From a virus: a stretch of DNA of 64,000 nt. Below, one piece after another: positions 1-64,000 of this stretch. Each line of letters starts with the position of its first letter. Within the stretch, counting starts at the first letter, position 1. The stretch lies in the IMG/VR virus record IMGVR_UViG_3300022177_000062, positions 10,593-74,592 of that record; one strand, 5' to 3'. The position numbers and the translations under genes were made by a program. The notes under the pieces were generated by a model. The model made no database searches. It worked only from the letters and a program-made list of their open reading frames with translations, and was not told where the DNA came from.

Positions 1-2
1 GG

Positions 3-248
3 CGCAGGGTTGAAATAGAGTGCATCAAGGCGGCTTACAATTATCGGACAATCGGCCTCAAGGAAATGCAGGAAAGGATACGGGTACTGATGGAGTTCAG
101 CGGACCCGTGCCTGACGATATCCGGGAAGAAATGTTGGAGGGGATGACTGGTGTCAACGATCCGGAAAGAGACGAAACCGGCGAAGAAGAACGTAACCGG
201 CAACGGGTTGAAACAAACAGGAACCGGCGTAGCGGTAGAGAAGATTAA
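3..248 (+). CDS. C-terminal fragment of probable portal protein (5' truncated)
   Basis: Frame is open from the window edge (RRVEIECIKAAYNY...MQERIR); position upstream of protease and capsid. Confidence 0.45.
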   Translation, partial: RRVEIECIKAAYNYRTIGLKEMQERIRVLMEFSGPVPDDIREEMLEGMTGVNDPERDETGEEERNRQRVETNRNRRSGRED

Positions 249-314
249 GCGCGCCGTTCAGGAAAGACAGGACTTCGACCTGATGAATAGGGCAATGTCC
301 GGGAGGGTGTAGAC

Positions 315-1556
315 GTGGCAAGAAAGCCTACCGACAAAGAGCTGGCCTTGATAAACCAGCTTGCAAAGCGTGAGTGTTCCGCCGATGAGTTCTATGTTTT
401 TGACGCGAAGCCGGCGAACGATTTCATGCTTACGTCCTACTTCTACTATCTCGGGACCACCAGCCTCATGAATTTCAAGGCGGACCTTGACCGGGAACGT
501 CTGAGGCTCGGGGCATCGCATAAGCGCGATCTCAACTTCGGTCGCTGGCTACCGGGCGATATCGCCAGCGTAGACACGCCTGAAGGGGCCAAGAAGGGAA
601 GAAGCTACCAGCTCCAGGCGCCCTTTTACATGCTTAGGGGGTTGACGGTCGGTCAGTACAACACAGATGAACTCGCAAAAGGCATCGAAACCGGCACCCT
701 GCTGGATCTCAGCATTGAATGGCACGGCGGTAAGCCCATTTGCGATATCTGCGGCGGTGATATCCGCAAATCTGATGAATGCGAGCATCTTCCCGGCCGC
801 GAGTACGACGGGGTTGTCTGCACGTTCACCGTGGAAAACGCCCATCTCGGGGCCTGTGACCTGGTGGATGACGGCGGTCTTCCGCTGGCAACGCTATCGG
901 GTGGCAAAGACGGCATCGTGAACATTGCCGAACCGGGCAATATGGAAGGCATCAAGAAGCTCTCAGCAGAACATCCAATAACAGGGAGACTCGTCTTTTC
1001 CCTTTCTGATATTGGAAATAACCTTACAGAAGGAGGGAATATCGTGAACTTTGAAGAGTTTGTGAAGCAGTTTTCCAAGGAACTGGCGGATCACTACGTG
1101 CCCAGAGCCGATCACGACAAGGCCGTAAACGACCTGCAGACACAGATCACCACTGCCCAGACCGAGACCACGAAGGTCAAGGAAGATCTCGCAAAGGCCC
1201 AGGGCGATCTTGCCGAACTGACCGAGAAATCAAAGGGAATCAGCGCCGAGCTTGACGCATCGAAAGACCTTATAAGGATAGGCGAAATCCGCCTCAATGA
1301 ATTGCGCGAAGAGTATCACAAGCTCGGCGTGATTCTCTACGAAGACAAGTGGAGCAAGGAGGCGGAAGACACGACCCTGAACGCTCTGGAGACCCCGAAG
1401 TGTCTCGAACATCTGACGGCCAAGATCGCCACGATGAAGGAAGAGGTCAAGACCAGACTCGCCAAGGCAGACAAGGGCGACCATACGTCCGACCGGGACA
1501 TGACCATCCAGTACAGCCACCTCGACAATCCGGCGCTGTACCGGACAAAGAAATAG
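315..1556 (+). CDS. Prohead protease/scaffold protein
   Basis: Globular N-terminal part with a CDICG...CEH motif, coiled-coil C-terminal half; position before decoration/capsid genes. Confidence 0.6.
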   Translation: MARKPTDKELALINQLAKRECSADEFYVFDAKPANDFMLTSYFYYLGTTSLMNFKADLDRERLRLGASHKRDLNFGRWLPGDIASVDTPEGAKKGRSYQLQAPFYMLRGLTVGQYNTDELAKGIETGTLLDLSIEWHGGKPICDICGGDIRKSDECEHLPGREYDGVVCTFTVENAHLGACDLVDDGGLPLATLSGGKDGIVNIAEPGNMEGIKKLSAEHPITGRLVFSLSDIGNNLTEGGNIVNFEEFVKQFSKELADHYVPRADHDKAVNDLQTQITTAQTETTKVKEDLAKAQGDLAELTEKSKGISAELDASKDLIRIGEIRLNELREEYHKLGVILYEDKWSKEAEDTTLNALETPKCLEHLTAKIATMKEEVKTRLAKADKGDHTSDRDMTIQYSHLDNPALYRTKK

Positions 1557-1591
1557 GGCAAGAAAGCCAATAATCAAGGAGGGAACACGAG

Positions 1592-2212
1592 ATGGCAAAT
1601 AGAGGCATAGGCAGCATGGATGAAGTCGGAATCGCGGCCGGGTACAAGACTTATCTGTCGGCCCTTGTGAGGGGAACCGATGAGGGCAAGGCCGTCATGG
1701 TGAGCAGCAACAATACCGTTGCTCTTGTCACCACAGGGCTCAACTTTGCGGGTGTTGTCAGGACGATAGGCGACGGTCCCACCGTTCTTACCGGTGTTCA
1801 GGAGGACGGATACGCAGAGATCGGCTACACCGGCGGTAACCCGTCGGTTGGCTGGAATTACCTTGTCGGGGGTTCGACCGCTGGCAAAGTCGCTTTGGCG
1901 GATGAGGTCGCGGTCAAGACCGTTGAGGTGACGGTAGACCTCGGAGATACCAGCGGAGCCAGCGCGGCAGATGCGGACCTTGTCGGCGGGAAGATCATCG
2001 GGATCGTCAGCGACACCAATCAGGACCAGTTGGTTGATGATGTCTCGCTGGGAGAAACCGGGGCGGTTACGGTCACTCTCGCGGCCGGGGCCACCGCTGA
2101 CAACAAGTTCGTTGTCGCGGTCCAGAAGGACGAAGCCACGTTCCCGAAACGCTGGTTTGTCAGGTCCGTTGACACCACGAACCACACCGTCACTGTCGAT
2201 CTGGGCAGGTAA
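1592..2212 (+). CDS. Head decoration (cement) protein with an inserted domain
   Basis: Gly/Val/Thr-rich beta protein between scaffold and capsid; RBS GGAGG. Confidence 0.6.
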   Translation: MANRGIGSMDEVGIAAGYKTYLSALVRGTDEGKAVMVSSNNTVALVTTGLNFAGVVRTIGDGPTVLTGVQEDGYAEIGYTGGNPSVGWNYLVGGSTAGKVALADEVAVKTVEVTVDLGDTSGASAADADLVGGKIIGIVSDTNQDQLVDDVSLGETGAVTVTLAAGATADNKFVVAVQKDEATFPKRWFVRSVDTTNHTVTVDLGR

Positions 2213-2232
2213 CGGAACACACGACCATAGCG

Positions 2233-2264
2233 GCCCCCGGCCTTACAGGTTCGGGGGCTTTTTT
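2233..2264 (+). terminator. Intrinsic terminator-like hairpin
   Basis: GCCCCCG/CGGGGGC stem followed by T6. Confidence 0.7.
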
Positions 2265-2293
2265 ATTGCCAACAACCAAGGAGGAAACAAAAG

Positions 2294-3424
2294 ATGGCCA
2301 TAAAGATCGTAAGAGTAAACGGACCCAACGAGATCAAACTGGACGGCACCCTGTACGACCTCGCGAGCGAGCATGGGTGCTCATTGTCGGCCCTGCTTGA
2401 GGAGATGAACCCCACTCATCCCGACGACAAGAGCGGCCTCGATGCGTTCGACAGGCAGTTGCAGCGTCTCGGGATTGTGAGAACAAACGATCCCGAACAC
2501 GGCATCTACGCCGGACAGGGCAAGCTCTTCTTCCAGAGCAATCTTCCCGAATCCAGGATCCTCTTTCCGGAGTACATCAACCGCAGGATCAATGCTGCCA
2601 TGATCGAGCGCGGAGACTTCCTCCAGTACATCGTGTCCGAGTGGGAGTACGGCCGGATGTTCAGGAGCATCTATCTGGACGACACCCAGGCGCAGAGACG
2701 GTCCGGCAAAAGGGCACAGGGTGCCAGGCCGAAAGTCCTGAAAGCCAGCTGGTCCGAAAAGAACGTCAAGATCGAAGACTTCTCCATCGAAATCCAGGCG
2801 GACTACGATTTCATCCAGGAAGTCCAGTTGCCCATCCTTGACGTTATTCTCCAGAGAGCCGCGATGACGCGCGCCGTTGACGAACTCGGAGAAGCCGTTT
2901 CGGTGATCCTGAGCGGCGACGGAACGGGTAAGGAGAGCACCGGGGCACACGTCGACAAACTGTCCGATCTGGGCATCGAGGGGAACACCGGCGTGGAATC
3001 GATGACCTTCAAGTCCTACCTGAAGTGGCAGGCGCAGTTCTACCCCTACAGGATGACAGCCATCATCGGCAGCATCGCCGACCTCGTGGACTTCTACACC
3101 ATGACCACTCCCACGGACACGACCTACGCCCTGCTGACGACCATGCTCACCCGAGCCGCGGTCGGCGGAGAGCCTGTCTTCGTGCAGTCGCCCTTCGGAG
3201 CGGTCAACCTCATTCCCTTCAACGACACGGATGTTCTCTCTGCGGATGATCTTATCGGTGTCGACAAGACGTTCGGCATCATCGGCCACAGGAATACGGG
3301 TGTGGACCTCGTGGAGACCGACAGGCTGATCCGGGAGAAATGGCAAGTCATCGTCATCTCGAACAAAGTGGGCTTCTCAAACCTCTTCCGGGCCGCGACA
3401 AGGAAGCTGGACGGCGACGCGTAG
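2294..3424 (+). CDS. Major capsid protein
   Basis: 376 aa, strong RBS, synteny after decoration gene, HK97-like C-terminal pattern (DLVETDRLIREKWQVIVIS...GF). Confidence 0.75.
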   Translation: MAIKIVRVNGPNEIKLDGTLYDLASEHGCSLSALLEEMNPTHPDDKSGLDAFDRQLQRLGIVRTNDPEHGIYAGQGKLFFQSNLPESRILFPEYINRRINAAMIERGDFLQYIVSEWEYGRMFRSIYLDDTQAQRRSGKRAQGARPKVLKASWSEKNVKIEDFSIEIQADYDFIQEVQLPILDVILQRAAMTRAVDELGEAVSVILSGDGTGKESTGAHVDKLSDLGIEGNTGVESMTFKSYLKWQAQFYPYRMTAIIGSIADLVDFYTMTTPTDTTYALLTTMLTRAAVGGEPVFVQSPFGAVNLIPFNDTDVLSADDLIGVDKTFGIIGHRNTGVDLVETDRLIREKWQVIVISNKVGFSNLFRAATRKLDGDA

Positions 3425-3447
3425 GCGAAGGCCTAAGTACGATAACA

Positions 3448-3475
3448 AAGGCCCCTTCTTGACCGAAGGGGCCTT
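3448..3475. terminator. Hairpin after capsid gene
   Basis: Perfect 11-bp inverted repeat AAGGCCCCTTC/GAAGGGGCCTT. Confidence 0.55.
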
Positions 3476-3496
3476 AACCTTTGGAGGGATAAAGAT

Positions 3497-3913
3497 ATGG
3501 CTGATGCAGTAGCAACAGTGCATGGAATAGGACACAACGGGGCGAATACCCGCCTCATACTCTACAAATTCTCTCTCACGAGTGTCGGCACCAGCGCAAC
3601 AGGCGCCGAACAGAAGCTCAGCGGGATAGCCAGCAAAGGTACGATCAAGCAGATACGCGCCTATTCGTCTTCCGACGACTTCGATATCTCGATCAGAAAC
3701 AAGACCGGAGTGTCAGCCGGCACGATCAACGAGATACTGACCATCGAGGGCATCGACAACAGATATGACACCTATGGTCTCGATATCAACTATCGGAACG
3801 CGGACGCCGCCATTGAGGGCTCGCTGTATGCCGTCGTGAAGAATGACGATAGCTCTCACGCGACGGGGACCATCTACCTCGAACTCTACGTCGAAGTTCT
3901 CGACACAATATAG
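3497..3913 (+). CDS. Hypothetical virion protein
   Basis: 138-aa beta-rich ORF with RBS in the head module. Confidence 0.5.
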   Translation: MADAVATVHGIGHNGANTRLILYKFSLTSVGTSATGAEQKLSGIASKGTIKQIRAYSSSDDFDISIRNKTGVSAGTINEILTIEGIDNRYDTYGLDINYRNADAAIEGSLYAVVKNDDSSHATGTIYLELYVEVLDTI

Positions 3914-3922
3914 GGGGACAAA

Positions 3923-4219
3923 ATGGCTGAAATCAAGACTCCTCTTCGTTCAGGCATACCTTCCGATCTTGTGACAAAGAAGCTGTCAGCGGCCAATGAT
4001 ACGGTGGAACAGGGATTCTACGCCGCAACGACTCTTTCCGCGGTCGATACCGACCTCGCAACAGCAAACATCAAAGCTGGCGTGACAATCTTCGGGATAG
4101 AAGGCAAAACCGAAGTCGTGGACACCACGGAAGCGGGAAACCCCGCGGCGGCAGGCGATATAGCGCTTGGGAAGATCGCCTTTGTAAACGGCGCGAAGAT
4201 TACCGGCACCGCAGAGTAG
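3923..4219 (+). CDS. Head-fibre-like protein
   Basis: NIKAGVTIFGIEG and AGDIALGKIAFVNGAKITGT motifs typical of phage fibre repeats. Confidence 0.5.
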   Translation: MAEIKTPLRSGIPSDLVTKKLSAANDTVEQGFYAATTLSAVDTDLATANIKAGVTIFGIEGKTEVVDTTEAGNPAAAGDIALGKIAFVNGAKITGTAE

Positions 4220-4238
4220 TTCCGAAACTGACATAACC

Positions 4239-4279
4239 GGGAAGGGGCCGTACACCTACAACGTACTGTGCCCCTTCCC
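4239..4279. terminator. Intergenic hairpin
   Basis: 10-bp stem GGGAAGGGGC/GCCCCTTCCC. Confidence 0.5.
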
Positions 4280-4293
4280 TATCTTGAGGACCA

Positions 4294-4731
4294 ATGGCCG
4301 CAAGCATACTGACAACCGCCAATCGAAGCAACTGGAAGACCCAAGCCCGGATAAAGCTCGTCGGGGAAGACTCCGCCGTGCTATTGCCCGATACCACGGT
4401 AGAAGCGTTCATAGACCAGGCTGAGAGGGCAATCAAGGGCAAGGTCACGGGCTGGGCATCGCTCGCCGGCGATGACAAGGAGAATCTGATCGATGCGGCC
4501 TTGTCGTATCTTTGTGCACTCCTTGTTCCTGCCGTCCGTAACGTCATGGCAAAGACCGAGAAAGTGGGTGAGACCTCCATCACCCGAGACCTCGACTTCA
4601 ACAAGTTGGAGTCTGACCTGTACGGTGAATCAGGAGCGTTTTGCCAGGCAATCTCCATCTATTCCTACGCGCCAGCGTATGGTGCCGATGTTGTTTCGCC
4701 CATCACCCCAATGTTTGAGGAGTTCGAATGA
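4294..4731 (+). CDS. Head-tail connector (adaptor)
   Basis: Helical 145 aa with KTEKVGETSIT motif; neck position. Confidence 0.6.
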   Translation: MAASILTTANRSNWKTQARIKLVGEDSAVLLPDTTVEAFIDQAERAIKGKVTGWASLAGDDKENLIDAALSYLCALLVPAVRNVMAKTEKVGETSITRDLDFNKLESDLYGESGAFCQAISIYSYAPAYGADVVSPITPMFEEFE

Positions 4732-5075
4732 CCATCACCATAGATGCAGCGGCCCGCATCAGGCGGATGGGTAATGCGACTGTCTCCATTCAGCGACTTC
4801 GGACCACCGAAGACGTGACAAGCCATGAGACTATTCAGTCCGGCGTACCCTGCATCATCGTTCCCCAGAAACGCTACAGTCAGCAGGACGAGGATGCTAT
4901 CTACCGGGAAAGAGGCGGGGAGAGCACCTCTTACAATTTGTATTTCGTATCCACGGTTGACGTGAAACCCGGCGATATCGTGACTGATGGATCTCTCAAT
5001 TTCAGGCTCCTCAATGACTTCGAGCGATATGTCTGTCCCGGCTTCATCATAGCTCCCGCGGTGATTGAGTCATGA
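4728..5075 (+). CDS. Head closure protein
   Basis: 115 aa with VKPGDIV motif; ATGA overlap; synteny. Confidence 0.55.
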   Translation: MTITIDAAARIRRMGNATVSIQRLRTTEDVTSHETIQSGVPCIIVPQKRYSQQDEDAIYRERGGESTSYNLYFVSTVDVKPGDIVTDGSLNFRLLNDFERYVCPGFIIAPAVIES

Positions 5076-5554
5076 TGCACGTGATCCTGAACACCGCAGA
5101 GATAGATGCGACCCTGAACCGCCTGATGAGCATGTCCTTTGACCCGTTCTTCAAGGACAGTGGCCAGTACATCGAGAACCAGACCACCAGGAGGTTATCG
5201 AAGGGCGTTGACGTCTCTGGCGATCCGTTCGTTCCCCTGAAGAAGAAGTACGCCAAACGGAAGGAGAAGGCGGGATACGGCAGCAAACCGGCCATGACCG
5301 CTACGGGTGATCTCGGTAGAGCGCTGTTCTCCCAGATGCTGGCGGATGACGAGTCGTTGACCACGGTGATCGGTATGCACCGGGCCATACCTGGATTGAA
5401 CACCCGAGTAGAGGCCATGGCCAGTATAACGGAACGCCTCGAAAAAGGTGCCGCCCCCCTTGCCGGTCCCAGAGAGATGTTTGGCCTTGACGATCAGGAT
5501 ACTGAATGGGTTCTTGACAGGTTCGCAACAATGTTTGAATCGGAGTTGACGTAA
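5072..5554 (+). CDS. Virion morphogenesis / tail completion protein (Mu gpG-like)
   Basis: G.DVSGDPFVPLKKKY...TATGDL and REMFGL motifs. Confidence 0.7.
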   Translation: MMHVILNTAEIDATLNRLMSMSFDPFFKDSGQYIENQTTRRLSKGVDVSGDPFVPLKKKYAKRKEKAGYGSKPAMTATGDLGRALFSQMLADDESLTTVIGMHRAIPGLNTRVEAMASITERLEKGAAPLAGPREMFGLDDQDTEWVLDRFATMFESELT

Positions 5555-6030
5555 TGGAAATCAAGACAGTCAGAAACGCCCTTATCGCCACAATTAGGCT
5601 CGACACCGACATTATCAGCAAGTTCGGTGCCGACAAGGTGGATTACGGTCTTGGCAGGAGCGTGAAAAAGATCATGCTTCCCCGGTCTATCCGGGTTGTC
5701 CAGCTTGGCAGGGGCAAAACCGAAGAGGATGCAGAAGAGATAGCCGACTTCGGCGGTGGCAGCGCATATGTGTGGGCTTCTTACAGGTTCCATGTCGTGG
5801 CTATCTTCCAGTTGGCCGAGGGGGAAGACGAGAAGGACGCCGAGGACTACGAGAGCGACTACGACCGGATAATGCGCAAGGCAATATCGGCTGACTGTAC
5901 CATTGGAGGCATTGTCACGGACGTAGAGTTTGGCAGGACCATTCTCAGACAACACCCAGAAAAAGAAGGTATCTACTTTGTGCTCCTCGAAGTAAACGCC
6001 ATTGCCTACGAGAGCGCAACCGAGCGATGA
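5554..6030 (+). CDS. Tail terminator-like protein
   Basis: 158 aa directly before the tail tube; coupled start. Confidence 0.5.
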   Translation: MEIKTVRNALIATIRLDTDIISKFGADKVDYGLGRSVKKIMLPRSIRVVQLGRGKTEEDAEEIADFGGGSAYVWASYRFHVVAIFQLAEGEDEKDAEDYESDYDRIMRKAISADCTIGGIVTDVEFGRTILRQHPEKEGIYFVLLEVNAIAYESATER

Positions 6031-6215
6031 GAGTCGGCAAGGAGAACGGCAAGACTGTTGTCAGATGCAGCGGATGTGGTTTCAAGGTCTATGATCCCCC
6101 GGTTCTCCGGTCCCGTGTAGCTCTCATTAACGATGGATATATCTGTCTGAAGTGTCCGCGATGCAAGCGGTTCTCAGACAGCGTACCGATAAAAGAGATC
6201 TTTCTCAACGAATAG
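6027..6215 (+). CDS. Com-like zinc-ribbon protein
   Basis: CSGC...KCPRCK, 62 aa. Confidence 0.6.
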   Translation: MRVGKENGKTVVRCSGCGFKVYDPPVLRSRVALINDGYICLKCPRCKRFSDSVPIKEIFLNE

Positions 6216-6230
6216 AGGAGGTATTCAAAG

Positions 6231-7598
6231 ATGGCCAATGAAGCCCTTGTAAGAAAATCGACACTGGCGATAAAGAAGGAATTATCGTTCAATGCTGACC
6301 CGGTTGCTGAGTCGGGCAACGTGATCCGCGTTGCCGATTTCGAGTTGGACGGAGAGTACGATCAGGAATCCTATACCGAAATCTCCAATACGAAAGATGG
6401 AACACCGGAGTTGCGCGGGGCTTCCAAGGCTCCCGGTAACATCTCCATCAACATGCGCGCGTCCGGGGCAGAGGGCACGGCGCCGGAGGGTGACGTTCTC
6501 TACGAGGGCAGCTTCGGAACGAAGAAGACATCAACGGCGGACGTCGTCGGGGCCAGCGCTTCAACCACCGCGATCCCCGTCGCCGATGCAAGCCATTTTC
6601 ATGTCAACGATGTTCTTGCCTGCATCATCCCCACGGTTACGACCTTTACCGTCGACACCGGTAGCACAACCACAACCATCGAGCTTACCAGCGTCACCGG
6701 CCTTGCGGTTGGCGACATCGTGCAGGTTCCGAACGGTGATGGAACGGCACTCATCGAAGCCGTGGAGATCACAGGAATCAACGCGACAGACAAAAACATC
6801 ACCATATCACCCGCAGTAACGACGGTCCCTGAAGTGGCGACGACCGTCAAGAAAGCATCCATTGAGTTCACGCGCGTCACGGCACTGGACACCGACACCG
6901 ACGTGCTCACGGTCTCCCCTGCCCTCTCTGCGGCACCTGACCGGTATACAGACCTGCGCTCCAGCGTTAATTACCAGTTCAGTCTGAGTGATCTGCCCAG
7001 CTTCTGGATTGACCTGTGGCGTGGTGACGTGGTGCATGAGGAGTACGGCGGCAACAAGGTCGACTCCCTGGAGATCAATTTCGAGACGGGCAAGGTCATT
7101 GTCCCGAAGTTCTCCTTCAACGGCGTGTCGTTCAACAAGGAAACCGGCTCCTACGGTCTCGGAGCGCCCTCTTTCAACGACGAGGTTCCCGTAGTGGCCA
7201 AGAATATGCGGGTGCTGATCGGTGGCTCCTCGCACAACTGCGATAAGTTCAGCTTCAAGATCAGCAACGAGATTTACGACGACAAGGATCTGACCACGGA
7301 CGGTATAGGCCAGAAGATCCACACGGCGAGGACCGTCGAGGGGTCTTTTTCGGAACTCTACAGGTCGCTGGCCATTTACACCGCTTTCAAGAACGACACC
7401 CAGAGCACCGCTATAATTGTTTGCGGTCGTGACGGCAAGGTGACAGCCGGTAACGCCATTGTTCTGATCGTTCCGGCCATGCGCTATATCAAGACCCCGA
7501 TCACGAAGGACAACAATCTGTTCAAGTACGACGTCTCCTACAAGGCCATGAACGGGCTTGTAGGGTCGGAAGACGCCGCCGTCCTTGCGTTCCTGTAA
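6231..7598 (+). CDS. Tail tube protein with nested inserted beta domains
   Basis: Tube-like N- and C-terminal parts flanking a Thr/Val-rich insertion; position. Confidence 0.7.
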   Translation: MANEALVRKSTLAIKKELSFNADPVAESGNVIRVADFELDGEYDQESYTEISNTKDGTPELRGASKAPGNISINMRASGAEGTAPEGDVLYEGSFGTKKTSTADVVGASASTTAIPVADASHFHVNDVLACIIPTVTTFTVDTGSTTTTIELTSVTGLAVGDIVQVPNGDGTALIEAVEITGINATDKNITISPAVTTVPEVATTVKKASIEFTRVTALDTDTDVLTVSPALSAAPDRYTDLRSSVNYQFSLSDLPSFWIDLWRGDVVHEEYGGNKVDSLEINFETGKVIVPKFSFNGVSFNKETGSYGLGAPSFNDEVPVVAKNMRVLIGGSSHNCDKFSFKISNEIYDDKDLTTDGIGQKIHTARTVEGSFSELYRSLAIYTAFKNDTQSTAIIVCGRDGKVTAGNAIVLIVPAMRYIKTPITKDNNLFKYDVSYKAMNGLVGSEDAAVLAFL

Positions 7599-7620
7599 AG
7601 AGGACACCGGAGCCCGGCCC

Positions 7621-8409
7621 GTGAAAGCCAAGAGAGACAAGCGCCTCCTTGTAATATCGGATCTTCACTGCGGACACGTAGTGGGATTGACACCGCCCCG
7701 CTGGCGTAACGGCCTCGGGGATACTGTGAGAGAAGAGCTTCAGGCGAAACTATGGGGCTTCTACATCTCTTCGCTGAGAAGGTGGAAGCCCTTTGATATC
7801 GTTCTGGTCAATGGAGATATGACGGACGGCAAGGGCGAGAGATCTGGTGGCACGGAACTGATTACGACGGACCGCCTGAAACAGGCTGAGATGGCCAGCG
7901 AGTGCATCCTGGCGACGGGCTGTAGGGTGGTCAGGGCAAAGCCGGGAACACCCTATCACGTCGGTATGTCAGAAGACTTCGAAGCCGCAGTTATCGATAA
8001 GCTGAAGGCTGAAGGTGTGGACGCCAACATAGACGATGCAAGTCTCTACGAGGTCAATGGCCGGGTCATCAACATGAAACACTTCGTCTCCGGATCGTCC
8101 ATTCCCCATGGCAGGGACACGGCGATCCTGAGAGACGGGACGTGGAACCTGCAATGGATGATCGAGGGAGAAACCCAAGCTGACTTGTTTATTCGAAGTC
8201 ATGTTCACTATAGCCGGTACATATTCGACGGCAACCGTCATTTCATCATAACCCCTGCCCTACAGGGCCTCGGCTCAAAGGGCGCAAGGAAGTGGAGTGG
8301 GGTTGTTCACTTCGGTATAACCGTGATCGACATCAGCAAGGCTGGCGCCGTCAAAGTGCATTTCGAAACCATCAGAGGTTTGGCAAAATCGAAAATCCAG
8401 ACTTTATAG
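7621..8409 (+). CDS. Calcineurin-like metallophosphoesterase
   Basis: ISDLHCG, VNGD, KH and SHVH metal motifs; GTG start. Confidence 0.8.
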   Translation: MKAKRDKRLLVISDLHCGHVVGLTPPRWRNGLGDTVREELQAKLWGFYISSLRRWKPFDIVLVNGDMTDGKGERSGGTELITTDRLKQAEMASECILATGCRVVRAKPGTPYHVGMSEDFEAAVIDKLKAEGVDANIDDASLYEVNGRVINMKHFVSGSSIPHGRDTAILRDGTWNLQWMIEGETQADLFIRSHVHYSRYIFDGNRHFIITPALQGLGSKGARKWSGVVHFGITVIDISKAGAVKVHFETIRGLAKSKIQTL

Positions 8410-8666
8410 TCCCAGATCTGTCGAAAACCGAGGAGCGGCCCGTCTGCCCCGATTGTGGAGCATCCAAGCCCCTATCTCAAGGCCCACGGTGGCAGTGCCG
8501 CAATTGCTCTCGACTCTGGATAAAACAGCCGCATCCACGGAAGAAGCTGTTGCGGGAAGATGCCTGTATAAGATGTGGTTCTCACCATCTCTATCGTCAC
8601 TCAGGCGGCACTAGGTGGCTGTGCGCAGACTGTGGCCTCACATTCAAACGAGACAAGGGGCAATAA
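8406..8666 (+). CDS. Twin zinc-ribbon protein (start uncertain)
   Basis: CPDC...CRNC and CIRC...CADC. Confidence 0.5.
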   Translation: MVPDLSKTEERPVCPDCGASKPLSQGPRWQCRNCSRLWIKQPHPRKKLLREDACIRCGSHHLYRHSGGTRWLCADCGLTFKRDKGQ

Positions 8667-8959
8667 TGGCAAAAGCCAAGAGAGACCGGATCATTCTGGG
8701 AATCATCATCGCTACGTTCCTTTGTCTTGCCGCAATTACTGTCTGGGCGGCAGAGGTAGGCAGGATCGTGGAAAAAGATGATCGGTCGACCGTCTTCTGG
8801 GCCTTGGGTGGCCTCCAAACCATCCAGATTCTTTTGCTCGGTTGGATAAAACTCGATATCAAGGACCTGTGGAAGCGCGCGAACAGCCATGGCCACTCCA
8901 TCGAGTGTGAAGTGACGGGCTGCAAGCCCAAGACAACTGGCGTGCTCATTCAGGAATAG
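8666..8959 (+). CDS. Membrane protein with two hydrophobic segments (lysis-cassette associated)
   Basis: IILGIIIATFLCLAAITVWA and VFWALGGLQTIQILLLGWI. Confidence 0.55.
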   Translation: MAKAKRDRIILGIIIATFLCLAAITVWAAEVGRIVEKDDRSTVFWALGGLQTIQILLLGWIKLDIKDLWKRANSHGHSIECEVTGCKPKTTGVLIQE

Positions 8960-8976
8960 CGGGAGGGGGGGGAGAC

Positions 8977-9128
8977 ATGGGGCGATTCGATATGTGTGCA
9001 ACTGTGGAAGGGTCCGTAGGGGCAATTCGTGGGTTCTTCCGAAGAAGGGGGCAAGACCCCAAAGGAATGATGACGTGGTCGTCATCGTCAAATGCCCGGC
9101 TTGCCGGGTAAAAATCAAGGAGGCGTAG
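8977..9128 (+). pseudogene. Small zinc-ribbon ORF apparently frameshifted in a G-run just after its ATG
   Basis: SD plus ATG at 8977, but the CNC...CPAC frame (ends TAG 9128) is offset by one base. Confidence 0.35.
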
Positions 9129-9129
9129 A

Positions 9130-9267
9130 ATGGCAGCATTCATGACAGGTTTTGTTTGTGCAGTAATCTTCGGCGCCGCAGGGTTCATCGTCGGTTGGTT
9201 CGCCCGGAAAAACAGCAAGGGAACGTCTGAAAGGACCGACAAGATCATCGACGCGGTCAAGGGGTAA
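9130..9267 (+). CDS. 45-aa single-TM protein
   Basis: MAAFMTGFVCAVIFGAAGFIVGWFARK...; RBS GGAGG; below the ORF-track cutoff. Confidence 0.6.
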   Translation: MAAFMTGFVCAVIFGAAGFIVGWFARKNSKGTSERTDKIIDAVKG

Positions 9268-9272
9268 GAACA

Positions 9273-9668
9273 ATGGCAAGCCGTAAAATTGAAGATCTCG
9301 TGCCCGAGCTACAGACACTCTTTCACGAGTTTTCCATGCAGATGCACGATGCGGGCTTGCAGTTCATCGTCACCTGCACCTATCGATCCCAGGATGAACA
9401 GGATGAACTGTATGCGCGCGGCAGGACCAAACCGGGCAACAAGGTCACGTGGACCCGAAATAGCCGCCACACCCGCAGGACGGCGTTCGACATCGCCCTG
9501 GTGAAAGACGGCAAAGTCTCGTGGGACATCAAAGCGGACGTCAACGATAACGATATTGCCGACTACGAAGAAGCCGGGGAGATCGGTGAATCTGTCGGTC
9601 TGGAATGGGGTGGAAGATGGAAGACTCCGGACAGACCTCATTTCCAGTTAAGGGAACGCACGGCATGA
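9273..9668 (+). CDS. Endolysin, peptidase M15 family
   Basis: TCTYRS..EQ..LY, SRH...AFD and DRPHFQ motifs. Confidence 0.85.
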   Translation: MASRKIEDLVPELQTLFHEFSMQMHDAGLQFIVTCTYRSQDEQDELYARGRTKPGNKVTWTRNSRHTRRTAFDIALVKDGKVSWDIKADVNDNDIADYEEAGEIGESVGLEWGGRWKTPDRPHFQLRERTA

Positions 9669-9778
9669 ACAACAAGGGCCACTTCACCATCAATATCGTG
9701 CCGTTCATCTGGCTTGCCATCTGGTGCGGCCTGACATGGCCACTTTGGTTTCTGATTCGGTTACTATTCAAAGCGTAG
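9665..9778 (+). CDS. 37-aa hydrophobic protein
   Basis: MNNKGHFTINIVPFIWLAIWCGLTWPLWFLIRLLFKA; ATGA overlap with endolysin. Confidence 0.5.
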   Translation: MNNKGHFTINIVPFIWLAIWCGLTWPLWFLIRLLFKA

Positions 9779-9785
9779 GTGTTGC

Positions 9786-10046
9786 ATGAAAAAGTGGGTC
9801 AGGGACTTATTAGTCGAGGGCGACGGCAACCCGTCCATAGGTAGCCTGGCCTTTCTCATCGTCGTATTGGTCTATTCCTTCGACCATATCTGGTCGGCGG
9901 TCAAAATTCAGCCTCTCCGGATGAGCTCGACCGATATCGCTTGGTTGGCCGTCTCTCTGTACGGCGTCAAAAAGTTGGCTCCTCTGTTCCAGGGTATCAA
10001 AGCCTATTTTGGAGGCAAGAAAGATGACCATCAACCTCAGCCTTAA
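9786..10046 (+). CDS. Putative holin
   Basis: 86 aa, two TM segments, basic C-terminus, next to endolysin. Confidence 0.55.
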   Translation: MKKWVRDLLVEGDGNPSIGSLAFLIVVLVYSFDHIWSAVKIQPLRMSSTDIAWLAVSLYGVKKLAPLFQGIKAYFGGKKDDHQPQP

Positions 10047-10596
10047 ATCCGTTGGCATTCTTGCCGGGGTCCTTGCCATTCTTGCCGGAACCTCAGTGGC
10101 CTACTTTCATTTCAAGAAACCGGATCCTGTGAATATGGCTCAGTACAGTCCCGCTGCCGAGATGCGCGAGACGGTAAAAATCAAGCGTATCGAGGTTCCA
10201 GTGGAACGCATCATCACCATCGAGAAGGAAAAGGTTGTTGAGAAGCTGAGATTGTCCGACGACATCGCAAAGGATCCGGACAAGCAGATTATAGCCACAA
10301 CGAAAGTCCCGGCCTACGAAGGTGATACAGACGTAGTCGCCATCGTGGACACGAAAACCGGTGAAGGGTCGATGGTGGTAAAGCAAGAACCGGTGCCCCT
10401 GTTTGCCTTCCAGAACAAGAAAGAACTTGGTGGCCGTTTCGGATATGTCGCCGGCGAAAGCGGCCTGAAACAGCAGGTCGATTTTTACGGAAGATGGACC
10501 ATATTTCGCGTTGGGCGTGTTCATGTTGGTCTGTACGGAGAGATCAACAGTAAGCCCGAAGGGAAAACAGCGGTGGACGTATCGTACAGGTGGTAA
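10024..10596 (+). CDS. Spanin-like protein (N-terminal TM, C-terminal amphipathic beta strands)
   Basis: TM GILAGVLAILAGTSVAYF; ends VDVSYRW; last gene of the lysis cassette. Confidence 0.45.
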   Translation: MTINLSLKSVGILAGVLAILAGTSVAYFHFKKPDPVNMAQYSPAAEMRETVKIKRIEVPVERIITIEKEKVVEKLRLSDDIAKDPDKQIIATTKVPAYEGDTDVVAIVDTKTGEGSMVVKQEPVPLFAFQNKKELGGRFGYVAGESGLKQQVDFYGRWTIFRVGRVHVGLYGEINSKPEGKTAVDVSYRW

Positions 10597-10611
10597 ACAA
10601 CTGAATAACCG

Positions 10612-10639
10612 GGGACAGGCTATCCGGTCTGTCCCTTTT
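10612..10639 (+). terminator. Intrinsic terminator after lysis cassette
   Basis: GGGACAG/CTGTCCC stem followed by TTTT. Confidence 0.55.
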
Positions 10640-10677
10640 CTATTCCAAATCCAATAAGCCATACAGGAGGCAAAAGG

Positions 10678-11205
10678 ATGAGACCGATAGCACTTTCCAA
10701 AAAACCCCGCACCTATATCCCGAAAGAGTTCCGGGATGAGGAAAACCCCCCCGAATTCACGCTGAGATCCATCAGCAGGCGTGAGATGCTTCAAATCCAT
10801 GCGGCACACTCCCAGAAAATCAGAATCGGCGACAACCTCTCCGAGTTGCAGACCGCTCTTGCGTCCATAGAAAGCAAGAAGCCCGAGGAGATCGGTGAAG
10901 AGGATCTCTCGGTTCTGTCTGGCCTCGACTTTACTCCGATAGTTCAGGCGTCTCTCGATACCCTCAACATCCATATAGCAGTTCTGAGGGTAGGTCTGTC
11001 GGGCTGGAAGAATGTGCCCGTGTCGGATACCGAATTTCTCCGGTATGACCCCGAGAGTATCGACTGCCTTGACGCCGCAATCATCACCGAGCTGGCCAAC
11101 GAGGTCATGGGTGTCGTTTCCCCCGAGGAATCGGAAAATTTAGAAGAAGTCTCCGCATCTCAGAGTGGTCCCGAGATGAAGGGTGGAGCTGCGGAGACTG
11201 CATAA
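10678..11205 (+). CDS. Tail assembly chaperone (gpG-like)
   Basis: FTLRSISRRE and GLSGWKNV motifs; upstream of tape measure; carries a slippery site. Confidence 0.75.
   Translation: MRPIALSKKPRTYIPKEFRDEENPPEFTLRSISRREMLQIHAAHSQKIRIGDNLSELQTALASIESKKPEEIGEEDLSVLSGLDFTPIVQASLDTLNIHIAVLRVGLSGWKNVPVSDTEFLRYDPESIDCLDAAIITELANEVMGVVSPEESENLEEVSASQSGPEMKGGAAETA
11136..11142 (+). promoter_or_regulatory. -1 ribosomal frameshift heptamer A AAT TTA
   Basis: X XXY YYZ in the gpG frame; -1 frame is open to 11498. Confidence 0.8.
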
Positions 11206-11498
11206 AGAACCACCTGCGGGCAGTAAGGAACTGTGACGGCAAGGGCAACCAGTCCTTTGCCGTCAACGTGTTCGGTGAAGTCTACAAGCAGTGTCCGTTG
11301 TCCTTTCTGGATGAAGGATGCATTCAGGTAGCCAACCTCGTCAACATGAGCACAGGGGGCATGGGCGGCATAAGCGCCCTGCCCTCTCAACTGCTTGAAG
11401 AAACGCAGCTCTTCTTCAACGCGTATTCGCATATCGCCCGGATAGACGGGGAGATAGAGGACGTCAAAAAGAAGCAGAAGGAACAACGAAATGGCTGA
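11136..11498 (+). CDS. gpT-like frameshift extension (G-T fusion)
   Basis: -1 frame: RRSLRISEWSRDEGWSCGDC...NCDG...QCPLSFL...; in frame with the tracked ORF 11268-11498. Confidence 0.7.
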   Translation, partial: KFRRSLRISEWSRDEGWSCGDCIKNHLRAVRNCDGKGNQSFAVNVFGEVYKQCPLSFLDEGCIQVANLVNMSTGGMGGISALPSQLLEETQLFFNAYSHIARIDGEIEDVKKKQKEQRNG

Positions 11499-14400
11499 CA
11501 AGATCAAACGGCTAGGCGTAGGCATCAAGCTTGATACGGCTTCCATAAAGAGCGAACTGGAGAAGTTGCGCACTCTTGTACAAGAGGCCGTGAAACCGTT
11601 TGGTATCGGTTCCGGGTCCATCGACGGTCTTACGAAAGAGGTCAAAGCGGCATCCGATCAGATGAAGCAGATCAAACGCGACCTGGTGGCCTATCAGAAG
11701 GCTCAGGACGCCGACCTTGCCCGCGAAGAAGTGGCCATGGCGAAGAGAGTAAACGCCGAACTCATCGCTCTCCAGAAGGCGCGTTATCAGCAGGCTTCTG
11801 CGGTAAACAAGTCCCTCACCGCCTCTGGTGGTTTCAACTGGATGACAGGGGGGATGGACGCGAGTAGTCGGTCTCAGATGGTCTCCTATTACCAGCAACA
11901 GGCGCGCGAAGCCGACAAGCTGGCCGGCGCGACACGGCGGGTCAGCAAGGCCCACTCGGACGGCGGCCGCGTTCTCGATGCCTATCACTCAGCCATTCTT
12001 AACCTGCGCGGCGGGATTTCGGGCTATATCAAGGATGTCCAGAACATGATCCTGATTCAGGCCCGGTGGTACGGCGCAAGGACCCTGCTGTTTGGAGCCA
12101 CACAAACAATTAACATGGGCGTGCAGCACGTCCTCGACGTGGATCAGGCACAAGCAAAGCTCCTGCGATACTCAGCCATGGAAGAAGAGGTCACAAGTGC
12201 CCATCGGCGAATGGTGGGAGACATAATCCTTTACTCGCGGCAAATGGCAACCCGTCTCCCAATAGATTTTAACGAGGTGGTCAAAGCCGCTGACAGGTTG
12301 CTTGCGGCAGGTGTAGATATTGATACCGTCAAAGCCTCCCTGAAATCGTTCGCTCAGGTACAGCTTTCATTCCCCGAAATAGAGCCAGAGAAATTTACAA
12401 AGGCCATCGTGGGCCTGGTCAACACGTTCCGAAGCTCCCCCGGAATGGCGAATCTGGAAAACGACGCGCAGCGGATAAAGTCCATACTGGACAAGGTAAC
12501 CATTGTCCTTGCAAAGAGCGTCATGGACCCCAAAGACCTTACGCCGGTTATCCAGTATATGGGGCAGATGTCACAAGCCGCCGGGTTCTCTGTTGACCAG
12601 ATGCTTTCCTTGTCAGCGATCATCACCAACCTTGGTTCAAAGGCTGCGCCCGCGGCGCGCGCTCTCAGGGGCCTCATAGACTCCCTGTCGTCCAAGAAGG
12701 GTCTCGAAGCCCTTGAAAGCATCGGTATCCAGCTTGATAAGAACAAGACTATGGCGGAGCAATTTTCCAAGATCATCGATGGTCTGAGATCGGCTGTCGG
12801 CACCGGTGAAGGCAAGGGCATGACCCTTGGCGCCTTGGAGTTTCTGCGGGATGTTGCCCCCACCCAGAGACGGAATGTCCTTATAGCTCTTATCAGGGAA
12901 ATGGAAAAGTACAAGGAGCTTGTAGAGGCGTCGGAAAAATCGGAAGGGGCATTGGACAGAACAGCCAACACCATGTCCGAATCCATGAGAAGCAAACTGA
13001 CGATCCTGAAGAATCTTTCGAAGGAACTCGGGGCGTCGCTGTTCGCCACAGACTCTCTTGCGGGTGGGGTTGATCTTCTCGTGCAGATGCTCAGAGCGCT
13101 TGGTTTTGTCATGTCGGGTGTAGCGGGGGCGTCGGTGATTGTCGTGGATGCTTTCCGCACCATGTGGAGCATGTTCAGCATCGTTCTTGTGACTGCTCGG
13201 GAACTGGCGAATGTCCTCTACAACATCACGACCTTCAACTGGTCAGGTATCGTTGAGTCAATCAAGACTGGCTACAGAGATATCGCGGCCGAAATATCAA
13301 ATATAGCGGAAATAGGTGACACATCTCTCGGGCGCGCCGGAACAATATCTGAGCACATCCAACTGATAATGAACAAGCCCCTCCTCTCATTCGATGGAGG
13401 GAAGGATGATGCCAACAAGAAGGCTGTTGCCGATTACGTCAAGAACATCTTGGGCGGTGGCGGAGAGGGAACGAAGGGCGTTTACCGCCTCGAACTCAGG
13501 GCCGCGAAAGAACACGCAAAGGCCATGCTCGACATTGAGAAAAGCAACTATGACCTGCGCTTTGCCATTCTCTCGAACTTCCACAAGCTCGGCGGGTCCA
13601 CGATTGAGGAGTACTATCAGGCCGAGTTGGAGAACGCGGAAGAGAACCGCAAGAACCGTCTGGCAATCCTTGACCTTGAAGCAAAGGAAATCGAAGAAGC
13701 ATACAGCAAGGGCATGAGCGAAAAGGGTGTAACAGGCGACAAAAAAGCCGCTCTGGCTGACAAACGTGATGCCGATCTCACAAAGAACAACGCCAATCGG
13801 GTCAAGGCCCAGAATGACTATCTCAAGGAGGTCTCGAACCTCGAAACGCAGTTCTACCTGAAATCCGTCGAAAAACTCATGCAACGGTATCAGCACGAAG
13901 CTGAAATACTGAAGCTCAAGACCCAGGGAAGAATCCAGCAGAATCAGTGGGCCGTCGAAGAGGAAGAGAAGCAGATCGACTGGCTGTATGAAAATGGTAC
14001 GCTCAACATGGGAGAGTACTACCAGAGGCGCGCCGACCTAATCAAGCTCGGTCTTGACCTCGCCATCCAGTCCTATCGGAACGAGTACGACCAGTGGAAG
14101 AGCCTCTGGGAGAGGAAGGTCGAACTGGCCTATGGACAACAGGAAAAACTCACCGAGCTTTACCGTGAGCAGGAAAAGAGAGATCAGGAACTGGCCAACA
14201 ACATCGCTCAGGCTCAGAGAGAGGCCGCTACCGCAGTCAGCGACGAATACCGCAAGCTGGCTGATGATATCCGGTCCACATACTTCGAGCCGATGAAGAG
14301 CGGCATTAGCGATTTCCTGAACTACTCCTCCGATAAGTTCATGGACTTCAGAGAACTGGCCCTGAATGTTCTGAATGATGTCTATAACAGCATGGTTCAG

Positions 14401-14889
14401 AAGTTCCTCACGAACAGGATTGTTGGTGGGCTGACCGATCTGGCCATGGGATTCTTTGGCGGAGGTTCAACTGCCGGCGCCAGCAACTCGGGTGCTTATT
14501 CTTCGTTTGGCAGCACATTCAGCTTTCTTGGCAGTGCGAAAGGCAACGTGTTTTCAACCGCCGGTCTCAAGCCCTACCTGAACACCGTTGTTGACCGGCC
14601 CACCCTGTTTGCCTTTGCCAAGGGTGCAGGGGTGTTTGGCGAGGACGGAGCGGAAGCGATCATGCCCCTCAAGCGGACCCGATCCGGCAGCTTGGGCGTG
14701 GAAGCCGAAGGGGTCAGTCAGATGCCGACCGTCAAGGTCTCTCTGGTGGTCAACAACAACACGGGTCAGCAGTTCGCCACCAGGCAAGAAACGTCACGGG
14801 GAGTCAACCCGCAAGAGCTGATCGTTACGCTGTGGCTTGAAGCTCTGGACAGGAACGCCTACGGCCTCAGAACGGCGATAGGCAGATAA
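11491..14889 (+). CDS. Tape measure protein
   Basis: 1132 aa, Ala-rich helical; C-terminal AKGNVF...GEDGAEAIMPLKR. Confidence 0.9.
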   Translation: MADKIKRLGVGIKLDTASIKSELEKLRTLVQEAVKPFGIGSGSIDGLTKEVKAASDQMKQIKRDLVAYQKAQDADLAREEVAMAKRVNAELIALQKARYQQASAVNKSLTASGGFNWMTGGMDASSRSQMVSYYQQQAREADKLAGATRRVSKAHSDGGRVLDAYHSAILNLRGGISGYIKDVQNMILIQARWYGARTLLFGATQTINMGVQHVLDVDQAQAKLLRYSAMEEEVTSAHRRMVGDIILYSRQMATRLPIDFNEVVKAADRLLAAGVDIDTVKASLKSFAQVQLSFPEIEPEKFTKAIVGLVNTFRSSPGMANLENDAQRIKSILDKVTIVLAKSVMDPKDLTPVIQYMGQMSQAAGFSVDQMLSLSAIITNLGSKAAPAARALRGLIDSLSSKKGLEALESIGIQLDKNKTMAEQFSKIIDGLRSAVGTGEGKGMTLGALEFLRDVAPTQRRNVLIALIREMEKYKELVEASEKSEGALDRTANTMSESMRSKLTILKNLSKELGASLFATDSLAGGVDLLVQMLRALGFVMSGVAGASVIVVDAFRTMWSMFSIVLVTARELANVLYNITTFNWSGIVESIKTGYRDIAAEISNIAEIGDTSLGRAGTISEHIQLIMNKPLLSFDGGKDDANKKAVADYVKNILGGGGEGTKGVYRLELRAAKEHAKAMLDIEKSNYDLRFAILSNFHKLGGSTIEEYYQAELENAEENRKNRLAILDLEAKEIEEAYSKGMSEKGVTGDKKAALADKRDADLTKNNANRVKAQNDYLKEVSNLETQFYLKSVEKLMQRYQHEAEILKLKTQGRIQQNQWAVEEEEKQIDWLYENGTLNMGEYYQRRADLIKLGLDLAIQSYRNEYDQWKSLWERKVELAYGQQEKLTELYREQEKRDQELANNIAQAQREAATAVSDEYRKLADDIRSTYFEPMKSGISDFLNYSSDKFMDFRELALNVLNDVYNSMVQKFLTNRIVGGLTDLAMGFFGGGSTAGASNSGAYSSFGSTFSFLGSAKGNVFSTAGLKPYLNTVVDRPTLFAFAKGAGVFGEDGAEAIMPLKRTRSGSLGVEAEGVSQMPTVKVSLVVNNNTGQQFATRQETSRGVNPQELIVTLWLEALDRNAYGLRTAIGR

Positions 14890-14958
14890 GCTCAACAGGC
14901 CAATAAGTTAAAGGGGATGCAGACTATACTGCATCCCCTTTCTATTTGGAGAACATCA

Positions 14959-15306
14959 ATGGACAGCTTTAACGACGCATACACGCAGCAGCCGTCCTTC
15001 GGGTCCTCGGAAGAGTACTACAGACCCATGGATAACACCGAGTTCGAGGCCAATTACGTTCAGGTAACGGCAACCGCTTCAAGAGGACGGCACAGTCCCT
15101 TCTCTTTAACATGGGAGAAGCTGCCGGAAGCCCAGTACCAGTCCATAAAGACGTTCTTTGATTCTCACGTGGGCGAGGAGTTCACGTGGACACATCCCGT
15201 CACAAGCGTTGTGCATACGGTTGTTTTCAGGACTGGCAAGCTCAAGAGCGACTTCGTTGAGCCGTTTGGTTACAGGAAGCTCTCCGTTGAACTGGAGGAA
15301 ATGTAG
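14959..15306 (+). CDS. Distal tail protein (lambda gpM-like)
   Basis: FFDSHVGEEFTWTHP motif; directly after tape measure. Confidence 0.7.
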   Translation: MDSFNDAYTQQPSFGSSEEYYRPMDNTEFEANYVQVTATASRGRHSPFSLTWEKLPEAQYQSIKTFFDSHVGEEFTWTHPVTSVVHTVVFRTGKLKSDFVEPFGYRKLSVELEEM

Positions 15307-16719
15307 ATGCCATTGGAGATCTCTTCCGCAGCCATACAGGAAAAGAACAAACTCGCCGGGGGTAGCGGAAAGTACTGGATTGTCCTGCTGGATATCTACG
15401 TACCTGGCCTCGAAGACAATATCAGAGTGACAAGCGACAACGAGGAGACGGTCTGGAATGGCAACACCTATGTTCCCTTTCCCTTCGAGATTGAGGAGAT
15501 CAGCGATACGTCCAAGGGCGAAGTCCCCCGCGTAGACATCAAGGTATCCAACGTCACCAGGGCCATGGAGGGGTATCTACAGGATTATGACTACTACACG
15601 AAGATCAACGGCTACAGCCCCGTAGAGCTGACCATATCTGTCGTCCACTCGGCTCACCTTGATCCTACCGAGGAGAACGTGAACACCGAGGTCTTGACAT
15701 CTGGCACCGCAACTCGTGCGGATACACGGCTCTCCTTGGCAGACGGTGTAGCCTTCTTCGATGCATCAGGGCCGTTTCTTGCCTACAAGGGCGCGAAACT
15801 GACGGTTACTAGCAACGGCACGGGAAAGAAAATAACCGGTATCATCAAGGCGGCGGGGAGCGGGGACGGGGAGACGTATGGGCCGGAGCTTGTAACCAAC
15901 GGGGGCTTCGAGACCGGCAATCCCCCCACGGGATGGAACGCGGGAACAAACGCGACCCTTGCACAGACAGCTGGAGGTCAAAGCGGGAACTGCATCAGTT
16001 TGTACAACAATCTCGGGGCGGGGGCTGCAGCGTCTGCCAACCAGTCGATCACGACAACTGAAGGTGCCCTTTACACAGCCAGCCGCTATCTGAAATCAGG
16101 CACGGCGGGCGCCAACACCAGCAACTTCATCCTCTATAAAGCCGGATATGCGGGCGTTCTCGGCGAAACGGGCAATACTGTATCAACAGATACATGGTCC
16201 CAGGCCGGTTTTTATAGAACAGCAACGGGAACCTCCACCATAGTCTATCTGTTCAAGGGCATCGGGGTAGACGGGACCATGTTGTTCGATACCGTCTCTG
16301 TGAAACAGGTCCTCACCCCCTCCGCGACAGGCGTAACCATCGTCAGTTCTCCGGGCGGGTCTGTGAGCAATTGGGCGCGCGCGGAGGCAGGGTTTAATTA
16401 CAATGATTCGAGTGGGTACACGTACACGATAGAATACCTCTTGCCCGCAACCGAATACGTCTTCCATCTGAAGCAACCGAAAACGAGTAGCAAATGGGCC
16501 ACATTCACCCTGGGGGCGAATAACCCTTTCAGCAAACGCTTTCCGCTCAACAGGCTCCTCAAGAATCGTTGCCGGTACAAGCAATTCAGGAATTGGCGGT
16601 GTGGCTATGCAGGTGCGGAAACAACCTGCGACAGAACGCTCGCCCGTTGTCGGGAACTGGGCAACTCGGAACGGTTCGGAGGGACGCCAGGCGTCGGCAA
16701 CTCACCGGTGATCGTATGA
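15307..16719 (+). CDS. Tail tip protein (gpL-like) with inserted carbohydrate-binding-like module
   Basis: WNGNTYVPFPFEI and C-terminal four-Cys motif; about 255-aa insertion containing ELVTNGGFE. Confidence 0.75.
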   Translation: MPLEISSAAIQEKNKLAGGSGKYWIVLLDIYVPGLEDNIRVTSDNEETVWNGNTYVPFPFEIEEISDTSKGEVPRVDIKVSNVTRAMEGYLQDYDYYTKINGYSPVELTISVVHSAHLDPTEENVNTEVLTSGTATRADTRLSLADGVAFFDASGPFLAYKGAKLTVTSNGTGKKITGIIKAAGSGDGETYGPELVTNGGFETGNPPTGWNAGTNATLAQTAGGQSGNCISLYNNLGAGAAASANQSITTTEGALYTASRYLKSGTAGANTSNFILYKAGYAGVLGETGNTVSTDTWSQAGFYRTATGTSTIVYLFKGIGVDGTMLFDTVSVKQVLTPSATGVTIVSSPGGSVSNWARAEAGFNYNDSSGYTYTIEYLLPATEYVFHLKQPKTSSKWATFTLGANNPFSKRFPLNRLLKNRCRYKQFRNWRCGYAGAETTCDRTLARCRELGNSERFGGTPGVGNSPVIV

Positions 16720-17138
16720 AAAGCCTGAACGACTTTATAGGCTGTCCATTTAAGAACAAGGGCAGGGGCGAATTCGACCCCGTCACCCGCAAACCCTTCT
16801 ACGACTGTTACGGACTCTTCGTAGCGATTTACAGAGAGTGCTACGCAATCGATCTGCCTGATTATCGAATCTCCTGTTTCGCCACGGAGGAGATCCGAGT
16901 TCAGTTCGAGAAGGAAGTAGGCAAATGGGAAGAGCTGGAGAAACCGGAAGTTCCCTGCGCCGTGGCCCTGGCGACGGACCCCGAGCACCCCGGCATGGTC
17001 TGCCACTTCGGTGTGTATATTGGCAACGGAAGGTTCATTCACACGCTGCGAAAGACCGCATCCATAGCGTCCACCATCTATGACCCCGTCTGGAAAAACA
17101 AGATCAAAGGATACTTCAAATGGAAAGCATCCTCCTAA
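16716..17138 (+). CDS. NlpC/P60 tail assembly protein (gpK-like)
   Basis: DCYGLF, HFGVYIGNGRFIH; ATGA overlap. Confidence 0.85.
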   Translation: MKSLNDFIGCPFKNKGRGEFDPVTRKPFYDCYGLFVAIYRECYAIDLPDYRISCFATEEIRVQFEKEVGKWEELEKPEVPCAVALATDPEHPGMVCHFGVYIGNGRFIHTLRKTASIASTIYDPVWKNKIKGYFKWKASS

Positions 17139-20100
17139 CCTGCATAAAGAACCCGTTCAAGCCCGTTGAGAGTAAGGTCACTAAGCTGGTGGACCATCTC
17201 CCCTCTATCCGGCATGCGCTGAACGAGTTCTATCCTGCCCCCCTTGACAGCGGACTGGATATCGTAGTCTCTCTGACGACCAATGCCTGTCCCTCCAGAC
17301 TCCTTTCCGAAAGCGAGATCGATACCCTGAGTCCCCTCCCGGGTGACTCCATAGTCTTCACGGCCGTGCCTCATGGCGGGGACGGGGGCGGAGGAGGGAG
17401 TAAGGACATCGTACGGGCCGTGGCCATGCTGGCCGTGGTGCTCGTAGCGGTGGCGGCGCAACAGTATTGGACCATTCCCATGTTGGGGATGAGTGCGGCG
17501 GCGACGGGCACGGTCGTCGGCATGGGCATAGCAATCGCCGGCGGTCTCCTTGTCAACGCCCTGCTTCCGGCATCGGTCGCGTCCGATGATGCTGCAGACT
17601 ATTCATATGCGAGTTCAGATTACAGCAAATCAGCCACCTATGGTTGGGACCCGTCTTCAAACGCCGAACAGGAAGGCGGGATGTTGCCCGTCCTCTATGG
17701 AACTCACAGGGTCGTTCCCCCGATCATTGGTCGCTACGTTTCAACAAGCGGCAGCTTGCAATACCTCAACATCCTGTACGCTGTTTGCGAGGGCGGGAAG
17801 ACTGGAATTGATTCGATCACCAATTACGAAATCAACGGCAATCCGTATACCTATTTCAATGACCTCAATGTTGTGACCCGGCTTGGTACGAACAGCCAGT
17901 CAGCGATCCCCTACTTCAACGACACAATATCGGATATCGCGGTAGGTGCCAAATTATCGACGTCTTACATTACCCGGTCGACGGTCGGCAACACGACACA
18001 GGGTCTTGGGGTGGGCATCCTTCTGCCGAACGGTCTCTACTATGCAAACGACAGTGGTGGCTTGACGGCTCAGTCGGTCTCATTCCAGATAGAATACAAG
18101 AAGACGTCCGATCCGTCGTGGACTGCGTGGGGCACCTACACCATCAGTGATGCCCAGAGTAGCGCGATCAGACGGTACTACCGGATCGACAATCTTACAC
18201 CGGGGCAATACGATGTCCGCGTTGTCCTGACCTCGGCCTTACCGGCGGGGGCACGGTACAGGAACGATACCTATTGGGAGTACGTCGAGGAGATAATCTA
18301 CGACGATTTTGCTTATCCTGGCATTGCGCTCATGGCTGTAAACGCCCTTGCCACAGACGAACTCTCGAATTCCACCCCGCGCGTCTCCTGCATTGCCTCC
18401 CGTCTCACCGTGCCGGTCTGGACCGGTGCGACCTACGAGAACAAGCCGGCCACAAATCCAGCGTGGGCCTGTTACGACATCCTCCACAACGACGAGTACG
18501 GGGGAGCGGTTCCCTATAACCGAATCATATATGAGAAATTCGAGGAATGGGCTGACTGGTGCGACCAGAATGGATACACCTGCAACATCTACTTTGACAC
18601 CATGAAGAACCTGCGGAAGGCCCTTGACATCGTTTGTACACTTGGACGGGGGAACGTTCTTCAGATTGGCTCCAAATTCACCTGTATCTATGACGGCGGC
18701 ACCTTGCCCTCTCAACGCTTCCTGTTCACGACGGGCAACATCGTCAAGGACTCGTTCGGCGAGGAGTGGCTCCCCATGGATGACCGGGCGAACCAGATCG
18801 AGATAACCTACTACGACGCGGAACTGAACTATAGCAAGCAACCGGCCGTTGTTGAACAGGATGGTTTCGATACCCTGGGTGTCGACATATCTCCCAGACA
18901 GGTCGATCTCATAGGTTGTACAGATCGGAGCATGGCACTGAAACATGCCAAGTTCCTTCTGAATTGCAACAGGTACATCACGAACACCACATCCTTTGAG
19001 GCCAGCAGAGATTCCATTGCCTGTCTACCGGGAGATATCATCGAGGTGGCACATGACGTTCCCAGATGGGGCTATTCCGGTCGAGTCGTTCTTGCGAGGA
19101 CCAACACGGTAACGCTGGACCGACAGGTTACTCTGGAGCCCGGCACAACCTACAAGGTTCAGGTACAGCATATCGACACGGATATCTCGGAGGAGTTGAC
19201 CGTAGAACCGGTAGCAGCCACCACAACGACCGATGAGCTTATCCTGACAACCGTTTGGGAGAATATCCCTGCCCGACATACAAAATACAGTTTCGGCGAA
19301 GAGGGGCGAATAACAAAGCTCTTCAGAATAACGGGGATTACAAGGGCGGAGAATATGCGCCGCAGGATCACCGCCGTAGAACACGTGCCCGACGTATACA
19401 ACGATGCGGTTGCAGTACCGGCTATCAGCAACGTTTCCGGTCTGACGCGCATGGCCGGGCTGTCTGTAACAGAAATCTTCAGGAAAAGCGCTCTCGGAGC
19501 CTTCGAATCCGTGGCCTCTCTGACGTGGAGAGGATACGCTATACAGTATTGGGTGTATCAGGCTCCTGCCGCCTCGGGTCCATGGACGCTCCTCGGGAGC
19601 ACGACACGGCGTTCCTACGAGACCAATCCGCTCCTGAAAGAGGGATCGCTCTATTACTTCTGTGTCACTCCGGACAAAACCATTGAAGGGGGATTGGTAG
19701 AAAGTGTCTACATATGGGGAAAAACCCGCGCACCATCGAACGTGACAAACTTCCGGGCAAGCCCGGCCCAGGGTGGTTTGCTCCTGTCGTGGGATGCCGT
19801 AGCGGATCCTGACATTGACTACTATCTTCTGAAGTTCTCTCAGAATACCGCCGATACATGGAACAAGATGACGACCGTAGGTAAGATCTACGGTACGTCA
19901 ATACCCCTTCCTGCGGCTTTGTCCGGAAAATATGCGGTTAAGGCTGTTGACCAGAGCGTACCACCAAACGAGAGTGAAGATGCGGCCTATATCGTGACGG
20001 ATGTTCCGACAGTGTTGGCCTGGAACGCTTACCGAGAGGACATCGAGGAACCCGGTTTCTCGGGAACAAAAACCGGTCTCACCGTTATCAACGGCTCGCT

Positions 20101-20755
20101 CCGCTTGGACACGATTCTGGGGCTTGATGACATCGAAGACATAGACACCCTTGAAGATTTTGACAGCCTCGATTCCGGTTACGTCACCGAAGGCACCTAC
20201 GAATTGCCGCCCCTCGACCTTGGAAGTATACAGACCGCCAGAATGAGCATGCTCGTCCAGTTCTCGGGGTTCGACAGGTCTCAGTCTTTCGATGAAATCA
20301 CTGATATTGACGCTGTCGAAAACTGGGACGGGAATACCTCTGGGGCCACCATCAGAACGCAGATATCAACAAGCCTTGACGGCACAACCTACACGGACTG
20401 GATGGACTTCATCGTCGGGGATTTCACTTTTCGTTACGCGAAGAGAAGGGCCACGATGAGGGTTGAAGACGCCACGGTTGGTATACTGATAAGCGCGATT
20501 CACGCCGTTGCAGACCTCCCCGACCGGAGTGAGACGGGGCAGGACATCACCTGTGGTACGGGCGGCATCGCTCCGACCTTCGCAACCCCGTTCATGGCCA
20601 AGCCGAGGATAGGAATTACCATCCAAGATATGCAGGACGGAGATTACCCGTATCTCGATCCAAGCCTAATAACCACGGCAGGCTTTTCTCTGTTCATCAA
20701 GAACGGGGCCGCAACGGTAGAGCGCGTAATAGACTGGGTAGCTGTAGGCTACTAA
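17120..20755 (+). CDS. Fused gpI/gpJ-like central tail fibre (host specificity protein)
   Basis: Hydrophobic gpI-like N-terminus, LPVLYGTHRV, NPAWACYDIL, LPGDIIEV, FnIII-like repeats. Confidence 0.85.
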   Translation: MESILLTCIKNPFKPVESKVTKLVDHLPSIRHALNEFYPAPLDSGLDIVVSLTTNACPSRLLSESEIDTLSPLPGDSIVFTAVPHGGDGGGGGSKDIVRAVAMLAVVLVAVAAQQYWTIPMLGMSAAATGTVVGMGIAIAGGLLVNALLPASVASDDAADYSYASSDYSKSATYGWDPSSNAEQEGGMLPVLYGTHRVVPPIIGRYVSTSGSLQYLNILYAVCEGGKTGIDSITNYEINGNPYTYFNDLNVVTRLGTNSQSAIPYFNDTISDIAVGAKLSTSYITRSTVGNTTQGLGVGILLPNGLYYANDSGGLTAQSVSFQIEYKKTSDPSWTAWGTYTISDAQSSAIRRYYRIDNLTPGQYDVRVVLTSALPAGARYRNDTYWEYVEEIIYDDFAYPGIALMAVNALATDELSNSTPRVSCIASRLTVPVWTGATYENKPATNPAWACYDILHNDEYGGAVPYNRIIYEKFEEWADWCDQNGYTCNIYFDTMKNLRKALDIVCTLGRGNVLQIGSKFTCIYDGGTLPSQRFLFTTGNIVKDSFGEEWLPMDDRANQIEITYYDAELNYSKQPAVVEQDGFDTLGVDISPRQVDLIGCTDRSMALKHAKFLLNCNRYITNTTSFEASRDSIACLPGDIIEVAHDVPRWGYSGRVVLARTNTVTLDRQVTLEPGTTYKVQVQHIDTDISEELTVEPVAATTTTDELILTTVWENIPARHTKYSFGEEGRITKLFRITGITRAENMRRRITAVEHVPDVYNDAVAVPAISNVSGLTRMAGLSVTEIFRKSALGAFESVASLTWRGYAIQYWVYQAPAASGPWTLLGSTTRRSYETNPLLKEGSLYYFCVTPDKTIEGGLVESVYIWGKTRAPSNVTNFRASPAQGGLLLSWDAVADPDIDYYLLKFSQNTADTWNKMTTVGKIYGTSIPLPAALSGKYAVKAVDQSVPPNESEDAAYIVTDVPTVLAWNAYREDIEEPGFSGTKTGLTVINGSLRLDTILGLDDIEDIDTLEDFDSLDSGYVTEGTYELPPLDLGSIQTARMSMLVQFSGFDRSQSFDEITDIDAVENWDGNTSGATIRTQISTSLDGTTYTDWMDFIVGDFTFRYAKRRATMRVEDATVGILISAIHAVADLPDRSETGQDITCGTGGIAPTFATPFMAKPRIGITIQDMQDGDYPYLDPSLITTAGFSLFIKNGAATVERVIDWVAVGY

Positions 20756-20765
20756 GGAGGAAATA

Positions 20766-21974
20766 ATGAGAACCACGAAACGATTCTTGATATGGGTGAC
20801 TATCGGGCTGATGCTCGTTGCGTCCCCCGTCCTTGCTTCGCAGCATGACTACGATATCAGTACAGCCGATGCCAATACTGGAGCTACGTTCCGCGCCGCT
20901 GTCAACGCGGCCCTGCAAGCCCTCGCATCGCTCTCATCGGGGGAGACGCAACCAACAACTCCCTATGCTTATCAACTATGGGCGGATACGACCAATAACT
21001 ACCTGAAGATTAGAAACTCAGCGAACACGGCATGGACCACCGTAGGTAGCCTGTCCAGCATCTATCTGGGCCTAGCCGCGACTTTCGATGAGAACAGTTT
21101 TGCTCAGTCCCAACAGCTCAAGGGTGACGCTCTCCTGCTCAGGCTGAACGACACCGGAGCCAGCGGCGAGGAGTGGGCGATCAGATCGGACGGCGGGAAT
21201 CTGGAAATCGTGCTCAACACCGGAACCGAGAGTTCCCCCGCCTGGACCGTGCAGGCCCGGATGGACGTCAATGCCCTGCGTGTCGGGAATGGGACCTCGG
21301 CGGACATCGACGTCATAGCCAATAATAATGCCGCCACCAAACCGCGCATTCGGTATCAGGCGTCCGGCTCGAAATGGCAGTACTCCAATGATGGTTCTAC
21401 ATTCAATGACATGGGTAGCGGAGGAGGCGGATCATCGGACTCCCTGCCTGCCGGGAGCCTTGTCACCTTCATGGGGCCGTCCTGCCCTGCCGGGACACTG
21501 GCAACCGATGGCGGAGCAATAAGCAGGACTACGTACGCGACCTTGTTTGCAGTCATCGGGACCATGTACGGCGTCGGCGACGGTTCCACCACCTTCAATA
21601 AACCGGACCTGCGGGGTTATTTCCTGCGGGGCCGGGACAATGGTGCCGCCGTGGACCCCGACAGAGCGTCCCGCACCAACAGGGGCGACGGCACGACGGG
21701 TGATAACGTCGGCACGAAGCAGGGCCACCAGCTGTACAGTCACAACCATTCGGCCTCCTCCTCGATCAATACCACATGGCCGACCGTCTATGGCATGGCG
21801 TACGTGTATCCATCCGCTGGCGGCGGCGGGATACCGCCCTACGGCGGGGACAATCACTTTCAATGGGTAGCTCCAGTGCCCGACTGGCTGTACGTAACAA
21901 CCTCGATTGGCAACAACGGAGGTAATGAGACCAGACCGGCCAACATCAACGTGCTGTACTGTATCAAGTACTGA
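20766..21974 (+). CDS. Tail fibre with collar domain and N-terminal signal-peptide-like segment
   Basis: QHDY...FRAAVNAALQALA; collar motifs ISRTTYATLFAVIGT...FNKPDLRG; ETRPANINVLYCIKY. Confidence 0.8.
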   Translation: MRTTKRFLIWVTIGLMLVASPVLASQHDYDISTADANTGATFRAAVNAALQALASLSSGETQPTTPYAYQLWADTTNNYLKIRNSANTAWTTVGSLSSIYLGLAATFDENSFAQSQQLKGDALLLRLNDTGASGEEWAIRSDGGNLEIVLNTGTESSPAWTVQARMDVNALRVGNGTSADIDVIANNNAATKPRIRYQASGSKWQYSNDGSTFNDMGSGGGGSSDSLPAGSLVTFMGPSCPAGTLATDGGAISRTTYATLFAVIGTMYGVGDGSTTFNKPDLRGYFLRGRDNGAAVDPDRASRTNRGDGTTGDNVGTKQGHQLYSHNHSASSSINTTWPTVYGMAYVYPSAGGGGIPPYGGDNHFQWVAPVPDWLYVTTSIGNNGGNETRPANINVLYCIKY

Positions 21975-21985
21975 TAGGAGGGACT

Positions 21986-22849
21986 ATGCAACACAGCTAC
22001 AATATCACCTCTCTGGTGGCCAAGGGCGGCTCGGCCTATCGCGCCGCTGTGAATGCAGCGCTACAGGCACTGGCGTCACATAACCTCGGCGAGGAGGCCG
22101 CCGCCGTTCCCTACGTCGGCATGCTGCAATGGTTCGATGAGGCGCCGTCGTGGACCCTTAAAGCCTACACGGGCGTCGACGGGCACGAATGGACAGACGC
22201 TATCCTGACGGTGGACACGAGCACGGGGGCAGTAACAGGTCAATCTGCCCTCACCCTGCTTGCCCTGGCAACAGGTTTCAGTATCGCGGGGGGCACAACG
22301 AGCAAAGCATTGACTGTCGACACGGACATCACGGCCAGCAACCTCATGCTTGTCACGGGCGCCAATCTGGCAGTAGGTAGCGATGCCGACGGGGATATGT
22401 ATTACCGCGCGTCATCCGCTCTGGCACGGTTGGCAAAAGGGACAGCAAATTACAGGCTGTTCATGGACGGTGCAGGAAACGGTCCCGAATGGGCCACAGG
22501 GGAAAAGTTGGGGTCGTTTACGATAGACCTGAGCACATCCGGGGCACAGGCAATTACCGGTGTTGGTTTCAAGCCGTCGCAACTGGAACTCATGTACGGC
22601 ATAGACAATACCGGTTATTTCGGTGTGGGGTGGACAGACGGAACCGTGATGTTCATGGTCAGCGACAGGCGCGCCGGTACGTCGGGCACCTACTACCACG
22701 ACGATAGCAAAGTCATTTATTACAGTGACGGGACGAATGCCAACACGGCCGTGCTGACATCATTCGATTCCGACGGTTTCACAATAACCAAAACGAAGAC
22801 ATCCAGCCCGACAGGGACCCTGCTGGTCAGATACAGGGCTCGAAGATAA
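21986..22849 (+). CDS. Second tail fibre (paralogous N-terminus)
   Basis: QHSY...YRAAVNAALQALAS shared with the previous gene. Confidence 0.7.
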   Translation: MQHSYNITSLVAKGGSAYRAAVNAALQALASHNLGEEAAAVPYVGMLQWFDEAPSWTLKAYTGVDGHEWTDAILTVDTSTGAVTGQSALTLLALATGFSIAGGTTSKALTVDTDITASNLMLVTGANLAVGSDADGDMYYRASSALARLAKGTANYRLFMDGAGNGPEWATGEKLGSFTIDLSTSGAQAITGVGFKPSQLELMYGIDNTGYFGVGWTDGTVMFMVSDRRAGTSGTYYHDDSKVIYYSDGTNANTAVLTSFDSDGFTITKTKTSSPTGTLLVRYRARR

Positions 22850-22866
22850 GGGGGTAGGAGGCGGAC

Positions 22867-23301
22867 ATGTACCGAATATGTATACTGAAATCAACGGGCA
22901 AAATCTTAGAGATGCAGAGCGGCGGCTCCGAGGACGATACGCTGAGGGATTCGCGCCTCGACACCCTGAGAATCAATGCCCGGAACGCGGGATTCGATGA
23001 AGACGAGATAGAGATAAAATGGGTGACCGATGAGGAGTGGACAATCTTACTGGCATCTCAAGCTGAGGCCCCGCGCATAGTATCCCTCACCATGCGCCAG
23101 GCGCGCCTTCAGATGTTGGCCATGGGGGTTCTGTCCCAAGTGGAGGCGGCGGTTGCGCAGGCCGGGCAGGCGGCGCAGATCGAGTGGGAATATGCGGCAA
23201 CCGTGGAGCGGGACAATATGTTATTTCAGAGTATAAAGGTCGCGCTGGGGTTTAGTGATGAACAGGAGGAGACTTTTTTCAATGAGGGGAGTTTACTGTA
23301 G
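22867..23301 (+). CDS. Tail fibre assembly-like protein
   Basis: SLTMRQARLQM...IEWEYA...ALG motif; follows the fibres. Confidence 0.55.
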   Translation: MYRICILKSTGKILEMQSGGSEDDTLRDSRLDTLRINARNAGFDEDEIEIKWVTDEEWTILLASQAEAPRIVSLTMRQARLQMLAMGVLSQVEAAVAQAGQAAQIEWEYAATVERDNMLFQSIKVALGFSDEQEETFFNEGSLL

Positions 23302-23752
23302 AAGGCTGACCGCTGTCGACTGCCGGGCAGACCTCTTTCCCCCGGCCGCGCAGAAACATCTCCCAAGACCTGAGTACGTCATCTGTCCCGTGTGCCCACG
23401 TCTGAACTCGGAGCACGGCAGATGTGCCAGCCAGCGTAGGCGACAGTTCTATCCTGCCTAAAACAAAATCAGATGGACGTGCCCTGCCCCCAACGTAGAC
23501 ATCGCACAAGACAAAGCCGTCCTGTCTCGCAGGCAAACAGACCGGTGAACCATGCAGGGTGACAAAGATGAGCCCGCCGCTTTCCGGGCCGCAAAGCCTG
23601 AATCCTTGATGCATATTGTCGAGAGAGGCGGGTATAGAGGCGTCTAGCGTTACGGTTCTGGAGACGAAATCGCTGTCAGTGAGCTTGCCGGGGGGCGTGG
23701 CACATCCGGCGAGAAGCAGGGACAGAAGGAGAAGGAGGGAAAGGGGTCTCAT
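23279..23752 (-). CDS. Lipoprotein (moron)
   Basis: Signal peptide II with lipobox LAGC. Confidence 0.7.
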   Translation of the reverse strand: MRPLSLLLLLSLLLAGCATPPGKLTDSDFVSRTVTLDASIPASLDNMHQGFRLCGPESGGLIFVTLHGSPVCLPARQDGFVLCDVYVGGRARPSDFVLGRIELSPTLAGTSAVLRVQTWAHGTDDVLRSWEMFLRGRGKEVCPAVDSGQPSTVNSPH

Positions 23753-24303
23753 CTTCTGGAATCTCTCAAATCTTCAAGGGCAAATTCGGCTTTCTTGACC
23801 TGAGACCTGTAGGCCGTGCCTACGTAGGTTGTTATGACCCCTCGATATAGTTTTTGGGCTGAATCGGAGTCCCCCAATTTTGCATAGGCATTCCCAATCT
23901 CGATGGTCATCTCTGCGGTATCCCGGTTGAAATCGGCATAGCGGTTGTTAACGGCACTCCATGCATTTATTTCTCTATAGTCGAGAAGCATTTTTGAATA
24001 CGTGTACGCATAGGCTATTCGGCTTACATCGTCGCGAAGGCCAATAGCCTCTGACATCCGGCTCGTTTGACGTTTGGGGACAATCTCATTGTTGAGAAGG
24101 GTCATGAGTCTGATTTTAAGATCAGCCACGGCCCAAATGTCGGTTTCTATGCGCTTGTAAAACGCGAACATACCAGAGCGATGATACATGCAGGCTACTT
24201 CAGCATCATCTTTGGGACAGGCACCCATTATACCCGCCGTAGCGCAACCACTCAGAAATAAAAGGACGATTATGAAAAGGGATAACAATTTTCTTAATGC
24301 CAT
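23749..24303 (-). CDS. TPR-containing lipoprotein (moron)
   Basis: SD AAGGAGG before ATG 24303; lipobox LSGC; IGNAYAKLGDSDSAQKLY TPR motif; AT-richer than flanks. Confidence 0.7.
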   Translation of the reverse strand: MALRKLLSLFIIVLLFLSGCATAGIMGACPKDDAEVACMYHRSGMFAFYKRIETDIWAVADLKIRLMTLLNNEIVPKRQTSRMSEAIGLRDDVSRIAYAYTYSKMLLDYREINAWSAVNNRYADFNRDTAEMTIEIGNAYAKLGDSDSAQKLYRGVITTYVGTAYRSQVKKAEFALEDLRDSRR

Positions 24304-24361
24304 CCGAACTTCCTCCTTATTCTCATTCATTCTATCCTTTTTCCATTGGATACAACTATCC

Positions 24362-24826
24362 TCAATCCTTTCCCGCCCGTAGTGCATCCACCCTGTGTCG
24401 CCCCTGAATTGTAGTTTTGTGCTTGTCAGGGTTGGCGGGGGAACTTCGGGCATCAAAATCAGTCATAGTTCTTATGAATGATAATATAGCAGTTTGCTTT
24501 TCCGGGTCAAGGGTTTTACATAAATCGCAGATTTGACGGCAGGGGTCGGGGACATCACAGGCTTGTACATATTTAGAAGAATATGTCCGCTCTCGTCTGT
24601 CCGAGATATGAAAAAAGTCATATGGATTAGCATCAAGCAATAAACAGGCGTTTATGAAGGATTCGGCGCTCGGCATGGCCCCGCCGCTCTCTATTTTGCT
24701 CACAGCTGACTGTTTAACGCCCATTGCCTCCGCAAGCTCTTCTTGGGTTACGTTTTGACTTTCACGTAGCCGTCTTAATTGTGTACCAAAAAAGCTCTTG
24801 CTTTCGCTTAATATCACTTTTTTCAT
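24362..24826 (-). CDS. CI-like XRE repressor lacking an S24 domain
   Basis: LRRLRESQNVTQEELAEAMGVKQSAVSKIESG. Confidence 0.85.
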   Translation of the reverse strand: MKKVILSESKSFFGTQLRRLRESQNVTQEELAEAMGVKQSAVSKIESGGAMPSAESFINACLLLDANPYDFFHISDRRERTYSSKYVQACDVPDPCRQICDLCKTLDPEKQTAILSFIRTMTDFDARSSPANPDKHKTTIQGRHRVDALRAGKD

Positions 24827-24861
24827 TTTCCGCTTGACACCATATCACTATTTTCATATTC
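24811..24861. promoter_or_regulatory. Two 20-bp direct repeats (operator candidates)
   Basis: ATATCACTTTTTTCATTTTC (24811) and ATATCACTATTTTCATATTC (24842), 18/20 identical. Confidence 0.55.
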
Positions 24862-24862
24862 T
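24834..24862 (+). promoter_or_regulatory. Rightward sigma70 promoter
   Basis: TTGACA-17-TATTCT. Confidence 0.7.
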
Positions 24863-25074
24863 ATGCCCATGGGCGCGGTAGAAATCAGGTACAATACATC
24901 AATCCTTGAGCACGGAGCGGAACATGAAATAGATTCCCCCAATAGCGTAAAAAGCAGGCAACGGGTCACAGGATACGCTTTCCCCGTAAAGTCTATCGCG
25001 CCCGACTGTGGCCCCTTGCCATCTAAAGACAACAATACCCCTCGCCTTTCTATAATAGTAGCCTCGGAAACTAC

Positions 25075-25103
25075 ATTATCCGAAAGGTCGAGGGGTTTGT
25101 CAA
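25075..25103 (-). promoter_or_regulatory. Leftward sigma70 promoter (repressor operon)
   Basis: TTGACA-17-GATAAT on the minus strand, within a 60-bp imperfect inverted repeat at 25037-25096. Confidence 0.7.
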
Positions 25104-25217
25104 TTTTTCGCGTCTGTTTCATGAAAAAAATTTTCTCAAAAATCCACCTGTTGAGACAAGTTTACTTTTCTCAACAGCAATCAACTATTAGTTGAATCCG
25201 TTGATAGGAGGGAACTT

Positions 25218-25634
25218 ATGGGCCACACTTCGACAGCAAATAATCTTCACGGTGATATCTTTGTGCAGCAACAGGTTGTTGAGAACAAGGCCCTTGCTGA
25301 GCAATTCGACCGACACTGCAAGGAAGTGGCTGAGTCCATCGACAGCAAAGACCTCGCCGCCGCCAATGACGTAACCTACGCATACATCAGGAAGATGCTC
25401 AACACAAACAGCGCGCAATCCCCGATGCAGATGGACATCATACCATCTCTTGCAAGGATGAACCCCGACAAATTTGCTGAAACCGTTCTCCGGTTTCTCT
25501 GTGATCTGTGTGGCAGGGAGGTTCCTGAGAAGAAACGATCCATGACACCGGAAGAAGAACTGAAAATCATTCGACTCAAGATGAAAAGCTCGGGCCTCAC
25601 GGCCCTGCTTAAGGAATGGGGATTAGAGGGTTGA
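25218..25634 (+). CDS. CII-like HTH regulator
   Basis: SKDLAAANDVTYAYIRKMLN HTH; first clear gene of the rightward operon. Confidence 0.5.
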   Translation: MGHTSTANNLHGDIFVQQQVVENKALAEQFDRHCKEVAESIDSKDLAAANDVTYAYIRKMLNTNSAQSPMQMDIIPSLARMNPDKFAETVLRFLCDLCGREVPEKKRSMTPEEELKIIRLKMKSSGLTALLKEWGLEG

Positions 25635-25654
25635 CCAGCAAAAGGAGGTCGTAT

Positions 25655-26020
25655 ATGGATCTATTGCATAACTCATTCTACGGTCTCAATGACAATGAGA
25701 TGAAGGTGTGGAAAGAGATCAGGTTCAACGGGAAGGCCAATGCGATTCCTGGTCGCGCCATCGCAAAAAAGACCAAACTCACCTACAAGCGCGTTCAGGA
25801 GATCGTTTCTCACCTTGTTGTCGAGCACGGCAAGTTCATCGGTTCATGCACCAAAGGTTTCTTCGTTCCCCAGACACAGGAAGAACTTCGGGACTCGACA
25901 CGGGTCCTCAGGCACCGTGGGGTCATGAACTTTGTCCGGGCCGCAAGGCTCGAAAAGGTCAGCCCCTACAAGCTCTTCAAACAGTCCATGATCGAATTCG
26001 AGAAAGAAGTGGCGGCCTGA
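25655..26020 (+). CDS. Winged-HTH DNA-binding protein
   Basis: AIPGRAIAKKTKLTYKRVQEIVSHL...GFF; SD AGGAGG. Confidence 0.55.
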   Translation: MDLLHNSFYGLNDNEMKVWKEIRFNGKANAIPGRAIAKKTKLTYKRVQEIVSHLVVEHGKFIGSCTKGFFVPQTQEELRDSTRVLRHRGVMNFVRAARLEKVSPYKLFKQSMIEFEKEVAA

Positions 26021-26021
26021 G

Positions 26022-26378
26022 ATGGATACCTCCAACCTTGTCATCTCCAATCATGCCCGCGAACAGTTCACGAAACGCTGTGCCGTCGCCTATCCCTCTG
26101 GTGTCCGGGACCCCGGATCGACAATGACCAAGCTATTGAAGCGGGCCACTCGCGGTCACATCAACCTCAACAGCTATCTGAATCGGCAGGCGAGGCATGG
26201 CAGAGAGGCCGAATACTGGTTTGCCGACGTATGGCGTTTCGTCATCATCGACGTTCCGGGGGGTAAGAAGCTCCTGTTGACCTGCGAACTGAAGGATTAC
26301 GAACTGAACAAGCAGGTGAAGTTCATGGCCGCCGTGGACACCGTGTCCAGGGAAGGAGGGACAGTGCATGGAGCATAA
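26022..26378 (+). CDS. Hypothetical protein
   Basis: Coupled ORF with ISNHAREQF motif. Confidence 0.5.
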   Translation: MDTSNLVISNHAREQFTKRCAVAYPSGVRDPGSTMTKLLKRATRGHINLNSYLNRQARHGREAEYWFADVWRFVIIDVPGGKKLLLTCELKDYELNKQVKFMAAVDTVSREGGTVHGA

Positions 26379-26664
26379 TCCTCAACTGGACGCACTTCAG
26401 ACAGCCCTTGAGAATATCAGTGCAAGGGATGCCCATGATGTCTACGATCAACTCAGGCAGCTTGTCGTGAGTGGTGCCGCCGTTGTCAATGAGGGTGTGG
26501 CCATTCCCTCATCCGCTGGCAGATTGCTCCACCCTGCCCTACCAGCCATCTACGACCTAGCCTGGCAATTCATCCGACAATACAACTCCCTCGGCCTTCC
26601 CACCCCGGCCGAACTCAACGGTCACACAAACAGGACGGCGAACGTCGTCAGTCTGAGGAGGTAA
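26368..26664 (+). CDS. Hypothetical protein
   Basis: Overlapping ORF with RBS. Confidence 0.45.
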   Translation: MEHNPQLDALQTALENISARDAHDVYDQLRQLVVSGAAVVNEGVAIPSSAGRLLHPALPAIYDLAWQFIRQYNSLGLPTPAELNGHTNRTANVVSLRR

Positions 26665-26668
26665 CGGC

Positions 26669-26872
26669 ATGGATTGGGGTAATTTCTTCTGGGACTTCGT
26701 AAAGAAACACAGTGAACAGAGGAAGGAAACGGCTACAAAGGCTCCTCGCGCGGCAACGGCGGAAGAAGTCATTATAGATGTCTTCGGTCTCGAACAGGAC
26801 ACGGCAAAATGGTTGGTAGACGCCTTGAAAGAGGAAGGCTACGAGATCAGGCCGATACCGAATAGTCTGTAG
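26669..26872 (+). CDS. Hypothetical protein
   Basis: ORF in operon. Confidence 0.5.
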   Translation: MDWGNFFWDFVKKHSEQRKETATKAPRAATAEEVIIDVFGLEQDTAKWLVDALKEEGYEIRPIPNSL

Positions 26873-26880
26873 GAGGATTT

Positions 26881-26991
26881 ATGGAAAGACTCTCGAAACT
26901 GATTGGTTCTAACCTGTGGATTGTTGGTCTGGTAAGCCTGGTTCTGGGAATCGCCGTGGGCTACCTCATTCGCGCAGGACAAGGCTTCTGA
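26881..26991 (+). CDS. 36-aa single-TM protein
   Basis: SD AGGAGG; MERLSKLIGSNLWIVGLVSLVLGIAVGYLIRAGQGF; TGA/ATG overlap with helicase. Confidence 0.55.
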   Translation: MERLSKLIGSNLWIVGLVSLVLGIAVGYLIRAGQGF

Positions 26992-28598
26992 TGCAGGCCT
27001 TTCAGATCCAGAACGATACGATCAGTATGAACTTCAACCGGTGGACCCTTGAGGAATACCACCTATTTCTGAAGACGAAGCAGCTCCCCGAGTTTCAGCT
27101 CGCATACGACTGGCAATCCGACACATACAGAATCTCCTGTTCGGCCCGGTTCGCCCACATCCTCGGTTTTCAAGCAACGACGGAAGATCATGGTTGGCTC
27201 CCCCTGTCCGAATACCTCCTTGACTACCAGCGGTTCATCGTTGCGCAGGCCCTCAAAATCAAACGTTACGCCATATGGAGCTACACCGGCAGCGGCAAGA
27301 CCCCGATGTATCTGGAGTGGGCGCGCCAGGTCTCTCACAGAACAGGCGGCAAGGTTCTGCTTATCGTTCCCCTGAACATCATCAGGCAGACAATCGACAT
27401 GGCTCATAGGTTCTACGGGGACGGAATGGCCATTGAACAGATCGAGACGAGAGAGGCCCTGAAGGTTTGGTGTGCGGATGGGAAACCGACCACAGGAATA
27501 GTCAACCCCGAAAAGTTCATCCCCCGCAAAGAGGAATCGGAGGTCATATCGGAGATCCGGCATTGCGCCGGCGTTGTGCTTGATGAAGCCAGTCTGCTGA
27601 AAGCGGGCGGAGGAAAGATTAAGTGGGCATTGATAAAGTCCTGCAAGGGTATCGAATACAAGCTGGCATGTACAGCCACGCCAGCGCCCAATGACACCAT
27701 GGAATACGCCTCTCAGGGTTCCTTCCTTGAAAAGCTCCGGGATGAAGGCGAGATCCTGTGGACCTTCTTCAAACGGGACAAGGACGGCAACTGGAAGGTT
27801 AAGCAACACGCCGAAGCCGCTTTCTACCGGTTCATGGCGGGATGGTCAATCTATCTGAACGACCCGAAGAACTACGGCTTCCAGAATCACCTCAAGGACC
27901 TGCCGGATCCGGTAATCGAAGAATACAGAATCGAGATGACCCCGGAGCAAAGATCGTTCGCTCTGACCGATAATGATCGGTCCAAACGGGCTCAACTTTT
28001 CGTAGACCGCACGAAGCTGACGATGCCCAGAAGGATCGAGCTGTCCGAGGTCGCCAAGGGGTTTATCTACTCAAAAAAAGGCGCGACGAGGATACCGAGC
28101 CTCAAGCCTGCGTTCGTGGCCGACCTGGTAAGAAGGGACGTCATTCGTCACGAACTGCAGGTCCTTGTCTGGACTATCTTCGATGAAGAATCAACCATCA
28201 TAGCGGAACAGTTGCAGAACGAAACATTCACCGTTGAAACCCTTACAGGCAAGACGAGGGAAGCGGACCGTTTGGAGATCATCGAGCGGTTTAGAACGGG
28301 CAAAACCGACGTGCTGATATCGAAAGCCTCTCTCCTGGGTTTCGGCCTGAACTTCCAGATGTGCGGAAGCATGGTCTATTCGGGGATTAATGACAGTTTC
28401 GAGGAGCATTACCAGAGTATCCGGCGCGCGGTTCGTTATGGCCAGACAAAACAGGTCAAGGTCCACATCCCCTATATCCCCGAACTGGAAGGCGTCGTAT
28501 GGGACAACGTGAAGGCAAAGCAAGAAAAGTTCCTGCAGGGAATAGCGATGCAGGAAGCCGCATATATCGAAGCGATGAAAGGGGTACTAAATGTCTGA
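26991..28598 (+). CDS. SNF2-like SF2 helicase
   Basis: TGSGKT, LDEAS, TATPAPND, QSIRRAVRYGQ. Confidence 0.85.
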   Translation: MQAFQIQNDTISMNFNRWTLEEYHLFLKTKQLPEFQLAYDWQSDTYRISCSARFAHILGFQATTEDHGWLPLSEYLLDYQRFIVAQALKIKRYAIWSYTGSGKTPMYLEWARQVSHRTGGKVLLIVPLNIIRQTIDMAHRFYGDGMAIEQIETREALKVWCADGKPTTGIVNPEKFIPRKEESEVISEIRHCAGVVLDEASLLKAGGGKIKWALIKSCKGIEYKLACTATPAPNDTMEYASQGSFLEKLRDEGEILWTFFKRDKDGNWKVKQHAEAAFYRFMAGWSIYLNDPKNYGFQNHLKDLPDPVIEEYRIEMTPEQRSFALTDNDRSKRAQLFVDRTKLTMPRRIELSEVAKGFIYSKKGATRIPSLKPAFVADLVRRDVIRHELQVLVWTIFDEESTIIAEQLQNETFTVETLTGKTREADRLEIIERFRTGKTDVLISKASLLGFGLNFQMCGSMVYSGINDSFEEHYQSIRRAVRYGQTKQVKVHIPYIPELEGVVWDNVKAKQEKFLQGIAMQEAAYIEAMKGVLNV

Positions 28599-29670
28599 TG
28601 TACAAATCTGGAACTGTGACTGCGTACAGGGAATGGCCGATTTCCTGCCTGACAATTCTGTAGAATGTTGCATCACGTCTATACCGTTTGCGGCCCTCTT
28701 TTCATACAGCCACAAAACCGAAGACATCGGCAATTGCCAGGACTCCGATAACCTCATGTCCTGCCAGTTCTCGGTTCATATCCGGTATGCCTTTGAACAG
28801 CTATTCAGGGTTCTGAAACCGGGAAGCATATTTTGCTGTCATGTCCAACAGCTCCTGACATACAAGGTCCAGCACGGTTTTATGGGAATGCGAGACTTCC
28901 GCGGCGCCGTGATTAGCATGGCGCAGAACCACGGTTTTTTTCCCCACGGCGAAGTAGCCATAGTCAAGAACCCCCGGAACATAGCGAAACGGAACAACCT
29001 GCACTCGCTCATGTTCGTAACCGGGGCGCGCGATGCAAGGGCGTTGTCCCCGGCTATGAACGACTATGTCTTATTCTTCCGCAAGCCTGCCAGCGATGCA
29101 GACCCGGCCGGAAGGGTTCACGGAATCATCGAGACACAGAAGGAGATCATGCTTGTCGAACCATCCCCGATCATCGACTACATTGACCACGGCAATATCA
29201 AGCGGGTTAAGAAGGAGTATCGGGATATCCCGTATAAGATCGTCTCATTTGATGAACGGCTGGGAACCACAGTCACCCGGACCGTGACTGGCGGTGAAGG
29301 TATAAACCGGGACGGATGGTTCACGAAGGAGGATTGGATAAAGTGGGCTCACGGGTGTTGGACCGACATACTGGAAATCGACACTCTGGACGGGTACAAG
29401 TGTGCAAGAGAAAACGAGGAAGAAAAGCATGTCTGTCCTCTTCAACTCGAAGTGATCCGCCGCTGTATCAAGCTCTACACGAACCCAGGCGATACCGTCC
29501 TTGACCCCTTTATGGGTATTGGCAGCGTTGCCTACGTCGCAGTGGAGCAAGGCCGCAACGCCATCGGCTTCGAGCTGAAAGAGTCCTACCACCGCATGGC
29601 CTTGGCCAACATTGAGAAAGCCCAGAATGGTACGGGCCAACAAATATCCCTGTTCTCGGAGGCGATATGA
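28591..29670 (+). CDS. DNA N6-adenine/N4-cytosine methyltransferase (beta class)
   Basis: TSIPF (motif IV) precedes VLDPFMGIGS (motif I). Confidence 0.85.
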   Translation: MSDVQIWNCDCVQGMADFLPDNSVECCITSIPFAALFSYSHKTEDIGNCQDSDNLMSCQFSVHIRYAFEQLFRVLKPGSIFCCHVQQLLTYKVQHGFMGMRDFRGAVISMAQNHGFFPHGEVAIVKNPRNIAKRNNLHSLMFVTGARDARALSPAMNDYVLFFRKPASDADPAGRVHGIIETQKEIMLVEPSPIIDYIDHGNIKRVKKEYRDIPYKIVSFDERLGTTVTRTVTGGEGINRDGWFTKEDWIKWAHGCWTDILEIDTLDGYKCARENEEEKHVCPLQLEVIRRCIKLYTNPGDTVLDPFMGIGSVAYVAVEQGRNAIGFELKESYHRMALANIEKAQNGTGQQISLFSEAI

Positions 29671-30044
29671 TCGTTTACGTCTCATCCCCCTATTCTGCCG
29701 AGACCATGGAACAGGTCACGGCGAACGTGGCCTTTGCCAACGAAATAGGCAAACAGACGCTCGTTGCGGGGCACGTTCCCATTATCCCCCATGTCATGTC
29801 CGCGTTCTGGGACCTTGACGGCCGTCTTCAGAACTTCTCCCATGCTGACTGGATGTTCAAGTATGCCCTGCCCCTTCTGGAGATTGCCGATGCCATTCTC
29901 CTGGCCGGATCATGGGAATCCTCAAAGGGCTGTCTTATTGAGCTTGGCCGGGCAAGGGGCTTGGGTAAGAAAATCTTCTACGGCATGGACGAACTTAAAA
30001 AATACAAGGAGGTAATAGGTGAAGATAACCGGCATACAGCTTAA
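29667..30044 (+). CDS. DUF4406/nucleoside deoxyribosyltransferase-like protein
   Basis: VYVSSPYS...WESSKGCLIE. Confidence 0.6.
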   Translation: MIVYVSSPYSAETMEQVTANVAFANEIGKQTLVAGHVPIIPHVMSAFWDLDGRLQNFSHADWMFKYALPLLEIADAILLAGSWESSKGCLIELGRARGLGKKIFYGMDELKKYKEVIGEDNRHTA

Positions 30045-31569
30045 AAACTTTCTCATCTTCAAGGAACTGAAGCTCGGTGGTGATGATGCTCCCCTGTCAC
30101 CGCACATGAACCTGCTGATGGGCAAAAACAAGAAGGGTAAAACCGACGTCCTGAAGTCGATACCGGCCGGGCTATTCGGCAATCTCGATCCCTCGATGAT
30201 CCGAACCGGCGAAGAGAAGTCGGAGATCATCATTGACCTAGAAGCGTACAAGATCAGGCGCACGATCACCCAGAAGGGAACCAAGGGCCTCAAGGTGACG
30301 AGTACGGACGGGTCAGTCAACACGAGCCTCCAAACCTACATCGACAGCCTCATAGGAATCGCCGACAAGGAAAAAAGGGGCTTCCTGTTCAATCCGATCG
30401 CCCTGGTCCTCTCCGACGATAAAGCCAAATACCTGCGCGACCTCTTCAAGACCACGATGAAGCCCGAGGACCTGAAGGATATCCCCGAGGAATTCACGGA
30501 CGGCATCGACTACACGATGGACGGCATGGACATCATCAATCTCCTGGCCAACGAAAAGACCGGTCTCATCTACCGGAAGCGGGGAGAGCTGAACAAGGCC
30601 GCCGAACAGAAGCTGGCATTGCTGAACGGGAAGCTAGAGGCGATCAAGGGATTCGACGCGAACGCCTATCAACCCGGCGCAGTCGAGGAGCTGTCGAAAC
30701 AGATCGGCATTCTCAGGCAGGAAATCTCAAGTGCCGAAAAGCTACAGGAACTGGAAAAGAAGAACAAGCCGCTCCGGGAAGACCTCGAAAGGAAGATTGC
30801 GAGTGCCGAAGAGCTGTTGAAGGCCCTGAAGGGTGACAAGGAAATAGCTGACGAACGGGTCGTGCTCACCACGGAGATGGACGACATTCGCCGGCAGATC
30901 AGGGAGCTTCAGACGAGGCTTGAAGGAAAAGAAACGGCCCTCAAGGCTCTTGATGACACAAAGAAACAGCGCAAGGACCTCGAAGAGAGCCTGACGAACT
31001 GGCGGGAAACCCTTGAAGCCATCAAGATCAAGGACATGCCCGACATCGAGGAGTTGAACGTTCATCTTCAGGCCAAAGAGGCGGAACACGAAACCGCGCT
31101 GGCCGAAGAAGCAAAGTACGACCTGTGGCTTGAGGCTGAGCAGGACATCCGGCCCGAATACGAGAAGAAGAAGGCCGAAGCCGACAAGCTCACCGATAAC
31201 CTGAAGTACCTGCGGAAAGACCTCGCCACGAAGCTCACGAAGGAAGCCAACATACCCATCGACAACCTGCGTATCGAAGGAAACACCGTCTGGGTCGGCG
31301 ATATCAGCGTGGACAACATGAGCACCAGCGAACAGATGCTCATGGGGCTGGACATGACCAAGCGTCTGAACGCCGGTGCGCCCTTCCAGGTTCTCATTTG
31401 CGACCGTGTCGAATCCCTGGATGACGAGTCCTTTGCCGTTCTGCAACAGTGGGTTATCGAGAACGATTGTCAATTGTTCGCCAGCGCCGTCTATCATCGC
31501 GGTCAGGAGATTCCCGCCGGAGCATTGATAGTTGAGGATGGCACGGTGAGTAAGGCCGTCAACGAGTAA
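30019..31569 (+). CDS. SMC/Rad50-like AAA ATPase
   Basis: Walker A GKNKKGKT, long coiled coil, MSTSEQ signature, ICDRVE Walker B. Confidence 0.8.
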   Translation: MKITGIQLKNFLIFKELKLGGDDAPLSPHMNLLMGKNKKGKTDVLKSIPAGLFGNLDPSMIRTGEEKSEIIIDLEAYKIRRTITQKGTKGLKVTSTDGSVNTSLQTYIDSLIGIADKEKRGFLFNPIALVLSDDKAKYLRDLFKTTMKPEDLKDIPEEFTDGIDYTMDGMDIINLLANEKTGLIYRKRGELNKAAEQKLALLNGKLEAIKGFDANAYQPGAVEELSKQIGILRQEISSAEKLQELEKKNKPLREDLERKIASAEELLKALKGDKEIADERVVLTTEMDDIRRQIRELQTRLEGKETALKALDDTKKQRKDLEESLTNWRETLEAIKIKDMPDIEELNVHLQAKEAEHETALAEEAKYDLWLEAEQDIRPEYEKKKAEADKLTDNLKYLRKDLATKLTKEANIPIDNLRIEGNTVWVGDISVDNMSTSEQMLMGLDMTKRLNAGAPFQVLICDRVESLDDESFAVLQQWVIENDCQLFASAVYHRGQEIPAGALIVEDGTVSKAVNE

Positions 31570-31580
31570 TGATACTGCTC

Positions 31581-31670
31581 GGCTGGCTGGGCGCGGACAG
31601 GAGAGGCGTGGAAAGGAGAGGCGAGGCGCGGACAGGAGAGGCGTGGCGGGGCTAGGCTTGGCAGGCAAGG
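31581..31670 (+). repeat. Pentamer array 1: 15 in-register GG(C/A)NN units plus terminal GGCAGGCAAGG (candidate guide RNA)
   Basis: Intergenic; exact 5-nt phasing at 31585-31659. Confidence 0.85.
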
Positions 31671-31712
31671 AAGTAACACCCCTACGGGGGAAAATACACT
31701 AAGGAGGTCGCA

Positions 31713-32360
31713 ATGGCGACAGAAAAGAAAGCAGTAACAATTTCAGCACCGAAAATCAAAACGGCCGTATTCGAGATCACAGGCGTAGCGCCGCTGGTTA
31801 TCCATCGTTTCAGCGCGAAGACCAAGAACGAAATGAAACTGAAAATGGAAACTGGCAAGGCGGCATCAAGCAAGAAAAACAGAGAGGCCAAGAACACTGA
31901 CGACCTGTACAACGAGGCCCGGTACATCTCGCAGGAAGGTTGGGATGGGCTTCATGCTGGGGCGATCAGGGCCGCTCTTATCTCAGCATGCCGTCTCGTC
32001 GGGTTCAAAATGACCCTTGCCAAGTTGTCTGTGTTCGTCGTTCAGGATGGTTGGGACGCACAGGAACCCCAGATTCCGCTTATCCGCATCTACGGTGACC
32101 CTGTCAAGCAGGAAGACATGGCAAGGGTGGAAACAGGACAGCCGTATGTCACGGTCAGGGCGGCTTACCGGGACTGGAAAGCAAAGGTCAAAATTCGTTT
32201 CGATGAAGACCAGTTCACCATAGACGATATCTACAATCTGCTTTACCGGGTAGGTATGCAGGTCGGTGTCGGAGAGGGAAGACCGGACAGCAAGAAAAGC
32301 GTTGGCATGGGCTGGGGGCTGTTCGAGGTAAACGGAGGTGAGATACATGAAGGCAAATAA
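31713..32360 (+). CDS. RAMP/Cas7-like RNA-binding protein
   Basis: N-terminal FEITGVAPLVIH, central AGAIRAAL, C-terminal glycine loop GVGEGRP...GMGWGLFEV. Confidence 0.65.
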   Translation: MATEKKAVTISAPKIKTAVFEITGVAPLVIHRFSAKTKNEMKLKMETGKAASSKKNREAKNTDDLYNEARYISQEGWDGLHAGAIRAALISACRLVGFKMTLAKLSVFVVQDGWDAQEPQIPLIRIYGDPVKQEDMARVETGQPYVTVRAAYRDWKAKVKIRFDEDQFTIDDIYNLLYRVGMQVGVGEGRPDSKKSVGMGWGLFEVNGGEIHEGK

Positions 32361-32853
32361 CGCTGCAAAACAGATCAAAGAGCCGCTCACCGTATCAGAA
32401 GAACTTTTGTTTCTCAAAGACACGAACGGAGGGCTTCTTGACCCGGCAAAGGTTGTCGATTACGCACGAAACCCCGATACCGCCTTGCACACTCGCTTTG
32501 AATGGGATGATAGCAAGGCGGCGGAAGACTATCGTCTGTGGCAGGCGCGAAAGATCATCAGCCTTGAACTGGTGGTTATCCGCCAAAATATCGGAGAGGT
32601 TGCGCAGATCGTTGTCAACTTGGAAGAAAGAACTAACAAGGACAAACCTGTCAGGGCGTTTGTCTCTCTTAAGCAGGACAGGCGCGGTGACGAAGCCTGC
32701 GGATATCGAAGCATCTATGACGTACTGTCTGACGAGGGCTTGAGGAAGCAGCTACTGGATGAAGCCCGTGGTGATATGCGGATGTTCAAGAAAAAGTACG
32801 ACACGTTGAATGAATTGGCAAAGGTCTTTTCGGCCATGGAAGAGGTGCTGTAA
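32347..32853 (+). CDS. Conserved partner of the RAMP-like protein
   Basis: Overlaps the RAMP-like stop; LDPAKVVDYARNPDTALHTRFEWDDSKAAEDYRLWQAR. Confidence 0.6.
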   Translation: MKANNAAKQIKEPLTVSEELLFLKDTNGGLLDPAKVVDYARNPDTALHTRFEWDDSKAAEDYRLWQARKIISLELVVIRQNIGEVAQIVVNLEERTNKDKPVRAFVSLKQDRRGDEACGYRSIYDVLSDEGLRKQLLDEARGDMRMFKKKYDTLNELAKVFSAMEEVL

Positions 32854-32857
32854 CCAT

Positions 32858-32964
32858 GGCAACACGGCCCGGCTTGGAGTGGCTATGCAGGCAAGGAACG
32901 GCTTGGCACGGCGTGGCTCGGCGAGGCGTGGCGGGGAACGGTACGTCTGGGCGCGGCTAAGCAC
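32858..32964 (+). repeat. Pentamer array 2: 4 units, TGCAGGCAAGG, then a 14-unit in-register run (candidate guide RNA)
   Basis: Intergenic; 5-nt phasing at 32866-32885 and 32890-32959. Confidence 0.85.
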
Positions 32965-32999
32965 AAAACAAGATTAACAGCAAACGGAGATCAAACACT

Positions 33000-33557
33000 A
33001 TGGCTCATAAACACGCAAAACTTATCAGACGGGCATTCGCAAAATGTCCCCTTCTTATCGCCATGTACTCCCGTTTGGACAGCGAGACCTACAAAGGCAT
33101 TAAACGCAAGGGCAAGCTTTCCATCCTTGCGCCCGAGAAGCGACGGGTCTACCAGCACGCAAAGGGGTTGACCGCCCTTCTCGTCATTTGTTCCATCCTC
33201 CTTCTGTCAACGGGGCGTACACACCAGGCAAGAGCACAAAGCCCCGTTGACACCCTTGTTCCCGCAATCATCAAAGTGGAGTCGAACGGAAACCCGCGCG
33301 CAGTGAGCAAGAAAGGGGCAATCGGTCTGATGCAGGTGCGCTGGTGTGTCTGGAAGGACGAGTTGAAGAAAGCAGGCATAGCCAAACACAGGGGCGAACT
33401 ACTGGACCCAACGGTAAACGTACGGGCCGGTAAGTTCGTCCTTACTCACTATCTCAAGAAGCACCGGGGAGATGTCAGGAAAGCCCTGCACAGCTATTCA
33501 GGCGGGGCGAAGGGGTATTACAGGAAGGTAATGGAGGTGCACAATGATAAGCCTTAA
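33000..33557 (+). CDS. SLT-family lytic transglycosylase
   Basis: AIIKVESNGNPRAVSKKGAIGLMQV. Confidence 0.85.
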   Translation: MAHKHAKLIRRAFAKCPLLIAMYSRLDSETYKGIKRKGKLSILAPEKRRVYQHAKGLTALLVICSILLLSTGRTHQARAQSPVDTLVPAIIKVESNGNPRAVSKKGAIGLMQVRWCVWKDELKKAGIAKHRGELLDPTVNVRAGKFVLTHYLKKHRGDVRKALHSYSGGAKGYYRKVMEVHNDKP

Positions 33558-33602
33558 CAGGTCTCTTCCCGATGACGACGAGGAAGAGGAGGAGAGAGCA
33601 AG

Positions 33603-33788
33603 ATGAGCCACGGGACAAGAATGAAGCTATCGGGTATTGCGCTGGTGCTATTCACCCTCTTCTCTATCGGCCTGCTCTACAGATTGGGCTATCAGGACGG
33701 ATGGAACGACCGGGCGAAACGGGACAGTGGCACGTCGTTAACATATCGTAGCACTGTGGTCCTCGCTGGTCCGGGGGTGAACAGATGA
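33603..33788 (+). CDS. Small membrane protein
   Basis: One TM segment, GYQDGW. Confidence 0.5.
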   Translation: MSHGTRMKLSGIALVLFTLFSIGLLYRLGYQDGWNDRAKRDSGTSLTYRSTVVLAGPGVNR

Positions 33789-35113
33789 TTGCCGATGTCA
33801 TTATCAAGGCGGCTGGTATGGAACCGCCCGAATCGCAGCCCTATTTCCCCCGGCCAAGCGGTGCCGGACCGGAAAGGTGCATGAGACAGATGGTCTACCA
33901 TGCTCTCGGGATCGCCCCGGATCAGAAGCGGAATGATCGCTTCATCCTGGTGCTCGATGATTCAAGCATTCACGAAACGCTCACCGAGGACTGGCTGAAC
34001 AAGACGGTCTTTCAGCTCCACAGTCAGCAAATGGCGGTCAACCTCGACTTAACAGACATGTTCCCGGATGCCAGGGAGTGGATACCGGAAAGAATCTGTG
34101 AGACCTGCGCCAAGCTCGTGGAGAGCGGAGCCCTGCAACCGGGTAGCGAGATTATTCCGGCCGGTATCATTCATGGTCACATCGACGGCATCGTCACGGA
34201 CATGATGTTCGTGGATACCCACTACGAGCACAAGGGCCTCAATCATTTCACGTTCGAGAAAATCTGGAATAGCGAAGCCTTTCCGCAGGACTATATCACG
34301 CAATGCTGCATCTACCAGCGCGGTATCAGGGTCAATCTCAATCCGGACATAACCCGTAGCGTTCTGTTAATCAAGAACAAGAACACCGCGGCGTACATGG
34401 ATTTCCTCATCGAGTATGATCTTGAAACCGATACCGCCTATATCATCGAGATGTCCCGGTCCAGCGGCGAAAAGGTCGTGGGAAGCCGGGAAGAACCGAT
34501 CTTCGTCATGGAAAACATCGTAAGAAACGCCATGGCCAAGTTCAGGGAAGTCTATATCCACGTTCAGAACGGGACCTTCCCGGACCGGCAGTATGAACTT
34601 TCCGACTGGCAGTGTCAGTATTGCCCATGGGGAAATATCGAAGGCACATGCTGGCAGGGATTCGAGGAAGAGTATAACGCCCTTGGAGCGAACGGCGTCC
34701 TCGACGGGATAGAGGACATACTTGCAAAATACATTCAGGCCAACGCGGATCTCGGGACCAAGAGGAATCCCGGCTTTGAACAGGAATACATCGACCTCAA
34801 GGGCAAGATCATCGCGCTGTTCGATCAGGCCAACGAATTCCTGCGAACCAACCTGCCGGAACTCTGTGCCTATTACCTCGAAACAAAGGGCCACATAGAC
34901 GCCCTTGAAGGCGAGAAGGAAGCGGTCAAAACGGAAGTGCGCGACCTTCTCCGGGAGAACCGTGTGCGTAAGGCCACGGCAGGTCCCTATGTTGTCGATG
35001 ATCGCCTTGATAAGTATTCATACCTGAACCGGGACAAACTTGATCCTGCCGCCGTCATACAGGCCACAGAGCAGCGTTTCAAACGTGTCCTGACCATCAG
35101 GAGACCAAAATAA
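33785..35113 (+). CDS. Cas4/RecB-like PD-(D/E)XK exonuclease
   Basis: RPS...C.RQ..Y, GHIDG, EHK, Q...Y, CQYCPW...C. Confidence 0.75.
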   Translation: MIADVIIKAAGMEPPESQPYFPRPSGAGPERCMRQMVYHALGIAPDQKRNDRFILVLDDSSIHETLTEDWLNKTVFQLHSQQMAVNLDLTDMFPDAREWIPERICETCAKLVESGALQPGSEIIPAGIIHGHIDGIVTDMMFVDTHYEHKGLNHFTFEKIWNSEAFPQDYITQCCIYQRGIRVNLNPDITRSVLLIKNKNTAAYMDFLIEYDLETDTAYIIEMSRSSGEKVVGSREEPIFVMENIVRNAMAKFREVYIHVQNGTFPDRQYELSDWQCQYCPWGNIEGTCWQGFEEEYNALGANGVLDGIEDILAKYIQANADLGTKRNPGFEQEYIDLKGKIIALFDQANEFLRTNLPELCAYYLETKGHIDALEGEKEAVKTEVRDLLRENRVRKATAGPYVVDDRLDKYSYLNRDKLDPAAVIQATEQRFKRVLTIRRPK

Positions 35114-35121
35114 AGGAGGCT

Positions 35122-35850
35122 ATGTTGAGAGAGTTAACGAGGACAGACCTCGCTTTCGTTGTGTCGCGGATTCCTAAAGACATCCGCGAGCTGGTACAGA
35201 AATACCCATCACTGAGGGTTGCAGGCGGTTTCATCCGAGCAACCATAGCGCGCGAGAAGGTTTCCGATATCGACTTGTTCGGTGCTGACAAGGCCACACT
35301 GGAAATGGCTGCGAAGGATCTTGCGCTCGACCGGAAAGGCAGAACGCATGAGACGAAGAACGCCATTACCGTCCTAGCCTACCCGCGCAAGCCGGTTCAG
35401 TTCATTACCCGCTGGTGTTTCGATTCCACAGAAAGGCTCCTTGAGTCGTTCGATTATACGATTGCCCAAGCGGCCATCGGTGCGGAGATCAACCCCGATA
35501 ACGGCAAGCCTTTCTGGTTCGGCCTTTGTTCCGATGAATTCTATCCCGATCTGGCCGCGCGCAGGCTCGTCTACACAGCTCCGCAACGCAATGAGGATGC
35601 TGGCGGTTCCATGATGCGGCTCAAAAAGTTTCTCCAGCGCGGCTACACGATCCAGGCGCCGAGCATGGCGGCAGTCATGGCCCGTCTCGTCAGCGGAATC
35701 AGCCTTGAAAGGCTACATAACATTGCCGATGGCGATGAGAAGGAAGTTGGCCGCATGATCTGCAATCTTCTCCGGGAAGTCGACCCGCTGGCAATCATCG
35801 ACGGCTTGGATGTTATTGACGAACACGAAATAGAAGGAGGGGCAGCGTAA
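35122..35850 (+). CDS. Nucleotidyltransferase (tRNA-NTase/poly(A) polymerase head-like)
   Basis: VAGGFIR...DIDLF and FDYTIAQAAI. Confidence 0.65.
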   Translation: MLRELTRTDLAFVVSRIPKDIRELVQKYPSLRVAGGFIRATIAREKVSDIDLFGADKATLEMAAKDLALDRKGRTHETKNAITVLAYPRKPVQFITRWCFDSTERLLESFDYTIAQAAIGAEINPDNGKPFWFGLCSDEFYPDLAARRLVYTAPQRNEDAGGSMMRLKKFLQRGYTIQAPSMAAVMARLVSGISLERLHNIADGDEKEVGRMICNLLREVDPLAIIDGLDVIDEHEIEGGAA

Positions 35851-36977
35851 TGAGCGGTTTCGTAGGTAAGATCACAAAGGTCAAAGGCTTAAGTGAGCGC
35901 AGAAGAATCCCCAGGCTCGGAAAGATCCGTTTGGGGTTCAAGGTGGTTAAGGGAGACAAGGAGTTTCCGGCCGAATGTCCCTTCTTTGTTCTTCCCCAAG
36001 AGGTAGCAGCGGTGTACGGCTTCAAGACACAGGAAGATGCTATGAAGCGCGCCCAGGAACTTGAGGTAAAGAGAAAAGACGTCCTCACTTTCATCCAGAA
36101 GAATTACGCCAAGCTCGCTGAGCAGATCGAGATCATGTTGCCTGTGAACGATATCGGCGCCGTCTTCCCCCAAGCCTACACGTGGTACGGAAAGTCGAAG
36201 GGTGTCAAGTGCATGGGCGACGGCGAACAGGCAACACGCTACAACGAAGCCACCAAGGGCATGGAAGACATTGAGTGCCCGTGCTCAAACCTGCGGTCCG
36301 ATGAGAACCCGAAAGGCGAATGCACCCTTCGGGGACATCTGCAATGTCTCCTGCCCAAGGTCAGCATGGGTGGCATCTACCAGATCGATACCGGAAGCAA
36401 GAACAGCACGATAGACGTCAACTCGGGCATCGAGTACGTCCAGACGATCATGCGGGATGCAGGCGTGACGGCGGTAGGCGAGAATGGTGAATTGGTGGGT
36501 CGTTTCGCCATGGTTCCCCTGATTCTCCGGCGCGTCCCCACGGAGACCCATTTCAACGAGCAGAAGCAGATCCACTACACCCTGCAGCTCCTTCCGGCCC
36601 CGTCCATCGATATAGCGGCCATCAACAGGCTCAGACAGGACACCAGGTTCATCATGTCTCACAACCAGTATGCCCTGCCCCCGGCTGAGAACATCAATCC
36701 GGCCATGGACACCGGGGACGTCATCATAGAGGGCGAGATCGTGAACGAAGGATCCGGCGAAGGCGGTACGGAAAGCGGCGGCTCTGACCAGTTCACCGAG
36801 GCCCAGCAGAAAGAAGCCCTGATAAACAGCATCAAGGAACTTCGCCGCAAGCTGACGAAAGACCAGTTCGAGCCGATCCGGGCCAAGTACAAACCGGATA
36901 TCACGGAATGCACGATAGACGAGCTGAAAGATTTTGAGAAAGAGGTAAAAGACGCCATCGAGAAGAAGGCGGCATAA
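35850..36977 (+). CDS. Gp3-like recombination protein
   Basis: RRIPRLGKIRLG N-terminus, C..C zinc motif; next to the exonuclease. Confidence 0.6.
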   Translation: MSGFVGKITKVKGLSERRRIPRLGKIRLGFKVVKGDKEFPAECPFFVLPQEVAAVYGFKTQEDAMKRAQELEVKRKDVLTFIQKNYAKLAEQIEIMLPVNDIGAVFPQAYTWYGKSKGVKCMGDGEQATRYNEATKGMEDIECPCSNLRSDENPKGECTLRGHLQCLLPKVSMGGIYQIDTGSKNSTIDVNSGIEYVQTIMRDAGVTAVGENGELVGRFAMVPLILRRVPTETHFNEQKQIHYTLQLLPAPSIDIAAINRLRQDTRFIMSHNQYALPPAENINPAMDTGDVIIEGEIVNEGSGEGGTESGGSDQFTEAQQKEALINSIKELRRKLTKDQFEPIRAKYKPDITECTIDELKDFEKEVKDAIEKKAA

Positions 36978-36989
36978 AGGAGGTATAAG

Positions 36990-37454
36990 GTGCGATTCAA
37001 TAAGATTAAACTCAGTAAAGATGCCCGGTATCGCTTCGAGTACGAAGTTGAACGGAACGATGGAGAAGAAAGAGACGAGTTTGCCTGCTCAAGCAAGGAC
37101 CGGCCCCGTCCCGAATTTCTCACCACGCTCGACAAGCTCAAACCGTTCGTCGTGAAAATCTGCGAACTGCCGGCTTCTTACGAAAGCAAGATAGCGGTCC
37201 GAGGTGTCAGCTTTTCCTACGGTGGCGACAGTGAAACGATGGGTGCCACAATCACATCGGTCATGGCCCTTGAGAACAGCACGGGGCCTCTTATCCTGAA
37301 CACCCCGCACAAAACAGAGGCTTTCTACAGCGAACACGGCGACGACAGACAGTTACTCCCCGAAGGGTGTGTTGAGGTCCTGAACGACCTTTGCGACGAG
37401 GCTGAATTGTACGTAAGGGGCGAACGTGCCCAGGGGCGGCTCAATGGATGCTAG
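36990..37454 (+). CDS. Hypothetical protein
   Basis: GTG start, SD AGGAGG. Confidence 0.55.
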   Translation: MRFNKIKLSKDARYRFEYEVERNDGEERDEFACSSKDRPRPEFLTTLDKLKPFVVKICELPASYESKIAVRGVSFSYGGDSETMGATITSVMALENSTGPLILNTPHKTEAFYSEHGDDRQLLPEGCVEVLNDLCDEAELYVRGERAQGRLNGC

Positions 37455-37749
37455 GCCAGAATACACAGCTTTGGCAGATGTTTTCGGGGAAGCCCTCGAA
37501 CAGGCTCAGGACGGTAAAGGGAAGGAGCGTCATGCAGAGGCTGGCGAGCCCTTTGAAGATCAGATCATCCTCGAAGTGACCCGGCGGCTCCAGAAAAGCC
37601 CCGTGGCCTTCCCTCTTGGCCAAGCCGTGAAGAAGATCTACGAGACGGTCAACCTCGGCGATTACGACGCGATACAAGAGCTTTACGGGGCCATCAACTA
37701 TATCGGAGCCGCCATCATCAGGTACAAGGAACTGTGCAGGGATGCGTAA
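37444..37749 (+). CDS. Hypothetical protein
   Basis: AQDGKGKERHA...ELYGAINY motif. Confidence 0.55.
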   Translation: MDARPEYTALADVFGEALEQAQDGKGKERHAEAGEPFEDQIILEVTRRLQKSPVAFPLGQAVKKIYETVNLGDYDAIQELYGAINYIGAAIIRYKELCRDA

Positions 37750-38404
37750 ACCCCCATTTACTTCTGAACAAGAGCTCGCGGGAATAGTGGTCGAGTGGCT
37801 TCAACATCATCACTGGGAAGTCTATCAGGAAGTTCCAGTGGGATCAGGTATAGCTGATATCGTGGCCAAACAAGGGCGCATCCTGTGGTTGATAGAAACC
37901 AAGCTGAGCATGAGCCTGAATCTTATCAATCAATTGGATGACCGGATCGGATATGCCAATTTCACATCGGCCGCGATACCATCCCGAGTGAGAAAGGCGC
38001 CCCACAAACTACTGAAGGCCCTCGGCGCGGGATGCTTGACCGTTTACCAGCGGGGATTCGGAGGAAGGCCCTATTTAACGGAAACCGTTCACCCCCGATT
38101 CTTCCGCAAAACTCGGGGTATCGAGCTATACGAGGAGCAGAAAACCTTCTGTAGCGCTGGCAGCCCATCTGGCGGTCACTGGACCCCATTCAAGGAAACT
38201 TCCAGGAATGTGCAGGGATATGTGTTTTCACACCCCGGCTGCACGATGAAGGAGATGCTGGGTAACATAAAGTACCACTACGGCACACCAGCGGCGGCAC
38301 ACACCTGCATTGTCCGATGGATAGAGGGCAATGTTATCAAGGGGATCAGGATCGACAGGGGTGAAAGGTCATTGAGACTTTTCCCGAAAGAGGAAGTTCT
38401 ATGA
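37742..38404 (+). CDS. PD-(D/E)XK nuclease-like protein
   Basis: EQEL...QEV...ADIV...IETK. Confidence 0.6.
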   Translation: MRKPPFTSEQELAGIVVEWLQHHHWEVYQEVPVGSGIADIVAKQGRILWLIETKLSMSLNLINQLDDRIGYANFTSAAIPSRVRKAPHKLLKALGAGCLTVYQRGFGGRPYLTETVHPRFFRKTRGIELYEEQKTFCSAGSPSGGHWTPFKETSRNVQGYVFSHPGCTMKEMLGNIKYHYGTPAAAHTCIVRWIEGNVIKGIRIDRGERSLRLFPKEEVL

Positions 38405-38625
38405 AAGATTGTCTTAAATGCAAAGGCTGCGAGCACGACGAAAAGGAACTTATCAAGCATACCTACGAAGTGCTTATCATCAACGATCAAACCGGAAAAG
38501 GCAGGGTGGAAAGGGTTCGTGCACCTTCGGCATCCTTTGTACCATCCTGCCTCGGCGTGGAGTATCCCGAGAGAATAGCGAAAATCCGAACGGAGAAGAA
38601 CGATGGAAATGTGCGAAAGATGTAA
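38401..38625 (+). CDS. Hypothetical Cys-containing protein
   Basis: Coupled ORF; CLKC..C. Confidence 0.4.
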   Translation: MKDCLKCKGCEHDEKELIKHTYEVLIINDQTGKGRVERVRAPSASFVPSCLGVEYPERIAKIRTEKNDGNVRKM

Positions 38626-38824
38626 ACGACTTGACGTTCAAATGCTGAAGGATAGAAGCAACAGGCTCGTGCTTCTGGTAGACAGGATCGCGCGCGCCGT
38701 AGGCATCGAGGAGCCCGACTGGGAGGAGCGGCTTGAAGCGGTCCGGGAATGGGCTGACAAGGAAATTGCGCGCCAGATGATGCCCAAAAGAAAACGACAC
38801 GATGAGGAGGTAAAGGATGCTTAA
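38603..38824 (+). CDS. Hypothetical protein
   Basis: Coupled ORF. Confidence 0.45.
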   Translation: MEMCERCKRLDVQMLKDRSNRLVLLVDRIARAVGIEEPDWEERLEAVREWADKEIARQMMPKRKRHDEEVKDA

Positions 38825-39281
38825 CAAGGTGACTTTGATCGGGTATGTTGGGGGCGATCCCGAGTTGAGATACACGACAGACGGGACCCCGGTATCACAG
38901 TTCAACCTGGCCACGTCGAAGACATGGAAGGACAAGAGTGGAACCAAGCACGATTCCACGAGCTGGCACAAGATCATCGCCTGGAGAAAGCTCGCGGAAA
39001 TCATCGGCGAATATGTCAGGAAAGGATCTCTCCTCTACGTTGAAGGGGAGCTGGTTATCCGGGAGTATGAGGATCGAGACGGCAACAAACGGAAAACCCA
39101 CGAGATCGTAATCAACGATATGAAGATGCTCGGCGGCAAGGACAAGAATGGATCATCGAGTGGATCATCAAATAGGTCATCCGGGCAGCGGTCCACAGGT
39201 TCTTCTGGCGGGCAGTATGGTGGTTCAGGCGATGATGATTTTGTCCATGAAGAGGATTACGGCGACGATGTTCCGCTGTGA
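38817..39281 (+). CDS. ssb: Single-stranded DNA-binding protein
   Basis: NKVTLIGYVGGDPELRYT...WH, Gly/Ser linker, acidic DDVPL tail. Confidence 0.95.
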   Translation: MLNKVTLIGYVGGDPELRYTTDGTPVSQFNLATSKTWKDKSGTKHDSTSWHKIIAWRKLAEIIGEYVRKGSLLYVEGELVIREYEDRDGNKRKTHEIVINDMKMLGGKDKNGSSSGSSNRSSGQRSTGSSGGQYGGSGDDDFVHEEDYGDDVPL

Positions 39282-39367
39282 TTAAGCAAATCATCCAATC
39301 TGGTAGTAATGGGAGGCGAGACGGGATTTCACCACCTCGTCTCCCGACCCCGACATAGAGGAAGTGA

Positions 39368-40093
39368 ATGGACTGGTTTAAGCATTCGACAGGATCACAT
39401 AATGACGCTGATTTCTCCGACGCTTGGGACGAGTTTGGGGATGCTGCACCGACAGTTTTTTGGACAATTTGTGAGATATACGGGCTCGAATTTTCAAAGC
39501 TAAACGATGGTTGGATGACCGTAACCCTGAGATATTTTGAGCGAGAATTGAGAAGAAAATGGAAAAAAACTGAGCAAATTTTAGAGTTTTTTCAATCTCG
39601 TGAAAGAATATACTTTAAAAAAGATGACAAAACCGTATCCATCTTGATTCCTAAATTCCTTGAGATTGCAAGTAATTGGACGAAGCGACCGAAGATGCTA
39701 CCTACAGAGGCACCTACAGAGGCGCCTACAGAGGCACCTACAAAAACAGGCGGGATACGCGCGCGCGAGAAGAGAAGAGAAGAAGAAGAGAATAAGAAGA
39801 AGAGTATATGGGGCAAGCCCCCCTCCACTATCTTTGTCCCCCCCACTCTTGAAGAGGTTACATCATATTGCCAAGAGAGGCGAAACGGAGTTGATCCTCA
39901 GAGATGGTTAAATCATTACACAGCCAAGGGTTGGATGATTGGCAAAAACAAAATGAAGGACTGGAAGGCCGCTGTACGTACCTGGGAAAACAATCAAGGA
40001 GGCTCCAACGGTGGAAACAATCAGCAAAACCCTCGAAGAAGTCTTAAACCGGGTGAGCCAGACCCCTTTGACGGACTTGGAAGGGACTGCTAG
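39368..40093 (+). CDS. Replication initiator
   Basis: DWFKH N-terminus; PPTLEEV...GWMIGKNKMKDWKAAVRTWE C-terminus; internal iterons. Confidence 0.8.
   Translation: MDWFKHSTGSHNDADFSDAWDEFGDAAPTVFWTICEIYGLEFSKLNDGWMTVTLRYFERELRRKWKKTEQILEFFQSRERIYFKKDDKTVSILIPKFLEIASNWTKRPKMLPTEAPTEAPTEAPTKTGGIRAREKRREEEENKKKSIWGKPPSTIFVPPTLEEVTSYCQERRNGVDPQRWLNHYTAKGWMIGKNKMKDWKAAVRTWENNQGGSNGGNNQQNPRRSLKPGEPDPFDGLGRDC
39701..39742. repeat. 3.5 copies of a 12-bp tandem repeat (iterons, probable origin)
   Basis: CCTACAGAGGC(A/G) x3 plus CCTACA, followed by an AG-rich tract. Confidence 0.75.
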
Positions 40094-40673
40094 GGTGAAA
40101 GTGAAAAAGATACCGGAAGACGAACTCAGAACGGCCCTGATAAGGGCAGGTGTCAGCAAAAGGCACCTTAACGCATCGAAGACCACTGTAGACCGGGAAA
40201 GGTGGGCCTTACTTGAAGGGTTCAAAAACGGCAAAAGCTATTTCCTGTATGGAAAGCCCGGCACAGGCAAAACCTACATAGCGGTAGCCCTTATGAGAGA
40301 GTTAGGGCAGTTCTCGCCCGACAATCTCAGGTTTGTCACCATGGCGGATCTACTCATGCGTATTAAAGCAACCTTCGAGAGCAACGCGGAAGAAAGCGAG
40401 GCGAGTGTAATCAGGGAATATTCCACTCGGCCCTGCCTGATACTTGACGATATCGGGGTAGAGAAACCCACCGAGTGGACGCTGCAAACCCTCTATACGA
40501 TCATCGACAGGCGCTACCGGAACATGGAGCAAACCGTGTTCACCAGCAATCTGAGCCTGAAGGAACTTGCGGACAAGCTCGGCGAACGCATTCCATCGAG
40601 AATCGCAGAAATGTGCGGACCCGAGAATATTCTGCACATCACGGGACCCGATAGAAGACTTGAAAGGAGGTAA
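40011..40673 (+). CDS. DnaC/IstB-like helicase loader ATPase
   Basis: GKPGTGKT, LILDDIG, TSN, RIPSRI. Confidence 0.9.
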   Translation: METISKTLEEVLNRVSQTPLTDLEGTARVKVKKIPEDELRTALIRAGVSKRHLNASKTTVDRERWALLEGFKNGKSYFLYGKPGTGKTYIAVALMRELGQFSPDNLRFVTMADLLMRIKATFESNAEESEASVIREYSTRPCLILDDIGVEKPTEWTLQTLYTIIDRRYRNMEQTVFTSNLSLKELADKLGERIPSRIAEMCGPENILHITGPDRRLERR

Positions 40674-40677
40674 CGAT

Positions 40678-41127
40678 ATGTCATGTCCGAAGTGTGGAAG
40701 AAACCATATGAGCCTTGACACGGACGTTCATGGAGTCAAGACGATAAGTTGTATCTATTGCGGATATCAGGAGTCTGATAAATATCCGAGGCGGCCCGGA
40801 GAGAAGGAGAAAGAGTACCAGAAAAGGCTGATTCAGGAAAGCCGTTCGGGGCTGGCCGCCTACGGCATCAAACCCAATCCTAACCCCGTGCCCCAAGGGG
40901 ATTACAGGGAGTGGCTGGAACTGGGAGGGATAATCTGTAGCGGGATGAAACGGAGGAACCTCAGTGCCCAGGACCTGGCCGATGAGATCGGGATATCTCG
41001 AAAGGCCCTCAATAACTATCTCAGCGGTCTGCGTCGCCCGAAGGCAAGCGTCGCCGGGGTACTGGAAGATGCCTTAAACATAACCATCATGCAATTCTAC
41101 CCACAACACAAGGAGGAAGCAGCGTGA
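40678..41127 (+). CDS. Zinc-ribbon plus XRE HTH protein
   Basis: CPKC...CIYC; LSAQDLADEIGISRKALNNYLSG. Confidence 0.7.
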   Translation: MSCPKCGRNHMSLDTDVHGVKTISCIYCGYQESDKYPRRPGEKEKEYQKRLIQESRSGLAAYGIKPNPNPVPQGDYREWLELGGIICSGMKRRNLSAQDLADEIGISRKALNNYLSGLRRPKASVAGVLEDALNITIMQFYPQHKEEAA

Positions 41128-42188
41128 ATATTGAAAGACAGGAATTACTCAAACCGCTTCAGAGACTCATGCCGATAGTCAACGCCCGGTTGAATATGCC
41201 TATATTGTCCAACGTCGTCATGACCACTCTCGAACACGAGATCCAGTTCATGGCTACAAATCTCGATATCACGGCAACCGTCACTGTGCCACACGAGAAC
41301 AGCCAGTTTCTCCGACTCTGCGTTCCCGGAAAGAACCTTCTCGATCTACTTCGCACCCTCGACAAAGACGAAGTGAATGTAGAAGTTGATGGAACCATTT
41401 TGAAGGTCTCCCAGGGCAGATCACGGTTCAGGTTACCTCTGGCGGATATCGAGGAATACCCTGATATCCCCGATATCGAGGCGAACGCGAAACTCTTCTT
41501 CAAGGCCGAAGAACTCAGGGGATATCTTGATGCGGTGGATCATGCGGTTGCAACCGATGAGACCCGCTACACCATGACCGGGTTACATCTAGCGGTTGAC
41601 GAGGACGGAAACATAGCCGTTGTAGCCACGGACGGTTTCCGCATGGCCCTGGTCACGGCGCGCAACCCTTCGCTGATTCTCTCCGACGTTTCCTGCGTCA
41701 TTCCCAGAACCGGGGTTTTTTTCGTCAAGGACCTTCTGGAGGGGGAAATACTCATTGAAGTGGGAAAAAAGATGCTGAGGCTCAAATCTGGCGATACCAC
41801 GGTATATCTACGGCTCATCGAGGGGAACTATCCGGACTATAAGAACGTCATCCCCAGCAATCAGAACGTGGCGACCGTCAAAAGAGAGGATTTTCAACGG
41901 GCGCTGAGGCAGGCCCAGGCTATCAAGGGCGAGGGCTTAATAGATCTCACGGTCTCAGAGGGTAAGTTGTCTGTGGCATCAATAGGCGAACAGGCCGAAG
42001 CTACCATAGAAGTCAATGCCGAATATGCCTCGCGTGAGCTTACATACCGGTTCAAAACCAAACATGTTCTCGATGCTATGGGAGCGCTGAAAGAAGACAG
42101 TATGACGCTGGCCCTTCCCGATGCCTACGGAGCGATCATGCTTGCGGAGGGCTCATACACAGCCATCGTCATGCCCATAAGAGGATAA
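41124..42188 (+). CDS. dnaN: DNA polymerase III beta sliding clamp
   Basis: PILSNV, ATNLD, VATDGFRMA, RLIEGNYPDY, IVMPIR. Confidence 0.95.
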   Translation: MNIERQELLKPLQRLMPIVNARLNMPILSNVVMTTLEHEIQFMATNLDITATVTVPHENSQFLRLCVPGKNLLDLLRTLDKDEVNVEVDGTILKVSQGRSRFRLPLADIEEYPDIPDIEANAKLFFKAEELRGYLDAVDHAVATDETRYTMTGLHLAVDEDGNIAVVATDGFRMALVTARNPSLILSDVSCVIPRTGVFFVKDLLEGEILIEVGKKMLRLKSGDTTVYLRLIEGNYPDYKNVIPSNQNVATVKREDFQRALRQAQAIKGEGLIDLTVSEGKLSVASIGEQAEATIEVNAEYASRELTYRFKTKHVLDAMGALKEDSMTLALPDAYGAIMLAEGSYTAIVMPIRG

Positions 42189-42189
42189 T

Positions 42190-42360
42190 ATGCCAAAGAA
42201 ACCCGGTAAGGTAAAATGTGAGAACTGCGATCCCGGCATGATGGAAGCGTTCGCCAAGGATTCCCACTACTGGTATTACAAGTGCACGAACAAGCGGTGC
42301 AAAAAGGAACGGTTGATGCCGATCAACGAGGCACCGGAAGCCGAAGGAGAAGGTCAATGA
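42190..42360 (+). CDS. 56-aa zinc-ribbon protein
   Basis: CENC...CTNKRC; RBS GAGGA. Confidence 0.5.
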   Translation: MPKKPGKVKCENCDPGMMEAFAKDSHYWYYKCTNKRCKKERLMPINEAPEAEGEGQ

Positions 42361-42740
42361 AAAAGATCCCTATTTCTGAGGCAAAGAATTTCATGGAGAC
42401 CAACGGGCTGACCCATGTCGTGATTTTCGGTGTCTATCCTGATGGTTCCCAGTGTGTCGCCACGTATGGCCAGACTCAACAGAACGCGCAGGAAGCGGCG
42501 CGCGCCGGCAACAAGCTCAAGGCACATCTCGGTTGGCCAGAAGACCTTTGCAGGTCCAAACCGCTTAAAAGGATCTGCGGGAACTGCACTTTCTACAAAC
42601 CTGATTATGGCATTCATTGCTTTAACGGCTGGTCAGGCGACGGCAGCGAGGGTTACTGCATGGTTGAGTTTTCTACCCGAGTGAAACGGTCGAAAGAGGA
42701 TATAGCCTGTAGATACTACGAACCCAAACTGGAGGCATAG
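42357..42740 (+). CDS. Hypothetical Cys-rich protein
   Basis: ATGA-coupled start; CGNC...C. Confidence 0.5.
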   Translation: MKKIPISEAKNFMETNGLTHVVIFGVYPDGSQCVATYGQTQQNAQEAARAGNKLKAHLGWPEDLCRSKPLKRICGNCTFYKPDYGIHCFNGWSGDGSEGYCMVEFSTRVKRSKEDIACRYYEPKLEA

Positions 42741-42866
42741 ATGAAAAGGAAACAGAGAAAAGACATTGAACCATGTGAGGAGTGCGGCCACAACAGATGG
42801 AGAACGGTCGTCAAGGGCAAGGCATGGCAGTGCCGGGAATGCGGGGAAGTGAGGGAGAAGAAATGA
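42741..42866 (+). CDS. 41-aa zinc-ribbon protein
   Basis: CEEC...WQCREC; SD GGAGG. Confidence 0.5.
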   Translation: MKRKQRKDIEPCEECGHNRWRTVVKGKAWQCRECGEVREKK

Positions 42867-43318
42867 TCCTCGCCCTGGATTGCGCAACGAAGACCGGTTT
42901 TGCTCTGGTCAAAGACGGCAAGATCATCGAGTCCGGGACCATGGATTTTTCCAAGCGCCGCGGGGAATCGAACGGCGCCATGTTCCTGCGGTTCAGACAG
43001 TGGTTATCCGTCACCCTTCAGCGGACCCCTGGCGTACGCCTGCTGGTTTACGAACAGGCCCATCACCGAGGCGGAGCACCAACAGAAGTAGGTGTCAACA
43101 TGACGGGTCGTGTACAGGAAATCGGGGCGGCAATGGGCATAGAATATGTGCCTGTTGAGACAAGAACCCTTAAGAAGTGGGCTACCGGAAGAGGCAACAT
43201 AGACAAGGAAGCCATGATAGCCGCTTCAGTGAAGTATCTCGGCAGGCAACCGGAAGACGATAATGAGGCCGATGCGGTCCTTCTGGCCATGTATGCTCAC
43301 GAGGATTACGGATCGTAA
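42863..43318 (+). CDS. ruvC: RuvC-like Holliday junction resolvase
   Basis: ILALD...TGF, VYEQ, LKKWATGRGNIDK, NEADA. Confidence 0.85.
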   Translation: MILALDCATKTGFALVKDGKIIESGTMDFSKRRGESNGAMFLRFRQWLSVTLQRTPGVRLLVYEQAHHRGGAPTEVGVNMTGRVQEIGAAMGIEYVPVETRTLKKWATGRGNIDKEAMIAASVKYLGRQPEDDNEADAVLLAMYAHEDYGS

Positions 43319-43412
43319 ATTTTCCATCTTGAATTCGCCCTGCTTTGTTGTATAATTTCTATGGGCACGATAGACGAAACCACCTGCAGGTGCAGGTAGA
43401 GGAGCGTTCATC

Positions 43413-43559
43413 GTGCCCAAAAAGTCTTACATCATCGACAAGAAATCCAGGAACGGATCCCCGTCAAAAGAACTTTCCCCCTGTACCAACTGCGGCAAAC
43501 GACCTACCTGCAGGAAGATCTGCGAGAAGCTGAACGATCTTTTGAAGGACTGCGAATGA
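43413..43559 (+). CDS. 48-aa Cys-rich protein
   Basis: GTG start with SD; CTNC...CRKIC; ATGA overlap with next gene. Confidence 0.45.
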   Translation: MPKKSYIIDKKSRNGSPSKELSPCTNCGKRPTCRKICEKLNDLLKDCE

Positions 43560-43816
43560 CCAAGCCGGAAGCGCGCATGTTAATGGAAAGAGCCAGTGAA
43601 GGCGATCCCGAAGCCTTTCGGGAACTTTTCATGGCGGTTCAGTTCCGCGAGGCCATGGAACAGATCTTTAATACTCACGAGCTGCGCGCCGCCCTTATCA
43701 TCATCGGCCGCCACTACGGCGGGGCCAAGTGCACAGAATTGAGCGAGACATTCAAGACGAACCGTATGGACATATGGAGGATCCTGCGCAATGCCCAGAA
43801 TACAGCAAATAACTAA
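43556..43816 (+). CDS. Miniature ECF-sigma-like protein
   Basis: LMERASEGDPEAFRELF joined to a region-4-like HTH. Confidence 0.45.
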   Translation: MTKPEARMLMERASEGDPEAFRELFMAVQFREAMEQIFNTHELRAALIIIGRHYGGAKCTELSETFKTNRMDIWRILRNAQNTANN

Positions 43817-44087
43817 GACCCACAGATCCGCCAGGTATCTTGACTTCATCCGCCAACAGCCTTGTGTGGTGTCCGGATTCTGCGCGGTTGTCGCCCATCA
43901 TACCAGTAAGGCGGGCGTGGCCTTGAAGGGTAGCGATTACCTCACAGTGCCCCTTACACCCGAGCTGCACAGCGAGCTGCACACGATAGGACAGGAATCA
44001 TTTCAGCGCAAATACAATGTCGATTTTTCTGTGTGCATTACCCGTCTCTTGTCGGCCTACGTGAACGGACTGGAGGGAAATAACTAA
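43791..44087 (+). CDS. DUF968/HNH-like protein
   Basis: YLDFIRQQPCVVSG...AHH...TVPL...H.ELH. Confidence 0.65.
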   Translation: MPRIQQITKTHRSARYLDFIRQQPCVVSGFCAVVAHHTSKAGVALKGSDYLTVPLTPELHSELHTIGQESFQRKYNVDFSVCITRLLSAYVNGLEGNN

Positions 44088-44443
44088 TGGCAGACCTACT
44101 GGATAATTTCTGGCGCGAGTTCCGAACTGGAAAGTGCTGGCCGTCGACGGGGGAATACCTGCAGGGTCTGATTTTCATCAAGCCGACGAAGAAAGACATG
44201 TCTGATATCTACCTGCCCGAACAGGAGCCCGAGCTGAGTTATCAGAACCTGCCAAGATCCGGCAGTACCTATTGGCTTGAAACTATCTTTCCGCCGCCGT
44301 GGTTTCGTCATGCCATGGCCGAGGAGAACATGATTTGCGCCGATCCGGTTGAGATCCTGAAACAATCCCGTAAGGCATGGAAGAAGAAGCGCCCCATGGT
44401 GAAGATGGTTTTGCGGGGAAAGAGCCCCAAGAAGGGATTTTGA
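44087..44443 (+). CDS. Hypothetical protein
   Basis: Last ORF of the rightward operon. Confidence 0.5.
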   Translation: MADLLDNFWREFRTGKCWPSTGEYLQGLIFIKPTKKDMSDIYLPEQEPELSYQNLPRSGSTYWLETIFPPPWFRHAMAEENMICADPVEILKQSRKAWKKKRPMVKMVLRGKSPKKGF

Positions 44444-44456
44444 CGCTTGTACTGTA

Positions 44457-44535
44457 CCCGCTCTGCTTCGGCATCGGGCTTTAAGTCCACTTCGGTGGCG
44501 GAAGGGGCCGACATGAGATCATGCACGGCCCCTTC
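44457..44535. ncRNA. Three-hairpin structured element (candidate sRNA or bidirectional terminator)
   Basis: Two C(UUCG)G tetraloop hairpins and a 10-bp GAAGGGGCCG/CGGCCCCTTC stem. Confidence 0.4.
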
Positions 44536-44618
44536 GGTTTGATGGTTCCTTAGAGTTTTCTCCTTTTCAGCGCCTGATACCCCACAAAGAGCACGGCCAG
44601 AATAAGCAGTTCCATCTT

Positions 44619-44771
44619 CTACCCCTCTTCCCGAGCTTCGTAGCCCTCACATTTGCCACCCTTCCCGACCACAAGCGGTTTGTCCAGTGGATAGACACAC
44701 TTCTGCCCCTCACGGTTCCACCTACAGGAAGGACTTGCACAGTTTACATTCGTTCTCGCTTTCTCTTCCAT
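44619..44771 (-). CDS. 50-aa Cys-rich protein
   Basis: MEEKARTNVNCASPSCRWN...C...CEGY; SD AGGAG. Confidence 0.45.
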   Translation of the reverse strand: MEEKARTNVNCASPSCRWNREGQKCVYPLDKPLVVGKGGKCEGYEAREEG

Positions 44772-44797
44772 TTCCTTTTCTCCTTTCTTTTCTGGAT

Positions 44798-46114
44798 TTA
44801 CCAGTTTATCGACAGTTCCGGGCTTTCCACGTGATGCAGGTATGGTTTTGTGTATCTCAGATCCTCGTGATCCGCGAACTGCATTATGAGGAAAGAGTTC
44901 TTTGTCTCTTTCGCTACCTTGGTTATGGCCGTATGTCTCAGGCTGTGCGGGCTGATCCTGTGGTCGTTGCTTGCGTTTTTGACCCCGGCCTTTTTCATGA
45001 TCCGGGCAATGGTCCGGCTCACCACGTCCGGCCGGATCCGGTCCCCGTATGCTCCCAGGAACATGGGTTCATCCGGTTTACGACTCGTCGACGACTCCTG
45101 TTCCTGATATTCAAGGAAAGTCTTCAACAGACCCCCCGAGACCTTCTTTTCGATATCCTTTCCTGTGTGCCCTTTTCGCCACAGCTTGACGATATGCGTG
45201 TCATCAAAGGGGAAGAAGTCCCCGGTATCCATGCGAGAGATTTCCACGTCCCGGAGCCCCAGGTAGAGCATGAGCTTAACGATCAGGCAATCCCGAAGGG
45301 AACAACGTGTTTCAGCATAACTCATGAGCGCGCGCGCGCCTTCTTCTGATAAAGGATCCCGGAGAAACGTTATCCGGTTTTTCGGCCCCTTTATGATCCG
45401 CTTGGTCTCGATGCCTACGCGGCGGTACATTTCCCGAACAGGGGCAAGCAGCGCAACGATGGACGTCGCTTTGTATCCGTTTTCCCGAAGCCACGGCACA
45501 TAGTCTTCAAGCTCCCAGGGATCGGCGGGAATAGTTGACAGCCCCTTTTCGGTAAGGTACTGCCTGAACACCTTCCCCGGCCACGTGCTGGGGATCGCCG
45601 GCGCCGCGGTCGACTGGTTTTGCTTCTCTACAGTGGCGCCAAAATTTGCAAGCAATACTTCTTCGTCTTCTTCAGCGTCGAGATAATACGCTTCAAGATA
45701 CTCCTCTTCTTCAATACGTCCTCGAACCCTTTCAACGGCTGCTTCGATTTCTCTTTCTGTTTTTCCTTCATCCTTCAAGACCCCCTCAAGCTCTTTAAGA
45801 GCTTCCCGCTCCTGTGCCGCATACAGTTTATCAAGATTTTCCAATTGTTCAATGGTAACGTCGAGCCCTTGTCTTTCATCCATGAGACACTTAATCAGCC
45901 AATCGTCGCTATTTATGCTTTCCGGGCAAGGCGGAATGATTCCCATGCCTATGATTTCTGTAGCCAGGTCATCCGCGGACCGGCCCCCTTTCCGGAAAAC
46001 CCCCCGTAAGCGGTTTTCCAGAAAGGTCTTGCTGTCATATCCCGCTTTTCCGGCCCGGTCCCTGGAGATACCACCCATGGAAACGACAACGCTGTGTAAC
46101 GTTTTTCTAGCCAT
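44798..46114 (-). CDS. Tyrosine recombinase with an atypical N-terminal domain
   Basis: GLRDVE (R), RKG (K), HSLRH, H...Y catalytic residues. Confidence 0.85.
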   Translation of the reverse strand: MARKTLHSVVVSMGGISRDRAGKAGYDSKTFLENRLRGVFRKGGRSADDLATEIIGMGIIPPCPESINSDDWLIKCLMDERQGLDVTIEQLENLDKLYAAQEREALKELEGVLKDEGKTEREIEAAVERVRGRIEEEEYLEAYYLDAEEDEEVLLANFGATVEKQNQSTAAPAIPSTWPGKVFRQYLTEKGLSTIPADPWELEDYVPWLRENGYKATSIVALLAPVREMYRRVGIETKRIIKGPKNRITFLRDPLSEEGARALMSYAETRCSLRDCLIVKLMLYLGLRDVEISRMDTGDFFPFDDTHIVKLWRKGHTGKDIEKKVSGGLLKTFLEYQEQESSTSRKPDEPMFLGAYGDRIRPDVVSRTIARIMKKAGVKNASNDHRISPHSLRHTAITKVAKETKNSFLIMQFADHEDLRYTKPYLHHVESPELSINW

Positions 46115-46289
46115 GGTTCACCCTTTCATAGTCTCGTTTCATGACCTTTTTTCCGAACAGGGTTGTTTTCTGCTCGTGAACAGGCGGGATAAACTTCTTC
46201 TGTTTTACCGGCTGGTCCCCGGATAGGCTGAATGTTCCCGACAGATCGAAAAGCTGTGTTTGTCCTGATTGTTCTCTTAACGGGTTCAT
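46107..46289 (-). CDS. Hypothetical protein
   Basis: Coupled ORF MNPLREQ... Confidence 0.4.
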   Translation of the reverse strand: MNPLREQSGQTQLFDLSGTFSLSGDQPVKQKKFIPPVHEQKTTLFGKKVMKRDYERVNHG

Positions 46290-46537
46290 TCTTCCATCCT
46301 CACGTTCTTTTTTGCCTGTTCGGGCGTCCACACAAATACCAGCTCCTCAAACCCCTTGTTCAGCACGGAAAACACGTGTTTTCCCTGCTCCATGCCGTGA
46401 TATCTCAGATCAAACGTCCCACCCATGCCACTGTCGGTCCTGTAGGTCTTCCATGTGTGGTACGGGTTCACGACCCCGTTGATCTGCTGATGGATGGATT
46501 GCCAGGCCCTTTTTTGTTCGGAGATTGTGGTATCCAT
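46286..46537 (-). CDS. Hypothetical protein
   Basis: SD AGGAG; MDTTISEQ... Confidence 0.5.
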   Translation of the reverse strand: MDTTISEQKRAWQSIHQQINGVVNPYHTWKTYRTDSGMGGTFDLRYHGMEQGKHVFSVLNKGFEELVFVWTPEQAKKNVRMEE

Positions 46538-46538
46538 G

Positions 46539-47174
46539 CTATTTTCTCCTTTCTGCTTTCCACACGTCCACGTCCCCATCGCGCACCATGCGGACACGAT
46601 AGGGACAGGTCAATGTAGCCAGAGAGTTGATTAAATCTCGTTTTGCCGATACGGTGGGTTTTCCGGGGTCCGTAGCAAGTAGAACATCAACCACCGGCCT
46701 GTACCGGCGCGGCACTGTGTGTATTTTGTCCCCGAGGTAATGCACGGCTTGCCCCAGAAACAGACCTCCGCCGTAAATCATGATCGGATCGGTGCCGGAA
46801 TAGCCCATGGCGTATCCTGCATGCTCCCGGATTTCCGCCGTCTCCGCGTCCTGGCACCACCGCATCAACAGATCATCTGCAAACCAATCCCCCGCGACAC
46901 GGGCAGGATTGGTCAATGCGGCGATAGCGGCCTGATCGGTTCCCCTGACAAACCAGCCCGTAGCCAGCAGGTGATGTTTTTCTGCGAGCGTGGCGTGTGC
47001 CAGCTCGTGCAGATATTCAATATCCCGCCAGTCGGGACCCTCGGTAGGTATTTTGATTGTATGTGTTCTTGTCCACGGATCGGAGGTGATTTCCAAGTCC
47101 CGGCCACCGTGCTGATAGGTCACGATCCATTTGAGGCGGGCAGTTACGTCCGCGATAGTTGCCCTGATTGTCAT
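46539..47174 (-). CDS. HExxH zinc-metallopeptidase-like protein (ImmA/IrrE-like candidate)
   Basis: YLHELAHATL; SD GAAAGGGGA. Confidence 0.55.
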   Translation of the reverse strand: MTIRATIADVTARLKWIVTYQHGGRDLEITSDPWTRTHTIKIPTEGPDWRDIEYLHELAHATLAEKHHLLATGWFVRGTDQAAIAALTNPARVAGDWFADDLLMRWCQDAETAEIREHAGYAMGYSGTDPIMIYGGGLFLGQAVHYLGDKIHTVPRRYRPVVDVLLATDPGKPTVSAKRDLINSLATLTCPYRVRMVRDGDVDVWKAERRK

Positions 47175-47199
47175 GCGATCCCCTTTCGTTTCAGGTTTA

Positions 47200-47229
47200 C
47201 CCCCCCTGCTCCCATCGGTTCAGGGGGGG
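47200..47229. terminator. Hairpin
   Basis: CCCCCCCTG/CAGGGGGGG 9-bp stem. Confidence 0.5.
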
Positions 47230-47236
47230 CATTGCT

Positions 47237-48493
47237 TTAGTCCGCGTCCGGCTCCGAGGACATGTACAGCCTGTATTCCCCTGCCGGGAGCGTGACCGTA
47301 GCGTGGCTGGTGTGTGATACGGTAATCTCGCTGTCGGCCCGGAAATATACCCCGTTGTGGGAGAGGGTATTACTGGTTATCCTGTGGGATTCGCGCGGTT
47401 CCCATTCGCCCGCCGGTGTGAGCACGGGAGCTTTTGCGATATGCTCCTGGTACTGCTCCAAATTTCCCGCGTAGTAGCAGGCCAACCATTCGAACCCGTC
47501 ACGGGTTTTGGACGGGTAATGCTCGGATTTTGGACGCCCGCAATTGGAGCAAAATACCCGCGCATCTGTCGGGATAGTTGCCGGGCAAAACAAGAGATCG
47601 CCCTGTCTGGTGCATTTGTCGAGGTCATTTTTGCCGATGCGGAAAATTTCCGCCATGGCCTCCTCAACGGTGGTATCGAGGAGGGCGTTGCCGTGATCGT
47701 CGTGCGATTGGGGCAGATCGTTGATTACATGTCCCCACTCGTCGCCGTTATCGTCTATTCCACACAGATAACCTCTACCCGTTCCGACCAGCTTGTGACC
47801 CCAATTGCCATAGGCTGTTTTATAGCTGTGGCTCTTGCATTCGAGGACCAGAGCGGCCCGCCACCGCTCCGAGACGCCCGCCACGTAATTGCGGGCGAAT
47901 GGAGGGTGAAAATAGTCTTTCAGGGTCTGGTGGTCGGCTTCCCAGAACCGGCCTGTTTTCAAGGCTTCGGCGTTCCGCGCCTTCTGGTCCTCTCGCTCCG
48001 TTCTTTTGCCAGCGAGATACGCACTGTTCGCCGCGCGCAGTTGGGATATCAGCGGTTTTTGCTGTGCCTGCAATCCCGCGATCTGTTTGCGGGCACGGGC
48101 GAGATTGGATTTTGCGGTGGCCTTGCGATAGGCCGCGAGGAACTTTTTGCCCTGTTCGATCAGCCACAGGGTTTTGGCCTCTGAGCGTTTTTCCGCCGCG
48201 TTTTTGGTCCGGGCATTGATTTTAATCGTGGTTTCCGGGTGGTCCCCGGCGAGGCGAGCAATGGACTCTATAGCCCTGTCCATCCGCCGCAACGCGCTCC
48301 AATGAATAAGCCCATGCTCATCCATGCTATTGGGATAGTTGATCGTGTCCACCATGATAGTGATATCCCAGCGGACGCCCAGCCGGACCTCGGCCTGTAT
48401 GGAGTTATCGTACGGGTGATACGATATTTCTACGGGGCCGGATTTCCTGAGAGCCTGTATCCTCTCGTTGATTTTGATCAGTTTTGTGTCCAT
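47237..48493 (-). CDS. Hypothetical protein
   Basis: SD GAGGAG; C-terminal RQGDLLF...SH...H..HATVTLPAGEY motif. Confidence 0.6.
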   Translation of the reverse strand: MDTKLIKINERIQALRKSGPVEISYHPYDNSIQAEVRLGVRWDITIMVDTINYPNSMDEHGLIHWSALRRMDRAIESIARLAGDHPETTIKINARTKNAAEKRSEAKTLWLIEQGKKFLAAYRKATAKSNLARARKQIAGLQAQQKPLISQLRAANSAYLAGKRTEREDQKARNAEALKTGRFWEADHQTLKDYFHPPFARNYVAGVSERWRAALVLECKSHSYKTAYGNWGHKLVGTGRGYLCGIDDNGDEWGHVINDLPQSHDDHGNALLDTTVEEAMAEIFRIGKNDLDKCTRQGDLLFCPATIPTDARVFCSNCGRPKSEHYPSKTRDGFEWLACYYAGNLEQYQEHIAKAPVLTPAGEWEPRESHRITSNTLSHNGVYFRADSEITVSHTSHATVTLPAGEYRLYMSSEPDAD

Positions 48494-48540
48494 GATTTTC
48501 CTCCTCGTATTTTCTCCCGTCTCCACGGACGGGGCAATAG

Positions 48541-48705
48541 TTATTTTTTCTCCACACGCTCGATTAGAGCGCGTACGCTGTCAATCCATTCCCCGGTATC
48601 GTCAGCCAACAGCTCCGCGACGTCCTTGAGCATGGACAGCATTTCTGCGTTTAACTGGTTCAGGCGGTGGATTTCGGCCAGTTCCAAAGATTTACGATCA
48701 TTCAT
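48541..48705 (-). CDS. 54-aa helical protein
   Basis: MNDRKSLELAEIHRLN...; short ORF with SD. Confidence 0.45.
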   Translation of the reverse strand: MNDRKSLELAEIHRLNQLNAEMLSMLKDVAELLADDTGEWIDSVRALIERVEKK

Positions 48706-48713
48706 AGCGCCCC

Positions 48714-48890
48714 CTATCGTTCCATTCTGATATTGTCCGTAAACGTGGCAACCCGCATGCCGTCAACGTTCACATACACGATATTTGTCGACACAAACCC
48801 CGAGATGATAGCGCGCTTTTTCTTGTGCACCAAGCACACTTTGTCGCCTATCCTGAACGTCCTATTTCTCCAGTCTTTGATTTCTGTCAT
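48714..48890 (-). CDS. 58-aa SH3/KOW-like protein
   Basis: FRIGDKVCLV; SD AGAGGG. Confidence 0.45.
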   Translation of the reverse strand: MTEIKDWRNRTFRIGDKVCLVHKKKRAIISGFVSTNIVYVNVDGMRVATFTDNIRMER

Positions 48891-48940
48891 CCCTCTTTCC
48901 CCTTCCCCCGTATAGCCGGTAGGACAGCTATTGAAAGGGT

Positions 48941-49828
48941 TTATTCCGTTATCTGATCCCGTATAAAGTCACTTGCCCGCTGTGCTTGTGCCGCGGCCAC
49001 AATGACCATTTTGGGGTCGTTTCTCAGTTTTCCTAACCACGACTGGATATAAGCGGTGCTGTTGTCGATGGTCTTGTTTTCAATCTGACAGTGGCCGCAA
49101 AGAAAGGCGGCGCCCATTTCGGCGACAAGCTCCTCTTTTGCGTATGGTGTCGATCCGAAGGCGGACCATTGCCCCTCGGACCCCGAGACCCCTTTTCTGT
49201 TGAGGCGGGATTCGTGCCCGGTTGAATGGGTAAGTTCATGAAACAGCGTCGAGTAGTAGTATTCGGAGCTTGTAAAGGTTTCGAACCGGGGCATGTTGAC
49301 GACGTCCGAAGACGGCCGATAATAGGCGCGCGGTTCAGCGTGAACAATCCCCGGTCGTTTCGGCATGTTCTTGATGATGCCTTCACACTGCTTGATTTTC
49401 TCCAGGTCGTTGTAGGTCCGGGCAATCAGTGCAGGGATTTTCTTCGGGTCTATTCCTTCGGTCTGATCCATGTTGAAAACCGTATAGTACCGTAACAAAG
49501 GTATGGTTTTTCTCGATCCTTGCGGGGTTTCGCCGTCGTCTGTCTCGCCACCTTTCGGCTTAACGTCAAGCTGTTTCCAGAACACGACCGGATAACCCTT
49601 AGACCCTTTCACTACCGATCCGCCAAGCTCTTTGACCTGTTTGAAGCTCATCCAGAAGGGAGACGAAAAGCCGGCCGCGGCGAGCATGAAAGTATTAATC
49701 CCCTTGTACTCTTTCTTCGTGATAAGGTTTTTCGGCATTTCGCCACCCGACCAAGGGCGCTGCCAGGGAATTACACCCCTTTCCAGTTCTTCCATGATTC
49801 TTTTCGTGATTACTTCTTCGACCTTCAT
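48941..49828 (-). CDS. ardC: ArdC-family antirestriction / ssDNA-binding protein
   Basis: IMEELERGVIPWQRPW, YKGIN, LRYYTVFN..Q, TLFHELTHSTGH..RL, YAKEELVAE. Confidence 0.9.
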   Translation of the reverse strand: MKVEEVITKRIMEELERGVIPWQRPWSGGEMPKNLITKKEYKGINTFMLAAAGFSSPFWMSFKQVKELGGSVVKGSKGYPVVFWKQLDVKPKGGETDDGETPQGSRKTIPLLRYYTVFNMDQTEGIDPKKIPALIARTYNDLEKIKQCEGIIKNMPKRPGIVHAEPRAYYRPSSDVVNMPRFETFTSSEYYYSTLFHELTHSTGHESRLNRKGVSGSEGQWSAFGSTPYAKEELVAEMGAAFLCGHCQIENKTIDNSTAYIQSWLGKLRNDPKMVIVAAAQAQRASDFIRDQITE

Positions 49829-49896
49829 GTTTTCCCCTTTCGTTATGGTTTGTGTTACACTATTTCGCCCCTTGGTCCAGTGCTCGCAACACTGGG
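49826..49896 (-). repeat. Repeated leader element, copy 1
   Basis: 22 identical bases (CATGTTTTCCCCTTTCGTTATG) and hairpin CAGTGTTGCGAGCACTG shared with 50545-50616. Confidence 0.8.
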
Positions 49897-49931
49897 AGCC
49901 TTCCCCGGCTCGTTATGCCAAGGGGTTTTGT

Positions 49932-50129
49932 TTATATCGCTACATTCCGCTGTCTGAATCCATCGTAACACTGCACGGTCACTGCCAGCGTTAGGCACTC
50001 TGTAGGCGATTCGGGAACGATTATTTTCCAGTCCACGAATTTCGCAGGGTGCCCGGTTTCTTTCCTGATATCCCGCGCTACATTGCGTGCTTCCCGCTCA
50101 ATGTCTTTTCGTGTGTACTTGTATGCCAT
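49932..50129 (-). CDS. Hypothetical protein
   Basis: 65-aa ORF in the leftward island. Confidence 0.5.
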   Translation of the reverse strand: MAYKYTRKDIEREARNVARDIRKETGHPAKFVDWKIIVPESPTECLTLAVTVQCYDGFRQRNVAI

Positions 50130-50132
50130 GAT

Positions 50133-50465
50133 TTACTTACCCCCCTTGATGTGTTCTGAAAGGGTTCTTGCTTCCTTGACTATCTCTATCCATTCAGGAT
50201 GTCCGTCAAGATAGTTATCGTCGGCCATGGCAAGGATATGTTCAATGAGTTTGCAGGTGTCCTGCCCGGTCGCAATGAAACGCGCGCATTCCTGCCTTAT
50301 CAGTTTCCCGCCCGTGCATTTGCTTAATGTGCAGAACGAACACAGGCAATCTATGCACTGCTTGCGGATCGGCTGCGCGTTCTCCCAGCAATCCTTTCCG
50401 CCGTCACAGGGATATGATCCGCACACTTTAGAATTATCCTTGATCTGCTTGCAGGTCCTATCCAT
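50133..50465 (-). CDS. Cys-rich hypothetical protein
   Basis: Multiple Cys pairs. Confidence 0.45.
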   Translation of the reverse strand: MDRTCKQIKDNSKVCGSYPCDGGKDCWENAQPIRKQCIDCLCSFCTLSKCTGGKLIRQECARFIATGQDTCKLIEHILAMADDNYLDGHPEWIEIVKEARTLSEHIKGGK

Positions 50466-50544
50466 GGAGCACTTCCAGTACCGCGAAAATCGTGTCGTCT
50501 GTGATTTCTTCGACTGTCTTGGTAAGGTATTCGGTAAGGTCTAG

Positions 50545-50616
50545 CATGTTTTCCCCTTTCGTTATGTTTTGTGGTGCCCTTGCTCTTGCCCCTTGTTCAG
50601 CGCTCGCAACACTGAG
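50545..50616 (-). repeat. Repeated leader element, copy 2
   Basis: Matches 49826-49896; hairpin variant CAGTGTTGCGAGCGCTG. Confidence 0.8.
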
Positions 50617-50628
50617 GGGCTATTTCGC

Positions 50629-50817
50629 TCACCTTAACCCGTAATGGTCTTCAAATTCGGCCTGGTCCTTTGCGTATTGATCCGCGCACTGCTGGGAGCA
50701 AAACTCTAAACCGTCGACGTAGAGCGCCGGCCTGTCCTTGCTATCGTAAATCGCGGAACAGCATGCACATTCATAGATCGTATATTCGGGAATTTGCGCC
50801 TTGGTGTTTGTCTGCAT
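50629..50817 (-). CDS. Small zinc-finger protein
   Basis: CACC...FCSQQC. Confidence 0.5.
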   Translation of the reverse strand: MQTNTKAQIPEYTIYECACCSAIYDSKDRPALYVDGLEFCSQQCADQYAKDQAEFEDHYGLR

Positions 50818-50829
50818 TCCTTCCCCTTT

Positions 50830-51105
50830 CTAGACCGCTACGGCCATGAACTCGATACCCGCGAACTCTTCACGCTTTCTAGGTTCAGGGATCGGTAAGC
50901 CGTCCTCGATCATTCCCTTGACGTGCATTTCGATTGCTGCTTGCATATTGCCTCTAACCTCATCCAAGGTCTTACCAGTAGCGACACACCCGGGAAGATC
51001 GGGAGAGTAAGCGGAAAAGTTCCTTTCCGCGCGCTCGATGATAACCAGAAACATATACTCTTTACCTCTTTCCATGTTTGCACCCCTTACGATGATTTTA
51101 GCCAT
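50830..51105 (-). CDS. hicB: HicB antitoxin (short form; start uncertain)
   Basis: FSAYSPDLPGCVATGKTLDEVRGNMQAAIEMH. Confidence 0.9.
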   Translation of the reverse strand: MAKIIVRGANMERGKEYMFLVIIERAERNFSAYSPDLPGCVATGKTLDEVRGNMQAAIEMHVKGMIEDGLPIPEPRKREEFAGIEFMAVAV

Positions 51106-51107
51106 GG

Positions 51108-51302
51108 TTATTTTACCTCAATTTGCGCTTGCTTTAAAATGCTCTTGAGGGTGCCGCGTGCTAGGTCGTCGCTGGGGTGTCCGGCAATAGTAACACGCCC
51201 CGCCTTGACAGGGTGCTTATACTGCCTGTGACTGCCTTCAGTAGAAACAAGATACCAACCATCCTGCTTAATTAGCTTGATGATATCTCTTACCTTTGCC
51301 AT
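51108..51302 (-). CDS. hicA: HicA toxin
   Basis: DGW....GSHRQYKHP..GRVTIAGH...GTLKSILKQA. Confidence 0.92.
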   Translation of the reverse strand: MAKVRDIIKLIKQDGWYLVSTEGSHRQYKHPVKAGRVTIAGHPSDDLARGTLKSILKQAQIEVK

Positions 51303-51308
51303 GAATCT

Positions 51309-51337
51309 ATTATAACATGGGTTTATCGTGGTCGTAA
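51309..51337 (-). promoter_or_regulatory. Promoter for hicAB / leftward island
   Basis: TTACGA-17-TATAAT; predicted +1 falls at or near the hicA ATG. Confidence 0.5.
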
Positions 51338-52312
51338 CTATAGGATATCATTGAGTAATAAGAGCCACCTAGATGCAAAAACGGGGATATTATGAACAGG
51401 CAACCGGCCGTAACTATTCGATATCATGGGATCATCGCGTCATACTGCGATCACCGTTTGATACCCACCAAAACTGTCAAGAAAAAAATGCAGGAAAACG
51501 AAAAAAAAGTGAAAAATAATTAGGGAGTGAGAAAACCCCAGGCGATAACACCAGAAAGGGAAAACGTGCTATTGCCCAATGATATCAGTAGCACCAGGCT
51601 AGATAGAAGTAGCACGATGAGACTGACCGGATAGCTAACCCGACAGGCAGACAAGCAGGGTTTGGGATTGCGGGTGAGTAGCCAGTAGTGGGAGTCAGAT
51701 AGTACCGATTCCAAATCAACAACCATTCCAATCAAGTAACCCATACACTCACATGGAGCAAGGGAAGCAAGGGAAGGGGTGACGAGAGCTCGATCATGTT
51801 GCAGGATGGGCAGGAACAAGCGGGTGTTACTATGTGTCCCAGGTGTAACACGTAGAGACAGGCGGGGCAAGGGTTTGCGGGGTGGTGGGTCTAGGGTGTA
51901 GAGACGGGGGGTCTGTCGACACCTGCGCCATATTTTCGCCGGCTTTGCGGCCAGCCTTCCTGCCCCAAAGAACATTCCCAGCGCGACCGACCCGAGCGCG
52001 AACGCCCGTCTATGTAGGCTATGCCTCATAAATCACATGCTTCACTAGCTGTCAACTATTGCCTGATACTTGACGCTTGCCCCGTGACGGCGGGCATGAC
52101 CACCCCGGACGCCCTACCCCTACCCGTTTGGATTTACGCGCGCCCCTGTATCCAGGGGTGAGACTCCCCTCTGCCATATATGCAAAATCCCCCCCAAAGC
52201 CCGTTATTCCAGTTACTTACGTTTATCCCCCTGCCTTTCATGACCCTTCAGACCCATTCGCCATGAATCAGCATCGAGACTCAATAGATCCTTTAAGGCC
52301 CCGAAATACCCC

Positions 52313-52511
52313 TATCGGTGTCGTACGTCGGCGTATCACTGCGCTTTCCCATAGAACCAGTCATATCAGATACCCACAGTGGGGCAAAAAGACCCAAGAT
52401 AACCAGAATTCTCCTCAATAAACCAGTACAGCACGCAACATTTGCCCCGCCAAGCAAGGTTTAACACTTGTGAAACCCCATATCGGTGTTGTACGCTGGA
52501 GTATCGCTCCG
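52313..52511. repeat. Two 31-bp imperfect direct repeats
   Basis: 52313-52343 and 52481-52511, 25/31 identical. Confidence 0.6.
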
Positions 52512-52538
52512 ATATGCAGAAATCAGGAGGACGTCCCG

Positions 52539-52730
52539 ATGGCGCAAAAGATGATTGATCAAGTCAGGCGGAACCGGAAAAACGCCACACGGGTATTCTG
52601 CTTCACGCTGACCGATATCGCCGAGGCCACGGGCAGATCAATCTATGCCGTGAAGCGAGCGGTCTACTCGGGCAAGCTGGACCCACGGGACCTGAAGAGC
52701 ATTATTGAGTACGGAGGCAAGTCTGCGTGA
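52539..52730 (+). CDS. HTH protein (paralog A)
   Basis: SD AGGAGG; DIAEATGRSIYAV...GKLDPRDLKS. Confidence 0.65.
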   Translation: MAQKMIDQVRRNRKNATRVFCFTLTDIAEATGRSIYAVKRAVYSGKLDPRDLKSIIEYGGKSA

Positions 52731-52798
52731 AACGCGTTGAATATAAACAAAGAAACCGCGCGCATACCGCTGAAAAACGTTTTTCAAACGTTCCCATC

Positions 52799-52828
52799 TT
52801 GACAAGCACAAGCGGTTCTCGCTAGAAT
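52799..52828 (+). promoter_or_regulatory. Sigma70 promoter giving a leaderless mRNA
   Basis: TTGACA-18-TAGAAT; ATG 7 nt downstream, no SD. Confidence 0.65.
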
Positions 52829-52834
52829 ATTACC

Positions 52835-53161
52835 ATGGCGCGATTGACAGAAACCCCGAAAAAGAATGTACGGAAGAGAAAGGCGAAGGGTTTCCCTGGC
52901 GGTAAAAGAATGGCCGATCTCGTAAAGGCCAAACGAATGAAGGCCAAGCGGGTCTTTCCCTTCGCGTGGGAAGACATAGCGGAGGCCGTCAAGCTCTCGG
53001 CCACAACAGTCCAGAGTGTATCCAAAAAGGGACAGTTTGACCCGCGAGACTTGAAGAGCCTGTCGACCTATGTTTACCTGCGCCTTCAGAAGATCGAGAA
53101 GACAAGGCATACCAAAAAACGACTTAAGAAAGGAGTAGTCACCACAGACGGCAAGGCATAG
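52835..53161 (+). CDS. HTH protein (paralog B)
   Basis: DIAEAVKLSATTV...GQFDPRDLKS. Confidence 0.65.
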   Translation: MARLTETPKKNVRKRKAKGFPGGKRMADLVKAKRMKAKRVFPFAWEDIAEAVKLSATTVQSVSKKGQFDPRDLKSLSTYVYLRLQKIEKTRHTKKRLKKGVVTTDGKA

Positions 53162-53481
53162 CCTTGCAGGCAGGGGTAAGCCCTGTTAGTAGTTACCGCA
53201 TCACATAGAAACACTCACCTTAATTCTTTTCAATAACGATCACGAGATCAAGTACGAGGTCTTCAATGTCCGCGACCGCCGCGAGCACGGGGAGATCTGC
53301 GTCGATGATTTCGACATCGAGATCCATACAGTCAACGGTATGCCGAAAAGGTACTTCTCGGCAATCGGGATACAGGCAATCGAAGAAGCCATGAGCGAAC
53401 AGGTCCGAGAGAGGCTGAACGAAGAGGCCCCGGCGCGCTGGACCGGTGCGGCCATGGATGCAGCACATGAAAGGAGACGGG

Positions 53482-53751
53482 ATGAAAATAATGGGCATCA
53501 TCGAACCGGGACGGAAATATTTAGCGGAAGTCTCCCAGGACGAGCTGGAGAAGTTCCTGAACAAGTATTACCGCAACATGCCGCGCCTTGAGGTCGGCGA
53601 TACAGTCGATCTCGGCAAGGGCTACGACTTCCTGCAGGAGACGCGCGAGGTTTGTAGGAGCTTGAAGGAAACCATCGAAAAGGGGTCCCGGTATATTGGG
53701 CCACTCACCGAGGGGATCGTTCTCATGGCTGATGGAGGAAAGAAAAGGTGA
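53482..53751 (+). CDS. Hypothetical protein
   Basis: SD AGGAG. Confidence 0.5.
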   Translation: MKIMGIIEPGRKYLAEVSQDELEKFLNKYYRNMPRLEVGDTVDLGKGYDFLQETREVCRSLKETIEKGSRYIGPLTEGIVLMADGGKKR

Positions 53752-53896
53752 CATTTGAAGACATTCACTTTGGCGCCTTTGTCATCTTCCTCCTCCTCAT
53801 ATTCGCAGCGGCGATGGGGATTGTCGCACACGCCGTTAACAAAGATTTCCGTCAATGGAGGGTAACCTCAAAACAGCAAAAGATGGAGAAGGGGAA

Positions 53897-54550
53897 ATGA
53901 AGATCATCAGACAGTCATGGGAATTCTTGAACAAACCCGATGCAGACCAAGCATTGCGTCTGATCGAGGCGGCCGGACGGGTATGTTACAAGACAGAGGG
54001 TTCGGCTGGACCTGGAACCGCCCCGGACTTTATCAGGAAGCGGATTGCCACTGGACACCATTCGGTTATTGAACATGTCAGTATCACCGTCAGGATCATC
54101 ACCGACAGGGGCGTGACACATGAAATCGTCAGGCACAGACTCGCCTCGTACAGCCAGGAATCAACGCGGTACTGCAATTACAGCAAAGACCAGTTCGGAA
54201 ACGAAATCACGGTCATCCTGCCAGTGTGGCTTGCTGACGAAGACTTGGACGCCACGCCCAATTTCCCTCTGGTCGGACAGGATTCATTCGGCCTGTGGTA
54301 CATGGCCTGCAGAAGTGCCGAAACGTTCTATTTCTCGCTCCTGAACCAAGGCCAATCACCCCAGCAGGCCCGATCTGTCCTGCCAAACAGTCTCAAGACC
54401 GAACTGGTCATGACCTGCAACGTCCGGGAGTGGCGGCACTTCTTCGCTTTGCGGACCAGCGCGGCTGCACATCCCCAGATGCGGGACCTCGCATGCTCTA
54501 TGCTGGCCGGGTTCAAGGAAGCCATACCGGTGTTGTTCGAGGACCTGTAA
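53897..54550 (+). CDS. thyX: Flavin-dependent thymidylate synthase
   Basis: GHHSVIEH, VTHEIVRHR...SQESTRY, ARSVLPN, HPQMR. Confidence 0.95.
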   Translation: MKIIRQSWEFLNKPDADQALRLIEAAGRVCYKTEGSAGPGTAPDFIRKRIATGHHSVIEHVSITVRIITDRGVTHEIVRHRLASYSQESTRYCNYSKDQFGNEITVILPVWLADEDLDATPNFPLVGQDSFGLWYMACRSAETFYFSLLNQGQSPQQARSVLPNSLKTELVMTCNVREWRHFFALRTSAAAHPQMRDLACSMLAGFKEAIPVLFEDL

Positions 54551-54552
54551 CG

Positions 54553-54879
54553 ATGTGTTTGACTACTCGATCCATCAAAATGAGCAGGGGACGCTTCCGA
54601 TGTTACTTTTTCTTTGTCGGTTGGGACTGTCTCAGCCTCGGCCTCCACGTCTCAGTTTGGTGCCCGAACATAGAGATCCATTTACCCTTCGGCTTTATCA
54701 GGATAGGTTGGGAGTCTGTGGCGCATATGTATCTCAAAGAAACAAAGGAGGAAACGCAAATGGGCAGTATCGACGGTGCAATCAAACATGCAGTAAGGCG
54801 GGCCGTCATCATGACGGTAACAATCGGTGTCCTGTCGATAATAGCGGCTACAGCGCTTGTATGGTGGTTGATGCGATGA
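54553..54879 (+). CDS. Hypothetical membrane protein
   Basis: C-terminal TM; an internal SD+ATG could mark a second start. Confidence 0.4.
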   Translation: MCLTTRSIKMSRGRFRCYFFFVGWDCLSLGLHVSVWCPNIEIHLPFGFIRIGWESVAHMYLKETKEETQMGSIDGAIKHAVRRAVIMTVTIGVLSIIAATALVWWLMR

Positions 54880-54884
54880 AAACA

Positions 54885-54959
54885 TGGCAGGGGTGGCTGA
54901 CGGGTCAGAGCCATAACGCTCCGGAGCTTGCAGGTTCAAATCCTGCCCCCTGCCAACCA
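54885..54959 (+). tRNA. Atypical tRNA-Met-like element (pseudo-tRNA)
   Basis: T-arm GCAGG-TTCAAAT-CCTGC, 9-bp acceptor-like stem, encoded ACCA, CAT in a loop; D and anticodon arms non-canonical. Confidence 0.55.
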
Positions 54960-54993
54960 TTAAGGAATCCTTAAGGGTTCAGAAGGAGAATTC

Positions 54994-55401
54994 ATGACCA
55001 AAGAAGAATTGGCATTAAAGCTCAATGGTCGGGAGTACGGGGAAGAAATCACGCCCGAAGAGGAAGCCGAAGCAAAGACGGCTGGCCTTGTTGCTATCTT
55101 CGGCTATTCCGATGATGCCGTGGAACTTAGAGGGGCCGTGGATGACGAAACATACGCCATGGAGCTTCTTTTCGATTCCAAGGGGCTCGTTCAGAATGAA
55201 TGCGATAGCGGCGGCGAATGTCCCTATTTCCAACGGCTCACGCAAAGCATCAAGGACAGGGTTCGCGCCAAATGGAATAAAGACGGGTATTCGTGGGTCT
55301 ATGAGACCAACATGCCCCATACCACATTCGACATCATGGAAGACGGCGAGAAGTACTGCCGGGGCATCGTGATCGAGTTGCCCGAAGGAGACAAGCCGTG
55401 A
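54994..55401 (+). CDS. Hypothetical phage protein
   Basis: LNGREYG...IFGYSDD..E..GA. Confidence 0.6.
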   Translation: MTKEELALKLNGREYGEEITPEEEAEAKTAGLVAIFGYSDDAVELRGAVDDETYAMELLFDSKGLVQNECDSGGECPYFQRLTQSIKDRVRAKWNKDGYSWVYETNMPHTTFDIMEDGEKYCRGIVIELPEGDKP

Positions 55402-55634
55402 GCCGCGCCAACTATGCAATCGTAAGCAACACGCCCGAAGCGCTCACGCTTGGGGACCTCGGCCCCTGGGATCAATATATGACCATCACGAACGCGGCTG
55501 AGGACGTGGTTGAAGAACTGTCGAGGACCGGAACGCTCAAGGAAGGTCAGCGGTTGTTCTATTACGACTCGGAGAACAAATTGACCGAACTGAAACATCG
55601 GGACGGCAAGTTCATGGGGTTCGCTTTCCCATGA
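55398..55634 (+). CDS. Hypothetical phage protein
   Basis: TITNAAEDVV...LFYYDS. Confidence 0.55.
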   Translation: MSRANYAIVSNTPEALTLGDLGPWDQYMTITNAAEDVVEELSRTGTLKEGQRLFYYDSENKLTELKHRDGKFMGFAFP

Positions 55635-56806
55635 CCCTCTTCGGTTCAGACAAATACGTCCTGCGCCCCTATCAGCAAAGGGCCGTGGATGCAGCTCTCA
55701 GGTTCTTGAAGGGACCGGGCAAGAACAACGGTATTGAAGTGCTCCCAACAGGTAGCGGGAAATCGTTGGTCATCGCCAATCTGGTGAAGGAACTGGGTAG
55801 ACCCACGCTAATCTTTCAGCCCTCGAAGGAGATCCTTGAACAAAACTACGCCAAGCTCACGTCCTATGGCTATCACGCCTCGATCTTCTCGGCCTCAAAG
55901 GGACAGAAAGATCTCTCCAATATCACGTTTGCAACAATTGGTAGCACGATCAATGTGAAGGAACTGTTTCGAATCTTCCGATACGTCATCATAGACGAAT
56001 GCCATTGGGTAAACGCAAAAGGGGGTATGTACAAGGATTTCGTGGACAGCCTCGATGGTGTCAAGGTTCTCGGGTTCACCGCAACCCCCTATCGCTTGAG
56101 CAAGGACGGCTTCGGCGGTTCCATCCTGAAATTCCTTACCCGGACCCGGCCCCGCGTCTTCCATGAACTGGCCTATTACGTTCAGAACCGGGAACTGTTC
56201 GAGGCGGGATACCTAGCCAAACTGGAATATGTCGTCGCCAAAGGCTTTGACCGGACACAGTTGCAGATCAACACGACCGGCGCGGACTACACTGACAGAT
56301 CGGTTCAGAAATACTACGCCAGCTCGCAGTTCCCGGACAGATTAGTCAACGTGGTCAGAAAGGAAATGGAGAACCGAAAGAATGCTTTGGTCTTTACCCG
56401 GTTTGTGGATGAGGCGCGCAATGTCGTCAACAGGATTCCCGGCACGGCCCTTGTCACCGGCGATACCCCGAAAAGGGAACGTGAGAACACCATAGACGCG
56501 TTCAAGGCTGGCAGGATCCCCGTGGTCTGCAATGTAGGAGTGCTCACCACGGGCTTTGACTATCCCGAGCTGGAGACCGTCATTCTCGCCCGGCCGACGA
56601 TGAGCCTGGCGCTTTACTACCAGATGATCGGCAGGGGTGTCCGGCCACATCCGGCGAAGGAGTACACAAAGATCGTGGATTTGTGCGGCAACATTCATTT
56701 GTTCGGCAAAGTGGAGAACCTGGAGATTATTGATGGCGGTAATGGCAAATGGTTCATCACGAACGGCCGGAGACGCCTGACTAATGTTTATTACGGAGAC
56801 CGGTAG
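55631..56806 (+). CDS. SF2 helicase (RadD/YejH-like)
   Basis: LRPYQ, PTGSGKS, DECH, TATP, TTGFD.P, QMIGRGVR. Confidence 0.92.
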   Translation: MTLFGSDKYVLRPYQQRAVDAALRFLKGPGKNNGIEVLPTGSGKSLVIANLVKELGRPTLIFQPSKEILEQNYAKLTSYGYHASIFSASKGQKDLSNITFATIGSTINVKELFRIFRYVIIDECHWVNAKGGMYKDFVDSLDGVKVLGFTATPYRLSKDGFGGSILKFLTRTRPRVFHELAYYVQNRELFEAGYLAKLEYVVAKGFDRTQLQINTTGADYTDRSVQKYYASSQFPDRLVNVVRKEMENRKNALVFTRFVDEARNVVNRIPGTALVTGDTPKRERENTIDAFKAGRIPVVCNVGVLTTGFDYPELETVILARPTMSLALYYQMIGRGVRPHPAKEYTKIVDLCGNIHLFGKVENLEIIDGGNGKWFITNGRRRLTNVYYGDR

Positions 56807-57286
56807 ATGACTCTCGACTCTGGCGCAACCTTCTCTCCCTGCGGTGCCTATCGTTACGATCTGTGGCGTCGATGGAGCATGTTCGGCAACATTCTCGTCT
56901 TCGTCGGCCTGAACCCGTCCACGGCGGACGCCAAGCGGGACGATCCCACGGTCCGTCGCTGCATCAGGTTCGCGCAAATCCTCGGCTTCGGCGGCATGGT
57001 CATGCTGAACCTGTTCGCGTATCGAGCTACCCTGCCCTCGGAGATGAAACGGGTCGAAGATCCCACGGGCGGACCGGAACATGACCGGTATCTCATGAAG
57101 TACGCTGATGAGCATCACACAGTAGTAGCGGCTTGGGGTATTCATGGCCGGTATCGAGGCCGCGACAGGCAGGTCCAACAGATGTTCGGGCGGGTCTACT
57201 GTCTCGGAGTGACGAAAGAAGGCTGTCCCAGGCATCCGCTGTATCTCAAGAAGGAATGCACCTTGAAGGAGTATGTATGCAAATAG
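56807..57286 (+). CDS. DUF1643-family protein
   Basis: YRYDLWRRW, GLNPSTADA..DDPT.RRC, NLFAYRAT.P, AAWG, PRHPLY. Confidence 0.88.
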   Translation: MTLDSGATFSPCGAYRYDLWRRWSMFGNILVFVGLNPSTADAKRDDPTVRRCIRFAQILGFGGMVMLNLFAYRATLPSEMKRVEDPTGGPEHDRYLMKYADEHHTVVAAWGIHGRYRGRDRQVQQMFGRVYCLGVTKEGCPRHPLYLKKECTLKEYVCK

Positions 57287-57591
57287 ACTGGATAGCACAA
57301 AAGAACAAACGAATCAAAGACATGTCGCCTGAAGTGGCCTACGGATTTATCTATGAAGATATGACCGATGATACCTGTGCCACACTGGACAGGCTACTGA
57401 GAGCGGAGGGTTGGACCCCCGAGAAGGTGGCCAAGCTCACCATGGCGTCATTCCCGCCGCCATCTTCTCCCGAGGAAGCCCAGAAGAGAGCGGGGATGGA
57501 GGTGATGTTTGCAAAGGCCCTGGAACACCGGAAGTGGCTGTTGGATCTCGGGGTATTTGATGAGAAGGGTACAAACGATGCCGGTCGCTGA
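57277..57591 (+). CDS. Hypothetical protein
   Basis: SD AGGAG; coupled start. Confidence 0.5.
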   Translation: MQIDWIAQKNKRIKDMSPEVAYGFIYEDMTDDTCATLDRLLRAEGWTPEKVAKLTMASFPPPSSPEEAQKRAGMEVMFAKALEHRKWLLDLGVFDEKGTNDAGR

Positions 57592-57763
57592 TCTCACCAA
57601 GTTTCCCCTCGTCCGCGAGTAGGCCATAAGAATGCTTGTTATGGAGACCAAGCCAACCGCATTACCCCCCCCCAAAAACCCCGGCGGGAACTCTTGCCAG
57701 AGATCGCGGAGCCGGGGGGATAAAAGGAGAGAAGGATGAAGATAATCAGGATTGGGGGAAATT

Positions 57764-58555
57764 TTGCTGATCGAACATGACCTTTTCCGTGGCCGCATAG
57801 ACAAGGTGCAGATCGCCATTGACCGCCTCAAGATGTTTGAGCCGGAAGAGGGGTACTATCTCGCTTACTCAGGCGGGAAGGACAGCGACACGATTCTTGC
57901 CCTTGCGAAGATGGCGGGGGTAAAGTTCGATGCACATTATCACCTGACGACCGTTGACCCGCCTGAGCTTGTCTACCATGTGAGAAGGCATTTAGAGGTC
58001 ATTATTGATAGGCCAGAAATAACCATGTGGAAGTTGATACAGAAGAAACGGATGCCACCGACCCGTATAAAACGATATTGTTGTGAATACTTTAAGGAAC
58101 GTGGCGGGTCTGGTCGTGTAGTCCTTACAGGTGTTCGTGCCGCAGAAAGCATAAAGCGGGCCAAACGGAAGATGAATGAAGTTTGCTATAAAGACACATC
58201 AAAGCGATATTTTCATGCAATTATTGACTGGTCGGATGACGATGTGTGGCAGTTCCTCAGACAACACAATATCTCATATTGTAAGCTGTATGACGAGGGC
58301 TTTAAACGGATCGGGTGTGTGATGTGCCCGTATTCCAATATTAAGAAAGAAGCAAGGTTATTCCCAAAGATTGCCGAGGCGTACAGACGGGCAATTATAC
58401 GGTGTTGGGAGAAGAAGAACTCTGACATTGAGGGCGGATTATCCAAGGCCGTGACACGATTTGAGTCTGGTGAAGATATGTTCAACTGGTGGATTTCCGG
58501 TCGATCCGCGAAAGAATTGGCCGAGAAAGATACGTCCTTTTGGGCGTATGAATAA
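57764..58555 (+). CDS. PAPS-reductase-family protein (start uncertain)
   Basis: SGGKDS, RYCC..KE, TGVRAAES..R, LYDEGFKRIGCVMCP. Confidence 0.9.
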   Translation: MLIEHDLFRGRIDKVQIAIDRLKMFEPEEGYYLAYSGGKDSDTILALAKMAGVKFDAHYHLTTVDPPELVYHVRRHLEVIIDRPEITMWKLIQKKRMPPTRIKRYCCEYFKERGGSGRVVLTGVRAAESIKRAKRKMNEVCYKDTSKRYFHAIIDWSDDDVWQFLRQHNISYCKLYDEGFKRIGCVMCPYSNIKKEARLFPKIAEAYRRAIIRCWEKKNSDIEGGLSKAVTRFESGEDMFNWWISGRSAKELAEKDTSFWAYE

Positions 58556-58571
58556 AGGAAGGAGGCCAACC

Positions 58572-58793
58572 GTGAATGAACTTAAAACAAAAAAAGGGCT
58601 GACCTTGATAGATTGGCATATTTGCCCTAGGCCTCATGTAACGCTCCGCGATATCCTGAACAGCATGTACCCCGACCCTCTCAAGGGCGTCAACATTGAT
58701 GCCGAATACGAACTCATCAAGCAGAAGAAAAGCAAGCTGTCTGCCAACATGAGGGCGTTGGTAGTTCAAAGGAAGGAGGCCGACCGTGGATGA
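58572..58793 (+). CDS. Hypothetical protein
   Basis: GTG start with SD GGAGG. Confidence 0.45.
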   Translation: MNELKTKKGLTLIDWHICPRPHVTLRDILNSMYPDPLKGVNIDAEYELIKQKKSKLSANMRALVVQRKEADRG

Positions 58794-59214
58794 ACAGGTG
58801 AAGAAAGAGATAGGCAAGTGGTTATTTGATAGAGATACACAGGCTATGCATATATTTGCTCCGTGGTACGTTGCCGAAGCCACATATATATCAATGGCCG
58901 ATGAAATTCTCTCTTCCCCCGCCCTCCGCGCCATGATGGAGGACGCCCGGAAATATCACGAAGCCTTGCCTCTCGTGAAGATGATGCAGGAGAAGGCGGA
59001 CCAGTGGGACGCTCTCGGCTACACATCCCCCTATGTAATGCCTGAAGATTACGAACAGGTAAAGAGGGATGCGGAGAAGTGGCGGCGACTCATGGCTCTA
59101 TTCGACACGTCATGTGATAAGTGCTTTCTGGGCCACGTTTGCGGTACGCATAGGAAAGCGGAGGCTGTCTGCGAGGATATCAAGGAAGCTATGGAGACCA
59201 ACGATGAACGATGA
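58786..59214 (+). CDS. Hypothetical protein (paralog of next gene)
   Basis: ADEILSSPALRAMMEDA...AEKWR...CDKC...C. Confidence 0.55.
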   Translation: MDEQVKKEIGKWLFDRDTQAMHIFAPWYVAEATYISMADEILSSPALRAMMEDARKYHEALPLVKMMQEKADQWDALGYTSPYVMPEDYEQVKRDAEKWRRLMALFDTSCDKCFLGHVCGTHRKAEAVCEDIKEAMETNDER

Positions 59215-59467
59215 AATAGCAAACCTCATAGGATATTGGGATTGGGAGAACAAGACCGCCAACCAATGTGCTGACGCCATCCTCTCCCTACCCACTCTCA
59301 AAGCCATGATGGAGGACGCGGAGAAGTGGCGGAAGGTGAAGGAGATAGCGGCATTGAGATACGCACGAACATGCGATGGTTGCCCCTTGTTGACATGCGA
59401 TGGGGCACTTTGTATACCCGCAAAGAGTCTGGTCGACGCTCTCTCCGAGGTGCCCGATGAAACGTAA
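59204..59467 (+). CDS. Hypothetical protein (paralog of previous gene)
   Basis: ADAILSLPTLKAMMEDAEKWR...CDGC...C. Confidence 0.55.
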   Translation: MNDEIANLIGYWDWENKTANQCADAILSLPTLKAMMEDAEKWRKVKEIAALRYARTCDGCPLLTCDGALCIPAKSLVDALSEVPDET

Positions 59468-59888
59468 AGTCAAGGTCGCCTGCCTGATCGCAGGGATGGA
59501 ATGGCATGAAGTGAAAACAAGTGCATGGCAATCCGATAACCCCGACCCCCTGCACAATGACGGCGATTACTGGATATTGGTAAAGGGGATGGTGGAGCAT
59601 GAGGGGTGGGAATCCTTTCATCATTTTGCCTATGGACAAATTTGGCCGGCAAAAGTAGACGAGGATTTCTGGTGTTGGCTCCTCCTCGACCCCGCCCGCT
59701 TCGTTTCCCTCCTCGACCTCGCCCGCTTCATCGACCTGATTTGGGATTGGACAGGACGGGAGGAGGTGCAGGAGGCTTACGGGATGGTGGAGTGTGGTTG
59801 CAAGGGAGCCTTCCAAGGTCATTGTCCATTGTGTATGGGTTCCGGCAAACTCCCAGCCCCGTGGCTGGAGGAGAGGAGGAAGGGATGA
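59457..59888 (+). CDS. Hypothetical protein with C-terminal zinc motif
   Basis: C.CKG...CPLCMGSG. Confidence 0.5.
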   Translation: MKRKVKVACLIAGMEWHEVKTSAWQSDNPDPLHNDGDYWILVKGMVEHEGWESFHHFAYGQIWPAKVDEDFWCWLLLDPARFVSLLDLARFIDLIWDWTGREEVQEAYGMVECGCKGAFQGHCPLCMGSGKLPAPWLEERRKG

Positions 59889-60769
59889 TAGACATCAGCA
59901 AGGGAAGGTATTGGGATAAACCGTGGAGCCTCGTCGACGGTTGCACGCCCTGCTCGCCAGGGTGTGATCACTGCTGGTCAATGGCAATGGGGAAACGATT
60001 CCACAGGTGGCCGGAGAAGGTGACACCGCACCCTGAGAGCCTCGACATCCCCCTGCGCACGCGGAAGCCGACCGTGTTCGCGGTGTGGAACGATTTATTC
60101 CACGAGGACGTGCCGGATGGATTTATAACCGATGTCCGGAACGTGATGTATGCCTGCCCACAGCACACCTTTCTCATCCTCACCAAGAGGTCTGGCAGGA
60201 TGGCGGGAAGGATGGAACACCACGTCCCACTTCCCAACGTCTGGCATGGCCTCACCGTCTGCAACCAGGACGAGGCCGACGCGAAGATCCCGGAGTTGCT
60301 CAAGGTGCCGGGGAAGAAGTTCCTGTCAATCGAGCCGATGTTGGGGGAGATCGATTTTAACACTATCCCGTCTTTTGACCTCCCCGGGGATGATGACCTC
60401 GGCACGGTTTGGCATTACGATGCACCTTGGGATGAATATGTCGATGCCGTTATCCTCGGCGGCGAAACCGGCCCCGGAGCGCGTCCCATGCATCCTGATT
60501 GGGTCCGGTCGGTAAGGGACCAGTGTCAGGCGGCAGGGGTATCCTTTTACTTCAAGCAGTGGGGCGAATGGGTGCCGTGTCGTAAGGTCGAAGATGCGGG
60601 GTATTGGATAATACGGGGAATTAAAACCATGTGGGTTCGTCCGGATGGATCAGCATCCCCGAAACACCTTAACGATGATGAATGGCCGGTTCAACGCGTC
60701 GGCTCCAAACGCGCCGGTCGTCTCCTCGACGGGCGGGAGTGGAATGAGTTACCGTGGAGGCAATCATGA
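59885..60769 (+). CDS. DUF5131 (phage Gp37/Gp68) family protein
   Basis: W..VDGCTPCSPGCDHCW, DLFHE, ILTKR, SIEPMLG, GGETG.GARP. Confidence 0.9.
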   Translation: MIDISKGRYWDKPWSLVDGCTPCSPGCDHCWSMAMGKRFHRWPEKVTPHPESLDIPLRTRKPTVFAVWNDLFHEDVPDGFITDVRNVMYACPQHTFLILTKRSGRMAGRMEHHVPLPNVWHGLTVCNQDEADAKIPELLKVPGKKFLSIEPMLGEIDFNTIPSFDLPGDDDLGTVWHYDAPWDEYVDAVILGGETGPGARPMHPDWVRSVRDQCQAAGVSFYFKQWGEWVPCRKVEDAGYWIIRGIKTMWVRPDGSASPKHLNDDEWPVQRVGSKRAGRLLDGREWNELPWRQS

Positions 60770-61128
60770 AGTCCGTCCCCGGCGCACTGTTCTTTAAGCC
60801 GATGAAGGAAGAACCGATAGTTTTCCCGTTCGGCACGATAGCAGAGCTTATCGTTGTCCCTAAACGCCCCTACCTCCCCGGCGAGAAGTGCCGTGACAAA
60901 AGCACGGGCAAGGTCGTCACCATCCTTTCCTGTGAGCCGATGCGGGTGGAAGAGGTGACGGAAGAGGATTTGGTAAAACTTGGTATTATTTTACCTCCTA
61001 CCGAGATATTCCCTTTGGTCAACAGAGAAGATAAACTCCGCAAAGCATTTTTGCAATATTGGCACAACCGTCACCCCGGCAAGTCTTGGGCGTGGCGGGT
61101 GGAGGGGATGGAGGACAAAGTAAGATGA
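60766..61128 (+). CDS. ASCH-like hypothetical protein
   Basis: VEEVTEEDL..LG...F..YW...WAW. Confidence 0.45.
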   Translation: MKSVPGALFFKPMKEEPIVFPFGTIAELIVVPKRPYLPGEKCRDKSTGKVVTILSCEPMRVEEVTEEDLVKLGIILPPTEIFPLVNREDKLRKAFLQYWHNRHPGKSWAWRVEGMEDKVR

Positions 61129-61331
61129 CCTACATATTCCACAGGGAAGAAGGTTGGTATCCGATGGCGTTGGTAGATGACAGTGAAGCGGTTGAGAACG
61201 CAGAGACCAACCCTGGCACCCTGAAAGTCACAGACGGCGACGGCAGATCTTCGGACACCCCGAGAGCGATAGGAACATCCCAACGGCCCTTCCGGTCCCG
61301 GCAACGAACCGGAGACTCAGCCAGATCATGA
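61125..61331 (+). CDS. Hypothetical protein
   Basis: NPGTLKVTD motif; ATGA overlap. Confidence 0.45.
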   Translation: MTYIFHREEGWYPMALVDDSEAVENAETNPGTLKVTDGDGRSSDTPRAIGTSQRPFRSRQRTGDSARS

Positions 61332-61360
61332 GAAGGCACAACAGGTAAGGAGGGAAAGCA

Positions 61361-61690
61361 ATGCCCATAAAAGCAGCTATCAAGGATGAGGAAACTAATA
61401 AGTGGTGCCCGTATCTTGAGTTTGGCCATGGAGACATCGGCCTCGGGACCGTACCGCAGGTCGTAGACAAGGAAAGGGAGATCCTTTTCGTGTTCTACCC
61501 CACGGAGCCCGTGGAAGTAGGAACACCGCTTAAAGACAAGCCGGATGATATCGACCCTGCCGTGATATTCAGGTTCACGAACATCGAGAGCCTAGATGTC
61601 CTTATCAATGGCCTGAAGGTGCATCGACAGATCCTCTGCAAAATGAAGGGGAACGAGGAATCAAAGCCCGAATCAGCTCAAGAGGTATAA
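61361..61690 (+). CDS. Hypothetical protein
   Basis: SD GGAGG. Confidence 0.55.
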   Translation: MPIKAAIKDEETNKWCPYLEFGHGDIGLGTVPQVVDKEREILFVFYPTEPVEVGTPLKDKPDDIDPAVIFRFTNIESLDVLINGLKVHRQILCKMKGNEESKPESAQEV

Positions 61691-61692
61691 GC

Positions 61693-61884
61693 ATGTATCT
61701 GGATGAAAGCGATCTCCTTGTGGAAATTGAAAGACTGGAACGGCTCTTGGAGGCGAACGATATCCCAGTCGAGGGTCCTGCCCCGGTTCCGGTCTATCTG
61801 TGCCCGGCTCTGGCTTACATGCTGGGGTTGCCGGGGGTAAGGTATCCTTTACCACCTGCACTAAGCGACGAACGGAGGAATTGA
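61693..61884 (+). CDS. Hypothetical protein
   Basis: SD GAGGT. Confidence 0.45.
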   Translation: MYLDESDLLVEIERLERLLEANDIPVEGPAPVPVYLCPALAYMLGLPGVRYPLPPALSDERRN

Positions 61885-61886
61885 CT

Positions 61887-63140
61887 TTGGCGATTGTAGC
61901 GGTCGATTTGTTTGCGGGAGCGGGTGGAACATCGAGCGGCCTGTACCGTGCCTGTCACGGTATGGGTAAGGTAGTGGACCTTCTGGCAGTCAACCACTGG
62001 CCTGTCGCCATAGCCACTCACAAGGCGAATCACCCAGGCGCCCGTCACATCTGCGCGCGCCTGGAGAGTATCAGGCCCGAGGATGCGATACCGGGAGGAC
62101 GGGTTAATATCCTCGTGGCGAGCCCTGAATGTACGCACCATTCTATCGCCCGAGGGGGCAAACCGGTCAACGACCAACTCAGATCCTCCGCGTGGCTCAT
62201 CCTTCGCTGGCTCGAATCGTTGCGCGTCGACAGCTTGCTGATCGAGAACGTCCGCGAGTTCCGCGATTGGGGACCCCTTGGTGTAAACGGTAAACCTTTG
62301 AAATCCCGCAAGGGCGAAACGTATAGGGCATGGCTCAACGCGCTCAGGAGCTTCGGCTACGAGGTTGACGACCGGATCCTTAACGCCGCCGACTACGGCG
62401 ATCCGACAAGCCGGGAAAGGCTCTTTGTCCTGGCACGGAAAGGCCGCAAGGCGATTAAGTGGCCGGACCCTACTCATGGGGCTCCGGGAAACCTGTACGG
62501 GCTCCAGCCGTACCGGACGGCCCGAGAGATTATAGACTGGAGTATCAAGGGCAAGAGTATTTTCGGCAGAAAGAAGCCTTTGGCCCCTTCGACTATGGCC
62601 CGGATAGCCGTGGGGCTGAAGAAGTATGGCGGCCTCAACGCGAAGCCCTTTCTGGTCATGCTCTATGGTACGAACGACGTCAGGGACGTAGACAGGCCGA
62701 TGCCGACGGTCACGGGCGGGGGGAATCACACGGGGCTGTGTGAGCCGTTCATGGTTACGATAACCCACGAGGGCAACGATGGAAACCGTGCCCACTCTAT
62801 CGACCGGCCGGTCCCGACGATCACCGGGGCTCATAATGGGGAAATGGCGTTAGTGGAACCCTTCCTCGTCAAATACTACGGCGCCGGTGAAGGCGTCTCC
62901 AGCACAGATAACCCGGTCCCTACAATCACCACGAAGGACCGCTTTGGCCTCGTGGAAGTGTCCGGCAAATACCAGATAGATATCCGTTTCCGGATGCTCC
63001 AGCCCCACGAGCTGGCGGCGGCGATGTCATTCGAGCATTACACCTTCAAAGGAACCAAGACCCAACAGACCAAGCAGATCGGCAATGCCGTGCCGGTTCG
63101 ATTGGCCCAGGCGCTCTGCACATCGCTTATGAGGAATTGA
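61887..63140 (+). CDS. dcm: DNA cytosine-5 methyltransferase
   Basis: DLFAGAGG, ASPEC, ENV, RER, QIGNAVP; TTG start with SD. Confidence 0.93.
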   Translation: MAIVAVDLFAGAGGTSSGLYRACHGMGKVVDLLAVNHWPVAIATHKANHPGARHICARLESIRPEDAIPGGRVNILVASPECTHHSIARGGKPVNDQLRSSAWLILRWLESLRVDSLLIENVREFRDWGPLGVNGKPLKSRKGETYRAWLNALRSFGYEVDDRILNAADYGDPTSRERLFVLARKGRKAIKWPDPTHGAPGNLYGLQPYRTAREIIDWSIKGKSIFGRKKPLAPSTMARIAVGLKKYGGLNAKPFLVMLYGTNDVRDVDRPMPTVTGGGNHTGLCEPFMVTITHEGNDGNRAHSIDRPVPTITGAHNGEMALVEPFLVKYYGAGEGVSSTDNPVPTITTKDRFGLVEVSGKYQIDIRFRMLQPHELAAAMSFEHYTFKGTKTQQTKQIGNAVPVRLAQALCTSLMRN

Positions 63141-63178
63141 GACGCCAAAATATTTGAATTGACAGGAAATATAGCCGA

Positions 63179-63592
63179 ATGATAGAAGAAACTGTATATA
63201 CGGCCGAGCAAGTCGCCAAACTGTTCAACTGCAGTCTCACCTTCGTGTACGATCACAAGGAACTATTTGGCGCGATACGTATTGGAAAGCTGTTCCGTTT
63301 TCCTGAATCCGGGCTAAGGAAGATCCTGAATGGCGGTATGGAAGTCCAGAAACAAATGGTGGTACAAGTTCCGTTACCGGGGCCAGTCGATCACGCCGGA
63401 AGGAGGCTTCGAGACACAGGCCCAGGCCAAGCTCGCAGAGGCAAACAGGCGAATAGAGCTGTCGAAACTGCCAACGATCCCTATGGTATTCGAGCAGCTA
63501 TCCGAAAGTCGGCTGAGAGATTTGGAGCAAAAACGGGACCGGCTGTATTTTCAGGACAACAAGGCCCTGATTCTTCGCCTCAGCGAACATGA
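63179..63592 (+). CDS. xis: Excisionase-like HTH protein with C-terminal extension overlapping int
   Basis: YTAEQVAKLFNCSLTFVY...IRIGKLFRFP. Confidence 0.7.
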   Translation: MIEETVYTAEQVAKLFNCSLTFVYDHKELFGAIRIGKLFRFPESGLRKILNGGMEVQKQMVVQVPLPGPVDHAGRRLRDTGPGQARRGKQANRAVETANDPYGIRAAIRKSAERFGAKTGPAVFSGQQGPDSSPQRT

Positions 63593-64000
63593 AGGTTGGG
63601 GTCTCAAGCAGACTATCACGCGCAATGACGTCACTGATTTCTTGGATAAAGTAGCCGTTGAAGTCTCTCCACAACGAGCAAACAAGTATCTTGCCTACCT
63701 CAAAGCGCTCTTCAATCATGGGCTCAAGAAGGGCTTGCTTGAAAAGAACCCTGCTCTTGGTATCGAGAAATACCCCGAGGATCGCAAACACAAGTACGTC
63801 CCGCCGATTAACGACATACTTGCCGTGCTCTTGAAATGCCGACCCGAACAGCGGGACTACCTGTGGACCTTGGCACTCACCGGCGCCAGGTGCGGTGAAA
63901 TTAACTCGCTAACGGTCGCTAACGTCAGTCTGGATCTCGGCTACGTTATTCTAAGAACGCGAAAGGCAAAGGGCGGACACGCAAAGTATCGCCGCATCAA
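63330..64000 (+). CDS. int: Tyrosine integrase (3' truncated; absent from the ORF track)
   Basis: MAVWKSRNKWWYKFRY arm-binding-like N-terminus, NKYLAYLKALFN, LALTGARCGEI, KAKGG. Confidence 0.9.
   Translation, partial: MAVWKSRNKWWYKFRYRGQSITPEGGFETQAQAKLAEANRRIELSKLPTIPMVFEQLSESRLRDLEQKRDRLYFQDNKALILRLSEHEGWGLKQTITRNDVTDFLDKVAVEVSPQRANKYLAYLKALFNHGLKKGLLEKNPALGIEKYPEDRKHKYVPPINDILAVLLKCRPEQRDYLWTLALTGARCGEINSLTVANVSLDLGYVILRTRKAKGGHAKYRRI

What the first reader, a model, noticed from the sequence alone, without database searches (positions are those of the whole stretch)
31585..31670. Array 1 dinucleotide code with an internal 20-nt duplication
Seen: 15 units with NN = TG GC CA GA GT AA GA GA GC CA GA GT GG TA TT, then GGCAGGCAAGG. 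Six of the 15 units use GGA. The block GGCGC GGACA GGAGA GGCGT occurs twice (31590-31609 and 31625-31644). Inference: guides evolve by in-register slippage or recombination of whole pentamers, with no spacer acquisition needed. If every third target base is skipped, the target is TGnGCnCAnGAnGTnAAnGAnGAnGCnCAnGAnGTnGGnTAnTT, which would be blind to codon wobble positions.
Basis: partly seen in the sequence, partly recalled or inferred. Interest (0 to 1): 0.8.

Follow-up and report, generated by a model that had tools for sequence, protein, structure and literature searches.

The report
Phage VIPR guide-RNA array
The five-base-periodic GG tract is a guide-RNA gene of a phage VIPR system, a CRISPR-like RNA-guided DNA silencer first described in 2026 preprints, so the pattern is real but already explained.

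Summary
Window 31585-31664 holds 16 in-phase GGNNN units. Six of the first 15 are GGA. A 20-nt block occurs twice, 35 nt apart. Chance expectation for such a run is about 2e-13.

The array lies directly upstream of a 215-aa gene. Its model (pLDDT 93) is a Cas7/Csm3-like RAMP (Z 12.9). Its five best AlphaFold-DB cluster hits are exactly the five seed proteins that define the Vipr family in bioRxiv 10.64898/2026.04.26.720920. The locus is therefore a VIPR system: vipr, an accessory gene and flanking vrRNA arrays.

In 80 related phage contigs, 69 carry such arrays on the vipr strand, against 4 on the other strand. Arrays differ completely between Vipr proteins that are 98% identical. In near-identical loci all four array substitutions fall on an N position. 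Multi-unit block duplications are about 28 times more frequent than unit shuffles give.

I found no target for this guide in the searches open to me; all hits were at chance level.

Local peculiarities are frequent GGA units, although the SUSP1 structure excludes purines there, a G-loop 8 residues longer, and staggered junctions. This scan has met VIPR arrays on other DNA at least eight times. Verdict: new member of a known kind.

The parts
31581..31585 (+). Junction-like GGCTG. Its last G is the first G of array 1, a 1-nt overlap like the GGCAG junctions of staggered arrays.
   Evidence: Sequence. Compare the junctions in related loci and the legend of Fig. S18 of the discovery preprint.
31585..31664 (+). 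vrRNA array 1: 16 in-phase GG(C/A)NN pentamers. The variable NN read TG GC CA GA GT AA GA GA GC CA GA GT GG TA TT AG. The last unit, GGCAG, is the conserved junction unit.
   Evidence: It is predicted unstructured as RNA (z +1.09). The length lies within the published range of 9-16 units.
31590..31609 (+). First copy of the duplicated 4-unit block GGCGC GGACA GGAGA GGCGT.
31625..31644 (+). Second copy of the same block, 35 nt (7 units) downstream. That would correspond to 21 bp in target space under the 1-nt-skip rule.
31664..31700 (+). Staggered junction remnant GGCAA GGAAG, then the short tail TAACAC with a small hairpin CCCC-TAC-GGGG (31679-31690). The motif GCAGGCAAGGAA recurs in array 2. 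The motif GGCAGRCAAGGRAAGTAACA is shared with locus L001.
31701..31707 (+). Shine-Dalgarno AAGGAGG of vipr.
31713..32360 (+). vipr: 215-aa minimal RAMP (Cas7/Csm3-like) protein with a G-rich loop, VGVGEGRPDSKKSVGMGWG.
   Evidence: AF2 model pLDDT 93. VIA Z 12.9 to Csm3. The top-5 AFDB clusters are the five published Vipr seeds. 24.6% identity to SUSP1 Vipr, E 2.7e-10. hhalign probability 95%.
32347..32853 (+). vap-like accessory gene (168 aa from the ATG; the ORF with a GTG start begins at 32338). It overlaps the end of vipr. Weak winged-helix-like fold.
   Evidence: phrog_15946. Homologs lie downstream of vipr in about 71 of 80 related loci. Model pLDDT 86. VIA Z 5-6.4 to wHTH proteins. No similarity to SUSP1 vap1.
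32866..32890 (+). Array 2a: GGCCC GGCTT GGAGT GGCTA plus the degenerate junction unit TGCAG.
32890..32964 (+). Array 2b: 11 strict units (32890-32944), then degenerate units GTCTG GGCGC GGCTA AGCAC. It shares the 14-nt GAGGCGTGGCGGGG with array 1.

Best explanation
Array 1 is the gene for a guide RNA (vrRNA) of a phage-encoded VIPR system.

Inferred by homology to SUSP1 VIPR: the array is transcribed with the operon. One Vipr protomer (the 215-aa RAMP encoded just downstream) binds each pentamer, forming a helical filament. The constant GG and the third base are flipped into protein pockets. The two variable bases of each unit are presented for pairing with double-stranded DNA, with one target base skipped between dinucleotides. 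The predicted target is TGnGCnCAnGAnGTnAAnGAnGAnGCnCAnGAnGTnGGnTAnTT on either strand. In coding DNA the skipped base tends to be the wobble position. Binding silences transcription of a competing mobile element.

Shown here: the array, its strand and its position; the RAMP fold and Vipr-family membership of the neighbouring protein; conservation of the protein-plus-array pairing across a large phage clade; hypervariable NN against constant GG.

Not shown here: transcription, processing, RNP formation, the skip rule in this clade, and the target.
For: (1) There are 16 phase-locked GGNNN units, intergenic, on the coding strand, 49 nt upstream of vipr.

(2) The vipr model has pLDDT 93. PDB hits are Csm3/Cmr4/Cas7, with VIA Z up to 12.9, rmsd 3.1 A over 155 residues. 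The five best AFDB clusters (X1U2U4, A0A0F9A1L0, A0A661D0E2, A0A2D6XG06, A0A1F4YLN4; E 9e-14 to 6e-8) are exactly the five seeds named in the discovery preprint.

(3) There is direct homology to the experimentally studied SUSP1 Vipr. BLASTP gives E 2.7e-10. In hhalign, window R149, E188 and R190 align to the RNA-contact residues R138, D177 and R179. By eye, H31 aligns to H17.

(4) Of 80 IMG/VR loci with a Vipr homolog, 69 have runs of 5 or more units on the vipr strand, against 4 on the opposite strand. The same accessory gene follows in about 71 of 80.

(5) Unit composition is GG fixed; position 3 is C 73%, T 16%, A 7%, G 3.5%; positions 4-5 are variable, with every base at 16-35%.

(6) Loci whose Vipr is 98% identical carry entirely different arrays. 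Among six near-identical loci there are no substitutions in vipr. All four array substitutions fall at pentamer position 5 of a single guide.

(7) One-nt-overlap GGCAG junctions match the 'staggered arrays' of the preprint.

(8) The array RNA is predicted unstructured, as expected for a protein-coated guide.

(9) The contig is a virus record with phage genes and has no CRISPR-like repeats.
Against: Six of 16 units have A at position 3. The SUSP1 structure says the position-3 pocket sterically excludes purines. The clade average for A is 7% (P = 7e-4), so array 1 could bind Vipr poorly. However, other loci of the clade reach 29-40% GGA, and the G-loop differs from SUSP1: W178 aligns to an invariant Gly, and there is an 8-residue insertion.

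There is no SUSP1-type structured 3' tail or pseudoknot, only a 4-bp hairpin.

No expression data could be obtained.
Confidence: 0.88

Rival explanations
1. Array 1 is a VIPR-type array that is decaying or not used for targeting. It would be a product of recent in-register duplication with many purine-containing GGA units that Vipr binds poorly, and it would have no live target.
For: Array 1 has 6/16 GGA against 7% in the clade. SUSP1 Vipr excludes purines at position 3. The internal 20-nt duplication and the three copies of GGAMA-GGAGA-GGCGW make it lower in information than a typical guide.
Against: The phase is perfect over 16 units and ends in the canonical GGCAG junction. Decay would break the GG phase first, as in the degenerate units of array 2. 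GGA-rich arrays recur in other loci of the clade (L016 32%, L083 29%, L089 35%). That points to tolerance of A in this clade.
Confidence: 0.07
2. The array is mainly a cis-acting leader. Vipr coats the pentamers on the vipr mRNA and so autoregulates translation of its own gene, in the way T4 gp32 or TRAP bind periodic motifs in leaders. It would not act in trans as a guide.
For: The array lies 49 nt upstream of the vipr start codon on the same strand, with no sigma-70-like promoter or terminator between them. Several units (GGAGA) resemble Shine-Dalgarno sequences.
Against: Related loci place arrays downstream of vap, or between vipr and vap, as often as upstream. The NN bases are hypervariable, and arrays are replaced between near-identical proteins. 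A pure protein-binding site has no need for that. In SUSP1 the homologous RNAs are processed to about 100 nt and act in trans.
Confidence: 0.03
3. The tract is a structural nucleic-acid element independent of Vipr. It could be a string of two-tetrad G-quadruplexes (GG-N3 repeats), or a DNA-level iteron or origin element of the replication module in which it sits.
For: GG every 5 nt can in principle form G2 quadruplexes. The array sits among replication and recombination genes (helicase, AAA_23 ATPase, Cas4/RecE-like nuclease).
Against: Quadruplexes do not need a strict 3-nt loop or a near-absence of G at position 3. The element co-occurs with vipr in 69 of 80 loci whatever the neighbouring genes are (L010-L015 have a different context). 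It is strictly strand-specific relative to vipr.
Confidence: 0.02

Closest known systems
VIPR systems (Vipr protein + vap + vrRNA), bioRxiv 10.64898/2026.04.26.720920. Structures are in 10.64898/2026.04.26.720927 and phage-satellite competition in 10.64898/2026.10.15.759431.
   Same: It is phage-encoded. It has a minimal single-RRM RAMP with a G-loop and thumb, and a two-gene vipr-vap operon. Guide arrays of pentamers with constant GG and hypervariable NN flank the genes on the same strand. Array length lies within 9-16 units. Junctions are staggered with a 1-nt overlap, as in the preprint's Fig. S18. There is no self-target in the contig, as the preprint also reports.
   Different: Position 3 is C, A or T rather than a pyrimidine only (30% A in this locus). 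The G-loop is 8 residues longer, and the Trp that stacks on G2 in SUSP1 aligns to Gly. I could not assign the VIPR type (I-VII), because the figures and tables are not held. No target was found.
Type II VIPR of Escherichia phage SUSP1 (KT454805; vipr at 28474-29061, minus strand) and the P. fulva prophage.
   Same: Vipr is homologous (24.6% identity, E 2.7e-10). One array lies upstream of vipr and arrays lie downstream of vap. Units are GGYNN.
   Different: Each SUSP1 vrRNA ends in a roughly 40-nt conserved structured tail with a pseudoknot and is GGT-rich. Here arrays abut through GGCAG junctions with only a 4-bp hairpin after array 1. The vap proteins show no detectable similarity.
Class 1 CRISPR-Cas backbone proteins (Csm3/Cmr4/Cas7) with crRNA.
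   Same: The RAMP fold is shared (Z 12.9). A protein filament forms along a guide RNA with periodic thumb-induced base flipping.
   Different: There is no repeat-spacer array and no cas genes in the ten neighbouring genes scanned. The guide period is 5 nt with only 2 pairing bases, instead of 6 nt with 5 pairing bases. By homology it acts through DNA binding and silencing rather than cleavage.
TRAP (trp RNA-binding attenuation protein) and other oligomeric proteins that read periodic short RNA motifs.
   Same: One protein subunit reads each short motif, repeated every 5 nt or so, on single-stranded RNA.
   Different: The fold is unrelated. TRAP motifs carry no variable information and serve cis-regulation. 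I considered this only before the RAMP fold and the VIPR literature were found.

Membership tests
VIPR system | A Vipr protein: a minimal RAMP with an RRM core, a glycine-rich loop and a thumb, related to the published seeds. | tested here: met
   AF2 pLDDT 93. The AFDB top-5 are the five published seeds. VIA Z 12.9 to Csm3. The G-loop has invariant G181, G189, R190, G198 and G202. Homology to SUSP1 Vipr.
VIPR system | A minimal locus (vipr plus an accessory vap gene) without a CRISPR array or cas genes. | tested here: met
   vipr 31713-32360 overlaps the next gene, 32347-32853. The ten neighbouring genes have no cas domains. The 76.6-kb contig has no CRISPR-like repeat family. I did not scan every gene of the contig for cas domains.
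VIPR system | Intergenic arrays of 9-16 pentamer repeats with conserved GGY and hypervariable NN, beside vipr and on its strand. | tested here: met
   16 and 11 units. Clade statistics. Substitutions only at N positions in near-identical loci. The deviation is A at position 3 in 8 of 27 units here. The preprint does allow 'NNNGG' variants.
VIPR system | Encoded by a phage or provirus. | tested here: met
   The source is a virus record of 76,657 bases. The neighbours have phage-family matches.
VIPR system | vrRNAs are expressed as discrete small RNAs that co-purify with Vipr. | not testable with these tools
No RNA data were available.
VIPR system | Natural targets match the NN under the 1-nt-skip rule (at least 80% NN match), enriched over other skip lengths. 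| tested here: inconclusive
   No excess over shuffles in the contig or in 0.55 Mb of related loci with 91 guides. In IMG/VR and metagenome seed scans the extension beyond the seed was at chance level. The best hits were 23/30 and 25/30, the latter expected about 0.6 times by chance. There were 0 hits in 401 genomes at 3 or fewer mismatches. These searches needed exact seeds, so imperfect targets would be missed.
Type II VIPR (SUSP1 / P. fulva clade) | Each vrRNA ends in a conserved structured 3' tail (a pseudoknot in SUSP1). | tested here: not met
   After array 1 there is only GGCAAGGAAGTAACAC plus a 4-bp hairpin. Arrays in relatives abut directly through GGCAG junctions. SUSP1's tails are visible.
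Type II VIPR (SUSP1 / P. fulva clade) | A vap1-type accessory protein. | tested here: not met
   No BLASTP hit at E below 100. hhalign probability 0.4%.
CRISPR-Cas class 1 | A repeat-spacer array and a multi-gene cas operon around the Cas7-like protein. | tested here: not met
   No CRISPR-like repeats. The neighbours are a helicase, a methylase, an ATPase, a transglycosylase and a nuclease.

The most novel reading that the evidence does not exclude
This Vipr clade reads a relaxed GGH/NN unit. Adenine at position 3 is accepted because the G-loop is remodelled: it has an 8-residue insertion, and the Trp that stacks on G2 in SUSP1 is replaced by an invariant Gly. In addition, guides in this clade diversify without any acquisition machinery, by in-register duplication or exchange of multi-unit blocks followed by point changes confined to the N positions. 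Array 1, with its 7-unit duplication, would be a recent example caught in the act.
Probability: 0.35. Interest if true: 0.45.

Novelty: new member of a known kind. Interest (0 to 1): 0.35.

Why it matters
That logic is a guide RNA storing target information in two of every five bases and reading DNA with one base skipped.

For VIPR biology the locus adds modest points.

- It belongs to a large, uncultivated clade: 4,680 proteins in the large collection, and 545 confirmed among at least 599 candidate stretches in IMG/VR. This clade has its own accessory protein and staggered arrays.
- It uses A at position 3 often, which the SUSP1 structure would forbid.
- It gives sequence-level hints on how guides change: block duplication, NN-only substitution, and complete array turnover between proteins that are 98% identical. 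The preprints I read do not treat that question.

It does not open a new kind of system.

Tried and rejected
Initial ideas, before the literature hit, were a TRAP/CsrA-like protein-binding RNA, a gp32-like autoregulatory leader, G-quadruplexes, and iterons. I set these aside after the RAMP fold, the clade-wide linkage of vipr and arrays, and the VIPR preprints.

- Rfam: no family in 30500-34000 and no hammerhead between arrays.
- GenBank phage DNA: no nucleotide match to 30019-33557.
- Self-targeting: no hit above 200 NN-order shuffles for skip 0, 1 or 2 in the 76.6-kb contig. Skip 3 only finds the array itself.
- Clade test of the skip rule: 91 guides of 9 or more units against 0.55 Mb of fetched loci with arrays masked. 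No skip length beat the shuffles. The target space is far too small to count against the rule.
- IMG/VR exact scans of array 1 under skip 1: units 1-10 and 6-15 gave 0 hits. Units 1-8 and 8-15 gave 6 and 9 hits in mixed frames and unrelated genes, with the best full-length match at 23/30.
- Array 2b: a 9-unit seed (units 2-10) gave 0 hits.
- Metagenome scan of units 5-13: 61 seeds. The extension matched about 3.4 of 14 bases on average, which is chance. The best was L163 at 25/30, expected about 0.6 times by chance.
- Test of the idea that the duplicated guide matches a 21-bp-periodic target (two copies of GCnCAnGAnGT 21 nt apart): 82 hits. They come from several unrelated 21-nt tandem-repeat families, the extension is at chance level, and the best match is 23/30. 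I rejected the idea as unsupported.
- 401 genomes of the phylum of a MAG that carries a close Vipr homolog: 0 matches at 3 or fewer mismatches. The host of this phage is unknown, so the sample may be irrelevant.
- vap: no Pfam family and no Foldseek PDB match. Only middling winged-helix similarity (Z 5-6.4), which may be just a common arrangement.
- The pairwise count of 'substitutions by phase' across all loci is biased, because unrelated GGC-rich arrays align in phase. I rely only on the near-identical loci.

Full report
**Observation.**
Window 31585-31664 reads as 16 consecutive five-base units that all begin with GG.

With a GG frequency of 0.08, the expected number of such runs in 64 kb is about 2e-13. 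Thirty first-order shuffles never exceeded 6 units. In the whole 76,657-base contig the only other long run, on either strand, is array 2 at 32890-32944 with 11 units.

Both arrays are intergenic and lie on the coding strand of a long plus-strand operon. In order, the operon holds a helicase, a DNA methylase, a nucleoside 2-deoxyribosyltransferase-like gene, an AAA_23 ATPase, array 1, a 215-aa gene, a 168-171-aa gene, array 2, an SLT transglycosylase and a Cas4/RecE-like nuclease.

**What it is.**
[quoted passage not shown] It describes VIPR systems, which consist of:
- a minimal RAMP protein (Vipr);
- an accessory gene (vap);
- vrRNAs built of 9-16 pentamers with constant GGY and hypervariable NN.

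In those systems the NN pair with double-stranded DNA while one target base is skipped, usually the codon wobble position. I tested the defining features here.

The 215-aa protein has no Pfam family but belongs to a very large family: 4,680 proteins in the large collection and 2,170 clusters at 50% identity.
- Fold: its AlphaFold2 model is confident, with pLDDT 93.
- Solved structures: Foldseek and VIA-align place it with Csm3/Cmr4/Cas7, with Z up to 12.9 and rmsd 3.1 A over 155 residues.
- Published seeds: its five best AlphaFold-DB clusters are X1U2U4, A0A0F9A1L0, A0A661D0E2, A0A2D6XG06 and A0A1F4YLN4. These are the five proteins the preprint names as the founding Vipr hits.
- SUSP1 Vipr: the studied protein (KT454805, 28474-29061, minus strand) aligns at 24.6% identity, E 2.7e-10.
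- RNA-contact residues: in a profile alignment (probability 95%), residues that contact the RNA in the SUSP1 cryo-EM structures are kept. R138 aligns to R149, D177 to E188 and R179 to R190. By eye, H17 aligns to H31.

The next gene overlaps the end of vipr. A homolog follows vipr in about 71 of 80 related loci. Its model resembles winged-helix DNA binders only weakly (Z 5-6.4). It is unrelated in sequence to SUSP1 vap1.

**Comparative evidence for the array.**
Of 80 IMG/VR loci that encode a Vipr homolog (49-84% identity), 69 carry runs of 5 or more in-phase GG units on the vipr strand. Only 4 carry such a run on the other strand, and each of those is a single 5-unit run.

Over about 2,250 units, position 3 is C 73%, T 16%, A 7% and G 3.5%. 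Positions 4 and 5 are variable, with every base at 16-35%.

Adjacent arrays are joined through a GGCAG unit whose last G is the first G of the next array. This is the 'staggered array with 1-nt overlap' of the preprint's Fig. S18. The same GCAGGCAAGGAA splits array 2 into a short part 2a and a long part 2b.

As RNA, array 1 is predicted to be less structured than its shuffles (z +1.09). No sigma-70-like promoter or terminator lies in or next to the arrays. They are therefore probably co-transcribed with the operon and then processed. That step is an inference.

**How guides change.**
Six metagenome loci whose Vipr is 98% identical to the window's carry a completely different array. It is about 400 nt with five guides upstream, and there is none downstream. 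Arrays therefore turn over much faster than the protein.

Among those six near-identical loci, 1,650 aligned bases hold 14 variable sites. None is in vipr. Four are in the arrays, and all four are at pentamer position 5 of one guide. By my calculation, the chance of all four falling on position 5 is 0.0016, and of all four falling on an N position 0.026.

In-phase repeated blocks of 4 units occur 17 times in 65 distinct loci, against 0.6 expected when units are shuffled within loci. They lie at distances of 10, 35 (the window), 39, 97, 161, 191, 1007 and 1382 nt.

It does not show slippage as the mechanism. The preprints I read do not discuss the origin of new guides.

**The target.**
- Own contig: nothing above 200 shuffles for skip 0-2. 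This agrees with the preprint's report of no self-targeting.
- Related loci: no enrichment at any skip length for 91 guides against 0.55 Mb.
- IMG/VR: no exact 10-unit match.
- Shorter seeds: 8- and 9-unit seeds in IMG/VR and in JGI metagenome contigs gave hit numbers and extension scores at chance level. The best were 23/30, and 25/30 where about 0.6 such hits are expected by chance.
- Periodic target: a scan for two copies of GCnCAnGAnGT 21 nt apart returned 82 hits. They came from several unrelated 21-nt tandem-repeat families, again with chance-level extension.
- Bacterial genomes: 401 genomes gave no hit at 3 or fewer mismatches.

Because these scans need exact seeds and the host is unknown, this is no evidence against the code. 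It means only that the target of this guide is unidentified.

**Peculiarities.**
Eight of the 27 units in the window have A at position 3, including six of the 16 in array 1. The clade average is 7% (P = 7e-4 for array 1). In SUSP1 the position-3 pocket 'sterically excludes purines'.

GGA-rich arrays recur in other loci of the clade (29-40%). The G-loop of this clade carries an 8-residue insertion, and the Trp that stacks on G2 in SUSP1 aligns to an invariant Gly. A relaxed GGH unit is therefore plausible, but it is untested.

The alternative is that array 1 is a weakened guide made by recent duplication. I keep this as the main rival.

**Comparison and verdict.**
The locus meets the defining features of a VIPR system that can be tested in silico. 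It does not meet two features specific to the SUSP1 type II clade: the structured 3' tail and vap1. I could not assign a type, because the preprint's figures and tables are not held.

VIPR is described in three preprints of 2026. This scan has already identified VIPR arrays in at least eight other windows. The finding is therefore a new member of a known kind.

Noticed in passing
L010-L015 (metagenome contigs; e.g. L010:820-1275): These loci encode a Vipr 98% identical to the window's. They carry a different, roughly 400-nt upstream array of five staggered guides and no downstream array. The only array polymorphisms among them are four changes at pentamer position 5 of one guide.
   Followed up: yes
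L248, L238, L226, L225, L221, L208, L190, L182, L176, L233, L229 (IMG/VR contigs): A 21-bp tandem repeat, TGGGCGCAAGACGTACCTTTT, recurs in at least 11 viral contigs. It matches array 1 under the 1-nt-skip rule at only 20/30 bases, which is chance level. What the repeat is remains unexamined.
   Followed up: no
GenBank phages: Cyanophage Cy-LDV1 BK059895.1 31484-32095; Mycobacterium phages such as Brocalys NC_031262.1 32888-33478; Gordonia phages such as Ecliptus OP820472.1 10383-10922: Homologs of the window's Vipr (52% and about 32% identity) are annotated as hypothetical proteins in cultured phages. These phages would be tractable hosts for testing this Vipr clade. I did not check their flanks for arrays.
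   Followed up: no
window 28591-30044: A DNA methylase and a nucleoside 2-deoxyribosyltransferase-like gene (DUF7768/phrog_355) lie next to a DEAD/ResIII-type (superfamily 2) helicase, just upstream of the VIPR cassette. This may be a DNA-modification or anti-restriction module.
   Followed up: no
window 32347-32853: The accessory protein has no Pfam family and no Foldseek match in the PDB. Residues 10-137 resemble winged-helix DNA-binding domains only at Z 5-6.4. Its invariant residues are H48, F51, W53, A58, R63 and A67.
   Followed up: partly
L163:7-53 (Ga0209324_10108050): This is the best gapped match to array 1 found anywhere (25/30 NN bases, units 5-13 perfect). It lies inside a minus-strand ORF at the end of a 1.9-kb AT-rich metagenome contig. 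About 0.6 such hits are expected by chance among the 61 seeds.
   Followed up: partly

Follow-up and report, generated by a model that had tools for sequence, protein, structure and literature searches.

VIPR systems consist of a minimal RAMP protein (Vipr), vrRNAs built from GGY/NN pentamers and typically a single accessory gene (vap); they are mostly borne by phages and prophages, and their guides read double-stranded DNA (dsDNA) through the NN positions, with one base skipped per unit, and silence the transcription of rival elements (10.64898/2026.04.26.720920). In the 2026 VIPR preprints, Vipr protomers polymerize on the GGY motifs of the vrRNA, the NN positions follow this 1-nt-skip code on dsDNA, and an R-loop triplex silences the rival element. 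The systems have been divided into seven types with six vap families; DNA binding is predicted for the Vaps of types II, VI, and VII, and those of types III to V are nucleases or helicases (10.64898/2026.04.26.720920). The same work describes "staggered" arrays, in which adjoining guides overlap by 1 nt (10.64898/2026.04.26.720920, text and legend to Fig. S18). Structures of the filament and of the R-loop triplex have been reported in a companion study, which states that the action of the accessory gene remains "unclear" (10.64898/2026.04.26.720927), and another preprint, which recovered VIPR arrays through language-model periodicity, does not treat vap.

What is known about the function of a Vap comes from Vap1 of type II systems, which are carried by the Escherichia phages SUSP1 and SUSP2 and by a P. 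fulva prophage. SUSP1 without vap1 plates ~1e4-fold lower on a satellite lysogen, similar to a vipr deletion (10.64898/2026.10.15.759431), and co-expression of vap1 boosts defense, while vrRNA and vipr alone repress GFP and bind DNA (10.64898/2026.04.26.720920). For the SUSP1 and P. fulva systems, assembly of the ribonucleoprotein (RNP), DNA binding, and GFP repression require only vrRNA and Vipr (10.64898/2026.04.26.720920, 10.64898/2026.04.26.720927), and the P. fulva complex from cells co-expressing vap1 is described in the VIPR preprints as containing Vipr, vrRNA, and DNA only.

The DNA analyzed here, referred to as the window, is a 64,000-nt stretch corresponding to positions 10593 to 74592 of a single 76,657-nt contig, which represents a phage or excised-prophage assembly and not a cellular genome. 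It contains a pair of genes on the plus strand. The upstream gene, vipr (31713 to 32360), encodes a Cas7-like RAMP protein of 215 aa whose C-terminal part includes a glycine-rich loop, GVGEGRPDSKKSVGMGWG. The downstream gene (32347 to 32853) encodes a 168-aa protein; its ATG at 32347 is preceded by a GGAGG at 32334 to 32338 with an 8-nt spacer, its TAA stop codon is at 32851 to 32853, and an alternative GTG start at 32338 would give a product of 171 aa. Because the vipr TAA occupies 32358 to 32360, the two genes share a 14-nt overlap. The preliminary description of this DNA, made from its letters, had placed a 168-aa ORF across the stop codon of a RAMP-like gene and between two arrays; the coordinates confirm this layout, and the motif that it quoted lies at residues 40 to 68 of the 168-aa protein.

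The upstream gene, which had been called RAMP-like, proved to encode a true RAMP. Searching the PDB with a profile of the 215-aa family (A2) gave a single match, to chain D of entry 36pp, "SUSP1 Vipr protein" (E = 2.7e-12), which extends over nearly the full length (positions 19 to 202 of 207). The AF2 model of the 215-aa protein has a pLDDT of 89.3, and Foldseek matched it to Csm3, Cmr4, and type VII Cas7 with E values of 1e-5 to 1e-3 and a probability of 1.0. The C-terminal loop corresponds to the G-loop and contains the invariant residues G181, G185, G187, R190, and G198. Searches of Pfam and NCBIfam gave no match for the 215-aa protein, and its PHROG, phrog_4652, is a family without an assigned function.

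A scan of the 64-kb window for GG runs at a fixed 5-nt period returned only two runs, both flanking the gene pair, and none on the opposite strand. The upstream vrRNA gene (31585 to 31673, plus strand; array 1) comprises 16 GG(C/A)NN units (31585 to 31664) and a two-unit stub. Its guide ends with GGCAG/G at 31660 to 31665, where the slash marks the boundary, and the stub, GGCAA GGAAG, follows with its phase shifted by −1 and extends to 31673. The downstream array (32866 to 32959, plus strand) holds a 5-unit guide (32866 to 32890), which ends with TGCAG/G, and a 14-unit guide (32890 to 32959), with the boundary G common to both. Among the 152 loci that carry the 168-aa family (see below), we counted 507 pentamer runs, mostly of 7 to 14 units, in which the GG is followed by a third base that is C in 70%, T in 19%, A in 7%, and G in 4% of units and then by two variable bases. 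GGCAGG forms the end of 305 of the 507 runs, while GGCAG makes up just 2.9% of internal units, and the phase moves by −1 after the GGCAGG boundary in the related loci, too. Based on these sequence features, we identify the flanking arrays as predicted vrRNA guide genes of the staggered form.

Two other readings of the arrays were considered. A CRISPR array was ruled out by the 5-nt period, the absence of repeats and spacers, and the lack of a match in Rfam. The first idea, a ring-forming TRAP-like or annealing protein around which 10 to 11 pentamers would wrap, was superseded by the published Vipr filament. Rfam identified neither a ribozyme nor any known RNA family in the arrays of the window, and we found no sigma-70-like promoter and no convincing terminator near them; the guides are therefore probably cut from a long rightward transcript.

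The locus thus has a Vipr RAMP with a G-loop, pentamer arrays on the same strand, and an adjoining accessory gene, the features by which VIPR is defined. As in published staggered VIPR systems, a minimal, phage-borne locus combines one RAMP gene with one small accessory gene, and both have same-strand GGY/NN guides of 9 to 16 units with a 1-nt overlap at guide boundaries. As judged from sequence, the match of the A2 profile to SUSP1 Vipr together with the vrRNA-type arrays supports that the locus is a phage VIPR system with staggered arrays, in which the 168-aa ORF takes the place of vap. Array 1 differs from the published systems in that 6 of its 16 units are GGA (GGACA, GGAGA, GGAAA, and others) instead of GGY, compared to 7% A at the third position family-wide. 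In the 2026 VIPR preprints, the pocket of P. fulva Vipr excludes purines at position 3, and GGY-to-GGA changes are among the substitutions tested in SUSP1. Either the Vipr of the window tolerates A at this position, or the guide is partly degenerate. We also note an internal duplication in array 1, in which two copies of GGCGCGGACAGGAGAGGCGTGG lie 35 nt apart.

To what extent the 168-aa gene is linked to vipr and the arrays can be read from its relatives. We found 146 relatives of the protein at E ≤ 1e-3 in the protein collection, none of them named, and a scan of IMG/VR with the family motif yielded at least 549 confirmed stretches. Given these relatives and stretches as well as an AF2 model with a pLDDT of 89, the 168-aa gene is not a chance ORF. 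The 80 best viral loci and 72 loci from prokaryotic genomes and metagenome-assembled genomes (MAGs) were analyzed. A Vipr homolog is adjacent to the 168-aa homolog in 74 of the 80 viral loci and 58 of the 72 genome/MAG loci, several of which are short contigs; same-strand period-5 GG runs lie beside the pair in 72 of 80 and 59 of 72 loci, respectively. The 80 viral loci contain 284 runs with a period of 5, compared to 3, 22, and 6 runs with periods of 4, 6, and 7, and 280 of the 284 are on the coding strand. By comparison, just 3 of the 80 viral loci share any other gene with the surroundings of the pair in the window.

The order vipr, then partner gene, holds for 72 of 74 loci. Of these 72, 40 have the two genes overlapping or at most 5 nt apart, which is compatible with coupled translation, and 31 have 100 to 1,186 nt between them, a space occupied by pentamer arrays. 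That the 168-aa ORF is an accessory partner of the RAMP gene had already been proposed in the preliminary description, and the adjacency counts support this proposal: homologs that mostly lack the RAMP gene and arrays, a pattern that would speak against it, are clearly not what is seen, because a Vipr gene and arrays adjoin the homolog in most of the 80 viral and 72 genome/MAG loci. The more specific suggestion of that description, a subunit of the RNP such as a cap or processing factor, goes beyond what our results support. We conclude that the 168-aa gene is very probably the vap gene of a VIPR system.

The 72 genome loci come from Planctomycetota, Pseudomonadota, Bacillota, Bacteroidota, Actinomycetota, Acidobacteriota, Verrucomicrobiota, and others, and the cultured carriers of the family include phages of Mycobacterium smegmatis and Gordonia, e.g., Clifton (gp45/gp46). 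The cassette has its closest relative in a Deltaproteobacteria MAG, on a contig of 1.7 kb, where Vipr is 84% and the partner 53% identical to the proteins of the window. Cyanophage Cy-LDV1 (BK059895.1, a Cylindrospermopsis phage; L082:3992-5600) has a locus of the same kind in which everything is annotated as hypothetical; it comprises a vipr gene (g34) whose product is 52% identical to that of the window, the partner (g33), and staggered arrays punctuated by GGCAG/G between and after the genes, and it adjoins a cI-like repressor/excisionase region. Across loci, the identity of the partner to the copy of the window stays at ~36 to 39% while that of the adjacent Vipr ranges from 28% to 71%, and the two identities are weakly correlated (Spearman rho = 0.32, n = 125; loci L001 to L154 compared to the window). 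In close relatives, Vipr is the slower of the two to diverge, and in distant ones the partner is the more conserved. This pattern is consistent with a core that is fixed and a periphery that changes fast, or with an exchange of the two genes between loci.

The 168-aa protein itself had no match in Pfam or NCBIfam, and its PHROG, phrog_15946, is likewise a family without a function. In an alignment of 47 of the 146 relatives (A1), F51, W53, R63, and Q66 are invariant, and L47, H48, E52, D54, D55, A58, A59, A67, R103, Y120, L137, A140, and Y151 are nearly so, which gives the family motif HxxFEWDDxxAAxxYRxxQAR. The family is acidic, with a median pI of 5.5 and a net charge of approximately −4 (the pI of the protein of the window is 5.6), compared to median pI values of 8.9 for Vipr and 8.6 for the SUSP1-type Vap1 family.

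In the AF2 model of the 168-aa protein (pLDDT, 89.0; pTM, 0.79), helices at residues 16 to 26, 33 to 40, and 57 to 73 precede a beta wing with insertions and a helical hairpin at residues 130 to 167. According to this model, the most conserved residues cluster where the long third helix begins, in the stretch leading into it and on its first turns. In winged-helix proteins, this helix is the usual recognition helix, and its start is where nucleic acid is usually contacted. Foldseek found no match in the PDB for the model at E ≤ 0.001, and BFVD and the ESM Atlas returned only uncharacterized members of the family and unnamed viral clusters, respectively. A wide search with VIA-align gave 32 chains with Z ≥ 5 and a best Z of 6.3, below the level of 7 to 8 reached by chance arrangements; nearly all of these chains are winged-helix domains matched over residues 10 to 137. 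The matched domains (forkhead, MarR/Fur, SelB, and ESCRT-II WH) have the same order of helices and a beta wing, but the matches reach only Z values of 5.0 to 6.3 with an rmsd of 3 to 5 Å, and the 168-aa protein differs from them by large insertions in the wing, the C-terminal helical hairpin, and a net negative charge. Thus, the model weakly suggests a winged-helix-like core at approximately residues 10 to 137.

Searches of Pfam, NCBIfam, PHROGs, and BFVD and the structure searches gave no match to a nuclease, a helicase, or any other enzyme family. No RRM/RAMP or Cas11-like fold is among the structural matches listed, an absence that does not exclude membership in such a family. A search for longer or fused forms of the protein found none, which is weak evidence. 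The non-backbone subunits of class 1 CRISPR systems (Cas5, Cas6, and Cas11) offer a possible analogy in that they are similarly small and encoded beside a Cas7-like backbone gene and an array; however, no RAMP or Cas11-like fold was detected in the 168-aa protein, and the analogy does not imply that it is part of the RNP.

We compared the 168-aa protein with Vap1. SUSP2 Vap1 (L081:3091-3531) has 146 aa, and like the 168-aa gene its gene occupies the slot directly downstream of vipr in the same operon and encodes a protein of similar size without an enzyme domain. At the sequence level, the two have nothing in common that we could detect. BLASTP of SUSP2 Vap1 against the 168-aa ORF gave no alignment, and the hhalign probabilities of A1 against SUSP2 Vap1 and against a 50-sequence Vap1 profile (A3) were 0.04% and 0.2%, respectively. 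A phmmer search of 1.84 billion representatives with a protein near-identical to SUSP Vap1 (P0122) identified 232 relatives at E ≤ 1e-3. The Vap1 family has as its hallmarks a YGD...H N-terminus and an RGxGYRIVxPxEQT motif; the FEWDD motif is present in none of the 232 relatives, and an HMM of A1 had 0 matches at E ≤ 10 among 148 Vap1 relatives. On the basis of the phmmer search, the absence of the motif, and the profile-profile comparison, we rejected a diverged Vap1 as the identity of the 168-aa protein. Because BLASTP, hhalign, and HMM searches detected no similarity, we assign the 168-aa ORF, on sequence, to a Vap family other than Vap1.

The two families also differ in other respects. Vap1 is a predicted DNA-binding protein (10.64898/2026.04.26.720920), and its charge is opposite to that of the 168-aa family (pI 8.6 versus 5.5). 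The guide architecture is different, too, in that the 168-aa family is accompanied by punctuated staggered arrays, whereas SUSP2 has GGT-rich guides that each carry a ~60-nt tail and lack such punctuation. VIPR as such is already known from the 2026 preprints; the Vap family of the 168-aa protein is uncharacterized and distinct from Vap1, and it may correspond to one of vap2 to vap6 or to the vap of a type named otherwise.

As to how the protein acts, we tentatively propose that it would be a non-enzymatic cofactor working beside or after the Vipr-vrRNA filament and not a building block of it; we hold this mechanism to be possible without regarding it as the expected outcome. In this proposal, contacts to the filament or to an unusual nucleic acid structure at the bound target would be made by the winged-helix-like domain and by the surface that the invariant F/W/R/Q residues form on the long helix, and the cofactor would thereby make silencing effective at natural levels of expression. 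SUSP1 Vap1 provides a parallel: the RNP assembles and the reporter is repressed in its absence, but a real infection requires it. The acidity of the family (median pI 5.5, net charge of approximately −4) does not fit a plain DNA binder, and because there is no sequence homology between the families, the Vap1 phenotypes may not transfer to the 168-aa family. Taken as a whole, the explanation that combines a vap gene of a phage VIPR system with this cofactor mechanism is the best one we have, and we consider it reasonably likely.

Three other explanations have to be weighed against a cofactor, and the most serious among them starts from the arrays. The protein might read the punctuation of the vrRNA, i.e., recognize the GGCAG/G boundary, mature or cap the guides, and set where the Vipr filament starts and stops, as an analog of Cas6/Cas5 with an unrelated fold. 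The family co-occurs with staggered arrays whose runs end with GGCAGG far more often than GGCAG occurs as an internal unit (305 of 507 ends versus 2.9% of internal units), and SUSP2, which has the unrelated Vap1, has ~60-nt-tailed guides without punctuation; yet this correlation with array type is one contrast, to the SUSP type, and is confounded by shared ancestry. With no ribozyme or known RNA, promoter, or terminator at the arrays, the guides need to be cut from a longer transcript, but Vipr itself or a host RNase could do the cutting, and in SUSP1 no Vap is needed for the RNP to form. Among the near-invariant residues are H48, Y120, R63, R103, W53, and F51. Such a composition is found in base-stacking RNA binders and metal-independent RNases, and acidic side chains often read guanines; against this stands that neither an RNase nor a RAMP fold was detected in the model of the 168-aa protein. 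On balance, we regard this explanation as unlikely. In its most specific version, the family would supply a factor that is missing from staggered-array VIPR and that matures guides or delimits filaments, and it would read GGCAG/G to define guide ends. This version is a little less likely still; if true, a role of the Cas6/Cas5 type in CRISPR would here be carried out by an unrelated, winged-helix-like fold.

The charge of the protein suggests something different, namely an acidic chaperone or specificity factor that keeps the basic Vipr off cellular RNA and DNA until GGY repeats are met. The P protein, which keeps the nucleoprotein of negative-strand RNA viruses free of RNA, is an analogous case. 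The opposite charges of Vap (pI 5.5) and Vipr (pI 8.9), the invariant acidic-aromatic patch FEWDD, and the frequent start/stop overlap, which suits co-translation, are all consistent with a chaperone; on the other hand, 31 of 72 loci have 100 to 1,186 nt of array between vipr and vap, and the Vipr proteins of SUSP1 and P. fulva assemble specifically with no chaperone reported, so that we judge this explanation improbable. That the gene has no part in VIPR and is a separate phage gene co-inherited with vipr, such as a transcription regulator of the early operon or a counter-defense protein, appears highly improbable. A winged-helix-like fold would suit such a regulator, the locus is part of a long early/replication operon that runs rightward, its counterpart in Mycobacterium phage Clifton follows just after cro and an antirepressor, and the identities of Vap and Vipr are only weakly correlated (rho = 0.32). 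However, adjacency to vipr and the array has been kept across many phyla while all other neighbors change, with just 3 of 80 viral loci having any other of the genes that surround the pair in the window.

[quoted passage not shown] The best scores, 21/32 and 19/28, were at the level of shuffled guides, and no target was found in the contig or the related loci. Because these scores are no better than those of shuffled guides, the two long guides of the window appear not to be self-targeting.

A rightward replication/recombination operon (26916 to 38404 of the window) surrounds the VIPR cassette. The operon includes genes for an SNF2-type helicase, a DNA methyltransferase, an SMC/AAA_23-like ATPase (phrog_1499), a nucleotidyltransferase, a Gp3-like (PF18897) protein, an SLT transglycosylase with a signal-anchor-like N-terminus, and a Cas4-like PD-(D/E)XK nuclease with a C-terminal Cys cluster, as well as a small ORF for a putative nucleoside-deoxyribosyltransferase-like protein, as suggested by reading its sequence.

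Our analyses bring forward a family in the vap position that is very widespread: at least 549 IMG/VR stretches carry it, and it occurs in prophages whose hosts range from Planctomycetota to Firmicutes and Actinomycetota. In sequence, the family is distinct from the sole Vap that has been tested; it is also acidic, unlike Vipr and Vap1, and tied to punctuated staggered arrays. VIPR has been known for only months, and the preprints explicitly leave the role of the accessory gene open. This Vap family, which differs from the one studied, merits experiments, for which the Mycobacterium smegmatis and Gordonia phages (such as Clifton, gp45/gp46) offer a tractable system. For annotation, the vap-position gene and its neighbors can now be named and are no longer "hypothetical".

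We note that coding sequences have been annotated over vrRNA arrays. In Mycobacterium phage Clifton, gene 44 (L155:2114-2302), a "hypothetical protein", overlaps pentamer runs (L155:2133-2365) that immediately precede the genes for Vipr (gp45) and Vap (gp46). Similarly, the N-terminus of protein P0080 is extended by 85 residues of WRG/ARRG repeats, which are translated array, and a 308-aa ORF on the minus strand of the window (30742 to 31668) likewise covers array 1.

Follow-up and report, generated by a model that had tools for sequence, protein, structure and literature searches.

Background

VIPR, described in 2026, is a CRISPR-related system for RNA-guided silencing of DNA (bioRxiv 10.64898/2026.04.26.720920). 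Its parts are a small RAMP protein (Vipr), an accessory gene (vap) and vrRNAs of 9-16 YNNGG repeats, with one Vipr protomer per repeat, and the NN dinucleotides of the repeats pair with double-stranded DNA, skipping every third base of the target (10.64898/2026.04.26.720920). The RAMP fold of Vipr comprises an RRM core, a G-loop and a thumb. In the VIPR preprint, small-RNA sequencing confirmed the ribozyme-interspersed and the single-vrRNA architectures, the architecture termed 'staggered' not being among them. Staggered arrays are presented there (10.64898/2026.04.26.720920, fig. S18) as contiguous GGY-NN guides with no tail between them, located beside vipr and vap in phage, where neighbouring guides overlap by one nucleotide and the end of one guide marks the start of the next.

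The locus described here resembles the staggered arrays in these respects. It lies in a stretch of 64,000 nucleotides (hereafter the window) taken from a viral contig of 76.6 kb (IMG/VR record IMGVR_UViG_3300022177_000062, positions 10,593 to 74,592), where two arrays of five-nucleotide units bracket two overlapping genes, vipr and a vap-like gene, within a phage replication/recombination module. A preliminary description of the second array, made from the window sequence alone, had proposed two guide units separated by a handle motif analogous to that of CRISPR. We conclude that array 2 very probably serves a phage-borne VIPR system of the staggered type as its downstream vrRNA array, where a boundary parts a five-unit leader from one guide of 14 units. 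VIPR and its staggered architecture are already published, and the locus is a further example of them and not a new analogue of CRISPR.

Methods

Relatives of the locus were fetched with the 215-aa protein from IMG/VR, GTDB genomes and JGI metagenomes, which yielded 89 loci. With the window added, the 90 sequences contain 99 arrays; the unit statistics refer to the 94 unique arrays and their 5068 units. The register of the units in array 2 was established by reading positions 32856-32990 in 5-nt steps and with a dynamic-programming segmenter. A target was defined as a match of the NN letters under a rule that skips 1 nt, and targets were sought by seeded exact scans of IMG/VR and of GTDB genomes.

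Results

The vipr gene and its neighbourhood

The features of the locus are as follows (positions are those of the window).

31578-31670, + strand: array 1, the putative upstream vrRNA array, ending 43 nt before the vipr start
31713-32360, + strand: vipr, encoding a 215-aa Cas7-like RAMP protein
32347-32853, + strand: vap-like accessory gene, 168 aa from ATG (171 aa from GTG at 32338), overlapping the end of vipr
32863-32887, + strand: array 2, five units before the boundary, CACGG CCCGG CTTGG AGTGG CTATG (NN = AC CC TT GT TA)
32888-32891, + strand: array 2, 4-nt unit CAGG, at which the register moves by one base
32887-32896, + strand: array 2, boundary signature G-CAGG-C-AA-GG, motif GCAGGCAAGG
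32892-32961, + strand: array 2, predicted guide (vrRNA variable region), 14 units

The AF2 model of the vipr product has a mean pLDDT of 94.5, and almost all of the best 50 rows of a Foldseek search against the PDB are Cas7-family or other RAMP chains of CRISPR complexes (probability 1.00 each), the Cas7-type matches including type III Csm3 and Cmr4, type VII and Cas7-11. A profile built from 78 family members matches PDB entry 36pp, 'SUSP1 Vipr protein', with E = 2.4e-6 (3.3e-5 for a profile of 8 members), the similarity being remote and confined mainly to the C-terminal 50 residues. Residues H31, R149 and R190 of the window Vipr align with H17, R138 and R179 of SUSP1, which are named as the contacts to G1, G2 and Y3 (10.64898/2026.04.26.720927), and SUSP1 D177 and W178 align with E188 and G189. 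On account of the RAMP fold, the profile match to SUSP1 Vipr and the three aligned contacts we identify the locus as a VIPR system. Candidate readings of the arrays as a TRAP-like ring-protein RNA site, a CsrA sponge, Chi-like sites or antisense Rho sites were dropped because the neighbouring gene is a Vipr homologue. The family is very large, with 4680 proteins in one search and 2170 cluster representatives in another, and about 27 mycobacteriophage and 77 Escherichia phage records match it.

A homologue of the partner gene was detected in 75 of the 90 loci and directly follows vipr where it could be placed. Its product corresponds to PHROG 15946, of unknown function, and has no Pfam match. 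In the AF2 model, which is of moderate confidence (pLDDT 75.5), the N-terminal half is helical, the middle is poorly predicted and the C-terminal part forms one long helix; no significant fold match was found for it in the PDB, where only weak winged-helix-like rows were returned.

The surrounding module encodes a helicase, a DNA methylase, a nucleoside deoxyribosyltransferase-like protein, an AAA ATPase, an SLT lysin and an RDF-like protein. Near the arrays no cas gene other than the RAMP gene was found, and no cas1 or cas2. No promoter-like site was predicted in 29500-34000 and no terminator-like site beside either array; the arrays are therefore probably transcribed within the operon. Beyond the window, the last 200 bases of the contig resemble, by eye from the raw sequence, the C-terminus of glyceraldehyde-3-phosphate dehydrogenase, a sign, if correct, of either a junction between prophage and host or an auxiliary metabolic gene.

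Layout of the two arrays

Array 2 is a run of 5-nt YNNGG (= GGY-NN) units at 32863-32961 on the + strand. GG is present in 11-12 of 12 consecutive 5-nt phases, far more than expected by chance, as 20 shuffles of the window never gave more than 6-8. The two arrays show no period other than 5 nt and its multiples (10, 15 and 20 nt). Neither the window nor the whole 76.6-kb contig contains further such arrays beyond these two, both of which are on the + strand; none was found on the - strand of either. Re-parsing returned the same units, the same NN letters and the same one-base shift of register as the preliminary description, and an exact-match search confirmed its coordinates for GCAGGCAAGG and for a 14-mer common to the two arrays. 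GCAGGCAAGG has two exact matches in the window, at 31661-31670 and 32887-32896, both on the + strand.

The letters of the array 2 guide are NN = AA AC TT AC GT TC GA GT GG AC AC TG GC TA. Units 11 and 14 are degenerate (TACGT and CTAAG), the third base is A in 3 of the 14 units, and past 32961 the repeat decays (CACAA...). Its 14 units place the guide among the longest of the usual guide lengths in the family, most of which span 7-14 units with a median of 10. Unlike most arrays of the relatives, it has no closing GCAGG, and it may be a terminal and partly decayed guide, or have its 3' end formed in some other manner.

Array 1 consists of CTCGG, a 4-nt unit CTGG (31583-31586), 15 five-nucleotide units (31587-31661), a closing CAGG (31662-31665) and CAAGG. 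Its 5' boundary is thus CTGG and not CAGG, and it closes with GG-CAGG, as most arrays do, followed here by one more unit. In 6 of the 15 units A takes the place of the pyrimidine at the third base. Inside the guide the series CGCGG ACAGG AGAGG CGTGG is present twice, seven units apart. A small hairpin, CCCC-TAC-GGGG (31679-31689), follows array 1 and precedes the ribosome-binding site of vipr; it is not conserved at the equivalent place in the relatives.

The common 14-mer, GAGGCGTGGCGGGG, is identical at 31638-31651 in array 1 and at 32923-32936 in array 2 and amounts to three consecutive units. Its occurrence in both arrays has P = 0.048 when the order of units is shuffled and P = 0.026 when the variable columns are shuffled, and it is only marginally unusual because GG is constant and C is frequent in the units. 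The proposal that the arrays exchange segments had this 14-mer as its basis and, with significance as marginal as this (P about 0.03-0.05), we do not retain it.

Arrays of the relatives

All 99 arrays of the family are on the strand of the gene and none is on the other strand. Nearly all of them, about 90, are close to the genes, no more than about 130 nt ahead of vipr or behind either the partner gene or vipr. They contain 6-208 units, the two arrays of the window (19 units each) being among the shortest. Throughout the family GG is found in 87-89% of units, the NN letters are close to uniform, and the third base is C in 53%, T in 25% and A in 19%, the last figure being a mild departure from a strict Y.

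The closest relatives, L010 and L011, whose Vipr is 98% identical, have seven guides upstream of vipr where the window has one, and downstream of vap they have no array but only a GCTATGGCAGGG remnant, from which it follows that array content turns over quickly. At the nucleotide level L010/L011 match the window with 92% identity, but only up to about 150 nt inside vap; their vap has an identity of just 66%. The arrays of L026 (1076-1502) and L012 (1989-2351) have several guides in common in the same order, and they differ near the leader, where whole guides are inserted, and in one guide that is tandemly duplicated; the breakpoints coincide with CAGG. These differences are CRISPR-like array dynamics, although adaptation genes are absent.

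Homologues of the Vipr are also present in two described phages. Cyanophage Cy-LDV1 (BK059895.1, locus L112) carries a Vipr homologue of 52% identity, g34, and staggered arrays at 3134-3319 and 3921-4077 that flank g33 and both end in GG-CAGG-CAA. In Mycobacterium phage Brocalys (NC_031262.1, locus L113) a CAGG-punctuated array of about 48 units (2126-2362) precedes gp45, a Vipr homologue of 33% identity annotated as hypothetical. The same CAGG punctuation adjoins the Vipr homologues in both phages. The gp45 coding sequence starts in the last units of the array and its N-terminus is about 45 aa longer than those of its homologues; the start may have been mis-called.

The family-wide comparison bears on the possibility that the array acts as an element of the DNA itself, whether as a former of G-quadruplexes or R-loops, an iteron or origin, or a set of protein-binding repeats, and not as an RNA guide. 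A (GGNNN)n sequence could form two-tetrad quadruplexes, and the arrays do sit in a replication/recombination module. We nevertheless consider this very improbable, as the arrays strictly accompany a RAMP gene, a homologue of whose product was solved in complex with just such RNA, their strand bias is absolute (99 to 0), and the NN letters are hypervariable with turnover of whole guides. Such variability and turnover fit a guide rather than a structural repeat.

Two small open reading frames of 28 and 34 aa (31569-31655 and 32856-32960) lie wholly inside the arrays, with starts tightly coupled to the upstream genes. That the stretch of array 2 instead encodes the 34-aa peptide (ATG at 32856, stop at 32960), its periodicity being incidental, seems to us extremely improbable. 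A Shine-Dalgarno-like GAGGTG stands upstream and the ATG comes close behind the vap stop, and the frame is open, but G-rich sequence is naturally poor in stops; both frames are open because the G-rich repeats have no stop codons. A 5-nt period is incompatible with codons, and the relatives have no conserved start before the leader, many frame-breaking 4-nt units, and arrays of anything from 6 to 208 units. Neither frame is conserved in the relatives. The annotation is corrected in that the two array ORFs are artefacts and the 215-aa 'hypothetical protein' is Vipr.

The CAGG boundary

In the 94 unique arrays about 500 units deviate from the 5-nt length, and 399 of these are exactly CAGG. The median distance from one CAGG to the next is 10 units (interquartile range 9-11). 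Of the gaps, 87% measure 7-14 units, compared with 27% under random placement (P about 1e-110), and gaps of six units or fewer number 14 of 310 where random placement would give 44%. This spacing bears on the explanation that the one-base shift is a functionless deletion which arose by chance within one guide. One event in one array is, on its own, indistinguishable from a mutation; the recurrence of CAGG 399 times at regular spacing in the relatives, together with a leader plus CAGG that precedes differing guides, makes that explanation as remote as the peptide one.

A logo of 382 boundary contexts shows an invariant G before CAGG, preceded by a relaxed position (68% G, 16% T). CAGG is followed by C in 68%, and, beyond two variable letters, the next GG is present at 98% and 92%, above the level of ordinary GG (87-89%). 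The conserved signature is consequently (G/t)G-CAGG-y-NN-GG, of the same extent as GCAGGCAAGG, in which AA is a pair of guide letters. In the upstream register the last unit reads GGC-AG, and the G at its end doubles as the opening G of the GG-Y-NN unit that follows. The junctions are of the form GGCAG/G, at which guides abut with an overlap of one nucleotide, as in the staggered architecture. GG-CAGG also closes most arrays, often with one more unit; CAA after such terminal boundaries is only mildly enriched (8/30 vs 31/306) and was not counted in the signal.

The preliminary description had taken the motif for a processing or boundary signal, to be abandoned if homologous arrays did not conserve it. 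They do conserve it, and the boundary half of that proposal stands. The AA does not belong to the handle, given that CAAGG follows CAGG in just 45 of the 399 cases. Comparison of the arrays thus supports GCAGG followed by y-NN-GG as the guide boundary of the clade to which the window Vipr belongs.

A hairpin presenting GCAGG in its loop was considered, as array 1 could form CUUG/CAAG, and was rejected since the flanking units do not covary over the 382 boundaries (z -1.5 to +1.4). RNA folding of either array gave no signal beyond shuffles (z -1.2 and +1.1). It is thus likely that the boundary is recognized as single-stranded sequence. An Rfam search at a permissive threshold gave no ribozyme and nothing else of relevance, and blastn against GenBank phages gave no match.

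Leader or guide before the boundary

In relatives whose Vipr is 79-89% identical, the downstream arrays open with a leader CACGG .. CTTGG CGTGG CT(A/G/T)(T/C)G CAGG. The form CACGG .. CTTGG CGTGG CTATG followed by CAGG was found in L023, L029, L021, L008, L002 and L026/L012, and the guides after it are unrelated. The five units at 32863-32887 are read as this leader and not as a guide because they are fewer than in normal guides and because their nominally variable letters (..TT GT TA) are conserved. Array 2 is accordingly predicted to carry one guide, of 14 units.

The preliminary description had instead seen two functional guides in array 2, a short one (NN = CC TT GT TA) and a long one, parted by the handle. 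The boundary between them is real, whereas the supposed first guide coincides with a conserved leader that stands before unrelated guides. Some features do fit a short guide: the five units keep the YNNGG form and end in the canonical GCAGG as guides do, and a few CAGG-CAGG gaps of 1-4 units exist in the relatives (14/310). Yet five units fall below the family range for guides (7-14), and their variable letters are conserved across relatives whose true guides differ. A guide of five units with the target ACnCCnTTnGTnTA would specify 10 bases, for which a chance match is expected about once per million positions, and within the 76.6-kb contig itself the pattern reaches 9/10, the same as shuffled controls, and thus has little specificity. 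We judge a second functional guide to be improbable and retain the reading as a leader followed by a single guide.

Target searches

The gapped search that had been proposed turns out to be equivalent to the published targeting rule of skipping 1 nt; none of the scans made in this form found a target for either guide. For the guide of array 2 the seeds gave 0, 0 and 21 matches in IMG/VR, none of the 21 extending beyond chance (best 22/28), and in GTDB genomes one seed gave a single match (a Poribacteria MAG, 23/28), where about one is expected by chance, and the second seed none. Both seeds of the array 1 guide had 0 matches in IMG/VR. The full pattern with up to 3 mismatches was absent from five related phage records. 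When 230 guides of the family were compared with all fetched DNA (530 kb), they performed no better than shuffled guides. Self-matches in the contig of the window itself were also at the level of shuffled guides, in line with the VIPR preprint, according to which vrRNAs do not self-target (10.64898/2026.04.26.720920).

Discussion

Following the VIPR preprints, the + strand of the arrays would be transcribed with the surrounding operon, and one 215-aa Vipr protomer would occupy each 5-nt unit, gripping GG-pyrimidine and presenting the two variable letters. Taken together, the variable letters would recognize a target in double-stranded DNA, leaving out one base between each dinucleotide and the next, the mature RNA would end at the boundary, and the outcome would be the silencing of a rival mobile element. 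To this scheme we add a suggestion of our own concerning the boundary. As GGC-AG and the next GG-Y-NN share one G, the register slips by one base; the protein filament could then not continue in phase, and the ends of the guide would be delimited in this way; the RNA might also be trimmed or cleaved at the GGCAGG slip.

A stronger form of this suggestion is that GCAGG-y-NN-GG is a sequence-specific processing or filament-stop signal read by Vipr, in a Cas6-like manner, or by a partner, and that the five-unit leader is a dedicated entry or nucleation element for maturation of the array. We hold it only tentatively and think it rather unlikely, and the same grade applies to the accompanying suggestion of a very large, tail-less clade with this signal that would span mycobacteriophages, cyanophages and the prophage of the window. 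If it were true, maturation would take a route distinct from the tail and pseudoknot of SUSP1.

VIPR is a newly described, minimal form of RNA-guided DNA recognition, to which the locus of the window adds a natural example. What the comparison contributes is a quantitative grammar for tail-less arrays of the staggered class. It comprises a boundary signature of 11 nt, guides that are about 10 units long, a conserved leader, and turnover of whole guides. Such a grammar should permit automatic splitting of staggered arrays into guides and the prediction of targets. We regard the grammar of the boundary, the leader and the turnover at the level of guides as useful detail and not as a new kind of system.

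Comparison with known systems

A characterized point of reference is the type II VIPR of Escherichia phage SUSP1 and of a Pseudomonas fulva prophage, which, like the window, has a small RAMP protein with H/R/R contacts to GGY (10.64898/2026.04.26.720920; 10.64898/2026.04.26.720927). SUSP1-type VIPR also shares the pentamers with variable NN, the arrays on both sides and the two-gene phage locus (10.64898/2026.04.26.720920). The differences concern the tail and the protein. Each SUSP1 vrRNA ends in a conserved pseudoknot tail of about 40 nt (10.64898/2026.04.26.720920), whereas the guides of the window have no tail, and the sequence 3' of the arrays is not conserved among the relatives. The third base fits a strict pyrimidine pocket in SUSP1 (10.64898/2026.04.26.720927) while the units of the window tolerate A, and W178 of SUSP1 is replaced by glycine in the window Vipr. 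From the published staggered arrays, which have consecutive guides, array 2 of the window differs in its single guide and in the missing closing boundary.

As with the Cas7 backbones of CRISPR Class 1, the guide RNA of the VIPR locus would be covered by a filament of RAMP protomers and have its bases flipped out at regular intervals, and the arrays of the window family resemble CRISPR arrays in that constant punctuation alternates with variable guides and whole guides are gained and lost. CRISPR, however, has direct repeats of about 20-50 nt, of which the window arrays have none, their punctuation measuring about 5-11 nt, and the 6-nt period of Class 1 Cas7 is replaced in the window arrays by a period of 5 nt and a non-contiguous code.
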